From Octopus vulgaris (lineage: Eukaryota): a stretch of 64,000 nt of DNA. The DNA lies in contig OX597817.1 of assembly GCA_951406725.2 (NCBI GenBank), positions 71,796,001-71,860,000 on the forward strand. Direction: 5' to 3'. The position numbers and the translations under genes were made by a program. This document shows, in pieces, positions 1 to 64,000 of this stretch (position 1 is its first letter; the number at the start of each line of letters is the position of its first letter). The notes beneath the pieces were generated by a model. That model saw only the letters and a program-made list of their open reading frames with translations. It had not been told where the DNA came from and ran no database searches.

Positions 1-991
1 ATATTGATACAGTGCTACTTAGAAAGAAGTGAACCTAAAAGAAGAGGCAATAAAATGGATGTTAACACTTTGGGTAGTGAAGGGTATGTTTAAAGCGACT
101 GAGCAGAGATTAGTTGATCAAGCTAATGCTATTAGAAGAAAGTGGATAACAAAATTGGAGGTAGAAGAGATCACAAGAGAACTGGAAAAGAAAAACCAGG
201 CAGTAAGAAAGACAAAAAACAATATAAGACATACATCTCAAACCAAAGAGGAACCTAAAGGAAAAATAATAATAGCGCTACCAATAAGGCCTAATTGGAT
301 AGAAGCCTAAATATACTAAAAACCAAGTAGATTCGCAATGTATATTATGCAAGTCAAAAATGGAAAGCGTTACTCATATAGTAAGTGAATGTAGCATGAC
401 ACAAAAAGAATATAAGAAAAGACATGACAATCTATGGAGAGCAATCCACTAGGAGCTTTGTAGAAAGCTAGGATGTGAACATACTGACAAACGGTATGAA
501 CATGAACCTCGTAAAGTACTAGAAAGTAAGAAGTACAAGATGTTGTGGAACATCCAAACTGATAGAGTAACATAAGCTAGAAGGTAGTAGTAGATAAAGA
601 AATAGAAAGTGCCAGATAATTGACTTTACAATATCAAATGATGAAAAAAGTAATATGAGTAGTATAGAAAAAATAGCAAAGTACCAAGACGTAGCCATTG
701 AATTACAGGGCCAATGGAAAGTGTGGGTAAAATGTATCCCAGTAGTTATAGGTGCATTGGGAACTATCCCTAAACAACTCCACAGATGGATAGAGGAAAT
801 AGGCATAAAACCCAGTTTAGGACAGTTGCAGAAAACAGTGTTATTAGGGACAGCTAGGATAGTTAGGAAGGTTCTTGGCATCGAAGGTTACTTGTAACTC
901 GGTAAGAGGTTTCTTGGCATCTAAGGCAACTTGTTGTAGCCCGATGTCAGGATTCTTTTCTTTTCCAACGGTCTAATCTGTTGACTGTATA

Positions 992-993
<2 letters not shown>
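1..993 (+). mobile_element. Dong/R4-clade (RLE) non-LTR retrotransposon remnant, internally deleted (N-terminus joined to zinc knuckle and RLE, no RT)
   Basis: ORF 29-310 has EQRLVDQANAIRRKWITKLEVEEI (R4/Dong N-terminal-like). Across frameshifts it continues into CILCKSKMESVTHIVSEC..RHD (CCHC), then EKIAKYQD..IPVVIGALGTIPK..LQKTVLLGTARIVRKVL (RLE C-terminus), then a (TAA)n tail. Confidence 0.85.

Positions 994-1081
<88 letters not shown>
994..1081 (+). repeat. (TAA)n microsatellite, tail or target of the Dong-like element
   Basis: About 28 perfect TAA units directly after the 3' UTR. Confidence 0.95.
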
Positions 1082-1082
<1 letters not shown>

Positions 1083-1084
1083 GT

Positions 1085-1878
1085 TATTATTTCTTTTTAT
1101 TGGAACTCTTGGAGTTTTGCATGCGTATCGGACTTGCTACCTGCAGCCTACGGTACCATGCTATTAGTTCTTTTCGGCTATCTAATACTTTCCTGATTAT
1201 TCTAGCCATGCTAAAGAGGCAAACCTTTTGTAACAGTCCTACTGGGTACTTTATTCCAATTTCCTTGATATTCCTCTTGATGCCTTGTGACACTGTTCCC
1301 AAGGACCCAACAATAACTGGCACTATCTTCACCTACCTCATTCTCCATAGCCGGGATATTTTGTACTTAAGAGGATTGTATTTATCCATTTTTTCGCCTT
1401 CCTTCTTGACTATTCGTGGATCAAAGGGGAATGCAAAATCAACTATACAGCACATGTGGTACATCTTGTCGACCACCACTAGATCCGGCCTGTTATGATT
1501 TTGTCCCTAATCTATATGGAATGGGAAATCCTAGAAGATTTTGCTAGTCTCCGACTCCACCACTCTCTACGCTCTGTGCTGATACCATCTCTAGCCCCCA
1601 CTTTCCGCACAGTTACCATTTTAGCACTTTCGCTACCTGATCATGTCACCACAACTTGTAGTGGTTTGGGGCAAGTCTAGGGCATCCGTTTGTGATATGG
1701 GCAATGGTTTCATCCACTCTATTACAGATGCGGCACAGCGGAGAGACTTGCTCATTCCAAAGGTCGACCCTCCAGTTCGTAGCTAAAGCTTGGACTTTCA
1801 CTACCAGTACAGTGCTCTCGGTTTCTTATTTTAGTGGTCCTTTCTTCAGCCAGTTCCACCTATTTTTCCAGCAATTTC

Positions 1879-1880
<2 letters not shown>
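1085..1880 (-). mobile_element. Second Dong/R4-type RLE retrotransposon, 5'-truncated and decayed
   Basis: Minus-strand translation gives WLKKGPLK*ETES..QALATNW..CRICNRVDETIAHITNGC..HDQVAK and KIVPVIVGSLGTV..LLQKVCLFSMARIIRKVLDS, with stops and frameshifts. Bounded by TTA repeats. Confidence 0.85.

Positions 1881-1963
<83 letters not shown>
1881..1963. repeat. (TTA)n(GTA)n compound microsatellite
   Basis: Direct reading. Confidence 0.95.
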
Positions 1964-1964
<1 letters not shown>

Positions 1965-2141
1965 CTATTTAGTGAGAGAGCAGTCCATGCCATCGAAGTG
2001 ACACTAGGGTAAAATATACGAAGCGCACGATACCCATCATGACTACTCGTCTGGTAAGGGTCCACCAAGGACACATCACAACCATATGTGTGCGACATAG
2101 TGATTTTATATCAAGATAAACAGCGCATGACCCTGCAGGTG
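1965..2141 (-). mobile_element. Probable 3' UTR fragment of another TAA-associated retroelement
   Basis: Non-repetitive ~175-bp block flanked on both sides by TTA repeats. It resembles a repeat I recall as common next to (TTA)n in octopus sequence (not verified). Confidence 0.45.
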
Positions 2142-2166
2142 TATTATTATTATTACTATTATTATT

Positions 2167-2380
2167 AAGGCGGCGTGCTGGAAGAGTCGTTTGCACGTCA
2201 TACGAAATGTTTAGCGGTATTTCGCACCGTCGCTACGTTCCGAGTTCAAATTGCGCCGAGGTCAACTTGACCTTTCATCCTTTCGAGGACGATAAATTAA
2301 ATACAAGTTGGGTACTGGGATCGATGTAAACGGCTGTCCCCCTCCTCCAAATTTCAGGCCTTCTGCCTATAATTGAAAGT
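2167..2380 (+). mobile_element. tRNA-derived SINE, family A (head GGCGGCGAGCTGGCAGAA..CGTTAGC)
   Basis: B-box-like GAGTTCAAATT and central CCTTTCATCCTTTCG.GG.CGATAAA motif shared with copies at 10121, 30175, 30800 and 31171. Further degenerate copies follow at 2414-2660. Confidence 0.85.
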
Positions 2381-4834
2381 ATTATTATTATTATTATTAC
2401 TATTATTATTAAAATGGCGATCTGCCTGAATCGTTTGCACGCCAGAAAAAGCATGGCGGCATTTTGTGCTAAAATTTGAAACAAATATTATTAGTGGGAG
2501 ACCAATATTATTGCTGGCAGAATCGTTCTGAATTCAAATTCTCCCGATGTAGACTTTTCCTTTCACCCTTTCGGATTCACTATAATAATCACTAGTCGTG
2601 TATTGATGCCGATGTTATTGATTAGGGTCCATCTTGCTGGCTTTGTGCCTAAATTTGAAAATACTATTTCCTATATTTTTACTACAGCTTCGTGCACCTT
2701 AGGAACTTACAAAATTTTATTTTGATCTGATGTTTGTTTATTATACAGAAAGTACTTCATCATATCCTTTTCTCTATATTGTGCATTTAAGTACATCTAG
2801 AGTTTTAGTTACCTTTTGGCTAGGTTCTAATAATTTCAAAAACACCTGCTATTACAGGTTGAATAGAGGTGGACCTGATTAAAGCAGGTAATCAAAAATC
2901 TAATTAGAAATACTATGGCGAGGAAAACATTAGCTCAGTGACTGATATTAATTGAATTATTTCAATAAATCAAAATATGTAACGTAAACAAACATAAATC
3001 ATCTATTTCTCATTGGTTAAGTTCCGAAAAAGAAAAAACAAATTGAAAAAAATTATCGGTTTAAAATACAATGCAAAATTCTTAGGTTGGATCCAAAATA
3101 TAATTTCACTACGTTAAAATCAATAGAATATGAAATTAAAAGAGTTGACAACTAATTAATATATACACGTGTATGTGTGTGACACATAATGAAATCATAT
3201 TTTGGATACTTGCGAAGAATTATTGCATTTTAAACCGATATTTTTCTTTTACTAAAAGAACACACACACACACACACATATACCCCACACACACAAACAC
3301 TGAAGAATGGAGTTTTAACAGATTGTTTACAATTCTTTCATCAATTCACATGTTGACCGATCTTACGCCAGTAATTATTAATGTAGACATAAACCCCCTT
3401 TGAATCATATATACATACACAAATACACACACATATACACCTGATGTATGTATGTGTTTATGTATGTACGTATATATATGAAAATGCAAATTGGGTGAGT
3501 GGAACAGGTAAAATCCAGGCTGCATATGTTTCCTAACATGTAAATCCTCCGATGTAATAATTACTCAACGAGGGATACTCAGGTTGCTACGTATCAGGCT
3601 GAAGATATCTTGATTATATGAAGTTCCCATTGTCGTTAAAGAATCCAGAGTTAACTCATCGAAGATATAATTTGATGCTTGAATCTTACAGTTACATAAC
3701 GATATATATGCATATATTTATAAACAGTTATGATCTCTATTGGTTAAATGCATGCATACACACATACAAACATATGCATGCCACATCTGTATAGCCTGCA
3801 ATTAAACTGTAACTCAAAGCTGAGCTCAGATGTGAAAGCAAAAAAATGGTGTGAGGGACGCTGGAAATGTGTCTTTATTTCCCTTAACTTTACAGAAAAA
3901 CACTGTTATTTGGCAAAATTGATACGGAATGCATTACATTTTCGAAGAGGCCATTTTAGGTAATTTTCACAAAAACTGAGAGAGACACACAGTTATGTCT
4001 ATTTCTCCAGTATTATGTTGATGGAAGACAATCTATCCTAATATTCCGGATACTAACCGCTACAAACAGGGGATGGTGTGTGTTCTGACACTTGCAGAAT
4101 TTAGGGATTTTGCATTTATATCTAACAACAGGCTTTCATAAGCGATAAAAATCTCGACGAATGGAATGGTTCACACTAATGTCTAATCTATTCTGTCATG
4201 TCAACTCTAGATGCACAACTTTATTTGTATGTATCTATGCATGAATCTATCTACACACGCACACATATATATGTATGCCATCAACTGCCTCACTTTCAAT
4301 CTTTCTCTCTAAATAATAACAATGATGATGACGATGATAGCCAATATAAATGACGGCTGGGTAATTGGATGATTTCAAGTCACGCTTTACATCGTATTGA
4401 GTTATAGAGACAGAGGTAGGAAGACAGAGAAAGAGGAGATGCAGAGAAGCTTAACGTAAGGGTTGCAGGAGGAGTGTCTTATAACATCATGAAAAATATA
4501 CATATGTTAATGAAATTTTGCAGAGATAGATTTTCGATAGAGTAGATCTGCATTAGGCTGATAAAATTTAGAATAGTTGATAGCATATATTTATTGCAAA
4601 TATGCAAATCAGATAATTGATTTATTTAATATTATTTTAAATTGCTAAATATTTTTGCTTTTGAAATTTAGTATTTATTTCATTTTGTATAATCACAAAG
4701 AAATTTGATGACAGTTAAATTAAAATTACTGTATGTATGCCATAATTTCTTATATTACTCATGATGGACAAAGGTGTAACATCATATATCGAGTAACTCT
4801 CTAGTGTATATGTGTGTGTGTATAAATATATATA

Positions 4835-5012
4835 CACACACATACACACACACACTCACACAATCAATCTAGGCAATACCCTTTATAAGCTCTTTGGTAG
4901 TACAGGAGGCTAACAACATAAATACATATACACACATACACACACACACTCACACAATTAATCTAGGCAATACCCTTTATAAGCTCTTTGATAGTACAGG
5001 AGGCTAACAACA
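4835..5012 (+). repeat. Tandem duplication of a ~92-bp unit (2 copies)
   Basis: AATCTAGGCAATACCCTTTATAAGCTCTTTG.TAGTACAGGAGGCTAACA occurs twice. Confidence 0.9.
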
Positions 5013-5261
5013 TTGTTTAGATTAGTAAAGAACTTCGCGTATTCTTTTGGAAGGGTCCGTGGTTATAGGTCATCAACATTCTATATTGTAAATCCGTGGA
5101 CGGACGCAGCATTAATTTGTTTAGATCGTTCAAGTTTTCTCAACCGATTAATGAGCCAATTCATTAAAGCTATCTATAACGAAGCTACAATGATTACTGG
5201 AAACAGTTGTAAATTAAATATGTAGTGACCTTTATTAATATCCTGTGTTATATATACACAC

Positions 5262-5342
<81 letters not shown>

Positions 5343-5381
5343 ACACATATACATACATATATATATATATATAATGCATAT

Positions 5382-5493
5382 ATTACGAGGTTTATTTCAG
5401 TTTCCGTCTATCAAATCCGCTCACAAGGATTTGGACGGCCCGAGGTTATAGTAGAAAACACTTGCCCAAGGTGCCACGCAACGGACTGAACCA
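5382..5493 (-). mobile_element. SINE family B fragment
   Basis: Reverse complement of GGTTCAGTCC..TGCGTGGCACCTTGGGCAAGTG..GATTTGATAGACGGAAACTGAA. Confidence 0.85.
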
Positions 5494-5502
5494 TATATAT
5501 AC

Positions 5503-5595
<93 letters not shown>

Positions 5596-6606
5596 GTATA
5601 CATATATAAATATATTTGTATACACACACACATGTAAATATAGAGCTCCCCCTGTTGTTTATTGCATACACAAACATTCAATGTTATTTAAGTATAAGAA
5701 AAGGCAGGTAGACAACAGTTGAAGCAAGGAGTGTATTTAGATCGAAAGTTAGATATGCATATATATATAATGATGTAATACAGTGTTATCGTTGCAATTA
5801 TTTCTAAGGGTCGATGAGTGGTTGATATGCAAATATTGTACGAGCAGGTGCAATACTATATAAACGTAAAAGCTAAGTTACATATTAACAAGCACAAATG
5901 TAGATAGCTCCGTGTAGGAGTGTCACAGTATTCTCTTCTGTATACATTATATACTCATACGTATGTGTGCATTTGTGTCTCTGTGTGTATGTGTTTGTAT
6001 ATGTTTATGTGTGTGCACGCGCTTACACCCATAAGTGTACATATGTATGCTTGTATGTATGTGAATTTAAACGTAATTGGGATTGTGTTTCAGTATTATT
6101 GCTTTTCAAAATATGTGATTAAAAGCATGCTAATTGCTATCATGTGGGCAAATATTATGCAATAGAGCTTCAGGAACTCTGTCAGCTCATATAGCTTTTC
6201 TAGTTCATTAAAATTCGAGTTCTGATTTCAATGAATTTGGTTCACTCTACTATTAGATCATGTACTCCCCTATATATTACCTCTAAATTCATTATCTCAG
6301 GCAAAAGAACCCAGAGTTCAAGACAGGCTCAAAATCTTATCGTTCGTTTACGTTAACACATATAATAATTAACTGCGAGCATGCGCACACTTATTCCTAC
6401 TCAAACACACACATTTTAAGCAATATCGACTAGGACGAAGAATGTTGCTATGAATATATTCATACGAACCACAAAGCTAGGAATTGTATCAATAAATATT
6501 ATTTTTTAAAATTTCATACACATATATATGCATACAAGTTATGCGGGCGTGTTTGCATATAGAATAGTATGTGTAAATATGATTATGCAGGTATATAAAA
6601 AGATAA

Positions 6607-6713
<107 letters not shown>

Positions 6714-7549
6714 TATGCAAACACACACACACATGTATATAAGTACACGCAGACACATAGTTAGAGTGATAAGCACATAGGTATATACATATAGACAATA
6801 TATAACATTGCTTTCAAATTTTGGCACAAGGCCAGCTATAATATATGTTAATATTAATATTAATATTAATATTAATTTTATACAAATACGTATGCATAAT
6901 AGAATGTGTAGGATTATGTACATGTGAATATTTTAAGTGTACTTAATTTTATATGTACATAAATAGATGCTTATATCTGTACCTATCTATCTGTCTGTCT
7001 ATCTCTGTATCTCTGTCTCTTTATCTGTTTATCTACTTATCAAAATATCACACCCTTTCTCTGTTTATAAATATGCATATATAAATTGAAGAATATACAT
7101 ATGTGCCTATGTGTGTGTATGTCAGTATGTGTTTGTGTGTTTTGTGTGTGTGTGTGTGTGTGTGTGCGTGTGTGGTGTGTGTGTATGTGTGTGGTGTGTG
7201 TGTGTTTGTGTGTGTGTATGTGCGTCTGTATGTGTGTGTACTCGGGTAAGTTTAAGTATTCAAGTCAAAGAAAAAATTATTCAATAAAGAAACTAAGTGT
7301 AAATATTTATTGCACTGCTGAGGTTACTTTCCGATACATCAAAAAGTTTACTATTAAATTAGTCCTGCTTGGAGATGAGACTAGGGAGGTCTAGATGCTC
7401 TGATGAAGGTGTTAGGAACTTTACTGTTCTGCTCAAATGGTAAGAGAACCATGCGGATATATCAAAATGATAACGTTACTAAAAGCTAAAACTACAATTA
7501 CAATACAACCGCATTTTCAATAGATAACTATACATACATAACATACACA

Positions 7550-7875
<326 letters not shown>

Positions 7876-8239
7876 ATGATCCTAACCTCTTTAATTTGAT
7901 GTAGATTAATGCAAACATATACATTATTACATTAGCATTTTCGCTAACATTGACATATCTAGATATATACAAGTGTAAGCATACAATATCCCTTAGTCAT
8001 ATCCACGAGGTTTTGAAAATCCGCGTCATTCAACTTTATACAAATATACATATATGCGCAAACATATATGCAAATATTTATATATATGTTTATCAACATA
8101 ACTACATAAAATATGTTTGTTTCCATTATTCCCGTGAATGTATTGACAGACATTTCATAAGAAATTCTCAAAATTTATTCAAATATTCATAAATCCCTGT
8201 CGGTTAATCATATAAACTGTTGTCTCCCAGTGTACAATA

Positions 8240-8312
<73 letters not shown>

Positions 8313-8324
8313 AATATATTTGTA

Positions 8325-8355
<31 letters not shown>

Positions 8356-8481
8356 GTATGTATGTACATATGTATATGTATATATAAATATATAAATCTA
8401 CATACACGCATGCATTCATGCATACATACACACATATATCTATATGCATGCATAAACAGAAAGAAGGCGAGAAAGACATAT

Positions 8482-8518
<37 letters not shown>

Positions 8519-8657
8519 GTGTGTGTGTATTCATATATGTATTTTTTTACATGCAATAATAGGTGAGTACTAAACAGAGTTAATTCTGTTTCGATTCTTA
8601 GAGAATCTGATGTCTATTATGAAATTATGTAAATGGTTATATACTTTATATAATTAT

Positions 8658-8798
8658 TACTCATTTTTGCCAGCCGAGTGAAATGGAGCAACGTGAAATA
8701 AAGTATCCTGCTCAAGGACACAACGCGTCACCGGGAATTGAACTCACGACCTTACAGTCTTGAGCTGGATGCCCTAACCACTAAGCCACGCGCCTTCA
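8658..8798 (-). mobile_element. tRNA-derived SINE, family C (5' part)
   Basis: Reverse complement reads TGAAGGCGCGTGGCTTAGTGGTTAGGG..GAGTTCAATTCCCGG..TTGAGCAGGATACTTTATTTCACGTTGCTCC. Homologous to the copy at 16481. Confidence 0.85.
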
Positions 8799-8816
8799 CA
8801 CACACACATACACACA

Positions 8817-8904
<88 letters not shown>

Positions 8905-8933
8905 AGTAAATATATATATATATATATGTATCC

Positions 8934-9251
8934 AAAAATAGGGAATGGAGCAGATAAAATCCAGGCTACATTCGAAAGTAGTTATTGTCCAAATGAGGAG
9001 TAATCCGCTAGCTAATCGTCGGGCCAAATATTCTTTAATCAAATGGTATTTACATTGTCGCATTTTCGATCGAATCTCGTGCGAATCAACATAGGGCCCT
9101 TGACGACAATGTAAACTTCATCTGATTAAGGTATCTTTGACTCGATCTTTGGCTGACGGATTACCTCTCGTTTTGGGCAAGTACTGCTTCCGAGGTTCTG
9201 CTAGCTATGAAACATGTAGCCTGGATTTTATCTACTCCATTCCCTAATTTT
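8934..9251. mobile_element. Fold-back/MITE-like element with long imperfect inverted arms
   Basis: AGGGAATGGAGCAGATAAAATCCAGGCTACAT at the left and its reverse complement at 9224-9246. Complementarity continues inward to TTTACATTGTCG/CGACAATGTAAA. A related single arm lies at ~3490-3700. Confidence 0.75.
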
Positions 9252-9534
9252 AGCTGCTAAACGTAAGCTATAAAACAACTGTTTTTTTTTTTTTCAGATT
9301 ATCTAACTTCGATACGGGAAAAATTTGCAACCTTCTACATCAATAAACCATTATAGTTCCTGAAAGATGTTTTTTTTATATGTTCTATCGTCTGCTCGAT
9401 GCTTACTAACTTCTTGCACATTGATCCTTGCACCTTACCTTTACTTATATATATATATAATTAGGATAAAGTCGTTAATTAATGATTTATCAGTGTTCAG
9501 CGTACATAAACCATATCGGTTAAATTAATATTTA

Positions 9535-9576
<42 letters not shown>

Positions 9577-9691
9577 CAAAGTAAGCAACAAGAATATCCA
9601 CCCCATGCATTTACATGGATAATACCGTACAAAATTCTGGTGTATCTGACTTAAGTACCATATTCATTTGAATCTAAATTTTGCTATATAC

Positions 9692-9770
<79 letters not shown>

Positions 9771-9774
<4 letters not shown>

Positions 9775-10058
9775 TTAGGATAGAGTAATTAATTAATGAT
9801 TTGTCAGCGTTCACCGTACATAAACCATATCGGTTAAATAAATATTTAAAGTCTAATTATAAATATATAATTAAGGGCGCTGGTTGGACAGCGCATGTAC
9901 GCTTGAAATAGACGTCAAGCGACTACAAGACAATTAAGTTAGCACTCCTTAATTATAATTTTATATCTATAATTATACTTTAAATATTAATTTAACCCGT
10001 ATGATTTTTGTAAACTGGTGACTGATAAATCATTAATTAATGACTTTATCCTAATTAT
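9771..10058. mobile_element. MITE-like element with ~100-bp TIRs in TA context; solo arm at 9457-9535
   Basis: TTAGGATAGAGTAATTAATTAATGATTTGTCAG.. is inverted as ..CTGATAAATCATTAATTAATGACTTTATCCTAA. Confidence 0.75.
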
Positions 10059-10120
10059 GTACAAATATATATTTATTCACTCCAGTAACATATTTACTGC
10101 GGTATTATTCTGAGTAAATA

Positions 10121-10325
10121 AGGCTGCAACCTAGCAGAAACGTTAGCACGCCGGGCGAAATCCATAGCAGTCTTTCGTCTGTCCTTACGTTCTGAGTTCA
10201 AATTCTGCCGAGGTCGACTTTGCCTTTCGTCCATTCGGGGTCGATAAATTAAGTACTGGGGTCGATCTAATCGACTGGCCCCCTCTCCCAAAATTTCGGG
10301 CCTTGAGCCTAGAGTAAAAAATATT
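10121..10325 (+). mobile_element. SINE family A
   Basis: GCAGAAACGTTAGCACGCCGGGCGAAAT..GAGTTCAAATTCTGCCGAGGTCGACTTTGCC. Confidence 0.9.
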
Positions 10326-10670
10326 ATTCTGAATAAATCCGCACACATATGTGTGAAATATATGTATATATTCGTATTTGTACGATTGTATTCCTATGGG
10401 TATGTATATGTATTTCTAATTTATTTACGGTCAGTGTACCCTACTGATGATTGTAAAACAATTTTAATACTGCAAAACATGAAATCATAGATATAGGGTT
10501 GTCCACAACATTTTTATAAATCATTTCTGTCCATTTTCCTCGCATACAATCTTGTGATAAAAGGAATGCTAACTTAAGTGGTTTGTAGACGTTTGACTTC
10601 TATTTCACGCATACAGGTGATATCCCTCCAGTGACCTTAATTATAATTATATATTTATAATTATACTTAT

Positions 10671-10703
<33 letters not shown>

Positions 10704-10732
10704 CACAAACACACACACACATATATATAGGG

Positions 10733-10864
10733 TTAGGCGTAGCTGTGTAGTAAGAAGCTTGCTTCCCAACCACATGCTTCCAAAGTCAATCCCACTGCGT
10801 GGCACCTTGAGCGAGTATCGGGCCGACTAAAGCCTTGTAAGTGGAAACTGAAAGAAGCCCGTTG

Positions 10865-10866
<2 letters not shown>
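10733..10866 (+). mobile_element. SINE family B, 5' half
   Basis: GGCGTAGCTGTGTAGTAAGAAGCTTGCTTCCCAACCACATG..GGAAACTGAAAGAAGCCCG. Confidence 0.85.
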
Positions 10867-10909
<43 letters not shown>

Positions 10910-11014
10910 TGAAAATATGTGGTGTATACTGAATCTCCAGTATTTTACTCCTTTTATACTCTTATATTTCTCATATATATATATATGTATGTATGTATAT
11001 ATATATGTATGTGT

Positions 11015-11066
<52 letters not shown>

Positions 11067-11377
11067 ATATATTTATATATAAAGAAAGAGAAAGAGAGAG
11101 AGAGAGAAGGCTGGGATATTCTAGAAACAGCCGTTAGAGACTATACACCTTTGTATTGCATTATATTATATTATTTCATAGCTGAATTAAATGTCCTTGT
11201 CAAGTCTTCCCAAATTATTTTAATCTGTTCACACCTGCTCAAGGGAAAGCCACCTCCAGCCGCTTCAGAAAGGTAGTAGTGAAATCGCATATTCAACTGC
11301 AGTTTATACCGGGATTTTAGTGGTATGCCGAATCGAGGACACATAGTGCATGCTTACCTATCAGTTTGAGTTGCACT

Positions 11378-11480
11378 GACGAAAATGCCTCGTATATTAT
11401 CTAGTGCGAAAATGCCTCGTATATTATCTAAATCGCAGTATATTATCTAAGTCGCAGTATATTATCTAAATCGCAGTATA
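11378..11480 (+). repeat. Short minisatellite (~19-28-bp units ending TATATTATCTA)
   Basis: CGAAAATGCCTCGTATATTATCTA x2, then A.TCGCAGTATATTATCTA x2-3. Confidence 0.85.
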
Positions 11481-11645
11481 TGTGTGTATATTGACTAACG
11501 CATACGTTTCCACAATCTTCAACGGATTTTCACCAAACTTTACACACTCAGTACTTGTGTGCCAAGGGTGGTCATGTACTATAACATTTTACCCAGAGCT
11601 CCTGCGTAAATGGACAAACCGGGAATAATGGTGGTGAACACTAGT
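11480..11645 (+). mobile_element. Possible non-autonomous Helitron 3' fragment
   Basis: CGGATTTTCACCAAACTTT motif typical of Helitron/Helentron-associated repeats; ends in CTAG|T. Confidence 0.45.
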
Positions 11646-12642
11646 TTTTCTCTAATTCGTTGTATGTACATAGTTTTTTGTAGGGTCTTCCATACGTTTT
11701 TGATCTATATGTTCATATATTGGCATTAGAGAATATTTATTAGTGGTTTTCACATTTTTTGATTTATTATTTCTTCATATGTTGTAATTGTGTATTATTA
11801 CTTGGTTAGAGAATATTACAAAAGTGAAAGGATTTTGCCTATATTTATTTCGACTGTCCACCTGAGATGGTGATTTGATTGAGTAGGAACATTGTACGCG
11901 GTGAATATCCAATCCCAAACAATCTTAATCTCCATATCTAAACTGCATTAAACTTTTGAAGCTTACCTTTACCTATTCTGAATTACCTGAAAGGTGATGT
12001 TCCCTTTCCTCTTCTATTTGTTGATACCTTTGTTTACCTACCAATGCGTTGTTTCACTTTCAGGATGCTTATTTACCCATCTATTATGATATTTCGAACG
12101 CGACATCTTTTCACTGCGAACTGCTAAAGATTCAAATCAGTATTCGTGAACTGAAGTCAAACTCTTCATGTTTTCATTTTTCGTTACTTGAAGTCCATTT
12201 CAGAGTGGCCGTACACTGTAAGCACGTAACAAATACATCCCTTTAACTCTACTTTTTCAAGTAGGTATTGTATTGCCATTTTTGAACGTACCAATCATAC
12301 TTCCCTTTGTTGTTGAATAAAATAAACTTGCAGAGGAGAACTTTCAACGTCTTCTTTCAATTTCCTTGCACCATTCATGTGGCTGTTACTGACAAGAAAT
12401 TTCGCTTTTATGTAAAATAACTACATTTTGTAGTCATTATCTGTAATCTACTACCAAAACACTTCAGTAGCCCTACTTTGCATCGCTTGCAAACTTATAT
12501 GTTCTATGATCATTGAAATGCAACAACCTCCACAATAACCAGCCTTCAACTTGGTTTTCTGTTGCTAGGTTAATCGAGAACGTAGATTGCCGCGCTACTC
12601 ATAAACTTTCTCGGTAGTTCAATTATTTGGTGCGATTGCTAT

Positions 12643-12673
<31 letters not shown>

Positions 12674-12694
12674 GCGCGTATATATATATATTAG

Positions 12695-13533
12695 TACACT
12701 ATTGTATGACTGAGCGCCCTCGCGTCGATTCGATTCGATTCGATTCGTTTCGTTTCGTTTCGTTTCTTCTTCTTCTCTAAGCTGGTTTTTATATATAATT
12801 ATGACGCGAAACTCTATAACTCCTTCTTCTCTATCTCTCTCTCTCTCTCTCTCTCACTCCTCCTCATCTCTCTCACAGCCGGGTCGACGGACTTCTTTTC
12901 GCTGGCGGCCTTCTTCAAGTAAACATGCTTCTTCCTGCGCTCGTGAAAATTTTTTCTCGTCTAGGCTTATAGGCCCTCATTATTGTTTTCCTGTCCTGTT
13001 TCTATTCCTTCTTGCACTGTATTTTTTGTAATTGTATTTTTATTTTGTATTTGTTTTTAATTGTATTGTTTTTACGTCCTGTTTTTGTCACATTTTTTCC
13101 CTTGTTTTTACCCCTCTGCAAAGGAATTTTATTTAATTCTTTCGCAGGAAGGACTAGTTTGACGAGACGTCTACTGTCCTTACCTTCGAAACACGCTGGA
13201 GTTGAACTAGGGACAGCTGATGAAGGGGATTTTTCCTTGTGTAGTTGTCTTGTACTCTGTTTTTTTGTTGTTAAAAATATGGTCCGTTCCACGCTGTTTT
13301 TACTTTGTCGTTTCTCGTTGAGTTCTAGTCTATTTGTGGTGTCCTGTACACACGTATATATATTTATATATGCATGTATATATACATGTAGATGTAGGTA
13401 CGTACATATATGTTTGTATGTATGCATATATTTTATTTACTACACTATTGTATGACTGAGCGCCCTCGCGTCGATTCGATTCGATTCGATTCGTTTCGTT
13501 TCGTTTCTTCTTCTTCTTCTTCTTCTCTAAGCT

Positions 13534-13538
<5 letters not shown>
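12695..13538 (+). mobile_element. ~746-bp unit with ~95-bp terminal direct repeat in (TA)n, Penelope pseudo-LTR-like
   Basis: TACACTATTGTATGACTGAGCGCCCTCGCGTCGATTCG..CTCTAAGCTGGTTT at 12695-12788 and 13441-13538, with TA tracts on both sides. Confidence 0.6.
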
Positions 13539-13581
<43 letters not shown>

Positions 13582-14100
13582 TTATTTATTTTATTTATTA
13601 TGTAGAAGGAGCTTCTACAGGACTAGAACTGTTTCATTCAAAAGAAATCATCAGGAAGCTAGTAGACAAGAGTTGTTTTGGCATTTATACATTTAGGCAG
13701 GTTTAAATGGGTGGTGGTGGGGGACTTTTTTGGGGGTAGGCATGCCGCAAAACTGTCATTATTAGGGGAGTGGTCAAAGGAATCGGTGGTAAAGTAGATA
13801 AAAGAATAAAAAAATAAATAGAAAAATAGAGTTTTAGGTAAGTAAGGAGACTCTCACTTGTACATCTACATATATATATATACACATATCTCCACCCACA
13901 TATTCACATATATCTATACATATACATACATACCCACATATACATACATATATATATACATACATACACATACATATACATATACATATACATATATATA
14001 CATATATATACACGTACCCATGTACGTACACACAAATACATATATACATACATATATATACATATATGTATACACACTCGCACATATATATACATACACG

Positions 14101-14194
<94 letters not shown>

Positions 14195-14195
14195 C

Positions 14196-14263
<68 letters not shown>

Positions 14264-15229
14264 TAGAGTCCTTCAGATCATTATTTGTCTTTCTTGACAA
14301 ATCGCACTTCAGATACATTCGCTTCACTTCTGTTCTTCTTGTTTCACCTCCCTTTCTCTTTCTTTCTCTCTCTCTCCCTCCCCCTCTCTCTCTCTCTCTC
14401 GCTCTCTCCCTCTCTCACACACACACTCACTGTATTTGAACTGCATTCTCTAAGTTCCTTTACTTTTGTAAGTACCTCTTTTGCTTCATTGACCTCCATT
14501 CCATTCTATGAATGTTTTTCATTTTTAAAGCAGATCCTTATAATTAATGATTCTTTTGATTTCAAGTATATTTCTGTCAATTTTAAGTGAACTTCTCATC
14601 GTAATTGTTTCTTTTGAACTTCCATCTAATCAGTTTTGATCCTCTAAATATGTGGCATTGTTACCATACAGCAATAAACACTGCAAGATTTATCAATTCA
14701 ATCGATGCGCTACAGGCGGCTTTTCCGAAGCAAGAGGCACCTATTTGTAAATATATATTTAAATATTGGTCACCAATCTCATTCATATATTTCTGATACT
14801 TCATTTCTATATAATAATCTTTCTTTTCAGTTTCGATAATATTTGCTTCTATTTTGAAAACAAGCCCTTCATAAATAATTATAATTTAAGAGTGTCCTTT
14901 TTCCTCGAGGTATAGAACGAAATCGTTGAAGTGAAAAGCAATAAAGATTGGAGTGAAAACTAATGTCTCATGAAAATAATATTTTGTAAGAAAAAGTGTA
15001 AATTGGAAAGTAAAATGCAACAAAATTGGCTTCAGATAGGGAGAGAGGAAACTGGCGATGTAGAAATCGAAATATGGTTGAAATTAATATAGTGGTAGCG
15101 GAGACAGTGATAGAAGCAGAGATGAAGGTGTTAGTGGTGGAATTTGTCATGGTAGAAACGATGTTTCTGTGTTTGTGTGATGGCGAGATTGGTGGTAACA
15201 ATATTTTTGTTAGGAAACAAGCGAATAAT

Positions 15230-15420
15230 CACAGGAGGAGAGAAGAATCATGGGTGCTTTGAAGTCGCCGAAAATATAAATCTAACCCTTCGTGAGTTTT
15301 GGAAGGAGCACTGGTAACTGCCTGAAAATCATCGATATGGTCTGACGGTGTAACGAGGAGAACGCTGAATTCTGCATGAAGGTGACTGCGGCCTGACTGG
15401 GTATCCGGAGGAGACTTCGA
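15230..15420 (-). pseudogene. Possible AP-endonuclease remnant of a CR1/L2-type LINE
   Basis: Minus-strand frames give CRIQRSP (cf. YRSP) and IYIFGDFKAP (cf. GDFN) at plausible spacing but frameshifted. Weak evidence. Confidence 0.3.
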
Positions 15421-15569
15421 GGAGTTTGAGTCTGAGATATCTGTAGTCGAGGAGTTAGGAGCTAGTGTCATGGAACGAATAAAATTCGTACTGTGAGGTA
15501 TCACTGTGCATATATATATATATATATATATACATATATATATACTTATATTCTTTTATTATTTTCCCC

Positions 15570-15775
15570 TTTTACTTGTTTCAGTCATTTTGACTGCGGC
15601 TACGCTGGAGCACCGCTTTCAGTCGAACAAATTGACCCCAGGACTTATTTTTTGTAAGCCTAATACTTAATCTAACGCTCACTTTTGCCGAAACGCTGTA
15701 TTACGGGGATGTAAACACAACAACACCGGTTGTCAGATGATTCTGGGGTGACAAACAGGGGCACACAAATACATA
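15570..15775 (-). mobile_element. SINE family B, 3' half
   Basis: TTTACTTGTTTCAGTCATTTTGACTGCGGC..GCTGGAGCACCGC (reverse of the family tail). Confidence 0.85.
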
Positions 15776-15780
15776 CACAT

Positions 15781-15812
<32 letters not shown>

Positions 15813-16480
15813 TATATATGTGTGTGTGTGTGTTTGTGTACGTAAATATATATATATGTTTGTATGTATGTATGTCTGCGTGCATTTTTGTCTTTCTTGT
15901 GTGTATGCAAGTATGCGTATATGTTTGAAGTACATGCATAAAAGGATGAAAGTCGGTTTAATAATGAGTTTTTACCATTATTTGCAAATGAGCTGGAAAG
16001 CAAATTGTCTTTTCATTTCAGCTGTTTTGTAATTCTTTTTTTCAAAAAGATCGCATAAATATCTCTTCTCAATTTAGAATCATGACAATTAGTTTTGTGT
16101 CGAGACATATGTCACTTCAAAACACAAGCCAAAGAGACAATATTTATCACATGTGAACAGCAGACAATTTTTTTTAGGTGGTGAAGATTTATCTTTAGTT
16201 TTCTTTGGTTCAAACCGACTTGAGCGTCTAACTCGACCAGCTTTGGACGAACAAAACTCTGTTAAAACATTTGAAGGAATTATTGCTATTGGTGTAGCTG
16301 TTTATTTGATTTTCATTTGAACTTTCCATATTATTTTTAAATTGCTTACACACATTCAGTATATTTTATCGCCTTGAAGTCCTTACAATTGTCATTATTT
16401 CCTGACTTTCCCCATAAACATTATTATTATTATTATTTTTTGTAGACCAGATTTAATATAGTATTTGTATCTTAACCACG

Positions 16481-16980
16481 TGAAGGTGCGTGACTTAGTG
16501 GTTAGGGTATTCGGCTTACTATCACAAGGTTGTGAGTTCAGTGCCCGCTGACGCATTGTCTCCTCGAGCAAGACACTTTATTTCACGTTGCTCCAGTTTA
16601 CTCAGCAGACAAAAATGATGAGTATTTCAAAGGGTCAGCCTTGTCACGTTCTGAGTCCAGCTGGATCTCCCTGAGAATTACGTCAAGGGTACGCGTGTCT
16701 GTGTTCGATCCCACAGCGCAGCACCCTGGACACGTTTTCAAACACAAACTGGTGTCAAATGAAGCATCGACAAAATACAATGTTTTACGTATAGAAACAA
16801 ATCAACTAGAATGTACCTGTAATTCACAGATGCCAACTTGTCCATATCACAGAGACTCAGACTGAACATAAGTCTAAGAATACAAGAATGCGTGGAATAC
16901 TCAACCAGCATGTACTATTATGTGAGTAGACAATTTTGTTAATCGAACAACTAGTAAATCAATCCTTCGAAACCGACGAG
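16481..16980 (+). mobile_element. SINE family C, interrupted by a ~180-bp insertion
   Basis: tRNA-like head TGACTTAGTGGTTAGGG..GAGTTCAG. The body stops near 16703 and appears to resume near 16890. Confidence 0.7.
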
Positions 16981-18004
16981 TGATCTATTCAATATTGTTG
17001 CTGAAGCTGGAGTATTTTTCTGGCGTTAAATCCCGCCACAGTCGACACTGATTTTTTTATCCATCTAAAGTAATAAACGCTTTTTCTGATCATCCACCGG
17101 TTGATCCAAGCCGAGCTACATAAAAATATAAGTACAACAACTATATGTTTCTGCATATATTTACTACGAGCATTACTATAAATATAGACATATAAAATCT
17201 ATTCATTGAGACTGACGAATATTCAATACTGTTGATGTGACTTTTCATTTCTGATTTTAAATCCCGGCGAAGTCGACTTTGCTTTTTATCTTCCAGATAA
17301 TGAACATTACTTCTGATAATCTGCCGGTTGGCCAAAAACGAACTAACCCACGGTAAAAGGTAGTCTAGCCGTGGTTATCCCATCGTCTTCCATATTAAGA
17401 GGGCATCCAGCTCATCCAGTTAGATAAGTTTCAGTTCAAGAGATTCCAGTTTCAATTCATACAGTCTTTTTGCGTATGACTATCGAGAAATCTAATTCAA
17501 TAATCTCTGAAGATGACAAAAATTGAACTGACAAGTTTATCTATCTCATATGGTCAGCTATATAATTCATTCTTGTGTATTAGGCCAAGCAGACTTCTTT
17601 CCATCGGTACACTAGCTGACGGAAAGCTAATTGCTTGTACACGAGAATGAGTTGTTCCCGAATGAAATATATTTCTCGTAAAATTGCTTCCATTTTATGA
17701 TTTTTTTTTATCAATTTAGAATTTCAAGAAAACATATAGAGTAAACTATAAAGATATAATTTTTCAAGTCACAATATTTAAATTATCAATAACATAGTTT
17801 CACGCGTTTCACTCATTATAGAAACTGAAATAGATTAATTTTAAATATGTATCTATACTGCAATAAAAGTATGCAAATATAATTACTGATAAGAAGTGCT
17901 ACATAAAAATCTGCTATGAAATAAGTCTAATAAATTTAGTGATTTAAGTTTAATAAGTAACATATATTTACTACTAAACCTCTATATAGACATGGATATA
18001 TACA

Positions 18005-18290
18005 TTGTTTGTTCCTACTCGAGCCACGCCTGACTCATAGAGCCGGTTTCCCGGTTTCCTTGACGTATAGGTTCCCCACCTGGACGGGACGCCGGTCTGT
18101 CGCAGGTGAGGAAATAGTGAGAGAAAGTTATGGCGAAAGAGTCAGCAGAAATTTGCCATTACTTTCTGTCAAAGCCGCGTGGAGCTTAGGTGATTCGCTC
18201 ATAAACACACACATCACCCGGTCTGAGATTCGAACCCGCGATCCCTCGACCTCAAGTCCGCTGCTCTAACCACTAGGCCATGTGCCTCCA
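18005..18290 (-). mobile_element. tRNA-derived SINE, family D (V-domain-like central motif)
   Basis: Reverse complement has A box TGGCCTAGTGG, B box GGTTCGAATCT, central CCTGCGACAGACCGGCGTCCCGTCCAGG and tail GGAAACCGG..GGCTCGAG. A related head lies at 33770-33856. Confidence 0.8.
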
Positions 18291-19047
18291 CATGGTTACA
18301 TACATATATGTATGTAAACTGTGTAGCCTTATTCCCGTGCTGTGATTCATTATCATATCAAACAATCAGAGATCTTATCCGATATACTGTGCTACATTCG
18401 GTAATAAGGTTGCGTGGCTATCAATAGATATTTGTTCGGATCCTATCGATGAGTCTGCTTCCATTTTCTCTCTCAAGCTGTTATTTATAATGTCTGACAT
18501 CATCATATATCATTATATTGATATATTTATGATATTGCTTATCCAACTTTAATAAATTGTTAAATATTCATGTTTACAAATTTCAGCGTTGGTAGGTTCA
18601 ATAAAGTAGCTCCAGAATTATCTAAAACATTATTGTATCGTTTTATAAATTCTTTTAATTAATTTTCTCAGCTTGTGTTCGACTGAATAAGGACATTGTC
18701 AGAAGTGAAACACAGCAATAATATTAAAAAAAGAACAACAAATAAACTCGAGTGTTCATCTTTTATATTCTGTATAACAAAATAATTCATTAGGAGACAA
18801 TTATCAATCTTAAGATTTGTAGATTGTTCGAAAGACTTGTCATCTTGCAACCATATGGTTTTTGCACTTGTTTGCTACTTTATAATAACTTGAAATTATT
18901 GTAAACAGGTAGGAGAAAGAGATAATTGTAATTAATGGAGAAAACACGACACATTTCAGTTCCATGCACACCTGTACCATCTATCCTCTTTAACACTTTC
19001 GCTTACGTGTCTGTTTGCCAGTCTCTCTTGTATATATGTATGCATGA

Positions 19048-19081
<34 letters not shown>

Positions 19082-19148
19082 TATATATATGTATGTATGT
19101 ATATCTGTACGTATGTATGTTTAAATCTTGCACAACAAATATTTAAAC

Positions 19149-19223
<75 letters not shown>

Positions 19224-19432
19224 TTTCAATTTTGACACAAGGCCAGTAGTTTGGGAGAGGTGTCTAGTAGATTAAATTGATCCTAGTGCTTAACTGGTAC
19301 TTATTTTATCGACTCCGAAAGGATGAAAGGTAAAGTCATCACCGACGTAGTTGAAACTCAGAACGTAAAGTGTCGAAATGCCGCTAAACATTTTGCCCTG
19401 CGTTCTAACGCTTCTGTCCCTCCTCTGCCTTT
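19224..19432 (-). mobile_element. SINE family A, diverged
   Basis: CTGGTACTTATTTTATCGAC.CCGAAAGGATGAAAGG..AACTCAGAACGTAA is the reverse of the family core. Confidence 0.8.
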
Positions 19433-19495
19433 ATACATACGCTAATATCGAACACTGAGAATGAATGCTCAACACAGCATTCTTCGATAAATAAT

Positions 19496-19738
19496 CTTTA
19501 TTTCTGGCTTACCAAGGCTCCCAGTGGTTTCATGTACAGAGGGTCGGCTTAGCAATTTTCAAGCCTGTCACATGGGAATGTAGGTACTCGTCTTCATTTT
19601 GAATGATAACACTATCTAAATCTCACTCCAAATAGATAGGAGATGAGTACCAACGTCCCCATGTGGTATACTTGAAAGTTATTAAGCGTTCCTTTAATAC
19701 ATGAAAACATTAGTAGCCTTGTAAAAGAACAAATAAAG
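19496..19738. repeat. Long imperfect hairpin / old MITE
   Basis: Nested inverted blocks: TTTCATGTA/TACATGAAA, TTTTCAAG/CTTGAAAG, CACATGGG/CCCATGTG, GGTACTCGTCT/AGATGAGTACC. Confidence 0.75.
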
Positions 19739-19762
19739 TGTATGTATGTATGTATGTATGTA

Positions 19763-19796
<34 letters not shown>

Positions 19797-19850
19797 CATG
19801 TATGTATGCATGTATGTATGTTTGTATATATATATATATATATATATATA

Positions 19851-19883
<33 letters not shown>

Positions 19884-19888
<5 letters not shown>

Positions 19889-20511
19889 CACTTTCGAGTG
19901 CTACTGGTTACATGTAACCCAGTACAACCTGTTGCATGGTCGGGCCGTCGGCGACTAAACCGGCAACCCCACCTTGCTTGCTTAGTGAGGAGGGTGTTTA
20001 TTGGACACCCTGCAGGATGAAAAACAAAACCCGTCAAAGGGCGGAGTCAACGGCCATCCAATAAATGTGATTTTTTTTAACGGTTAAGGCTGTACCATGC
20101 GCGGGAACATAGAAATAATCGGACTGAATACCCGATCGCGCGGTTAAACTATTGGGAGTGAAGGACTCCTAGCCTTTGTTAGGGCATCCTTCTAGGAGAA
20201 GGTAACTCAGGTAACATAAAAACTGCGGCTCAGTGGTTACCAATGATGTTGACTTGTTCTTCTTTTCGAATTATGGCTGCTGATGCTTAGTGAGTGGGAT
20301 TGACTCAGTTCACAGCCTTTCCTCACTTTTAAAAAAATCTTCTTGCACAGGCATTGCACGATAACAACATTGTTCATGATTGTTGATGGTGCTGTGAGTC
20401 TCAAGTGAATGGCTGGCTGTAGCCTTGAAAAGCAAATAAAAGTCACATTCGATCATAGCACCACTAATAGTTAAGCTTCGTGCAATGGCCATACTCGATA
20501 ACGAGGGGGCA

Positions 20512-20518
<7 letters not shown>
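19884..20518 (+). mobile_element. Non-coding element with RTE-like 5' region
   Basis: CCTTTGTTAGGGCATCCTTCTAGGAGAAGGTAACTC resembles the RTE 5'-UTR motif (..CTAGGAGAAGG.AAACTC). No RT ORF. Bounded by microsatellites. Confidence 0.4.
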
Positions 20519-20577
<59 letters not shown>

Positions 20578-20771
20578 GTATGTATATATGTATACATCAG
20601 CCGAAATTGCGAGGATGATCCGGTTATTGACTAATGATTAAAGGCTTCGAATGACCCGTCCGTGTTTTTTTGTATCGTCTATCTGGATGTTTTGTTGTCC
20701 CTTTTTGTATCACCTAGTTGTCCGGATGTTTTACATTCTTGTCCCATTTTGTATTTTATTTTATATATATC

Positions 20772-20870
<99 letters not shown>

Positions 20871-20944
20871 CGTCCAATAATACTATACTTGTTCCACGTT
20901 GTCGCGTTTTTGTGTTTTCTCTTTTGTTTTCATGTTTGGATTAA

Positions 20945-21016
<72 letters not shown>

Positions 21017-21019
<3 letters not shown>

Positions 21020-21773
21020 ATTGGCAGGGCTGGCCTGCTAGGTAGCCGGCCAGAATGCTAGAAGAAGATCATCAACGATCAAACTACAAGGGAATTCTCT
21101 AGAGGAAGAATTCAGCGAACACCAGAACCAACTTTGGCGGGCAGGACATATGAAAAATTAAATAAATTGGACTACTGGTTTTAAATTGATATTAAAATTA
21201 ATATTAATTTATCTCCCTCAATTTTTAAATATTTAAATAAATACGTTCCCTAGTTGTAAGCACTATCCGCAGTGAATTATTCACTGCAGCCCTTCGCTTC
21301 AGGAGTCTCTCAGCGCGCCAGAACCAAGACATTTGAAATTTTATTCCCGATGTAATCAGTAAGACTAAGCACGTGTCTGTCTTGACACAGAGAGCTGGGG
21401 TTAGTCTTGCGGTTTGCATCACAAGGACCGAATGTACTGAAGAAGTCACGGACACTTGAATTATGCAAGTAATTCTTTTGTTAAGACCGAAACCGAGGTA
21501 TGCATTTAAGTCTGTTATTTATTTAATTTTTCATATGTCCTGCCCGCCAAAGTTGGTTCTGGTGTTCGCTGAATTCTTCCTCTAGAGAATTTCCCTTGTA
21601 GTTTGATCGTTGATGATCTTCTTCTAGCATTCTGGCCGGCTACCTAGCAGGTAGCCCTGCCAATATACACATATATTTGAATTTTCTCTGACTCCTCAGA
21701 TTTTTTGAATGCTGGACTACTGGTTTTAAATTGATATTAAAATTAATATTAATTTATCTCCTCAATTTTAAAA

Positions 21774-21779
<6 letters not shown>
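21017..21779 (+). mobile_element. HHR-bearing 545-bp unit with terminal direct repeat plus ~150-bp inverted copy (Penelope-pLTR/retrozyme-like)
   Basis: Direct repeat TGGACTACTGGTTTTAAATTGATATTAAAA at 21168 and 21713. 21017-21166 is a near-perfect inversion of ~21517-21668. Flanked by (TG)/(TA)n. Confidence 0.8.
21431..21506 (+). ncRNA. Type I hammerhead ribozyme motif (GUA site)
   Basis: Stem I AATGTA/TGCATT; CTGAAGA 21437-43; stem II (A)GTC..GAC(C); GAAA 21489-92; stem III AC-CGAG-GT; cleavage after A21500. The first stem II pair is an A-C mismatch. Confidence 0.7.
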
Positions 21780-21852
<73 letters not shown>

Positions 21853-22093
21853 ATAATTTAAAATTAATAATAAAAGAGTAAAATTATAAATTCAAATTAA
21901 TCTCGAAACACGTCGGTGGCTAATCAGAGTCGTATTGATTTATTGGTTTTCTCTTTGCCTACGTAACAAAAAATGTTACGGAGATTCTTACAGTTGTAGA
22001 AAAGGAATTTTTAACACCTATTTCTAAATTCGGTATGTGGTGAAGCAATCATCTGACGCCTAATTATAATTATGTTTATAATTATAGAATAAT

Positions 22094-22175
<82 letters not shown>

Positions 22176-22211
22176 CGAGAGCTAGATATATATATATATA
22201 TATATATATAT

Positions 22212-22346
22212 AAGTGGCTGTGTGGTATGAAGCTTGCTTCACAACCACATGGTTCTGCGTTCACTCCTACTGCGTGGCCGCTTGGGCCGACCAAAAGCCT
22301 TGTGAGTCGATTTTGTAGACCAAAACTGAAAGAAGCCCGCCGTATA
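22212..22346 (+). mobile_element. SINE family B, 5' half
   Basis: GTGGCTGTGTGGTATGAAGCTTGCTT..CAACCACATGG..AACTGAAAGAAGCCCG. Confidence 0.85.
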
Positions 22347-22898
22347 TAAACGAAAATATTTGAAAGACAAAGGTTTTCGTGGTTAATCTCTTTCGCATTT
22401 ATTCTATAATTTTTCAATATTCCAGTTGCTTTTACGTTTCTTTCTAAAAAAAAATCATCAAAAAATATTTCGAGTATAAAAATCATATCGAGACAAATTC
22501 TATTTGTTGTATATAGTTAGGTTCATTATTCACCATCATTTTCATAGATCAAATGATGATCATTTTCCCAGAACGATATACTTTTTTAAATTAAATTATT
22601 TCAAAGAATGAATATAAAAAATAGCCACAAATAACGACATGACTAAATGTTTAGTATTTATTCAATAATATTCCAGTTGTTTATATGTTCGCACGTCATA
22701 GATTTTGCCTTTGAGATTTTCAAGTTTAAACATGGAGAATTACATTTGTGTAGTTAAGAACATCAGAGGAGTTACAAGTAGAGTGCAACACCCTAAACCC
22801 TAGGCCACCCGCCTGCACACACACATGAACGTGCGCACATATATACGCATATATCTTCACATACATATATATAGATGCATACATACATACATACATAT

Positions 22899-22954
<56 letters not shown>

Positions 22955-23037
22955 AATCAATTAGAGAGATACAACCCACGTGCCAGTGAATTGGATGTTT
23001 TACACACCCTTTTGCAGGAATTTTTTCTTTGTTACCT

Positions 23038-23084
<47 letters not shown>

Positions 23085-23169
23085 TTATATGTGTGTATGT
23101 GTATGTGTGTGTGTGTGTGTGCGTGTGTGTGTGTGTGTGTGTATGTATCTTTTCTCGTTTTTTGTTATC

Positions 23170-23597
23170 TTTCACTTGTTTTAGTCATTTGGACTGCGGC
23201 ATTGTAGTGTACAACCTTGAAGAATTTAGTCGAACAGATCGTCGCCAGTACTTATTTTGAAGTTTCACAGTGATTCTATCGGTCTCTGTTTCTGAAAAAC
23301 TAATTTACAGGGACGTAAATAAACTTACACAAAGATACACACCTACATTATGAACTATCCCGTCGTTAAGCGGAGGAAAGTTTCACGGATTCTTGCTGAA
23401 CAACCAGCACAGACGATATGTTTGTAGTGATCAAATGCTCGTGTTTCAATAAGCTCACACCCTCCATGAAATCGACGTTGGCTTCACAAGTGCACGGTGT
23501 ACCTCATGTCATGTTTTGACATAGTCGCAGAGTAATGCGAAATGAAGTGTTTTCTTTTAGAAAACAACGCGCCGCCCGGTGCAGGTATCTAACCCAC

Positions 23598-23600
<3 letters not shown>
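23170..23600 (-). mobile_element. Adjacent decayed SINE fragments (family B tail and family C-like)
   Basis: TTCACTTGTTTTAGTCATTTGGACTGCGGC.. then ..GAAATGAAGTGTTTT..ACAACGCGCCGCCCGG..AACCCACGATC. Confidence 0.6.
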
Positions 23601-23659
<59 letters not shown>

Positions 23660-23729
23660 CTATAAACACTGCCTCCACCACTGCTACCACCATTACCGCC
23701 ATCACCACTACAACCAACACCAATACTGA

Positions 23730-25277
23730 AAACAATTTTGCCGCAGCTTTAAAGCTAAAGGAAAAAAAATCATGTGCTTTTTCAAGGAAGAACTGCTTGC
23801 CTGTAAAGCAATGTTTAAAAAAACATCAGCATATAACTACAGACACCACAATATATCATGGAAAAAATTACAAAAAATCCCCAATTATTTACTGGACACT
23901 CAACCTAAAAAGAAGGCTATACGAAAGGGCCACCCAAGAAAATGTAGAAAAACGTTTAAGGCTCATATGGGCCTTTAAAGACTACGTCACGAGGGGAAAC
24001 AGATTTGCCACGATCGAAGTTCGACTCGATAGCGAAGAAAGAGCCAAGGACCTCTCCACAAAGTCCCTCTAATTTGAAAAATTACTGATGATCCCTACAT
24101 ACCTTGGTCGTAGGGTCACAAAAATAAAAATAAAGAATGTGCCTCCTGAAATAGAAATAAAATGGCTCGTGTCTGACATTTGTTATGACATCAAGGATGA
24201 AATCCATATCTTGGAAATCGCTGTCCTGGACCAGCAAAACTGAATTGGCCAAGAAGTTGACATTCTTGCTCAAATTGGTCCGATGAATTTCGAAAAAAAT
24301 TCCACATCGAATCCAATTGACAGAGGATTCAATTTTGCATGTGGCCGTCGAAGGCAGAAAGCCACCTTGCTACGTTTGTAATAGCAAAGCACACTTACAA
24401 ATTAATTACCCGCTAGCACAGGAACAACAACAACAGCAACAACAACGACAACAACAAGATCACGAAAAACAACACCTACAAGTAAACCAAAAACCAAGCA
24501 AAAGACCAGCACTGCTACCCATACTACCATATGCACAACTAATTAAATAGCTCTACAAACACATGAAGGAACATCAGCAACCAACAAGTCAGCCCAACCA
24601 AACAACACCACCGCCAGCGCCACCAAAAACAGAAACAACACCATCATCACTACCGCCACCACCACCAACAACAACAATAACAACAACTTCAAAGGAAGAA
24701 GAGAAAACCAAAATGTCTCATATCCCCCCAAATCCTATACACCACACACCAACTGTCACCACGCGGCACCAACACTAACAACAAAGTCAACTTACTCAGA
24801 AATAGATTCCAGTACTCTTCCCCTCCCACCTTCTGATTACTCCGACGTGTCATCAGATGAAGACGACACAGAGGATTGGCAAGTGGCCACCTGAGGAAGA
24901 AGAAAAAGGGGGAAAAGAATAGTGAAATAAACAAAGCAGGGAGGTTTACCAGTTTCGGAACCAAAACACCCGCAGAAAATAAAATCAACACAAGCACATT
25001 AACACCAAATCCCACAACAATGTTGACAGCCATAAACACCAACAATCCAGATCTAATGAGATACATTAGGTCAAACACCAACATAACAGAAAATGATACA
25101 AAAACAAAGAATCAGCCACGCACAACACATTAAAATCATACACGTAACACAGAACACACACTGCACCCTGAAATCTCTCTACCTGGAGATTTCAAAAATA
25201 CCTGTCTTAAAAACTATACAAAAATCTTCTGGGAGAAGACTGTGAGGTGAAGAACAAAAAAGTTCGGACAGTAAGTG
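23730..25277 (+). mobile_element. Decayed ORF1(gag)-only L1/Tx1-type element
   Basis: Broken frame: YVTRGNRFATIEVRLDSEERAKDLST..PTYLGRRVTKIKIKNVPPEI..VAVEGRKPPCYVCNSKAHLQINYP (RRM-like plus zinc knuckle), then a Q/P/T-rich tail. No APE or RT follows. Confidence 0.7.
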
Positions 25278-25523
25278 ACTCTCTCTCTCTCTCTCTCTCT
25301 CTCTCCTACTCTTTCGTTTTCCTTTCGTGTGTAAAACGCAACTTTCGATAGGAACATGCTCAAAATAGGCAGTATAAGCCCGACTGTTCGAAACAACTGC
25401 TGTTCGGTCTGTCAGAAATGCCCCCTCTCGTCACACACACGCACACACACACATACACGCACACACACGTACACACACACACATGCACTCACATCCGCAC
25501 ACATCCACGCAAAAGTCTTTTAT

Positions 25524-26008
<485 letters not shown>

Positions 26009-26017
26009 TATTTATAT

Positions 26018-26079
<62 letters not shown>

Positions 26080-26089
26080 GAGTGTGTTT

Positions 26090-27560
<1,471 letters not shown>

Positions 27561-27596
27561 ATGGTTGCCCCCAAGATGTAGCAAAACACACTCCTG

Positions 27597-27725
<129 letters not shown>

Positions 27726-28333
27726 TATTCGTCAAAGGTATTTCAAAGAGACAAAACCGGTTATAAGTTAAATAAAAAAAGGAAGATGCTTGAAAAGTGA
27801 GCTGCAGGAATAAGAAAGACATTTTTCAGCAGAAAATTGATTGCATTAAAGGTAAAAATTGGGATTTAGAAAACTTAATAACAGATAAAATCATAAATGA
27901 TGTCTTCCAGTATTGCAAAATTTCACGGTAACCGATGTTTTTATACTTATTCAATATAAAACACATTAAACATATGGAATGCATTTCATACACAGCACTT
28001 TCACAAAACTAAGATCTAATAAAATATCGATGCTAAATGCATTGGAAGAAATTTCCAGAAGAGGCTCCGATTCAGCAGGTAATGAGATCACATTTTAAGC
28101 AATATAGAAAATATGGAATATTAGTATAAATCACTAACATGCATTACGAAAACATACAGGACACCTCATTATAATTTATATCCTCATTAGGATTTGATAT
28201 CTCATTATAATCTAAACCTCATTATAATTTAATATCACACTGATTACAAATATTTTTCACGCTCGTTATCTGCTGAACTGTTAAATAAACAAATACTTTC
28301 GTCATATTTGTGAGATATTATTTTGTTTTACCG

Positions 28334-28410
<77 letters not shown>

Positions 28411-28442
28411 ACACACATACACACACACACACATCTATATAT

Positions 28443-28694
28443 AATACCTTTCAGCAGATTCGAACGTGAATATTCTAATCGTTATTGTGTTTCGTGCCCT
28501 TCAGGCACATGTAACTTCGATTGAGGAGACACGACCAGGTCGAAATACGACAGTTCGTATCGTTAGAAAGGGGCTTTGGCCCCTTTCTAACTATAAATTG
28601 AGGTTGTTATGAACTCACATCTACTGAACGATGAAGGTGTTCTACGATATGACAAGGATTAGCATATTCACGCACGAATCTGCCGGAACGTATT
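28443..28694. repeat. Degenerate fold-back with a perfect 13-bp central hairpin
   Basis: GTTAGAAAGGGGC-TTTG-GCCCCTTTCTAAC (28562-28591). Outer arms GCAGATTCG..CGTGAATAT / ATATTCACG..CGAATCTGC. Confidence 0.75.
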
Positions 28695-28812
28695 AAGAGT
28701 ATAGATATACGTGAACACGGTAATCTCTTATTATAATTCATTATAATTGCAAATGTCTGAATATAGGTCTATACACAAACACACACACACACACATCCAC
28801 ACAATTCTATTA

Positions 28813-29370
28813 TTCTTTTACTTGTTTCAGTCATTTGACTGCGGCCATGCTGAAGCACCGCCTTTAGTCGAACAAATCAACCCCAGGACTTATTCTTTTG
28901 TAAGCCTCTTTTTGCCGAACCTCTAAGTTACGGGGGATGTAACACACCAGCATCTACTGTCAAGCGATGATGTGGGGACAAACACAGACATACAAACATA
29001 TACATACATACATATATATGTATGTATATGTTTGTGTGTCTGTGTTTGTCCCCATATCATCACTTATATATATATCTATATATATATATATATATATTTA
29101 GTTAATCCAAACAAGAAAACACAAAAAAACACAGCAACGCGAGGACGTGGAACAAATAAAGTATTATTGGACGCTCAGGAAAGAAGGGAAGAAGGAGGGT
29201 TTAACGTTTCGAGCGAAGGAAAGATCCCGAGAAGGGAAGACAGGAAAAAAATGCTGGTGAAGCTCACAAGGTCACAAATATATATACGACGGAGTTTTTC
29301 AGTTTCATTCTACAAACTCACAAGACTTTGGACACATATACATACATACATACATACATACATACATACA

Positions 29371-29405
<35 letters not shown>

Positions 29406-29510
29406 GTATGTATATGCTTCTGTGTCTGTGTTTGTCCCCACATCATCACTTATATATATACGACGGAGTTTTTCAGTTTCCGTCTACAAACTCACAAGAT
29501 TTTGGACACA
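28813..29510 (-). mobile_element. SINE family B with local duplication and an inserted Penelope-like tail (29100-29278)
   Basis: SINE tail 28813-28990. Blocks GTGTCTGTGTTTGTCCCCA..TCACTTATA and ACGACGGAGTTTTTCAG each occur twice. The insert is homologous to 37600-37765 and 20870-20945. Confidence 0.7.
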
Positions 29511-29534
29511 CACACATATACATACATACATACA

Positions 29535-29617
<83 letters not shown>

Positions 29618-30004
29618 TTACATACACATATGTAAGTAAATATATATACACTTACACATATATACACACGGCAGTAGCATGAGTGCTATTCTCTGACCTG
29701 ATCCAGGCAATCAAAAATTGATAGAACTAATATAATTTTGAAGACAACCTGATCTATGAGCAAAGAGAATACACGAAAAAAAAAAATCAAGTTTGCAATA
29801 AAATTGAGGTGATATACGCAGATGACATCTTTCGGAAAATAAACGAGAAATAAATCAGAAAATAAAAAGAATTTTGAATTCTGGAAAAAATACAGAATTT
29901 ATTAAATAACTTTGACAAGAAAAGAAAGTTGTTATTCGTGGGTTACTTCGTTCCTAGGTAGTTCTGAAGGTTTCTCTAACTCATTCTCTTTCGTTTTATA
30001 TACC

Positions 30005-30063
<59 letters not shown>

Positions 30064-30174
30064 GTATATGTATATAAATACGAGTGCGTGTATGTATATA
30101 TATATATTTATACCAGTGTGTATACATTTATACATATATATATATGACTATGCAATATACATATACAAATACAT

Positions 30175-30410
30175 AAGGCGGCGAGCTGGCAGAAACGTTA
30201 GCACGCCGGGCAAAATGCGTAGCCGTATTTCGTCTGTCCCTATGTTCTGAGTTCAAATTCCGCCGAAGTCGACTTTGCCTTTCATCATTTCGGGGTCCAT
30301 TAAATAAGTACCAGTTACGCACTGAGGTCGATATAATCGACTTAATCCCTTTGTCTGTCCTCGTTTGTCCCCTCTATATTTAGCCCCCTGTGGGTAATAA
30401 AGAAATAAAT
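30175..30410 (+). mobile_element. SINE family A, full length with TTGTCCCCTCTAT..AATAAAGAAATA tail
   Basis: Intact head, B box, core and tail. Confidence 0.9.
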
Positions 30411-30799
30411 AAGTATATATATGTATACGTGCATATGCATTTATATTATACACTCAGATATATATATATATATGAAGATATATTTTGTACCTCCCTATAG
30501 TGTATGTTTGAATCTGCGAAACGTTTACGAAATCTTTTTTATATTATTGTATCCATTAAGTTCTGAGTTCAAATCCTTCTGGAAATTGTTTTCATTTTAT
30601 TTATTCTTCTTAGTTTAATAAATATGCACGCGAAATTTGCTCAAAAGTCGATTAATCTGTGTCACCTTTTCTTTATAAATTGCCAATATATGACATCTAT
30701 ATATCTTTAACGGTGCAGGTAAGTGACATTTAATAATCTGCATTCTTCATTCTCTGAAAATATCATTCATTCATATGTTTCGACAATATTAGTTTCACA

Positions 30800-31015
30800 T
30801 AAGGCGGCGAGCCGGCAGAATCGTTAGCACGCCGGGCAAAATGCTTCAGCAGAATTTTATCCGTCGTTAGGTTCTGAGTTCAAATTCCGCTGAGGTCAAC
30901 TTTCCCTTTCATCCTTTCGGTGTCGATAAAATAAGTACCAGTTGAACACTAGGGTCGATGTAATCGACTCACCCTCCCTCAAATTTACTAGCCTTGTGTC
31001 AAAATGTGAAACGAA
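30800..31015 (+). mobile_element. SINE family A
   Basis: AAGGCGGCGAGCCGGCAGAATCGTTAGCACGCCGGGC..CTTTCATCCTTTCGG. Confidence 0.9.
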
Positions 31016-31170
31016 TATTAGCTTCATATATGCTACCAACACCAGTATTAAAAAAGTTTACGGTATTATGTATACTTTAGCAAACATATTTTCTTTCTTC
31101 TATAAACTTCAGCTTTTTTCTCAAACTGAATGGTTTAAAATAATATACTTTTTCTCATTTTCTCAGTGCT

Positions 31171-31385
31171 TAAGACGGCGAGCTGGCAGAATCGTTAGCA
31201 CAGTGAACAAAATGCCTAGCGTTATTTATTACGGTTTTACGTTCTGGGCTCAAATCTGCCGAGGTTCACTCTGTCTTTCATTATTTGAAGGTCGATAAAA
31301 TGAGTACCAGTTGGGCACTGGGGTCAATGTAATCGATTGGACCTCTCGCCTAAAATGTCAGGCCTTCTGTCTATATTAGAACGAA
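31171..31385 (+). mobile_element. SINE family A, diverged
   Basis: CGGCGAGCTGGCAGAATCGTTAGCA..GGTCGATAAAATGAGTACCAG. Confidence 0.85.
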
Positions 31386-31928
31386 GTGCTTTCCCAAGAA
31401 GTCCAATGTTGTCTATGCTTGGCTGAGGTAGTCTAACAACACTGAAGCAAATTTAAATTTGTCTCCCATGTTTATCTTTTATCTTCTCTCTTACCTTTCA
31501 CTTGTTTCAGTCGTTAGACAACGGTCAGGCTGGGGCACCGCCTAGAAGACCCCAGTACTTTTTATTTTAAACCTGGTACTTATTCTATCCATCTCGTTGC
31601 CGAAAATTTAAATAATTCATGTCATTTTGCAAATATTGTCTTTTCTGATTGGATTACTGATGTCTATTGTATTAAATATATTTACACTAATTTAACAATA
31701 TCAGTTACGTTTTCTTTTTAACCCCGGTGCCAACTCTGATCGAGAAAAGCTGTGATTCCATGCCGTGATTATTAAATATTTCATTTAAAGTATTTCCAGG
31801 ATGTGTTCTTCCGATTTGCTCAAGACAATTTGTTATAATTTGAGGATAATTTAGTTTCTATTTCCGACAAGTCTATATAGCAGCAGTATATGAAGGGTTC
31901 TCTAACTCATTCTCTTTCGTTTTATATA

Positions 31929-31992
<64 letters not shown>

Positions 31993-32836
31993 TGTGTGTG
32001 TGTGTGTGTGTGTGTTTGTGTGTGTTATTGTACATGTATATAAATACGAGTGCGTGTATGTATATATATATATTTATACCAGTGTGTATACATTTATACA
32101 TATATATATGACTATGCAATATGCATATACATAAGGCGGCGAACTGGCAGAACCGTTAGCAGTTGTAGAGGTAATAATATATTCAGTAGTAGCTGTTGTT
32201 TATTACTATCAGGTTAGATAATACAGTTCTACTCAGGTTAAGTCAGATCGAATCTCACGTTAATTCAGATCGAATCAGGTTAATTAATCTCAGGTTAATT
32301 CAGATCGAATCGATCTAAAATCAGAGGTGCTTTATGAAAAACCTGAATTTTTCTTTTGCTCTTCAAGCTTAGTGTTTTTAGTATTATATTATTTGATATC
32401 ACCTAGTCTTAATACAGTTTAGAACTTGAAGAATGACGGCTTAAAGTCTACGTTGTTGGATAGTGTTCATAATTTTGACCAGCCGAGAGGCAACTGCAGG
32501 TCGGTGTACGTCTTTATCCAAAAGATATGGAGAGAAATCATTGTTTTCTTTCTTAACATATCTAATATGTATCTATTTATCGATTTTGCTTTTATCATTT
32601 TGGAATCGACAAAAGAAACAGCAACTTACGAGTTATAGTTCAGTATTTCTTCATACAAAATATATGTTGTCTTGACTCTCTAAAAAAACTTTATTTAGTT
32701 GTTGTTCGGTTATTTTTCTTCAACCAGTGGTTTTGTTTTTCTTATTACTTGTTTCAGTCATTGGATTGCAATCATCATGGCTCTAGTCGAACGAATCGAC
32801 TCCAATGCTCATTATTTTTGAAGAGTTGAAGTATAT

Positions 32837-33301
<465 letters not shown>

Positions 33302-33307
33302 TTTATG

Positions 33308-33750
33308 ATACTTATTCTATCGGCACCTTTTGCAGAAAGAACTTCCATGTTACGGGGAGATAAGCAAACCAACTATGTCAAGCATTGTTGGAGGACAAAA
33401 ACAAGCACAAAATCACAAGCACGCCAGTGCACATACATAGATACATACATTCATAATACAAACATACATATACATAGATACATACATACATTCATAATAC
33501 ATACATACACATACATAGATACATACATACACATACATACATACATAAATATATACATGCATACATACTTATATAAATGCATATGTACGTACACACACAC
33601 ATAATATATACATGATAAATAGGGGTAAACATTGGTCGGCACGAGGCTATAGTAGAAGACACTTGCCCAAGATGCCACGCAGTGGGACTGAACCCGGAAC
33701 CGTGTGGTTGGTAAACAAGCTACTTACCACACAGCCACTCCTACGCCTAT
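33308..33750 (-). mobile_element. SINE family B, inverted relative to its neighbour
   Basis: Reverse head ..TACTTACCACACAGCCACTCCTACGCCT at 33721-33748. Confidence 0.85.
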
Positions 33751-33909
33751 GGTGAAAGAGTACAGCTTTTCGTTGTTTTCGCTCAATAAACACACACAAC
33801 GCCCGGTCTGGGAATCGAAACCGCGATCCTAACCACTGGGCCATTGCACCTCCACTATATGTATATATATATATACATACATGTCTTCGTCTTTTATTTT
33901 TTTCGTAAA

Positions 33910-33948
<39 letters not shown>

Positions 33949-33959
33949 CACATACATAT

Positions 33960-34320
33960 GAGAGGTTTTGGTATCCATACGACTCAAAATAGCACGTAAG
34001 GCTATGTAAGTACTACGGAAGGACCGTAGTTAGACTCCTGGTTCGATAATAGTATGAACGAGGAGTTTAAAGCGGGTCGTGTGTGAGCATGTACATGTTA
34101 AATATAATTAGACAACGTAGCCAAGGCAATGTGAAGTTTCTAGGACATTTATACGGAGATATGAGGGATATCCGTTCACGAGAGAGTTAAATAGAGGGAA
34201 ATATTAGAGTTCAATATAAGAAGTTATTTTGGGGAGGGATAGATGTAGGAAGTATAAAGGGAAATAGAAGGGACATCCCTCATATCCTTGAAACAGCTGT
34301 AAGGATATCTTTATTTAACA
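33960..34320 (+). mobile_element. Penelope-pLTR-like remnant with the 3' half of an HHR motif
   Basis: GAAAC-AGCT-GTA (palindromic loop) at ~34290, preceded by a long stem GATATGAGGGAT/ATCCCTCATATC. The CUGANGA half was not found. Confidence 0.4.
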
Positions 34321-34404
34321 TACATACATACGTGTATATATATATATATGTGTGTGTGTGTGTGCTTATGTATGTATGTATGTATGTATGTATGTATGTA
34401 TATG

Positions 34405-34782
34405 TGTGTCTGTATTTGTACCCCAGCATCACCATCGCTTGACAATCGATGTTGGCGTGTTTACATCCCCGTAACTTAGCGATGCGGAAAAAGGGACCGA
34501 TAGAATAAGTACTATGCACAAACAATAAACCCTGAAATTGATGTGTTAGACCAAAGTCGGTACTCCAGCATGGCTGCAGTCAAATAACTGAGTAAAATAA
34601 CTGAGTAAAATAAAAGAATAAAAGAATAATATGTATGGTATAAGATATAATATAGAAGCGTGATAATTTGTGTAGAATAGTTACGTAAAATATAGAAATT
34701 AATATTCTGAATGGATAAATACAGAAATCAATACAGTTTAGCGCGCGCGCATGTGTGTGTGTGTGTGTTTACGTGTGTGTGT

Positions 34783-34824
<42 letters not shown>

Positions 34825-35792
34825 AAACGAAGAATAGAGATTGAGGGGCATAGAGACAGATGGAAATAGAGAAATATACAGTGGGAAAAATTGACATGTG
34901 TGATGGAGGAAAAGGTGATTAAAAATAAATGAATGGAAGTCAATTATCAATAAGAACTTTAGGTTGAATATGAATGACTGGATGGCCATTCATGAAACCA
35001 CACATGATAAGAGTTCAAAGGTCATTTTTAGAAAGACTCGTATTCTTTTCCGTTGTTGTTGAGCATTTGAAACCCATATTGTAGGGCTCCAAACAACCAT
35101 ATGGGTAAAATGCGCATAGGGACTATAATACCAACCTGTGTTTAACCTTATTACTCCTCCCCCTGCTCTAATACTTCACAACTAGTGATATTCAGCACAG
35201 AAGTTAACAACTATACAAAAAGCAGGCTGGATTATGTAATCTATGTGGAGTTCTAAACATAACAGTAACCGTTGTAAGCTATTTGCAATCATAATTTCTA
35301 CTTTATGTATGTATGTATGTATGTATGTATGTATGTATGTATGTACGTATGTATGTATGTATGTACGTATGCATGTATGTATGTATGTATGTATGTATGT
35401 ATGTATGTATGTATGTATGTATTCTTTTAGCCGTTTATTCGATTACTTGTTTCAGCCATTTGACTTGAAGGGTTTTATTCGAAGAAATCGATCCCAGAAT
35501 TTTTTTTAAAGATTAGTACTTATTCTATCAGTCTCTTTTGCAGAACCACTAAGTTACGGGAACGTAAACACACCAACACCGGATGTTAAGTGCTGATCAG
35601 GAGACAAACACAGACACAAACACAGACACTGACACACACACACGCACACACACAAATATATACGACGGGTTTCTTTCCATTTTCTTTCAGTTTTCCCAAG
35701 GGCTTGGTGGCCTGACGCTAAAGTAGAAGACACCATCCTAAGGTGCCATGCATTGGGACTGAAGCAAACTTCTTACCACACAGCCACGCCTG
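34405..35792. mobile_element. Two diverged SINE family B copies (34405-34600 plus; 35440-35792 minus)
   Basis: Family motifs CGTAACTTAGC, GATAGAATAAGTACT and CTCCAGCATGGC. Confidence 0.75.
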
Positions 35793-35794
35793 TG

Positions 35795-35837
<43 letters not shown>

Positions 35838-35861
<24 letters not shown>

Positions 35862-36293
35862 GGCATACACACATACATTACACACGTACACACACACCTA
35901 CATACACATGCATACACACACACACACAAACATGCACGGACACACCCAGACATACATACATACACCTATATACACACGACGACACACCTACATACACACA
36001 CATATACACACGCCCACACACCTACATACACACATACATACACACACATACATACACACACATACACGGACACACCCATACATACTTACATACATACACC
36101 TATACACCCACGCCTACACACCTACATACACACACATGCATACACACACACACATGTACACGCATACACACGCACACACACGCATACACACATACATTAC
36201 ACACGTACACACACACCTACATACACATGCATACACACACACACAAACATGCACGGACACACCCAGACATACATACATACACCTATACACACA

Positions 36294-36332
<39 letters not shown>

Positions 36333-36960
36333 ACATACATACACACATACATACACACACATACACGGACACACCCATACATACTTACATACATACACCT
36401 ATACACACACGCCTACACACCTACATACACATGCATACACACACACACATGTACGCACATACACACACATATACGCACATACATATATACCCACACACAT
36501 GCACACACACACATACGCACACATGCATGCATGCACACGCGCACACCTAAACGCATACACACACACACACACACGTACACACACATACATACACACACAC
36601 ATACATACACCCATACACATACATGCATACTACGCACACATACATACACACTCACACATACATACACACACACACACTCACTCACACACCTGTATGTACG
36701 CGCACACACATGCACATACACACACTTCCACACACCCACACGTACATACATACACACTCATACACATACACACACACACACACACGGACATACATCTATG
36801 CACACACATATATACACACATACTCACATACATTTCATCGGACACACTGACACCCAGACATACACACAGACACACTCACACATCCACACACATACATACT
36901 TACGCGCATACTCGCAGGCGCGCGCACACACGCGCTTGCGCCGGTTCGCGCACGCATACG
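35838..36960. repeat. CA-rich cryptic minisatellite with a ~300-320-bp higher-order duplication
   Basis: Marker blocks ACATTACACACGTAC..CATGCACGGACACACCCAGAC at ~35876 and ~36194, and CACGGACACACCCATACATACTT at ~36065 and ~36364. Confidence 0.85.
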
Positions 36961-37489
36961 CGCCGCATGCACCTCGCTCTTGGACCCGACGAGACCTCCC
37001 GCTCGTCCCTGGGACCGTCGCTTGTCGTTGGGTTTTCCCACGCCCGTCTCCGCGGGACCACTCTTCCATCTTCCCCTCAGCTGGAGTCCTTTTTCCTTAA
37101 CCCCTCCTTTTTGTTACACACACGCGCACACATATACACACATTGCTTAAATATATACATTACTCTTACACACATTCAATCTACTCGCCATTAATACTAC
37201 CACGACACTGGACACACACACACACTACTACTCAACACACGCTGGCACGCTACATACGCCCCCACCCCTTCCCCTCCCTCCCTTCCTCCTTCCTTCTTTT
37301 TCTTACTACTGACCACTTTCTGCTATGCCTACCACTGTCTCGCCCTACCTCACACGCCTACACACAGACGCACACACTAACACATACATATATTTTTTGT
37401 TTTTTTATCTCGCCTCACACACACACATACACACACGCACACGCACACACTCACACATACACACACATCTGTTGCGTTACCAACCTTGT

Positions 37490-37760
37490 CTCCACTCTTT
37501 TGGCCTTAAAAACCTACTTTGCTCTTGTTATCGTAAACTTCCGCCTTTCACCATGTATAACTCGTAAACACCAGTCGTTTTTTTCTCTATCCCTGTTGCC
37601 CGCTTTGGGATCTTTCTTTCTCTCTCTTCCTTCTTTATGTTTCCGACGAAGAGCTCCGCTCGAAACGTCATACCTTCCTGCTTCCATTTCCTGAGCGCCT
37701 ATTAATAATAATACTGTAATTGTTCCATTGTTGTTGTTTTTTTGTTTTCCCGTTTGGATT

Positions 37761-37765
<5 letters not shown>
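37490..37765 (+). mobile_element. Penelope-like 3' end with a minimal HHR variant (CCGACGA core) running into (TA)n
   Basis: CCGACGA-A-GAGC-TCC-GCTC-GAAACGTC at 37643-37669. Tail ..TTTGGATTAA then (TA)n. Confidence 0.6.
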
Positions 37766-37798
<33 letters not shown>

Positions 37799-37827
37799 TT
37801 AGGTGAGATGTACAGAAATTATATATT

Positions 37828-38094
37828 GAGAAAAAAAGTCGTCAGAATTTTGGAAAACAATTCTTTTTATTTCTTCATTATCATAAGCGCTTTATTTCCT
37901 TTCTCGAACTTGGCAAATAGAATTTTGTGAATATACAAACAGTTTGTTCATTTATATAAAACAGATGTTTTGGAGGAGGGTTTTTAAAAGAGAACATAGT
38001 TCTTGTTTTGGGGGTGAGATTCCATGACAATGGAGATGGCTAGATAAAAATATAGGTAGGTAGATAGGCTGATAGATAGATAGATGAATAAATA

Positions 38095-38156
<62 letters not shown>

Positions 38157-38296
38157 GGATAGATAGATAGATAGATAGTCAAACAGATAGACAGATAGGT
38201 AGAGGGAGAGAGAGAGAGAGAGAAGGGGTATCCCCCTTCCTATTCCCCATTCATTTATTAATTTTTTGTATTTCTTTACCATTGTATCTACAAATG

Positions 38297-38357
<61 letters not shown>

Positions 38358-38782
38358 AACATTAGGATATTCTAGCTTTACGTATATATATGTGTGTTTA
38401 TATGTATATGTGTGTGTGTGTGTGTGTGTAAATTTTTTGTTTCATATTATTTTATTTATTGATTGATTTTTCAAATTGTTAATTTGCAAATATACTAATA
38501 TTTTTATCATGCAGAACTATATTTTATCAAAAAATTCCCTCCAAAAATGAATGTTTGGAAGGGATGACAATACATTTTGTATTCTAAAATGAAAGAGGGG
38601 AAAAAAGAAAGAAAAAAGGGGAAGAGAGAAAGAAAGCACAATGACTTTAATGGTGACCAAACTGCATCTTTTTTTGAAGAAGTCACCATCCTTAAACCCA
38701 TTCCAATACAATGATAGAGGAAAAAATATATAAATATATAAATGGTGAATAGGAAGGGGGATACCCTTCTCTCTCTCTCTCC

Positions 38783-38844
<62 letters not shown>

Positions 38845-39084
38845 AGCCTATATACCTACCTATATTTTTATCCATCTCTATTGTCAATGAAACCTCACCC
38901 CAAAAAACAAAAGCAATATTCTCTTCTAAACAAAACCTCAAAAACATCTGTTTTATATAAATTAATAAGTTGTTTGTACTTTCACAAAATGTTGTTTGAC
39001 AAGTTCGAGAAAAGAACGAGAGCGCTAATAATAATGAAGAAATAAAAAGATTTTATTTTCCAAAATCCAGACGAATTTTTTCTC
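37828..39084. mobile_element. Large fold-back with ~380-460-bp diverged inverted arms and ~420-bp spacer
   Basis: 37828-38288 is the inverse of 38706-39084 (e.g. AAGGGGTATCCCCCTTCCTATTC/GAATAGGAAGGGGGATACCCTT; TTTATATAAAACAGATGTTTT/AAAACATCTGTTTTATATAAA). Confidence 0.85.
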
Positions 39085-39104
39085 TCTAAAGGTAGCCATT
39101 AAAG

Positions 39105-39268
39105 CTTTTTTTATTCTCTCTTTGTTTATTTTCTTGTGTTCCATTCTGTTGAAGAGCGTAGGCTCGAAACGTAAAAGACATTTCCCCCCTTCACGAGCGT
39201 TAAACTAATACACCTGCTTGTTGTTTATACACCTGTCATTGTCTATTTTCTTGTAACAACCAACTACA
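39105..39268 (+). mobile_element. Penelope-like 3' end with a minimal HHR variant (CTGTTGA core)
   Basis: CTGTTGA-A-GAGC-GTAG-GCTC-GAAACGTA at 39146-39173; ends in a TA tract. Confidence 0.6.
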
Positions 39269-39290
39269 TATATATGTATATATATATATA

Positions 39291-39633
39291 CTCTTTTACT
39301 TGTTTCACTCATTTGACTACGGCCAACATTAGTCGAGCAAATCGACCCAGGACTTATTCTTTGTAAGCCTCGTACTTATTCTATCGGTCTCTTTTGCTGA
39401 ACCGCTAAGTTACGGGTACGTAAACACACCAGCATCGGTTGTGAAGTGATGTTGGGGGGACAAACACAGAAACATACACACACACACATATACATATATA
39501 CGACGGGCTTCCTTCAGTTTCCGTCTACTAAGTCCACTCACAAGGCTTTGGTCGGCCCGAGCCTATAGTAGAAGACACTTGTCCAAGGTGCCACGTAGTG
39601 GGACTGAACCCAGAACCATGTGGTTGGTGAGCA
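39291..39633 (-). mobile_element. SINE family B, head truncated
   Basis: Reverse copy from the tail CTCTTTTACTTGTTTCA to ..GAACCATGTGGTTGGT. Confidence 0.9.
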
Positions 39634-40917
39634 AACACACAGACACACAAGTTGAGTTTTATATATATAGATATATTTATATGTTTATATATCTATATTT
39701 ATTTATTTATTTATTCATTTATTTATATGAAAACACTGAACCCAATTATGTAGAATTATATAACCATATAACCGATTGCTTTTGGTAGGAACATGAACGA
39801 CCACATGGGATTCTTTCGCTGGCTCGGAACATTTTTCCAATTGAAATACACTGAAAAATGGTGACACAGAAGTAAAAAATCGTAAAAAAGGGATTTTCAT
39901 AGAAAAAAGTACCTTTTTGATGTAAATAATTTTTTGGTGTTAACATGGTCTGATTTGAATTTTATCTTCTACAGAATGAAGAGCAAGCCTTCTTCTATCA
40001 TACTCTCAATTTTGGTCAACTTGCGCTGCAGGGTCTCGAAGGAGATAGTGTTAGTTAAATAAATGCATATAATCAGATTCTTTTGCCTTAATAATGAAAC
40101 TTGGTAGAGCCAAAAGTTAAACACACAGACACACACACAGATACACACACAGACACACAAGTTGAGTTATATATATATAGATTTCTCAACGGGGATTTCA
40201 GGGGAGAGTTTCAGGGAGTCGCTGGCGATGTATAGTGATGATCAAATATCCGGCCTGCTAAAATTTGGTTAAAGTGATTCAAACTGCAGACTCAACGCAA
40301 AATGGTCACATTTAATTCAAAGCGTTAAAAATGTTATGAAAACAATTGGTATGTGTTCACAAAGTCCAAACGATTAATACGAAAAAACCCTCCAGGCTAC
40401 ATTCCGAAAATTCTTTTTTTTGCCGAATTTCTACAATGTTTACGGCGATTCGTTTTATATCTTGATTTTTTATTTTTCATGCAATTTAAGCATGCTTGCA
40501 CGCGTGGTGAACGCAGTTCACGTCAAACAGCTGACTGAGTAAAGTTCACTATTCAACACATGGGATAAGGCCTAAACAAACACACTATCGATTATTGCAC
40601 TTGCGAGATGAATTTCGGAACAGAAATAGCACAGTTCAATTTTCATTCGCCTAAACTTTAAGTGACCCATTTTTGGTGGTTCTACGATTTGTTGGCTAGG
40701 AGGAGATGTGCCGGGAAGTTAAACACACAGACACACAAGTTGAGTTTTATATGTATAGATATATTTATATGTTTATATATCTATATTTATTTATTTATTT
40801 ATTCATTTATTTATATGAAAACACTGAACCCAATTATGTAGAATTATATAACCATATAACCGATTGCTTTTGGTAGGAACATGAACGACCACATGGGATT
40901 CTTTCGCTGGCTCGGAA
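39633..40917 (+). repeat. Near-identical ~197-bp direct repeats (39633-39829, 40721-40917) with a partial third copy (~40117-40180)
   Basis: AAACACACAGACACACAAGTTGAGTT..GGGATTCTTTCGCTGGCTCGGAA occurs twice. Confidence 0.9.
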
Positions 40918-41452
40918 AATGGTATTTGAGAAGAAAATGCGCACATCTGAAAATATCAGGCTTGAAACGATACCAAATGAAATAGCTACGATTTGTTTTT
41001 GCACAATAATGTCTCTGTTTTTACTGCTATCTTAAACTAAGTATACATACAACAGCAAAACAAAACCACATATACCAAACTCACAGGATAGGCAAACAAA
41101 GTTAAATAAATGCATATAATCAGATTCTTTTGATAAACTAAGGAAAAGGAAAATGAAATAACTCTAGGAGACAGGAAAAAAACCACCCAGAGAAAACATA
41201 TAAGCAAAGTGTCATTCACATAAGTGAGATATATAAAGAAACATATGTGTAACAGAACGTGTGCATGCGCACACAAGTGTGTGTTTCATACGTACAGAAG
41301 CTTCGGTTGGGGTTTTTTCTAAGTATATGAAAAGGATTGGTGTAATCTTAAAGGGACGTCAGAAAAAAGATATACAGAAAAATGTTTTACGAAATCAGCA
41401 AACTCACATGCATATACACACGTATCTCGCTCTCTTTTTCTCTCTCTCTCCC

Positions 41453-41534
<82 letters not shown>

Positions 41535-41536
<2 letters not shown>

Positions 41537-41836
41537 TCTTTTACTCTTTTACTTGCTTCAGTCATTTGACTGCGGCCATGCTGGAGCACTGCCTTTAGTC
41601 GAGCAAATCATCGACCCCGGGACTTATTCTTTCGATCACTTTTGCCGAACCGCTATACATATACATATATACGACGGGCTACTTTCAATTTCCGTCTATC
41701 AAATCTACTCACAAGGCTTTGGTCGGCCCGAGGCTACAGTAGAAGACACTTGTCCAAGGTGCCACGCAGTGGGGCTGAACCCAGAACCATGTGGTTGGTA
41801 AGTAAGTTACTTACCACACAGTCACTTCTGCGCCTA
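41535..41836 (-). mobile_element. SINE family B with internal deletion
   Basis: Reverse tail and head motifs present. Confidence 0.9.
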
Positions 41837-42276
41837 AACATGTGTGTGTGTGTGTGTGTACAAAAATGTTCGATAATGTGCAACCAATATCAGGGGGGTA
41901 GGCAAAACTTCATATCAAGGAAGTCTCAACAACGACTACAGAGAAGAAGACTGACAGGGGGCCAAATAGAAGAGAATAGTTGTAAAACTATAAACAAGAA
42001 AAGAAAGAATAACAGGAGGAAGAACACTGACCAAACTGATATGAGACAAGTTCGTCATAAGTCAGTTACGGCTATCTGAACAATGTAAATATACATACAA
42101 CAGAAAAGGTTATAAAACCACATATACACAGACTCACAGGCAAGCAAACACACACTTATATATATACACACATTTGCACCTACGTATACACAGTAGCACA
42201 GACACACATACACACATTAAAAATAAGCGTTCACACATGTACAAATACACATGCAAACATAAAGACATATGCAAAC

Positions 42277-42309
<33 letters not shown>

Positions 42310-42314
<5 letters not shown>

Positions 42315-42502
42315 AGGAAAGTTTACGAAAATAAACAAAAGACGAAGGCAGGTGGTGTACAAACAAACAGATGTATTAGTATAGCGATCAGGAATAGAAA
42401 AAGTCTTTTACGTTTCGAGCCTACGCTCTTCTACAGAAAGATACACAGAAAAAAACAAGGAGAGAAAAAAATGTGTGTAGTAGCTAACGATCTATCATGG
42501 CG

Positions 42503-42539
<37 letters not shown>

Positions 42540-42702
42540 TAGAGATTTTCGAAAGAAAAAAAAAAGAAAAAAGACGAAGAGAGAATTGGTGTACAAAACA
42601 AACAAATGTATTAGTGTATCGCTCAGGAAATAGAAAAAGGGGCACAAAAAAAACAAGAAGATAAACAAGGAGAGAAAAAAATGTGTGTAGTGGCTAACGA
42701 TG
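42310..42702 (-). mobile_element. Two tandem Penelope-like 3' ends; the first carries a minimal HHR variant
   Basis: Reverse complement of 42404-42441 is TCTTT-CTGTAGA-A-GAGC-GTAG-GCTC-GAAACGT-A-AAAGA. The second copy (42540-42702) has the HHR segment deleted. Confidence 0.65.
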
Positions 42703-43110
42703 CATACTTAAACCCATATATATGCCTACATATGTGTACATACATATAAATATATATACATATAACACACGTACTGATATATATTCGCCTCCATACATAT
42801 AAAGTTGCATACGAATACATGAACATACACGGAAACATACATATATATATAGACATATATACACACACGTACATTCAGTTACATATACAAATATACAGAA
42901 ACCTATCTATGCATAAACACTCGCGCATATTTGCGTACTTAGAATAAACCACACATCCAAACAACTAAGCATGAACCAATCTGTCAATCGTATCACTCAA
43001 CTATCAATTGAGAAAATCGTAGAAATATATTGATACAAACACAATACGTATAGACACAAACACATATTCGGTTTTGAGAGAGGAGTAGCATTGTTTGTAT
43101 TTCCTTGATA

Positions 43111-43510
43111 TAGGCGTAGGAGTGACTGTGTGGTAAGTAGCTTGCTTACCAACCACATGGTTCTGGGTTCAGTCTCACTGCGTGACACCTTGGGCAAGTG
43201 TCTTCTTCTATAGCCTCAGGCCGACCATAGCCTAGTGAGTAGATTTGGTAGACGGAAACTGAAAGAAAGCCCGTCGTATATATATATATATATGTGTGTA
43301 TGTGTGTATATGTTTGTGTGTCTGTGTTTGTCCCAGAGCATCGCTTGACAACCGATGCTGGTGTGATACGTGTCCGTAACTTAGCGGTTCGGCAAAAGAG
43401 ACTATAGAATAAGTACTAAGTTTACAAAGAACAAGTCATGGGGTCGATTTGCTCGACTAAAGGCGTAGCTCCAGCATGGCCACAATCAAATGACTGAAAC
43501 AAGTAAAAGG
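43111..43510 (+). mobile_element. SINE family B, full length
   Basis: AGGCGTAGGAGTGACTGTGTGGTAAGTAGCTTGC..GACTGAAACAAGTAAAAG. Confidence 0.92.
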
Positions 43511-43651
43511 GTATGATGTTTTGTCTGTCCCTTACTAAATTATGTGGCATAAAAGGTTGTTGATTATTCGCACAACAAGGAAAGTACATGTACATATATT
43601 TGAAGCTTTAACATCAATTATTGTATTTATAGCAGGGTACTGATAATATAA

Positions 43652-43845
43652 GTAGGGTGCTGAAAAGTTCCAGGCTTTAAGGGTATCGTGGAAAGCTTTG
43701 TTGGAGGCCCATATTCCTAAATTATTTTACTGGGCTTAGAAAAACTGAAGGACCGCTGCAATAAGCGTGTAAACCTGAGAAGGGGAATATGTTGAATAAA
43801 ATCATAATTAACTAATTCTCCAGCAACTTTTCAGCAACCCTCGCG
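43652..43845 (+). mobile_element. Non-autonomous mariner deletion derivative
   Basis: TIRs AGGGTGCTGAAAAGTT / AACTTTTCAGCAACCCT. Retains a transposase C-terminus LEKLKDRCNKRVNL..GEYVE*. Confidence 0.8.
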
Positions 43846-44248
43846 TAAATGATATGTATGTACTTCAACTGCTATAGCCGCCATTCGAGTATCCAATTGC
43901 AAAGCATCAAACTCTAATTAACTGATTGATGAAAACTGACTTGAAATCTTTAATTAAATATTTGCTACATCAAATGTTTTGTATTTTTTTTGTTCGTTAG
44001 GCTACGGGGGTGTAATAACACGAAAATACGTCTAACTATATCGTATGTATGTATGTATGTATGTATGTATGTATGTATGTATGTATGTATGTATGTATGT
44101 GTGTGTGTGTGTGTATGTATGTATGTACGTATATGTATGTGTGTGTATTGTGTATTGAACAATAAGTTCATGTATAAGCGTGTGGATTTGCATTCATATA
44201 AGTATGCATGAATATATAAATGCATGCATGTATGTATATATATATATA

Positions 44249-44704
44249 CTAGCAGTATCGCTAGTGATGACAATACTCAAAATATATAACAGACTGGAAT
44301 TGTAGGCCCGTCTCTTGCAATTTCGATCAATTGGATCTTGTCCTCCTCTTGTATAGAAGTGTACATTTGCAGCGAAATTCATTTGGACTTTCTTCTATCG
44401 AATGCATTTGCAACAAAAATGCTTCCGTAAAAACATTGAAAATATTGTCAATTTTCCCAAACACGGACACAATTCAATTTTTAAACAATAACCGCCCCCC
44501 CCCCCTTCTCCGAAAGGGAGGGTTACAGTTTACAATTATTTAACAAATACAACACAACAACGTTTCCCTGACGCGGAACCAAAAACGTGATTACAATAGT
44601 CAAACAGTAATAATAATAACAACAAACATTTTTAATTTATCCCCATTTATGTGAAATCACTTATTCAAGTTCAAGTCATTGATGCAATTTTATACGAATT
44701 GCTA

Positions 44705-44746
<42 letters not shown>

Positions 44747-45054
44747 ACACACACACATAATAAGGGAATACTTTCACTTTAATAGTTTCACACTTGCAAA
44801 AGAAAGTAGGAGAAAATGGTGGTAATAGCAGGAGTAAACCACTTGAAATGTGAGAGGCAAATCGTAAAATATTGAGTTTTCTAGAATTTTTGCTTAATTG
44901 GGAGTCAAATTGAAAACACTTGATATGCCGTGTCCCAATCGAATCTACTTGGAAAAATCATAGGTAAATTCCAATTGAAGAAATTCTATATTGTAGAATT
45001 GTATTAAAAAGAAACATGGGAACAGACAGAGAAAATCTGCCTTTTATCATAAGA
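44249..45054 (-). mobile_element. Non-autonomous Helitron
   Basis: On the minus strand it starts 5'-TCTTATGATAAAAGGCAG and ends ..GATACTGCTAG-3'. Inserted between A and T in TA tracts with no TSD. Confidence 0.7.
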
Positions 45055-45990
45055 TATATATATATATATATATACATATATGTCCAGTAGGGGTGGTGGT
45101 ATTCAGAAGGAATGAACAGCTATAACATTGAGGTCGGGAACAAGCTAAAGGTCTGAGCTGGGTATGCGAAGTTTGAACTGCGAAACAGCAAGTTACACCA
45201 CTTGCGCGCACATTTAAATATTGAGACTGGTTGATTGTGGTGAAGAGAAGTGACAGTGGAAAATGGAGGAATTTGAAGAACCGTATGATGGTACGTTTGA
45301 GGGAAGGTGAACAAAAGAAATGTTAGTGGCAGGGGTCGGCACAGTGGTTGGCGGCTAAACCAAGATGCAGATTTGAAGTGCGAGAATGGATGGTTTCGAC
45401 TATATTACACGTCGTCTAAAGCAAACAACAGAAAATAGTTGATTGGTGATAGGGAGATTCAGAATGCACTATGTTACAGCAAAGTGAACTGGTCTATGCT
45501 GATATGTAGTGGATCACATTCCGGAGGTATTGATTAGATACAAACTGCCAACTCGAAGATCAATCGACCTTAACCAGCATGCAACCAATGTTTACTCTTT
45601 CAGTACTGTACAAACCAAGGTTATATTGTGCAAGAACCGATTCGAAATATTTTAGATTGAACAATTAACTATATCTTCTGTGCTGAATTGTTACTATTTA
45701 ACCCAAAATCATCCCTGATCAAGCAGCCTCACAATCATAGATTAGTGGCTGTACTGTCTTTTTGTACATCTAGGTTTATACTGTCCAAAGTTTCCTACCT
45801 TTTTCAAGACAGTAAAGTGCTAATTGACTACCATTTGATTCTTCTTTCTAGCCTGAGAAGCGACTATGTAGAGGTTTCCTGGTTGATAATAATGTATTTA
45901 GAGTGTGTTTAAAGATATAGTAATGTATCTAAAACAAGCAAAGTATCAAGCTGGAAAATCTCTATAAGAGATGAAAGTAGTAACCATACG

Positions 45991-46211
45991 GAAAAGTAAT
46001 GTTTGTCACCACATTAATATGGCTGAACCATAGGAATCGACCTTACTACCGTTTTTAACCGAGGAGGAGCCTCCTCCAGCTAGTTATCAATGCAATCTTC
46101 ACTCGATATATATTGCAAGAAGGAGAGCGAACTCCTACGATCTTCTAGCAGAGGATATGGCGATAAACATTACTTTTCAGTATAGTTTTAGTATAGTTAC
46201 ATGTATGTATC

Positions 46212-46300
<89 letters not shown>

Positions 46301-46444
46301 CTGCAAGCTGCTAGCTGGAGCGAATCACTGCAGTCTCTGCGGACGGGTGTTTTCCACTGACGATGAGCACATTATAACCCAAAACTGTACGGACTGGGAT
46401 CCTATCGTTTGCTAAAATACGGTAGGGGTTCTCTACTCTGCTTG

Positions 46445-46519
<75 letters not shown>

Positions 46520-46631
46520 AGCAGATTGCATCAATAACCAGGCAAAGGAGGCTCTTCCTATAGTTATAAATGGTAGTAACGTCGATTCCTACGGAGCAAC
46601 CATATTGATGTGGCGATTAACATTACTTTTA
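45991..46631. mobile_element. Old inverted-duplicated pLTR-like element with a degenerate HHR (46352-46399)
   Basis: 45991-46157 is a diverged inverse of ~46402-46631. TTCCA-CTGACGA-..-AAAAC-TGTACG-GAC-TGGGA is an eroded HHR. Confidence 0.6.
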
Positions 46632-46659
46632 ATGTGTTTAGAGTGTATCTAGAGTGTAA

Positions 46660-47022
46660 CTTTTACTTGTTTTAATCATTGCATTACAGCCATGCTGGAT
46701 TGCCATCTTGAAGGTTTTAGTTTGGCGAATTGACCACAGCACATATTTTAAGTTTTGTACTTTTTCAGTCCTTCTCTTTTGCCGACGTACTAAGATATGG
46801 AACATAAACAAACATCGGAAGTTTTTAAGCAGTGGTAGGTGACAAAAGCAAACACAAAGTACATGTACGTATGTATACAACGAGATTCCACAAAGTTTTC
46901 GTCGACTAAATTAGTTCAGAGCTATAATAGAAAACATTTGGTCAAAGTGCTGAGCAATGAGACTGAAGCCGAAATCACATGGTTTTCCACGCGAGCTTCT
47001 CAACACCACAGCCATGTCTGCG
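46660..47022 (-). mobile_element. SINE family B, diverged
   Basis: TTTTACTTGTTT..CAGCCATGCTGG.. and ..CACCACAGCCATGTCTGCGC. Confidence 0.7.
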
Positions 47023-47987
47023 CATATGTGTTCTTATATATGAATCTGTGTGCATATGCATGTATTTATATATGTATATATTCATAATATGTATTCTTAC
47101 ATGAATACATGAATACTTAATGCTTTCAATTTCATATGACTTTTTCTTTTTATTTCCGATCGCTTCATCCTTATCTGGCTCTTCCTCTCTGTTTGGCAAA
47201 ATCTAAACTACAGTCCTGAAACTTTATTATTAAATTGTGATTCTTTTTATTCCTTTGTCTTCATAAAAATACAAAAAATATATATGGTGAATATAAAAGA
47301 AAATAAATTCTTGTGACAAATAGAAATCCCTAACTTCCTTATCAAAGAATTTAAGCACAAGTTCCAGAAGATATTCGAAAATGTTACTATAGTTTCCAGC
47401 CGGAAACATCCGGTTATCCGGTTTTCAGAAAGAAATGAACGAATAAATATATAAATATAGATAATCCCGAAAGAAAGGAATTTATTGAACTTTGTGAAGA
47501 AAGAATCTCAAATTCTTACAAAATGTCGTCTTAAATGAGTAAAATGTTATCTTCCCCTTCTTAGTTACCAGAAAGTTTTGAAATAAACTAACAAAAGTTT
47601 CAAAGTTTCCCTCAACAGGGCTTACTGCCATTTTAATCCAGAAAAATCAAGAGTCAACCATGCCAAATCCGTCTTGTTAAAAAGGACAGAAATTTCAGGT
47701 CTACATTATCTTCTGTGTACGTGTCTCCTAGAGTAGTACGTTCATCGTGTACTGACAAATGTAAAGTAGGAAAAATAAATAAATAAAAAGCAGAAAAAAA
47801 TCATCTTTAAGAAAATGCTTCCTTTCTTTCTTTCTTCCTTCCATTGTTTCTTTTTATTATAATTTTTTTACATAAATATCAACGTATTCCATATTATCTA
47901 GAATGTTAAAAAAATAATGTAAAAGTTACATATAACAAGAGCACTCAGAGAGCGCAAACTTCCTCCAATACAACACCAACGTCCTTA

Positions 47988-48260
47988 CAGTTCTATATTT
48001 AAGAGATGAGGATTTATGTACATTATTTACATTAGACGGATATTTGTCCTCATCGTGTTTGTTGTTAACACAACGTTTCGGCTGATATACCCGCCAGTAT
48101 TCTTCATGTGTCTTGGGGAAATTTCGAACCTTAGGAAAGAGAACACAGGTTCGAAATTTCCCCAAGACACCTGAAGAAGGCTGGAGGGTGTATCAGCCGA
48201 AATGTGTTAACAATAAACAAGATGAGGACAAATATCCGTCGAATGTAAATAATGTAAATA
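47988..48260. mobile_element. Palindromic insertion of two head-to-head minimal-HHR pLTR fragments with a 13-bp target-site duplication
   Basis: ACCAACGTCCTTA at 47975-47987 and 48261-48273. Arms are inverted around spacer 48132-48146. ACAC-CTGAAGA-A-GGCTG..CAGCC-GAAA on plus, and the counterpart ending GAAACGTT-GTGT on minus. Confidence 0.8.
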
Positions 48261-48273
48261 ACCAACGTCCTTA

Positions 48274-50085
48274 TTTCTTTAATTAGGCTCAAGGCCTCAA
48301 TAGAGAAGGGACAACACAAAAACAGACAAAACAATACAACGGGGTACATAGAAACACACATCGAATGAATTATGGATATAATGAAAATGAGAATGGAATG
48401 GCTTACCTACATAAGTAAGTAGTTCCATTTTACTGTTTTTAAATGAATAGTTCAAATTGGTTTCCTTTTTTAAAAATTCACACAAAGTCACTATTTATAA
48501 AATATACTCCATTAAATCTTCCAAAACCACCACCGGCAGCAATTCGTCGTAACAAACCTGTATCGCTGTCATCTCTATTCTTTCACCAAACAACTCCTTC
48601 AATCTATTTCCTCTTTCTTTTTCCAGTAAAACAGCTTTCAAACCTTCATTATTCTTTTTGGCCGCTAATTTCACTCTGATAATGTTCTTCATCTTGGCAA
48701 TCTTTTTCTCTATCTCTACACTTTTTGTGTATTGCACCATTGTTCTCAGGTCCTCCCTTTTGGTATCACTTTCCTTCTATCCTCACCAATCTCCTCCTCT
48801 GCTGCTGGCATTTCCATCCCTGTCTGTCTCTCACTCTCTGTTGCTATCATCTCTCCTTTATTTTCCTTTCTCTTTTGTACTCTTTCCTTCCTGCTAGTTG
48901 ATGGTCTCTGCGTTCGTTCCTCACTTTTATTGACTTTTCATTTTTCCCTTCTCATTCGTATTCTCTTGTTTTTGACTCTGCTTCTCTCCTCCACCCGCTT
49001 TTCCCTCCTTCTTGCCTCCCCCCCCCCCAAGGTGGATCTGTATCAATCTTCTTTCCCTTACCACTGTATATTGCTCCTCCATCCTCTCCTCCTCCACAGT
49101 CACACTCCCGACACTCCCTTTCTGTCCCCTCCTCCTCGTGCTTCTAGGGACACTCGGCCTTCATGTGTCCCCCCACTCCATACAGAAAACATACAGGCGG
49201 TCCTCCCTCCACCACAATTCCAAACTCTGCTTCGCCCGGCAACACCAGCTCCTCCGCAATCTTGTGGAGGTCCAGCAAGTTTACATAGGCCGTCACCTCT
49301 AGTCCACACCCCAACTAGTTCACCTCCGCAGTTCTCGATACATTCAACATTCCGACGTCCTCCTCCGCATTGTAGAGGATGGCTGCCACCAGCAACGCCT
49401 CATTAATTTCTGGGGGCACTCTACCCATTCTCACTCGGACCGCACGCTTGCCACAGCAAATCGATAGCAGCGTCCACGCAGCTGATCCCAAAGGCAAAGT
49501 GGATAATTTTCTCACTTTTTCTTTATTCACGAAATGCACCTCCACTGTACCGTATTTCCTTCCTCTAGCGCAACACGTCGTTACTTTCATAACCTCTCCT
49601 AGTCATTCCTCGACCGCTTCGACCGCTTCCACCTCCACCTTTTTCTTTGCAACACTCAACACTCCGCATATAATTGTTTTCCTCTCCGCTCATTCTATCA
49701 TTTCCTTGGGAGGCGTCAACCTCAGGCCACCTCCCTCCTTTTCCAATAAATCACTGCATTTCCTGAAGCTCTTCTTCCTCAACCCTACATCTCCAACCTG
49801 CAGCACCTCTGATAACAGGCTTTTGCAAGTCACTGCAGCACAACCACCCTCCTGCACTGGTGCACCCTCCATAACAACACTGTTCGTAACTTCACCCACA
49901 AATGGGGAAGAAAATAAAAAACAAAAATCCGGCAACAACAAATTCAACAATTTCAAGCAACAACAATCCAACAATTCAGTAAATAAGAATTTAACAATAA
50001 CAGTAATGACATGGAGCGTATACACTTTAAACTCAAGTGACTCAAATACAACATTAACGACAACATTAACGTCATCTCAACAATT
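48274..50085 (-). mobile_element. Decayed ORF1(gag)-only L1/Tx1-type element
   Basis: CARGRKYGTVEVHF..GKRAVRVRMGRVPPEI..VVEGGPPVCFLYGVGGHMKAECP (RRM-like plus zinc knuckle), homologous to 23797-24550. Purine-rich linker, then a tail ending ..ATTAAAGAAATA. No RT. Confidence 0.75.
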
Positions 50086-50386
50086 AGCCGGAGATGATTT
50101 TTAAAATGAAAATATCTGAAATAAACTCGACTGCTCTCACAAACGAGAATACAAAAATGAACCCGACCAATCTCAGAAATGAATTAACAGGAAAAATAAT
50201 CCAGAATCCTTGTCCGGTGCTGGATCGATCCCAAAATCTAATCATTTCGTGCCAATTACGAGGCCAAACATTTCTGAAAGTTTCATCTAAATCCATCCAG
50301 GAGTTCTTGAGATATCTTGTCTACGGTCAAACAAACAAACACGACTGAAAACAATATCACCGCCTTCGCTAAGGCAGAGGTAATAA
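50086..50386 (-). mobile_element. Helentron-associated (HINE/DINE-like) non-autonomous element, partial
   Basis: Reverse complement starts TTATTACCTCTGCCTTAGCGAAGGCGGTG.., then (GTTT)n, then GGATGGATTTAGATGAAACTTT. Confidence 0.65.
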
Positions 50387-51179
50387 ATATTAAAAAATAT
50401 GCCACTTGTTGCGGGCATATTGCAATTTATTTTCACACAGTATATCGAGGATTCCATTTTCTTACGAGCCCCCTATTTTTGTAAGTTGCCAGGATGTGAT
50501 TTAAATGAGCCTATCCTCCTGTATGTTAGCAGGCCAAGCGACTGCATAAAGGTGCCTTTGATGACGCGTGATGGCATTTGTATTGTTGTTATTGATGTTG
50601 TTGTTGCTGTTCGTTTATTGATATTGGTGTTTGTTTCTGACAGAGATCTGTGACTCAAGTTATTACAACAGCAATCAACTGATTCTATTGTTCAAATGGC
50701 ATGGTAAAATCTGAAAGAAATCTTGCTGCTATTTGAAACATGTTGAACATTTATATAGAAGTCTTCCTCATCAACTCGCTTTTGCATTAATATTACATAA
50801 CATGTGACTAATTAACTGAAGGGTTGGATATTGATACTCGATATTGCATAAGTCGCTTTCACTGCAGAATATTACATGTAATATATATTATGAAACCGTC
50901 CACCTTTATACAAGATTGTAAATATATTCCAAGGACTGAGTGCCTACCTATTCATTCAACCAAATTAATATTCACTTGAAAATGAAGCAGTAACTTGATT
51001 TGTGAACAGAAATACACGTACACGACATTGACGGCAGGAAACTAGTGAAAGTTGACTCCCTAAAAGAAGAAATGTATTAATTAGCGATAACACAATTCAA
51101 GTGACGTAAGTTATATACATACACGTATTAATAAACATATAGGGTGCGCCAGGAATTGAGAGACAGGTGTGTGTGTGTA

Positions 51180-51215
<36 letters not shown>

Positions 51216-51225
51216 TGTATGTATG

Positions 51226-51358
<133 letters not shown>

Positions 51359-54044
51359 TTAAGATTCAGTTTAATTAGGTACTTAAGTTGAAGCACGAAG
51401 TCAGTCGAGTATTATCCACACAGCTCGAAGTAAGGTGAATAAAACCAAAATAAGCAACAGAATTTCAAGTAGGAATGCAGTAGGACCGTTTCAAGTGGCT
51501 CTATTTAATTGAACAATGCACTCATTACATCAATTTAAATGCAATGCTATCTTTAGCTGCACAAAATATAGAATTTTTTTAACAAGTAGGACACATTAAT
51601 ATAATTTTTTGAAAATATCTACGGAAGTAGTGAAGTCAGTTACAGGTATTCAAACCGAAGAGGTTTTATAAGTTGTAATATTACAGGTGTTTTTGTATGT
51701 ATGATTTTATAGTTTCTAGTAGGTATATGATTTAGTCAAATGGAGACTTACTTTCATAAAGTCACTACAAATATATATATGTCTAGTAGAGTAGAACATC
51801 ATAGAAAGGAAAACAGGGCAATCACTAAAATAGGATGAAGTCAGACTAAGTAGGGGTTATCATGGGATAATATTATATATAGCACACTATATAACACAAC
51901 ACATAGCATTTAACACATGTAATGTAATATAATCTACCATATAACATAATATCCCATATTTTTTATATTTTATACTGGAGGGTAAGTCTATAACGGATAC
52001 GATACCAAAATTAATTCTCATCATCAAAGTTCAAGTACGATAACTATAGTTGCTAGTTTCGAAAATACTTAAATGTGCGGGTGATGCTATGCATGCATGA
52101 TACCTTAGATCTAATCTATTATTAATCAGGTTGTTCTGGTCTCGATACTTAAAGATCTCATAAATTTGATGAAACGTATTAAAATTTTCTCTTTTTTTCA
52201 TAAAATCTTTTAGCAATTTAATAAAAATCGCCCATATCTTCACTGGATTCAATGAGGCTACAACAGGGAATGCAATCAAGGATAAAGTGATTCTCATTAA
52301 CATTGTGGTTTACCACAAAAATAGCAGCCATCAAAGAAATCCTGGTATTTGAAACCACCAGCTAATCACTCTCCATGCTCCAATACTAAAAATCAAAGAG
52401 GCTCACATCCGAAGATCTAGAAGACAACATGCTGGTTGGTGTTATTACATGATTGCGAAAATTCTTGCTCGGTCACTTCTGGGACGCAAGTGTCACGTGA
52501 AAGGAAAGAGTCCTTCTGGAGAACATACGGCTTTCCCTTGCCCACCTCTCGAACTAACGCAATTTAAATATTTTTTCTCTAAATTCTGCAATGCTTCCTG
52601 CATATAAATTACATAGCATTTTGATAAGAACTTCTCAAATTCACGCAGAGCTTTAAAAAATTCCGAAAATGTCCAGATTTTCATAGTTCTTACTAATGGC
52701 AGATTCTCAGGCAACAAAAGATATCAGAATTTTATTTATTCAGAATAGGTAACTGATGCGATTGTTCTGAACTGTCCTTTTTCATTAGAATAAAAACGTT
52801 CGAAACTATATTTAAAATGTCAAGAAGTGTATTCTCTTAGTCCTTGAAGTGACAGTACAGAAGGAACTGCCTTTGATATTTAAATGACAAGTTAGACATA
52901 GCTTTTTATAATTACATGTTTTTCTTTTTCATTTTGTATTCATTTAAAAAGAAAACAAATTTCATTCTGATATGGATAATAGTGAAGCACTTGCAGCATC
53001 CTATGAAATCTTTCAACAATGGAATAAGAAGAAAATACAACTCCCGTGATTCCATACATTGAATAGGCCTACTCTTCCAGAAAACTGATTGTATTGCAAG
53101 AAAGGACCTGATAGGCCCAGATCTCCTAAAAGCACGAATGAAAGAAGAGTGAAATTCTGAAAAATATGAGTTACTTTCCAGAACTATTACAAAAAGGCTG
53201 AAGTTTGTAGCTTGAATTTCATATAAAAGATGAGACTGGAAACCTCTGTTGACTAAGAAAATATTAATGCCCAAACCCCATTGTTGGGCAACGATGCCGA
53301 CTGGGAACCAAACAGGTTTCAGAAAGTGTAATGAATAAAGATATGAATTTTGCAATGATACGCAGGAATGTTGTTTTTGCAGAGCTGGCAAGTCACACCC
53401 ACATAATTTTATTTTAACATCTGTGACGCTTGGAGAGAATAGAATCATGTACAGGTGGCATTTTCATCTGCAGATGTTGCAGCACTTCTAAGGTGTAAAC
53501 AGTCAATTACTACCTCGTAATACAAAAAGCTATTAAATATAAGATTATTTTCAAACTGACAAAAATTATTCTTTAAGGAAAAGCATCTCATTTTACAAAA
53601 TGACTATGCTCCTGCACATACATGAAAAGCATCCTAGGTCGGATCCTAACACAGACTTGAATCCATTACTCACAAATTTACATCCATCGCTATCGAGACA
53701 CCTCAGCAAAACCCACAATAATTACAACGAATTTAACTACACTAAAAATAAACCCACTAACGCAATCAACCAAACCTGCACACACACATAAACATGTGCA
53801 AATGTACCCACCCGAGCACATTCCCACATGCATGCACATGCATATTAACTTGACAGCCTATATATATTACACTCATTCACAAACGAACCCATGCAGATTA
53901 ATATCAAACAGATTAATCTACACTCACACACATACACCCATGCGCAGACACACAAATACATATTGGATCGCAATAAATTTGGTAATGATCATAAAAACCA
54001 ATGACAACTATGATCCAAAAGAAATTGCTATAAATCAAATTAAT

Positions 54045-54445
54045 AGGCGTAGGATTGGCTGTGTGATAAGTAGCTTGCTTATGAACCACATGGTTCCGGG
54101 TTCAGTCCCACTGCGTGGCACCTTGGGATAGTGTCTTCTACTATAGCCTCGGGCCGACTAAAGCTTTCTGAATGGATTTGGTAGACGGAAACTGAAAGAC
54201 GCGAGTCGTATATATGTATATATGTGTTTATGTGTGTGTATATGTGTGTCTGTGTTTGCCCCCGCAACATCGCTTGACAACCGATGCTGGTATGTTTACG
54301 TCCCCGTAACATAGCGGTTCGGCAAAAGAGACCGATAGAATAAGTACTAGGCTTACAAAGAATAAGTCCTGGGGTCGATTTGCTCGGCTAAAAGGCGGTG
54401 CTCTAGTATAGCCACAGTCACATGACTGAAACAAGTAAAAGAGAG
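54045..54445 (+). mobile_element. SINE family B, full length
   Basis: AGGCGTAGGATTGGCTGTGTGATAAGTAGCTTGC..GACTGAAACAAGTAAAAGAG. Confidence 0.92.
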
Positions 54446-55002
54446 TAATCTCCACAATATTCTACAACCAATAAACACGTTCTCAATAAAAATAAAACTT
54501 ATACACACAAATACACATATACACTCGCAAACGCATACGCCCACCTGGTTATATACGTGGTGCCAGCAATGTCTGTCTACCTGAAATTGTACCATATCTA
54601 CCTGATGTAACCTGAATGTATACCATATGTGTATTCAATACGCATATGAATTATTTGCCTCTAATGAAATGAGTCTGGCACTTATCGCTAAACACGACAA
54701 AAACGAATGAACCTTGTGCTGGACAGTTATCTTGTAAATCAGTATAATCCACTCTATATAACACTGGTATTGAATACTCGCATATACTATATCTCCCAGA
54801 TCTGTACCGGTTATATTCCATACACTCACACATACGAGTGCGAACACAAGCACACACATACACATATACACGTACATATATCTATCAGTGACAGTTTTAA
54901 TCTTTAATATTTATGAACAACCATACAATAAATAAATCAATAAATAAAACATTGACTACTGCGTAACTAAAATTACTAGTTATGTGTGTGCTTTCAAGTA
55001 TG

Positions 55003-55030
<28 letters not shown>

Positions 55031-55036
<6 letters not shown>

Positions 55037-55160
55037 GTTGAGGTAAAAGTTCATGCTCCGTGTTAAAATACTGCTTTTTTAAAACATATTTTTGAAGTGT
55101 GTGCGTTCATTCAGTTCATTATTTTGATATGGTGCACAAACATTTTCTTCAACCTAGTAT
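55031..55160. mobile_element. Mariner-type MITE in TA
   Basis: TATTAGGTTGA..TCAACCTAGTA terminal inverted repeats with TA flanks. Confidence 0.7.
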
Positions 55161-55904
55161 ATATATATACGTGTACATATAGTGAATATATGCATATATT
55201 GAATGCGTAGGGTAAGAGAAATATATATGCAGACAAGTTCAGACAATCCGATTTTACGGCTTGTTATACCTTACATGTCAAGCTAAGAATTCAATTAAAA
55301 TTCAAATTACACTTCTTGGTTGCTGTCTTGGTCAATCGAATATTATGTTTCATGCTTCATGATCTGAGAAATCAACTCCCCAAAGACACAGGAAAGTTAC
55401 AACTAGATGGAAACCATTATCGAGCGATAATGGTTAAAGTAAACATATCGAAAGCTACAAGACGTGTGGAAATTTTAAATCGTCATTAATAAATGGATTT
55501 TCAATGCTTTCTACAAGAACATATACATCATTGAAATTTTTCTAGAACCTATTATAATATAAATTGTTTGCAATCAAAAATGACCTCTATATAGTTTCCT
55601 GTATGTATTTAAGACAATGCAGTTTTATCTTGATTTCAGTTTATTTCTCGCATGGAAAGATAACTAGTAACGCAGTCACTGTTAAAGTAGCAGTGTGTAC
55701 ATGACTGCCGCGGAGGGAATTTAGGTAATGACGTAAAGTACGTAAATTTGCGACCTCCACGTAAACTCTAAAGAAGTTATTAAAATATTTTCTTAATCCA
55801 AATACAAATATGAAAACTCAGTGGAAAACAGAGTATGTGAGGGTGAACTAGGAGGAAGGACAGGTACGGGTCAGTGCCTTGTGGTAATATAACTTATGAA
55901 ACAT

Positions 55905-56042
55905 GTAGGTGTGGTCGTGTGATTAATACATTCGCTTTGTGACAACGCAATTTCAGGTTCAATCCCACAGGGTAGTACCATGGGCAAGTGTTTTCTACTA
56001 TAGCTCTGGGTCGACTTGAAAACTGAAAGAAGTTCGTCGTGT
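55905..56042 (+). mobile_element. SINE family B 5' half, diverged
   Basis: GGTTCAATCCCAC..TGGGCAAGTGTTTTCTACTATAGC..AAACTGAAAGAAG. Confidence 0.75.
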
Positions 56043-57145
56043 ATACATACATACTTACATACACAAACACACGCAGACACACATATATACACACACATAT
56101 ATATATAAATACTTATTTGTTGATATATGTATATTCTTAATAGTTGTATTTGTATTGGTATTTTTTGTTGTATACGTACAATTGTAATAGTTTTAGCTTG
56201 TTTGCTTTTGTCATTGTATACATTCGTTAGCTATCCCTAGAGACTTCCTGCTTTAGCACTGCCAAGACTGAGTGTTATCGATGTTAAAAGCGCGAAACCA
56301 CTAGGATGTCTTGGACATTGACGGATGAGGAATCAGCTGCGAATTTCTTGTGTATTATGTTTTTGTCTAATTTTCCATTTGTTATCATTTTGCTAATTTT
56401 CGGTTTGTCATGTTTCCGTCAAATTTCAACCTCTGTTGTATATAGGCGTGTATGTATGTGTGTAAGTAATTTATCTATGCATCTATGTCTATGTGTGTGT
56501 ACCTTTCTATTTGTGTTTGGCCCCTCACTGTCGCGTGATAACTGGTGTTGTTTTTTGTATGTCTGCTAGTAGATACTTGCTAATGATGAAACCCAGAGAG
56601 GCAGAAATTATCATTTAGCAATGACACCTGTTGCTGGACTACTTTCGCCTGCTTCTGATATATTTACGTGTCTTTAACACGGTGCATCTCTAAGAGATAC
56701 TATCTCAGGAAGAAAACCGCTGCTAATAGGCTTTCAACGATGTATCTGTTTAAATATGATACAAAGATTTCTATCTTAAACTACTGCTTCCTCTATCATA
56801 TAAAGAACTTTTATTCATCTTGACAGCTGGTTACAAGAGCCGTGCTGTCTCAATCACTGTTTTACTATAACTGTAAAGGTCGCATTTCTTTTAGCATGAA
56901 TTTGGCAGTGATACATACGATTGACAAAGCCCAATGAGGCAGATATGCGAATTTTTCTGTCTCCACAGCTATCATAAGATTTTCATCTGCTGCTGGTATA
57001 TGTCTGCATTTTTAACACTATACGTTTTTAACACGTGTTGAAAGGTGCAGTTAATAGTCTTTCAAAAATGTGTCTGCTCTATGATACACAAAATGCTATT
57101 TTCACGTAATATTGCTTCTGTCACGCATATCGAATATCTATCTAT

Positions 57146-57211
<66 letters not shown>

Positions 57212-57251
57212 TGTATGTGTGTTTGTGTGTATGTGTGTTTGTGCATGTGTG

Positions 57252-57290
<39 letters not shown>

Positions 57291-58029
57291 TACATACATA
57301 CATTCATACATGTATGCATGCATACGCATATAAGAGAGAAGCGAAATGCCAATTTCAAAGATTGGCTCAAGAACACTAGTTTAGTTATAGGCATAAACTA
57401 CAGATCAAATACTTGTATGAAACTTAATTTTATTGATTCCATAAGGTTGGAAGTCAAAGCTCGACGTTATTTATATTTCAAAGTTAACGTTATTATGTCT
57501 CATTGTACACCAATCAATATTTCGAGGGTTATTACCCTGATAATAGTCTAACGAATATTAAATGCTTAAGAAATATCATCTACAATGTAATCTAATCTCG
57601 GCCTTCTCACATAAAATGTAATACGATCTTGTGTATCGTCAAAAGTATCGCAGGAGTACAAGATATAATGGATAACCAATGTTTGCTGAACACAGCTGCA
57701 ACTCGACTAAAGGATGTTCTCAGCCGGAAACAGCTCTATCCATTAACTCAGACGGCTTGAGAATAACTGCTACATATCAACCTGTATGTTCTGGTAATGA
57801 CTTTAAACAGCATTCGGTTATAGGAACCTGCTCTGTAGTACCAAGGTTTTGAGGAGAGAGGAATTACTTCTTAACCACTATTGTTCTCAAATCTACTTTG
57901 ACCCAGAGTAGTAGCATTAGAATTCTCTTTGTCTTTCTTTCTTTTTCTCACCATCGCTCTCTCTCCCTCACTCCTTATATATATTCGAAACTGCAACTCC
58001 AAATAACCATACAATAACACCATACAAAC

Positions 58030-58320
58030 ACCAGTTGCCGACGTCACCTAAATTTAGACCAATGAAATTTTACAAATACAAGTTGCTGACGTCACTTAAC
58101 TCTTGAACAATGAAAATTTACCTCCGACAAAAACCGAACTTTAGCAAATACAACAAAAATGAACCTTTAAGAGAATCAACTACCTGGAACAGCTGATGAC
58201 CGTTCCTCACAGGGAAGCTAGCCAGGCAGAACGACACACATGACTATCAGAAAAACAAGACGTCACACTAATGTAATGAATCAAAAATCAGATCCGTTCG
58301 CGGAAAAAGTTATAAATATA
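58030..58320 (+). promoter_or_regulatory. Promoter-like motif cluster (CRE/CCAAT/TATA) within a probable TE remnant
   Basis: Two ~48-bp repeats each with GACGTCA followed by CAATG (TGACGTCA 58087-94; CCAAT 58059-63), a third GACGTCA at ~58259, and TATAAATA 58311-18. Confidence 0.35.
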
Positions 58321-58861
58321 CCGCATTCCAAAAAAGTGCCGTCAAAAGCTAAAGTTCCTGCACACGACGGAAAGAGAATATAAACTGCAAACCAAATCCA
58401 TTTTTTTATTATCTTCATTTCTCCCTCTTAATTCAGCATGACTGAAACTTTAATGATATTCATTTCTTTTTGAAACTATTGAATTTTATACATTATAAAC
58501 AAGTTGATCGACAGTTTTTATATTATTGACTTGTAAACATTGAAACTTTTAAACACGCTTTTCTAATTCATAATTCTAAATGTTTACCATTGATAAACAA
58601 AAAATATCGTTGAAACTTACTCGGCATATATGTAAATAGAGTTATTCTAAAAGAATTACATGTTTTTCAAATTTAGGTGCATTTTCAACAACTAATTTGC
58701 CTATATATATATATAGTTATAAATGACAGAAATTTTTTCATGAAATTTATTTAAAAAAGAAAAAAATCTAATATCACATTTGTCGTGATATTGTACAATG
58801 ATACATTAAGGAGCTTTGTATGAGTGCAACCAGATTACTTGAATACATACACTGTGACTTA

Positions 58862-58927
<66 letters not shown>

Positions 58928-59954
58928 ATTCACATGCGAATACACATACACACACGTTTGAACTTAGAAAGAGTAGGTAAAATGCTGAAACCAAAGATAC
59001 AGTGTAAATATTTATCGTAGTGTTGCCATTACTCTTTATGGCAAGTCCGAGCTTCATAACGTAAAAGTCGCTTGTCGACTAATCTATTTGTTATGTATGA
59101 AGTACGGTCTTTATAACAGAACATTTCTTGCTGGTGAGTGATTCGATAAAAAAGGACTTAACTGGGAAATGATGAAAAATGATTCATATATAAAGGGAAA
59201 CTCGTGTGTGTGCGTGCGTGTGTGTGTGTGTGTGCGTATGTGTGCTTCGTGCTAGGGGTTAGGTAACCGTCCGAATATGTAACACTGCGCTCGTCAGAGG
59301 TTGCCGTTATGGAATAAAATAAGGCAACTGCTCTCTATTGTTGGAGGTGCATAGGCACATCCGGTTTGTGGTTGCTGTGAAAGAGCTGAAACGAATCGAG
59401 CAGTGTATTAGTACCAAAACATCGTCTCAGGGACGGTTTTGATGCAAGTTTGCTTGAGTTTTTCTGGCAAAGAGTTTGTGGGCAATGCGTATGTCTTTAA
59501 GATTAGTGTTTTTGTGGAAATAGAATGTGCGTACTGGTATTATATTTATAGCCTTTGCGGTGGCGGGGAGCATGCACATCTGTATTCGTTAGTTTGTTTC
59601 CTCTCTTTTATTTCTTGGGGCATTTATGTGTGCATGCGATGTGTGTAGGGATACAATGTGTGGGAGCTTATATTGGGGGTAGTGGGAAAAAGTCTACTGG
59701 TAAATGTCCACAAAGCTGGGGCGTGTATGTTTGTGGACGCATTAGTGTACCGGTCAAACTCTGCTGGACTCCCAGGTATTGGTGGAGAGTCTTGACTATA
59801 ATCACAAATCCCCAACTCTCTACCAGTGCTTGGGAGTCAGACAAAGAGTTTGACCAGAACATCCAATAAGGCACCCATAAACAAGCACAAACGAATAAGA
59901 ACAAAATGTCGCTAAACGTTTCTGTCACTCCGTTACCTTGCATTCACATATATT

Positions 59955-60222
59955 AGTTTCAAGACTAGCAATTTCGAATGATGCGTGGGGTAAGTAGATT
60001 ACATCAACCCCAGTACTCAGCTTGGCAAAATCGACATAAATCCGGACGAAATGCCGCTAAGCATTTTCCCTGGCGTGCTATCGATTACATCGACCCCTGT
60101 ATTTGACTGGTTCTTATTTTAATCGACCCCAAAGGATAAAAATTAAAGTCAACTTTGGCAGCATTTGAAGTAAGAACGTGAAGCCAGCGGAAATGTCCCG
60201 GATGATTCTGCTAGCTTACCAT
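59955..60222 (-). mobile_element. Two SINE family A fragments, diverged
   Basis: GATTACATCGACCCC..ACTGGT.CTTATTTTAATCGACCCC.AAGGAT.AAA and GACGAAATGCCGCTAAGCATTTT. Confidence 0.75.
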
Positions 60223-60703
60223 TTTGTTGATACATGTCATAAAGTTTCATTTGACGCTTTGTCATCTTTCCGGCATTGTTCATAATGAAAACAATACACT
60301 GCAATTATTCCCATAATTAGCAGTTTTTCCTTACATTCAACTACACTAAGTTTGCAAAATACACTTATCCTGACATCACCACCGCCACCACAACCACTAC
60401 AACCGCCACCGCCACTACCACCACTGCCACCACCGCCACCACTACCACCACTAAACAGTATGTAGTTTTTTCTCATCTTCAAACTTAAAAGATATTTAGT
60501 TCCAGCTATTTTCCTATTTTGCTGATCCATTCACGGTATCAAATCGCGGAAATTGTATCATAGTTAATGAGCAACATACGAGAAACACTGTTAATTCTTG
60601 GTTGCGTTGGCAATAGAACTTGCCTATTATATCATATTCGTAAACTACATTTTACTTAAGTTGTTGGAAAGCTCCTTGCATCTGGGTGATTAGTGCCCTG
60701 TGT

Positions 60704-61002
60704 TGCAAGTAGACTCTAAAATAGACTACCTAATTAAGACATGGTTAGATTAGATTTCTGTGTTGTGTAAATTCATAGAAGCATTGAAATGTCGATAGAG
60801 ATATATTCGAGGCTCAACTTTTGAACATTCATGTGTTAATAGATAGTTGAAGCTGTTTCAACTAGCTATTAACACATGAATCTTCAAGACTTGAACCTTC
60901 GAATGTATTTCTATTGACATTTCAATGCTTCCATGAAGTTACATTAGACGGAAATCTAATCTACACGTCTTAATGAGGCAGTCTATTTTAGCGTCTACTG
61001 CA
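60704..61002. mobile_element. Spacer-less ~300-bp fold-back (MITE-like)
   Basis: ~145-bp inverted arms around the loop at 60852-60856 (ATTCATGTGTTAATAG/CTATTAACACATGAAT; GAAGCATTGAAATGTC/GACATTTCAATGCTTC; TAAAATAGACT/AGTCTATTTTA). Confidence 0.85.
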
Positions 61003-61245
61003 CACACACACACAAACACACACTCACACACACAAACACACACACACTCACACAACACACATAACAAAGACATACATACACTCATACACACGCATACACA
61101 AACAAACATCTTTGTTTCTCAGTTCTTCACAGCGTCCTGACATTCTACAAAATAAGAAAGAAATGTGGAGTGGCAACAGGTCGAGAGAGTGTCAGTTAAA
61201 ATGTAGGGAAAATAAATGTGGTTTTATCTTTTCTGTAACTATATA

Positions 61246-61282
<37 letters not shown>

Positions 61283-61402
61283 ACAATCAAGGAACGGCCA
61301 TAATAGGCCATTCACCCACTAGAAATAACAGCCAAAAGCTTTAACTGCAAAATAACATTAATTCCGTAAACCAGGAGAAAATTGAAAAACGTTTACCCTG
61401 TA

Positions 61403-61508
61403 ATTTCTTAGACGATGCACCGTTTCATCTACCGTTTAATGGTAAACTAACCTGATTAAATTAAATCAAGCCAATCCACCATAGGCCCTTAGACTCATCA
61501 TAAGAAAT
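61403..61508 (-). ncRNA. Type I hammerhead copy lacking core C3 (probably inactive)
   Basis: Reverse complement reads ATTTCTTA-TGATGA-GTCTA..; otherwise it matches 62305-62411. Confidence 0.75.
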
Positions 61509-62304
61509 AGCCAAGTCGGAACAGATATTTTTCACGAGGCATTCCTCTTGCTACCTCGGCAATATCTGACCTAAAATTTTCAAATCATACTCGCGCCAAA
61601 TTTATCGGCAGCAAATAAATATAAGCCACCGATTCCATTACGGAACTAACCAGAAAATTCATAATTAATCAATATAGGGTGGCAAAAATGTTGTAGAATT
61701 CTTTTGCCACCAGCGGCCAGTGGGAAAAAATTAAATAGTCATAAACCATTTTTAAATTCAACATCAACAATCAAGGAACGGCCATAATAGGCCATTCACC
61801 CACTAGAAATAACAGCCAAAAGCTTTAACCGCAAAATAACATTAATTCCGTAAACCAGGAGAAAATTGAAAAACGTTTACCCATTAAACGGTAGATGAAA
61901 CGGTGCATCGTCTAAGAAATTACAGGGTAAACGTTTTTCAATTTTCTCCTGGTTTACGGAATTAATGTTATTTTGCGGTTAAAGCTTTTGGCTGTTAATT
62001 CTAGTGGGTGAATGGCCTATTATGGCCGTTCCTTGATTGTTGATGTTGAATTTAAAAATGGTTTATGACTATTTAATTTTTTCCCACTCGGCCGCTGGTG
62101 GCAAAAGAATTCTACAACATTTTTTTGCCACCCTATATTGATTAATTATGAATTTTCTGGTTAGTTCCGTAATGGAATCGGTGGCTTATATTTATTTGCT
62201 GCCGATAAATTTGGCGCGAGTGCGACGATTTGAAAATTTTAGGTCAGATATTGCCGAGGTAGCAAGAGGAATGCCTCGTGAAAAATATCTGTTCCGACTT
62301 GGCT

Positions 62305-62411
62305 ATTTCTTACTGATGAGTCTAAGGGCCTATGGTGGATTGGCTTGATTTAATTTAATCAGGTTAGTTTACCATTAAACGGTAGATGAAACGGTGCATC
62401 GTCTAAGAAAT
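62305..62411 (+). ncRNA. Type I hammerhead ribozyme, canonical core, GUC site
   Basis: Stem I ATTTCTTA(62305-12)/TAAGAAAT(62404-11); CTGATGA 62313-19; stem II GTCTA/TAGAT plus a 19-bp extension hairpin; GAAA 62388-91; stem III ACG-GTGCAT-CGT; cleavage 3' of C62403. Confidence 0.9.
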
Positions 62412-62795
62412 TACAGGGTAAACGTTTTTCAATTTTCTCCTGGTTTACGGAATTAATGTTATTTTGCGGTTAAAGCTTTTGGCTGTTATTTCTAGTGGGT
62501 GAATGGCCTATTATGGCCGTTCCTTGATTGTTGATGTTGAATTTTAAAATGGTTTATGACTATTTAATTTTTTCCCACTGGGCCGCTGGTGGCAAAAGAA
62601 TTCTACAACATTTTTTTGCCACCCTATATTGATTAATTATGAATTTTCTGGTTAGTTCCGTAATGGAATCGGTGGCTTATATTTATTTGCTGCCGATAAA
62701 TTTGGCGCGAGTGCGACGATTTGAAAATTTTAGGTCAGATATTGCCGAGGTAGCAAGAGGAATGCCTCGTGAAAAATATCTGTTCCGACTTGGCT

Positions 62796-62902
62796 ATTTC
62801 TTACTGATGAGTCTAAGGGCCTATGGTGGATTGGCTTGATTTAATTTAATCAGGTTAGTTTACCATTAAACGGTAGATGAAACGGTGCATCGTTTAAGAA
62901 AT
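62796..62902 (+). ncRNA. Type I hammerhead ribozyme, second tandem copy, GUU site
   Basis: Same as the previous copy except C17 is U (T62894). Confidence 0.85.
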
Positions 62903-63124
62903 TACAGGGTAAACGTTTTTCAATTTTCTCCTGGTTTACGGAATTAATGTTATTTTGCGGTTAAAGCTTTTGGCTGTTATTTCTAGTGGGTGAATGGCCT
63001 ATTATGGCCGTTCCTTGATTGTTGATGTTGAATTTAAAAATGGTTTATGACTATTTAATTTTTTTCCCACTGGGCCGCTGGTGGCAAAAGAATTCTACAA
63101 AATTTTTTTGCCACCCTATATTGA

Positions 63125-63183
<59 letters not shown>

Positions 63184-63190
63184 CATATAA

Positions 63191-63221
<31 letters not shown>

Positions 63222-63289
63222 TATATATACATACACACACACACATATATATATAAATATATACATATATATATGCATATATATATACG

Positions 63290-63370
<81 letters not shown>

Positions 63371-63383
63371 TTATTTACATGTA

Positions 63384-63414
<31 letters not shown>

Positions 63415-63416
63415 AC

Positions 63417-63452
<36 letters not shown>

Positions 63453-63635
63453 TTCTCTCTCTATATATATAAAGAGCTAAATAGATACGAAGAGAAAGAA
63501 AAGAAAAGGGAGAGAAACACTATCAGTGAGTGAAAATGCGATAAATATACGAGACATGTGTATATGTAAAATTCTTTGGATTTATGCATGTATCTATATA
63601 TGTATACGAATTTATGTTTGTTTGTGTACATATAT

Positions 63636-63695
<60 letters not shown>

Positions 63696-64000
63696 AATAT
63701 ATGTATACATGTATATATATGTATATATATGCACATGCGTATTTATATAATATATCTATATATATATATACATATGTTTATATATACATATACTTAACGT
63801 TAAATATATATATATATATATATATGTATGTATATATGTATGTATGTATGTATGTATATATATAGGCATATGGAGACACACACGTATGTGTATGTTAGTA
63901 TGCATGAATGGTTGGTGTGGGTGTTGTAATTGTTGTTTTAGGTGGTGGCGGTGGTGATGTCAGGAGAGGTTGATTTCATTTTCAAGCCTGATAACAGACG

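What the first reader, a model, noticed from the sequence alone, without database searches (positions are those of the whole stretch)
62320..62387. Unusual long stem II extension in which every arm difference is a G-U wobble
Seen: ATGGTGGATTGGCTTGATT (62332-62350) pairs with AATCAGGTTAGTTTACCAT (62357-62375) over 19 bp. All six deviations from a perfect DNA palindrome are G-U pairs on the plus strand and would be A-C mismatches on minus. Inferred: selection on RNA structure of the plus strand rather than DNA palindromy. Minimal PLE HHRs usually have a short stem II, so this may be a distinct architecture.
Basis: partly seen in the sequence, partly recalled or inferred. Interest (0 to 1): 0.7.

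Follow-up and report, generated by a model that had tools for sequence, protein, structure and literature searches.

The report
Pseudoknotted hammerhead ribozyme with long arm
This hairpin is part of a predicted self-cutting hammerhead RNA repeated over 2,000 times in an animal genome. Its pairing is kept across subfamilies, and it sits next to a short, co-varying cross-link that likely braces the ribozyme; the "all G-U" pattern holds in only some subfamilies, and cutting is untested.

Summary
Confirmed: 19 bp, 13 Watson-Crick, 6 G·U, plus strand only. The hairpin is the distal part of stem II of a full (not minimal) type I hammerhead in a 491-bp tandem, protein-free retrozyme with Penelope-type insertions. 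This scan found the family before on other DNA; at least 2,322 copies exist.

The helix is under RNA-level selection: 8 of 10 variants shared between loci keep pairing, and wobble positions move between subfamilies. "Every difference is G·U" is subfamily-specific: 1,565 of 2,322 copies carry an A·A mismatch.

New here: the 5' strand of the internal loop below the hairpin (62327-62330) pairs with bases just 5' of stem I (62301-62304), a pseudoknot. It has compensatory changes in this family and in a related family with a shorter arm. The arm likely caps that loop rather than acting in catalysis. Stem III is self-complementary, so cutting likely needs two tandem units.

A-to-I editing may supply some wobbles (not significant). 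Cleavage, circles and the partner enzyme are untested. Verdict: new structural variant of a known kind.

The parts
62301..62304 (+). Pseudoknot 5' strand (GGCU), just 5' of stem I; predicted to pair with 62327-62330
   Evidence: Compensatory G-C to A-U change in a genomic subfamily copy and in contigs of runs X2 and X19; covariation in related family B
62306..62312 (+). Stem I 5' strand (pairs with 62404-62410; 62305-62411 may add an eighth pair)
   Evidence: 3 of 7 pairs with changes on both sides among 20 subfamily rows
62313..62319 (+). Hammerhead core CUGANGA
   Evidence: Sequence; position 7 varies among subfamilies
62320..62324 (+). Core-proximal stem IIa 5' strand (pairs with 62383-62387); first pair G·U here, A-U in most copies
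   Evidence: A-U, G·U and G-C states at pair 5
62325..62331 (+). 5' side of the stem II internal loop, holding the pseudoknot 3' strand GGCC (62327-62330)
62332..62375 (+). Distal stem IIb: 19-bp hairpin with 6 G·U pairs and loop 62351-62356 (the finding)
62376..62382 (+). A-rich 3' linker of the internal loop
   Evidence: Sequence; also A-rich, 5-9 nt, in family B
62383..62387 (+). Stem IIa 3' strand
62388..62403 (+). Core GAAA, 4-bp stem III with palindromic loop (62391-62402 is self-complementary over 12 nt), and GUC triplet; predicted cleavage after 62403
   Evidence: Hairpin -0.2 versus self-duplex -17.5 kcal/mol; position
62404..62410 (+). Stem I 3' strand
62404..62894 (+). One 491-nt monomer between two predicted cleavage sites; no ORF of 120 aa or more; U 186, A 123, G 111, C 71
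62792..62901 (+). Second tandem hammerhead with an identical hairpin and a GUU triplet
61279..61882 (-). Inverted, 5'-truncated array; its hammerhead copy (about 61404-61512) lacks core C3
61279..63132 (.). Whole insertion: two diverging arrays with 3' ends at monomer positions 132 and 237, both abutting (TA)n

Best explanation
The 19-bp hairpin is the distal arm of stem II in a type I hammerhead motif of a tandem, protein-free retrozyme, and it likely serves as a structural cap that closes the stem II internal loop so that the loop's 5' strand can form a predicted pseudoknot with the bases flanking stem I. Shown: the hairpin, its conservation by Watson-Crick/G·U exchange, the covarying pseudoknot, and the self-complementary stem III. 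Inferred: the pseudoknot replaces the usual loop 1-loop 2 contact that holds stems I and II side by side; the arm stacks on the pseudoknot helix while the A-rich linker crosses back; cleavage occurs mainly as a two-unit dimer; and a Penelope-like enzyme copies the RNA into (TA)n from two fixed start points. The G·U pairs are the tolerated single-step states of a helix selected for pairing in a G+U-rich RNA, not individually required bases.
For: Pairing selection: over 82 independent sites, shared stem variants were 8 paired and 2 unpaired (both at pair 5); private variants were 2 paired and 6 unpaired. Binomial p = 0.0008-0.007 against a neutral keep rate of 0.27-0.37. The most divergent subfamily differs from the commonest A·A haplotype at six stem pairs, three towards G·U and three away from it, and all stay paired. 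Pseudoknot: in family B (23 haplotypes, 19 sites), 27 of 33 cells at the variable positions pair, against 16.2 in permutations, p = 2e-4. One pair is A-U in 8 and C-G in 7 of 17 rows; 0 of 500 shuffles reach the score, and slid controls are at most 52% paired versus 96%. In family A, one genomic locus has A-U in place of G-C in all 5 units, and both changes appear at equal depth in runs X2 and X19. The helix lies 3 nt further out on stem I and 3-4 nt further out on stem II in family A than in B. The arm starts 0-1 nt after the pseudoknot strand and is about 10-11 bp in B. Stem I/II pseudoknots are required for speed in tested hammerheads and predicted in about 40% (PMC3088659 passages). Dimer; PMC4209133 passages. 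Insertions: 126 of 130 ends in the two fixed classes abut (TA)n, and 42 of 42 two-ended sites have one end of each class.
Against: No cleavage, probing or 3D data. In the single-unit ensemble the hammerhead fold (-30.0) is less stable than the MFE (-34.2) and stem III has pair probability of 0.01 or less; pseudoknots are not modelled. The window's pseudoknot has only 4 pairs, one of them G·U (-4.2 kcal/mol). The 19-bp stem has 10 invariant pairs, 7 one-sided and no two-sided change against the commonest state. Shared versus private variants give Fisher p = 0.054. Counts are not corrected for relatedness, and the loci were not a random sample (pair 13 was selected; without it 7 of 9, p = 0.002-0.016). 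Arm columns are as variable as the rest of the unit (10 of 38 versus 91 of 381). Other families (C, D) have a distal hairpin with no upstream pseudoknot partner that I could see by eye, so the arm can exist without this contact. The apex and loop are nearly invariant (0 of 6 loop columns with shared variants), which a pure cap does not explain. The partner enzyme was not found.
Confidence: 0.68

Rival explanations
1. The arm is a recognition handle for a protein (the Penelope-like RT/endonuclease or a host dsRNA-binding protein) or an element of the whole-RNA fold, and has little to do with catalysis.
For: Loop and apical pairs are nearly invariant across subfamilies. Long stem II arms recur in several hammerhead families of this genome, including one beside a GIY-YIG match (L247). 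An earlier scan note proposed this for another lineage (e1-10342994, a lead only). The anole PLE hammerhead is protein-assisted (PMC11167929, parts 1-2 read).
Against: The two fixed insertion ends lie at monomer positions about 130 and 237, far from the arm at about 420-463. Arm sequence and length differ between families A and B while the pseudoknot register is kept. Not exclusive of the best explanation.
Confidence: 0.25
2. The wobbles are largely fixed A-to-I edits: ADAR edits the duplex, reverse transcription writes A-U as G·U into new copies, and selection removes only the changes that break pairing.
For: 3 of 5 sites diagnostic for the window's subfamily are G where all other groups have A, all in the ribozyme; two create G·U pairs. 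The unit is G-rich over C and U-rich over A. Contigs with clustered A>G or T>C changes occur in runs X2 and X20 (weak: RNA status guessed, some at depth under 5, no matched DNA). G·U share is 6 of 19 in the arm versus 16 of 127 in other predicted helices, p = 0.04.
Against: Shared A/G versus C/T polymorphisms are 51 versus 37, p = 0.09. Directional tallies are 5 versus 2 (p = 0.45) and 12 versus 5 (p = 0.14). Stem changes also run through C/U exchanges (pairs 9, 12, 13). Three G·U or U·G pairs (7, 12, 14) show no shared A-containing state.
Confidence: 0.25
3. The hairpin is a neutral by-product (a fold-back during reverse transcription, or a DNA palindrome) carried along by amplification of a few master copies.
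For: Copies are young and near-identical within subfamilies, so few independent events are seen; stem columns vary as often as the rest of the unit.
Against: Strand asymmetry; shared changes keep pairing in both directions; a homologously placed arm of different sequence in family B has a two-sided A-U/G-C change; only a 1.0 kcal/mol strand difference under DNA parameters.
Confidence: 0.06

Closest known systems
Metazoan non-LTR retrozymes with type I hammerheads (PMC7229834, passages; bioRxiv 10.64898/2026.07.22.740005, parts 1-3 of 5 read)
   Same: Tandem non-coding units, one type I hammerhead per unit, low GC, dispersed in many copies, link to Penelope-like elements.
   Different: 491-nt unit; stem II region of 68 nt with an internal loop and a 19-bp arm; a Watson-Crick pseudoknot in place of the described loop 1-loop 2 nucleotides; circular RNA not shown here.
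Hammerheads with a stem I-stem II pseudoknot (PMC3088659, passages)
   Same: A short helix between peripheral parts of stems I and II, reported in all three types.
   Different: Here the stem II partner is the 5' strand of an internal loop capped by a long hairpin, in a repetitive animal type I motif. The passages seen describe no such cap; figures and supplements were not seen.
Canonical and minimal PLE hammerheads (PMC4209133, passages)
   Same: Palindromic loop 3 allowing a dimeric active form; association with Penelope-type insertions.
   Different: Not minimal: stem I 7-8 bp, stem III 4 bp. Minimal forms have helix II of 7-8 bp and no helix III.
PK hammerhead, PDB 8YDC (PMC11300833, part 1 of 6 read)
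   Same: Hammerhead core with a pseudoknot.
   Different: There the pseudoknot replaces helix II; here helix II is intact and the pseudoknot is a peripheral brace.

Membership tests
Type I hammerhead ribozyme | Core CUGANGA, GAAA and NUH around stems I-III, with stem I open | tested here: met
   all core letters present; two-sided changes in stems I and IIa
Type I hammerhead ribozyme | Match to an Rfam hammerhead model at its gathering score | tested here: not met
   0 matches in the 64-kb window; likely due to the long stem II insert (inferred; the E-value mode was not run)
Type I hammerhead ribozyme | [quoted passage not shown] | tested here: met
   Predicted from covariation as a 4-6 bp pseudoknot; not probed
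Type I hammerhead ribozyme | Self-cleavage | not testable with these tools
   No assay; the single-unit fold competes with an alternative
Minimal PLE hammerhead | No or 1-2 bp helix III, short helix I, no tertiary contact | tested here: not met
   Stem III 4 bp, stem I 7-8 bp, pseudoknot; definition from PMC4209133 and PMC6155905 passages
Non-LTR retrozyme | Tandem non-coding units, each with a type I hammerhead; at least two consecutive units | tested here: met
   491-bp period, two complete motifs in the window, 96 distinct full monomers of 472-503 nt in the loci fetched by then
Non-LTR retrozyme | Accumulates as circular or unit-length RNA | not testable with these tools
   Only assembled contigs were available; they cannot show ends, strand or circles
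Penelope-mobilised element | Partial tandem plus inverted 5'-truncated copy, two fixed 3' ends, microsatellite targets | tested here: met
   features from PMC8557442 passages and PMC11167929. The two ends are about 105 nt apart rather than the 30-40 bp tail described
Penelope-mobilised element | Sequence shared with an autonomous PLE | tested here: inconclusive
   40 GIY-YIG loci (30 of 148 matches plus 10 wider stretches): no shared terminus; one short family fragment in L241

The most novel reading that the evidence does not exclude
A lineage of animal retrozymes uses a distinct hammerhead architecture in which a hairpin-capped internal loop of stem II forms a sliding pseudoknot with stem I. 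The arm is held at about 30% G·U by a loop of ADAR editing, reverse transcription and selection, making it a natural record of RNA editing written into a ribozyme.
Probability: 0.2. Interest if true: 0.72.

Novelty: new variant of a known kind. Interest (0 to 1): 0.5.

Why it matters
It adds a natural hammerhead layout that Rfam misses here and that descriptors with short stem II limits would likely miss, so animal ribozyme counts are probably low. Natural compensatory variants give ready-made rescue tests. A brace that tolerates arms of 10-19 bp marks a site where sequence can be inserted into stem II without losing the tertiary contact, which is of use in ribozyme engineering. The G·U pattern itself is ordinary helix evolution unless the editing link is shown.

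Tried and rejected
Rfam at gathering score: nothing.

The repeat finder over the window was swamped by microsatellites; only the inverted arms were useful.

Copies of the window's own subfamily are nearly identical and give no covariation. L118 looked like a new subfamily but is a single degraded or chimeric copy and was not used.

One search had an offset error and returned nothing. The pseudoknot rows used a register off by one and are discarded; the correct register is. In alignment A1 three rows are shifted by one column in the pseudoknot and lower arm, and in A3 six rows have a gap at one pair, so undercount.

Direction of change along the tree was not determined, so whether wobbles arose mainly by A>G stays open.

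No RNA holder is on record for the stretch; this says nothing about expression. The search for the partner PLE found intact ORFs of 771-781 aa in 6 of 10 wide stretches but no sequence link. No copy of this family with a clean short stem II appeared among the 34 matches; the short forms there belong to other families or are chance (5 control matches).

Literature: 8 searches listed no paper on cephalopod retrozymes or on this capped-loop pseudoknot. Most subscription papers, all figures and all supplements were not seen; supplements of PMC3088659, PMC7229834 and PMC4209133 may show similar folds.

Full report
Observation. The hairpin folds at -21.7 kcal/mol on plus and -5.3 on minus. The region has z = -3.59, and none of 1,000 shuffles of the repeat unit holds a stem above 16 bp. 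A decayed DNA palindrome would give six of six G·U on this strand with probability 1e-4 to 0.016.

Context. The hairpin lies inside a type I hammerhead motif: stem I 62306-62312 with 62404-62410, core 62313-62319, a 5-bp stem IIa, a 7x7 internal loop, the 19-bp arm, GAAA, a 4-bp stem III and a GUC triplet ending at 62403. Rfam does not report it. The motif recurs every 491 bp in a non-coding unit. The insertion 61279-63132 consists of two arrays pointing away from each other, ending at unit positions 132 and 237 next to (TA)n. Among 89 fetched sites with a scored end, 126 of 130 ends in these two classes abut (TA)n, 20 ends fell elsewhere, and all 42 two-ended sites have one end of each class. 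Partial tandems, inverted 5'-truncated copies, microsatellite bias and two internal RT start sites are Penelope features (PMC8557442 passages; PMC11167929 parts 1-2 of 4). The genome of 2.8 Gb holds 418 copies of the window's type and 1,904 with A at position 10.1, plus 13 length variants of the first type. Earlier notes of this scan describe the same family on other DNA and call the host an octopus; I did not determine the organism.

Is the arm selected as RNA? Six arm haplotypes occur at five or more of 84 fetched sites. All have 5-6 G·U pairs, four have one mismatch at pair 5, and two have none. With one unit per site (82 sites), variants shared by two or more sites keep pairing in 8 of 10 cases and private variants in 2 of 8. 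The binomial p is 0.0008-0.007 and Fisher p is 0.054; without the ascertained pair 13 it is 7 of 9. The most divergent subfamily moves three pairs to G·U and three away from G·U relative to the commonest A·A haplotype. Pair 9 occurs as C-G, U·G and U-A. In 20 representative rows the arm has 10 invariant pairs, 7 one-sided, 0 two-sided against the commonest state, and 2 that depart only by mismatches. These counts are not corrected for relatedness and the sample is not random. Reading: pairing is selected, the individual wobbles are not.

What the arm sits on. GGCC at 62327-62330 can pair with GGCU at 62301-62304, crossing stem I. A subfamily copy at G000:C1 has both partners of the first pair changed, G-C to A-U, in all five units, together with a G-C for A-U change in stem I. 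The same two pseudoknot changes appear at matching depth in contigs of runs X2 and X19. A looser pattern found other families with internal loops and distal hairpins in stem II. Family B shares the stem I, IIa and loop 3 letters and the downstream sequence by eye. There the helix is 4-6 bp with alternative sequences: 27 of 33 variable cells pair against 16.2 in permutations, one pair is A-U in 8 and C-G in 7 of 17 rows, and shuffled and slid controls fall well below (whole structure). The helix lies 7 nt from the core on the stem I side in B and 9-10 nt in A, and 5-6 versus 9 nt on the stem II side, so both strands shifted together. The arm of B is about 10-11 bp, begins directly after the pseudoknot strand and has an A-U/G-C two-sided change. 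Pseudoknots between stems I and II are known and needed for fast cleavage where tested (PMC3088659 passages). I found no description of one made from a hairpin-capped internal loop in 8 searches, without sight of figures or supplements. Families C and D have arms without a visible upstream partner, so arm and pseudoknot are separable.

Monomer or dimer. In one unit the hammerhead fold is 4 kcal/mol above the MFE and stem III is barely populated. The 12-nt stem III strand is self-complementary (-17.5 kcal/mol as a duplex, -0.2 as a hairpin), and the common variants keep this; one, at -7.1, is weaker. A dimeric active form is established for animal type I hammerheads with palindromic loop 3 (PMC4209133 passages; PMC6155905 passages). 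In Xenopus only one of nine tested retrozyme dimers cleaved (bioRxiv 10.64898/2026.07.22.740005), so activity here cannot be assumed.

Editing. Three of five sites that mark the window's subfamily are G against A in all other groups, and two make G·U pairs. Some contigs carry clustered A>G or T>C changes, but their RNA status is guessed and there is no matched DNA. Family-wide tests are not significant. Editing is a plausible contributor, not shown.

Mechanism, by step. Shown: structure by comparative evidence, copy architecture, fixed ends. Inferred: the pseudoknot braces stems I and II, the arm caps and stacks, tandem units cleave as dimers to release unit-length RNA, and a Penelope-like enzyme copies it. 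The partner was not found, although intact GIY-YIG ORFs of 771-781 aa exist.

Verdict. Real feature, partly right interpretation. The element is a new member of the retrozymes, already noted by this scan; its ribozyme is a new structural variant of the pseudoknot-braced type I hammerhead. Interest 0.5.

Noticed in passing
G000 families C and D (e.g. L175, L181, L185, L202, L236; L176, L196, L211): Other hammerhead families also carry an internal loop and distal hairpin in stem II, family C often with a GUAA tetraloop; no upstream pseudoknot partner seen by eye.
   Followed up: partly
L247:454 (+) and its inverted copy: Hammerhead with a 59-nt stem II beside a GIY-YIG match, unrelated in sequence to this family.
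   Followed up: no
L269-L274: Near-identical intact Penelope-like ORFs of 771-781 aa; at least 17 matches with a 781-aa frame; no clear hammerhead found in the three checked by a simple pattern.
   Followed up: partly
window 62302-62403, runs X2 and X20: Contigs with clustered A>G changes (including the core GAAA read as GGGG) or clustered T>C changes, as hyper-editing of both strands would give; RNA status guessed, some at low depth.
   Followed up: partly
window 62320 and 62387; L131, L152, family B: The first pair of stem II occurs as A-U, G·U, G-C and, in several multi-site groups, A·C.
   Followed up: no
window 61875-61882: The junction of the two inverted arrays lies at the 3' end of the long arm with an 8-nt overlap; junctions at other loci lie elsewhere.
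   Followed up: partly
window 62254-62297: A hairpin-rich segment upstream of stem I is the most variable part of the unit between subfamilies.
   Followed up: no
L157 minus strand, about 1.1 kb downstream of its hammerhead: A 141-aa open frame resembling a Penelope-like RT N-terminal region (motif recalled, not tested).
   Followed up: no
L164-L168, L172: A further family of hammerhead-like motifs with short stem II and palindromic loop 3.
   Followed up: no
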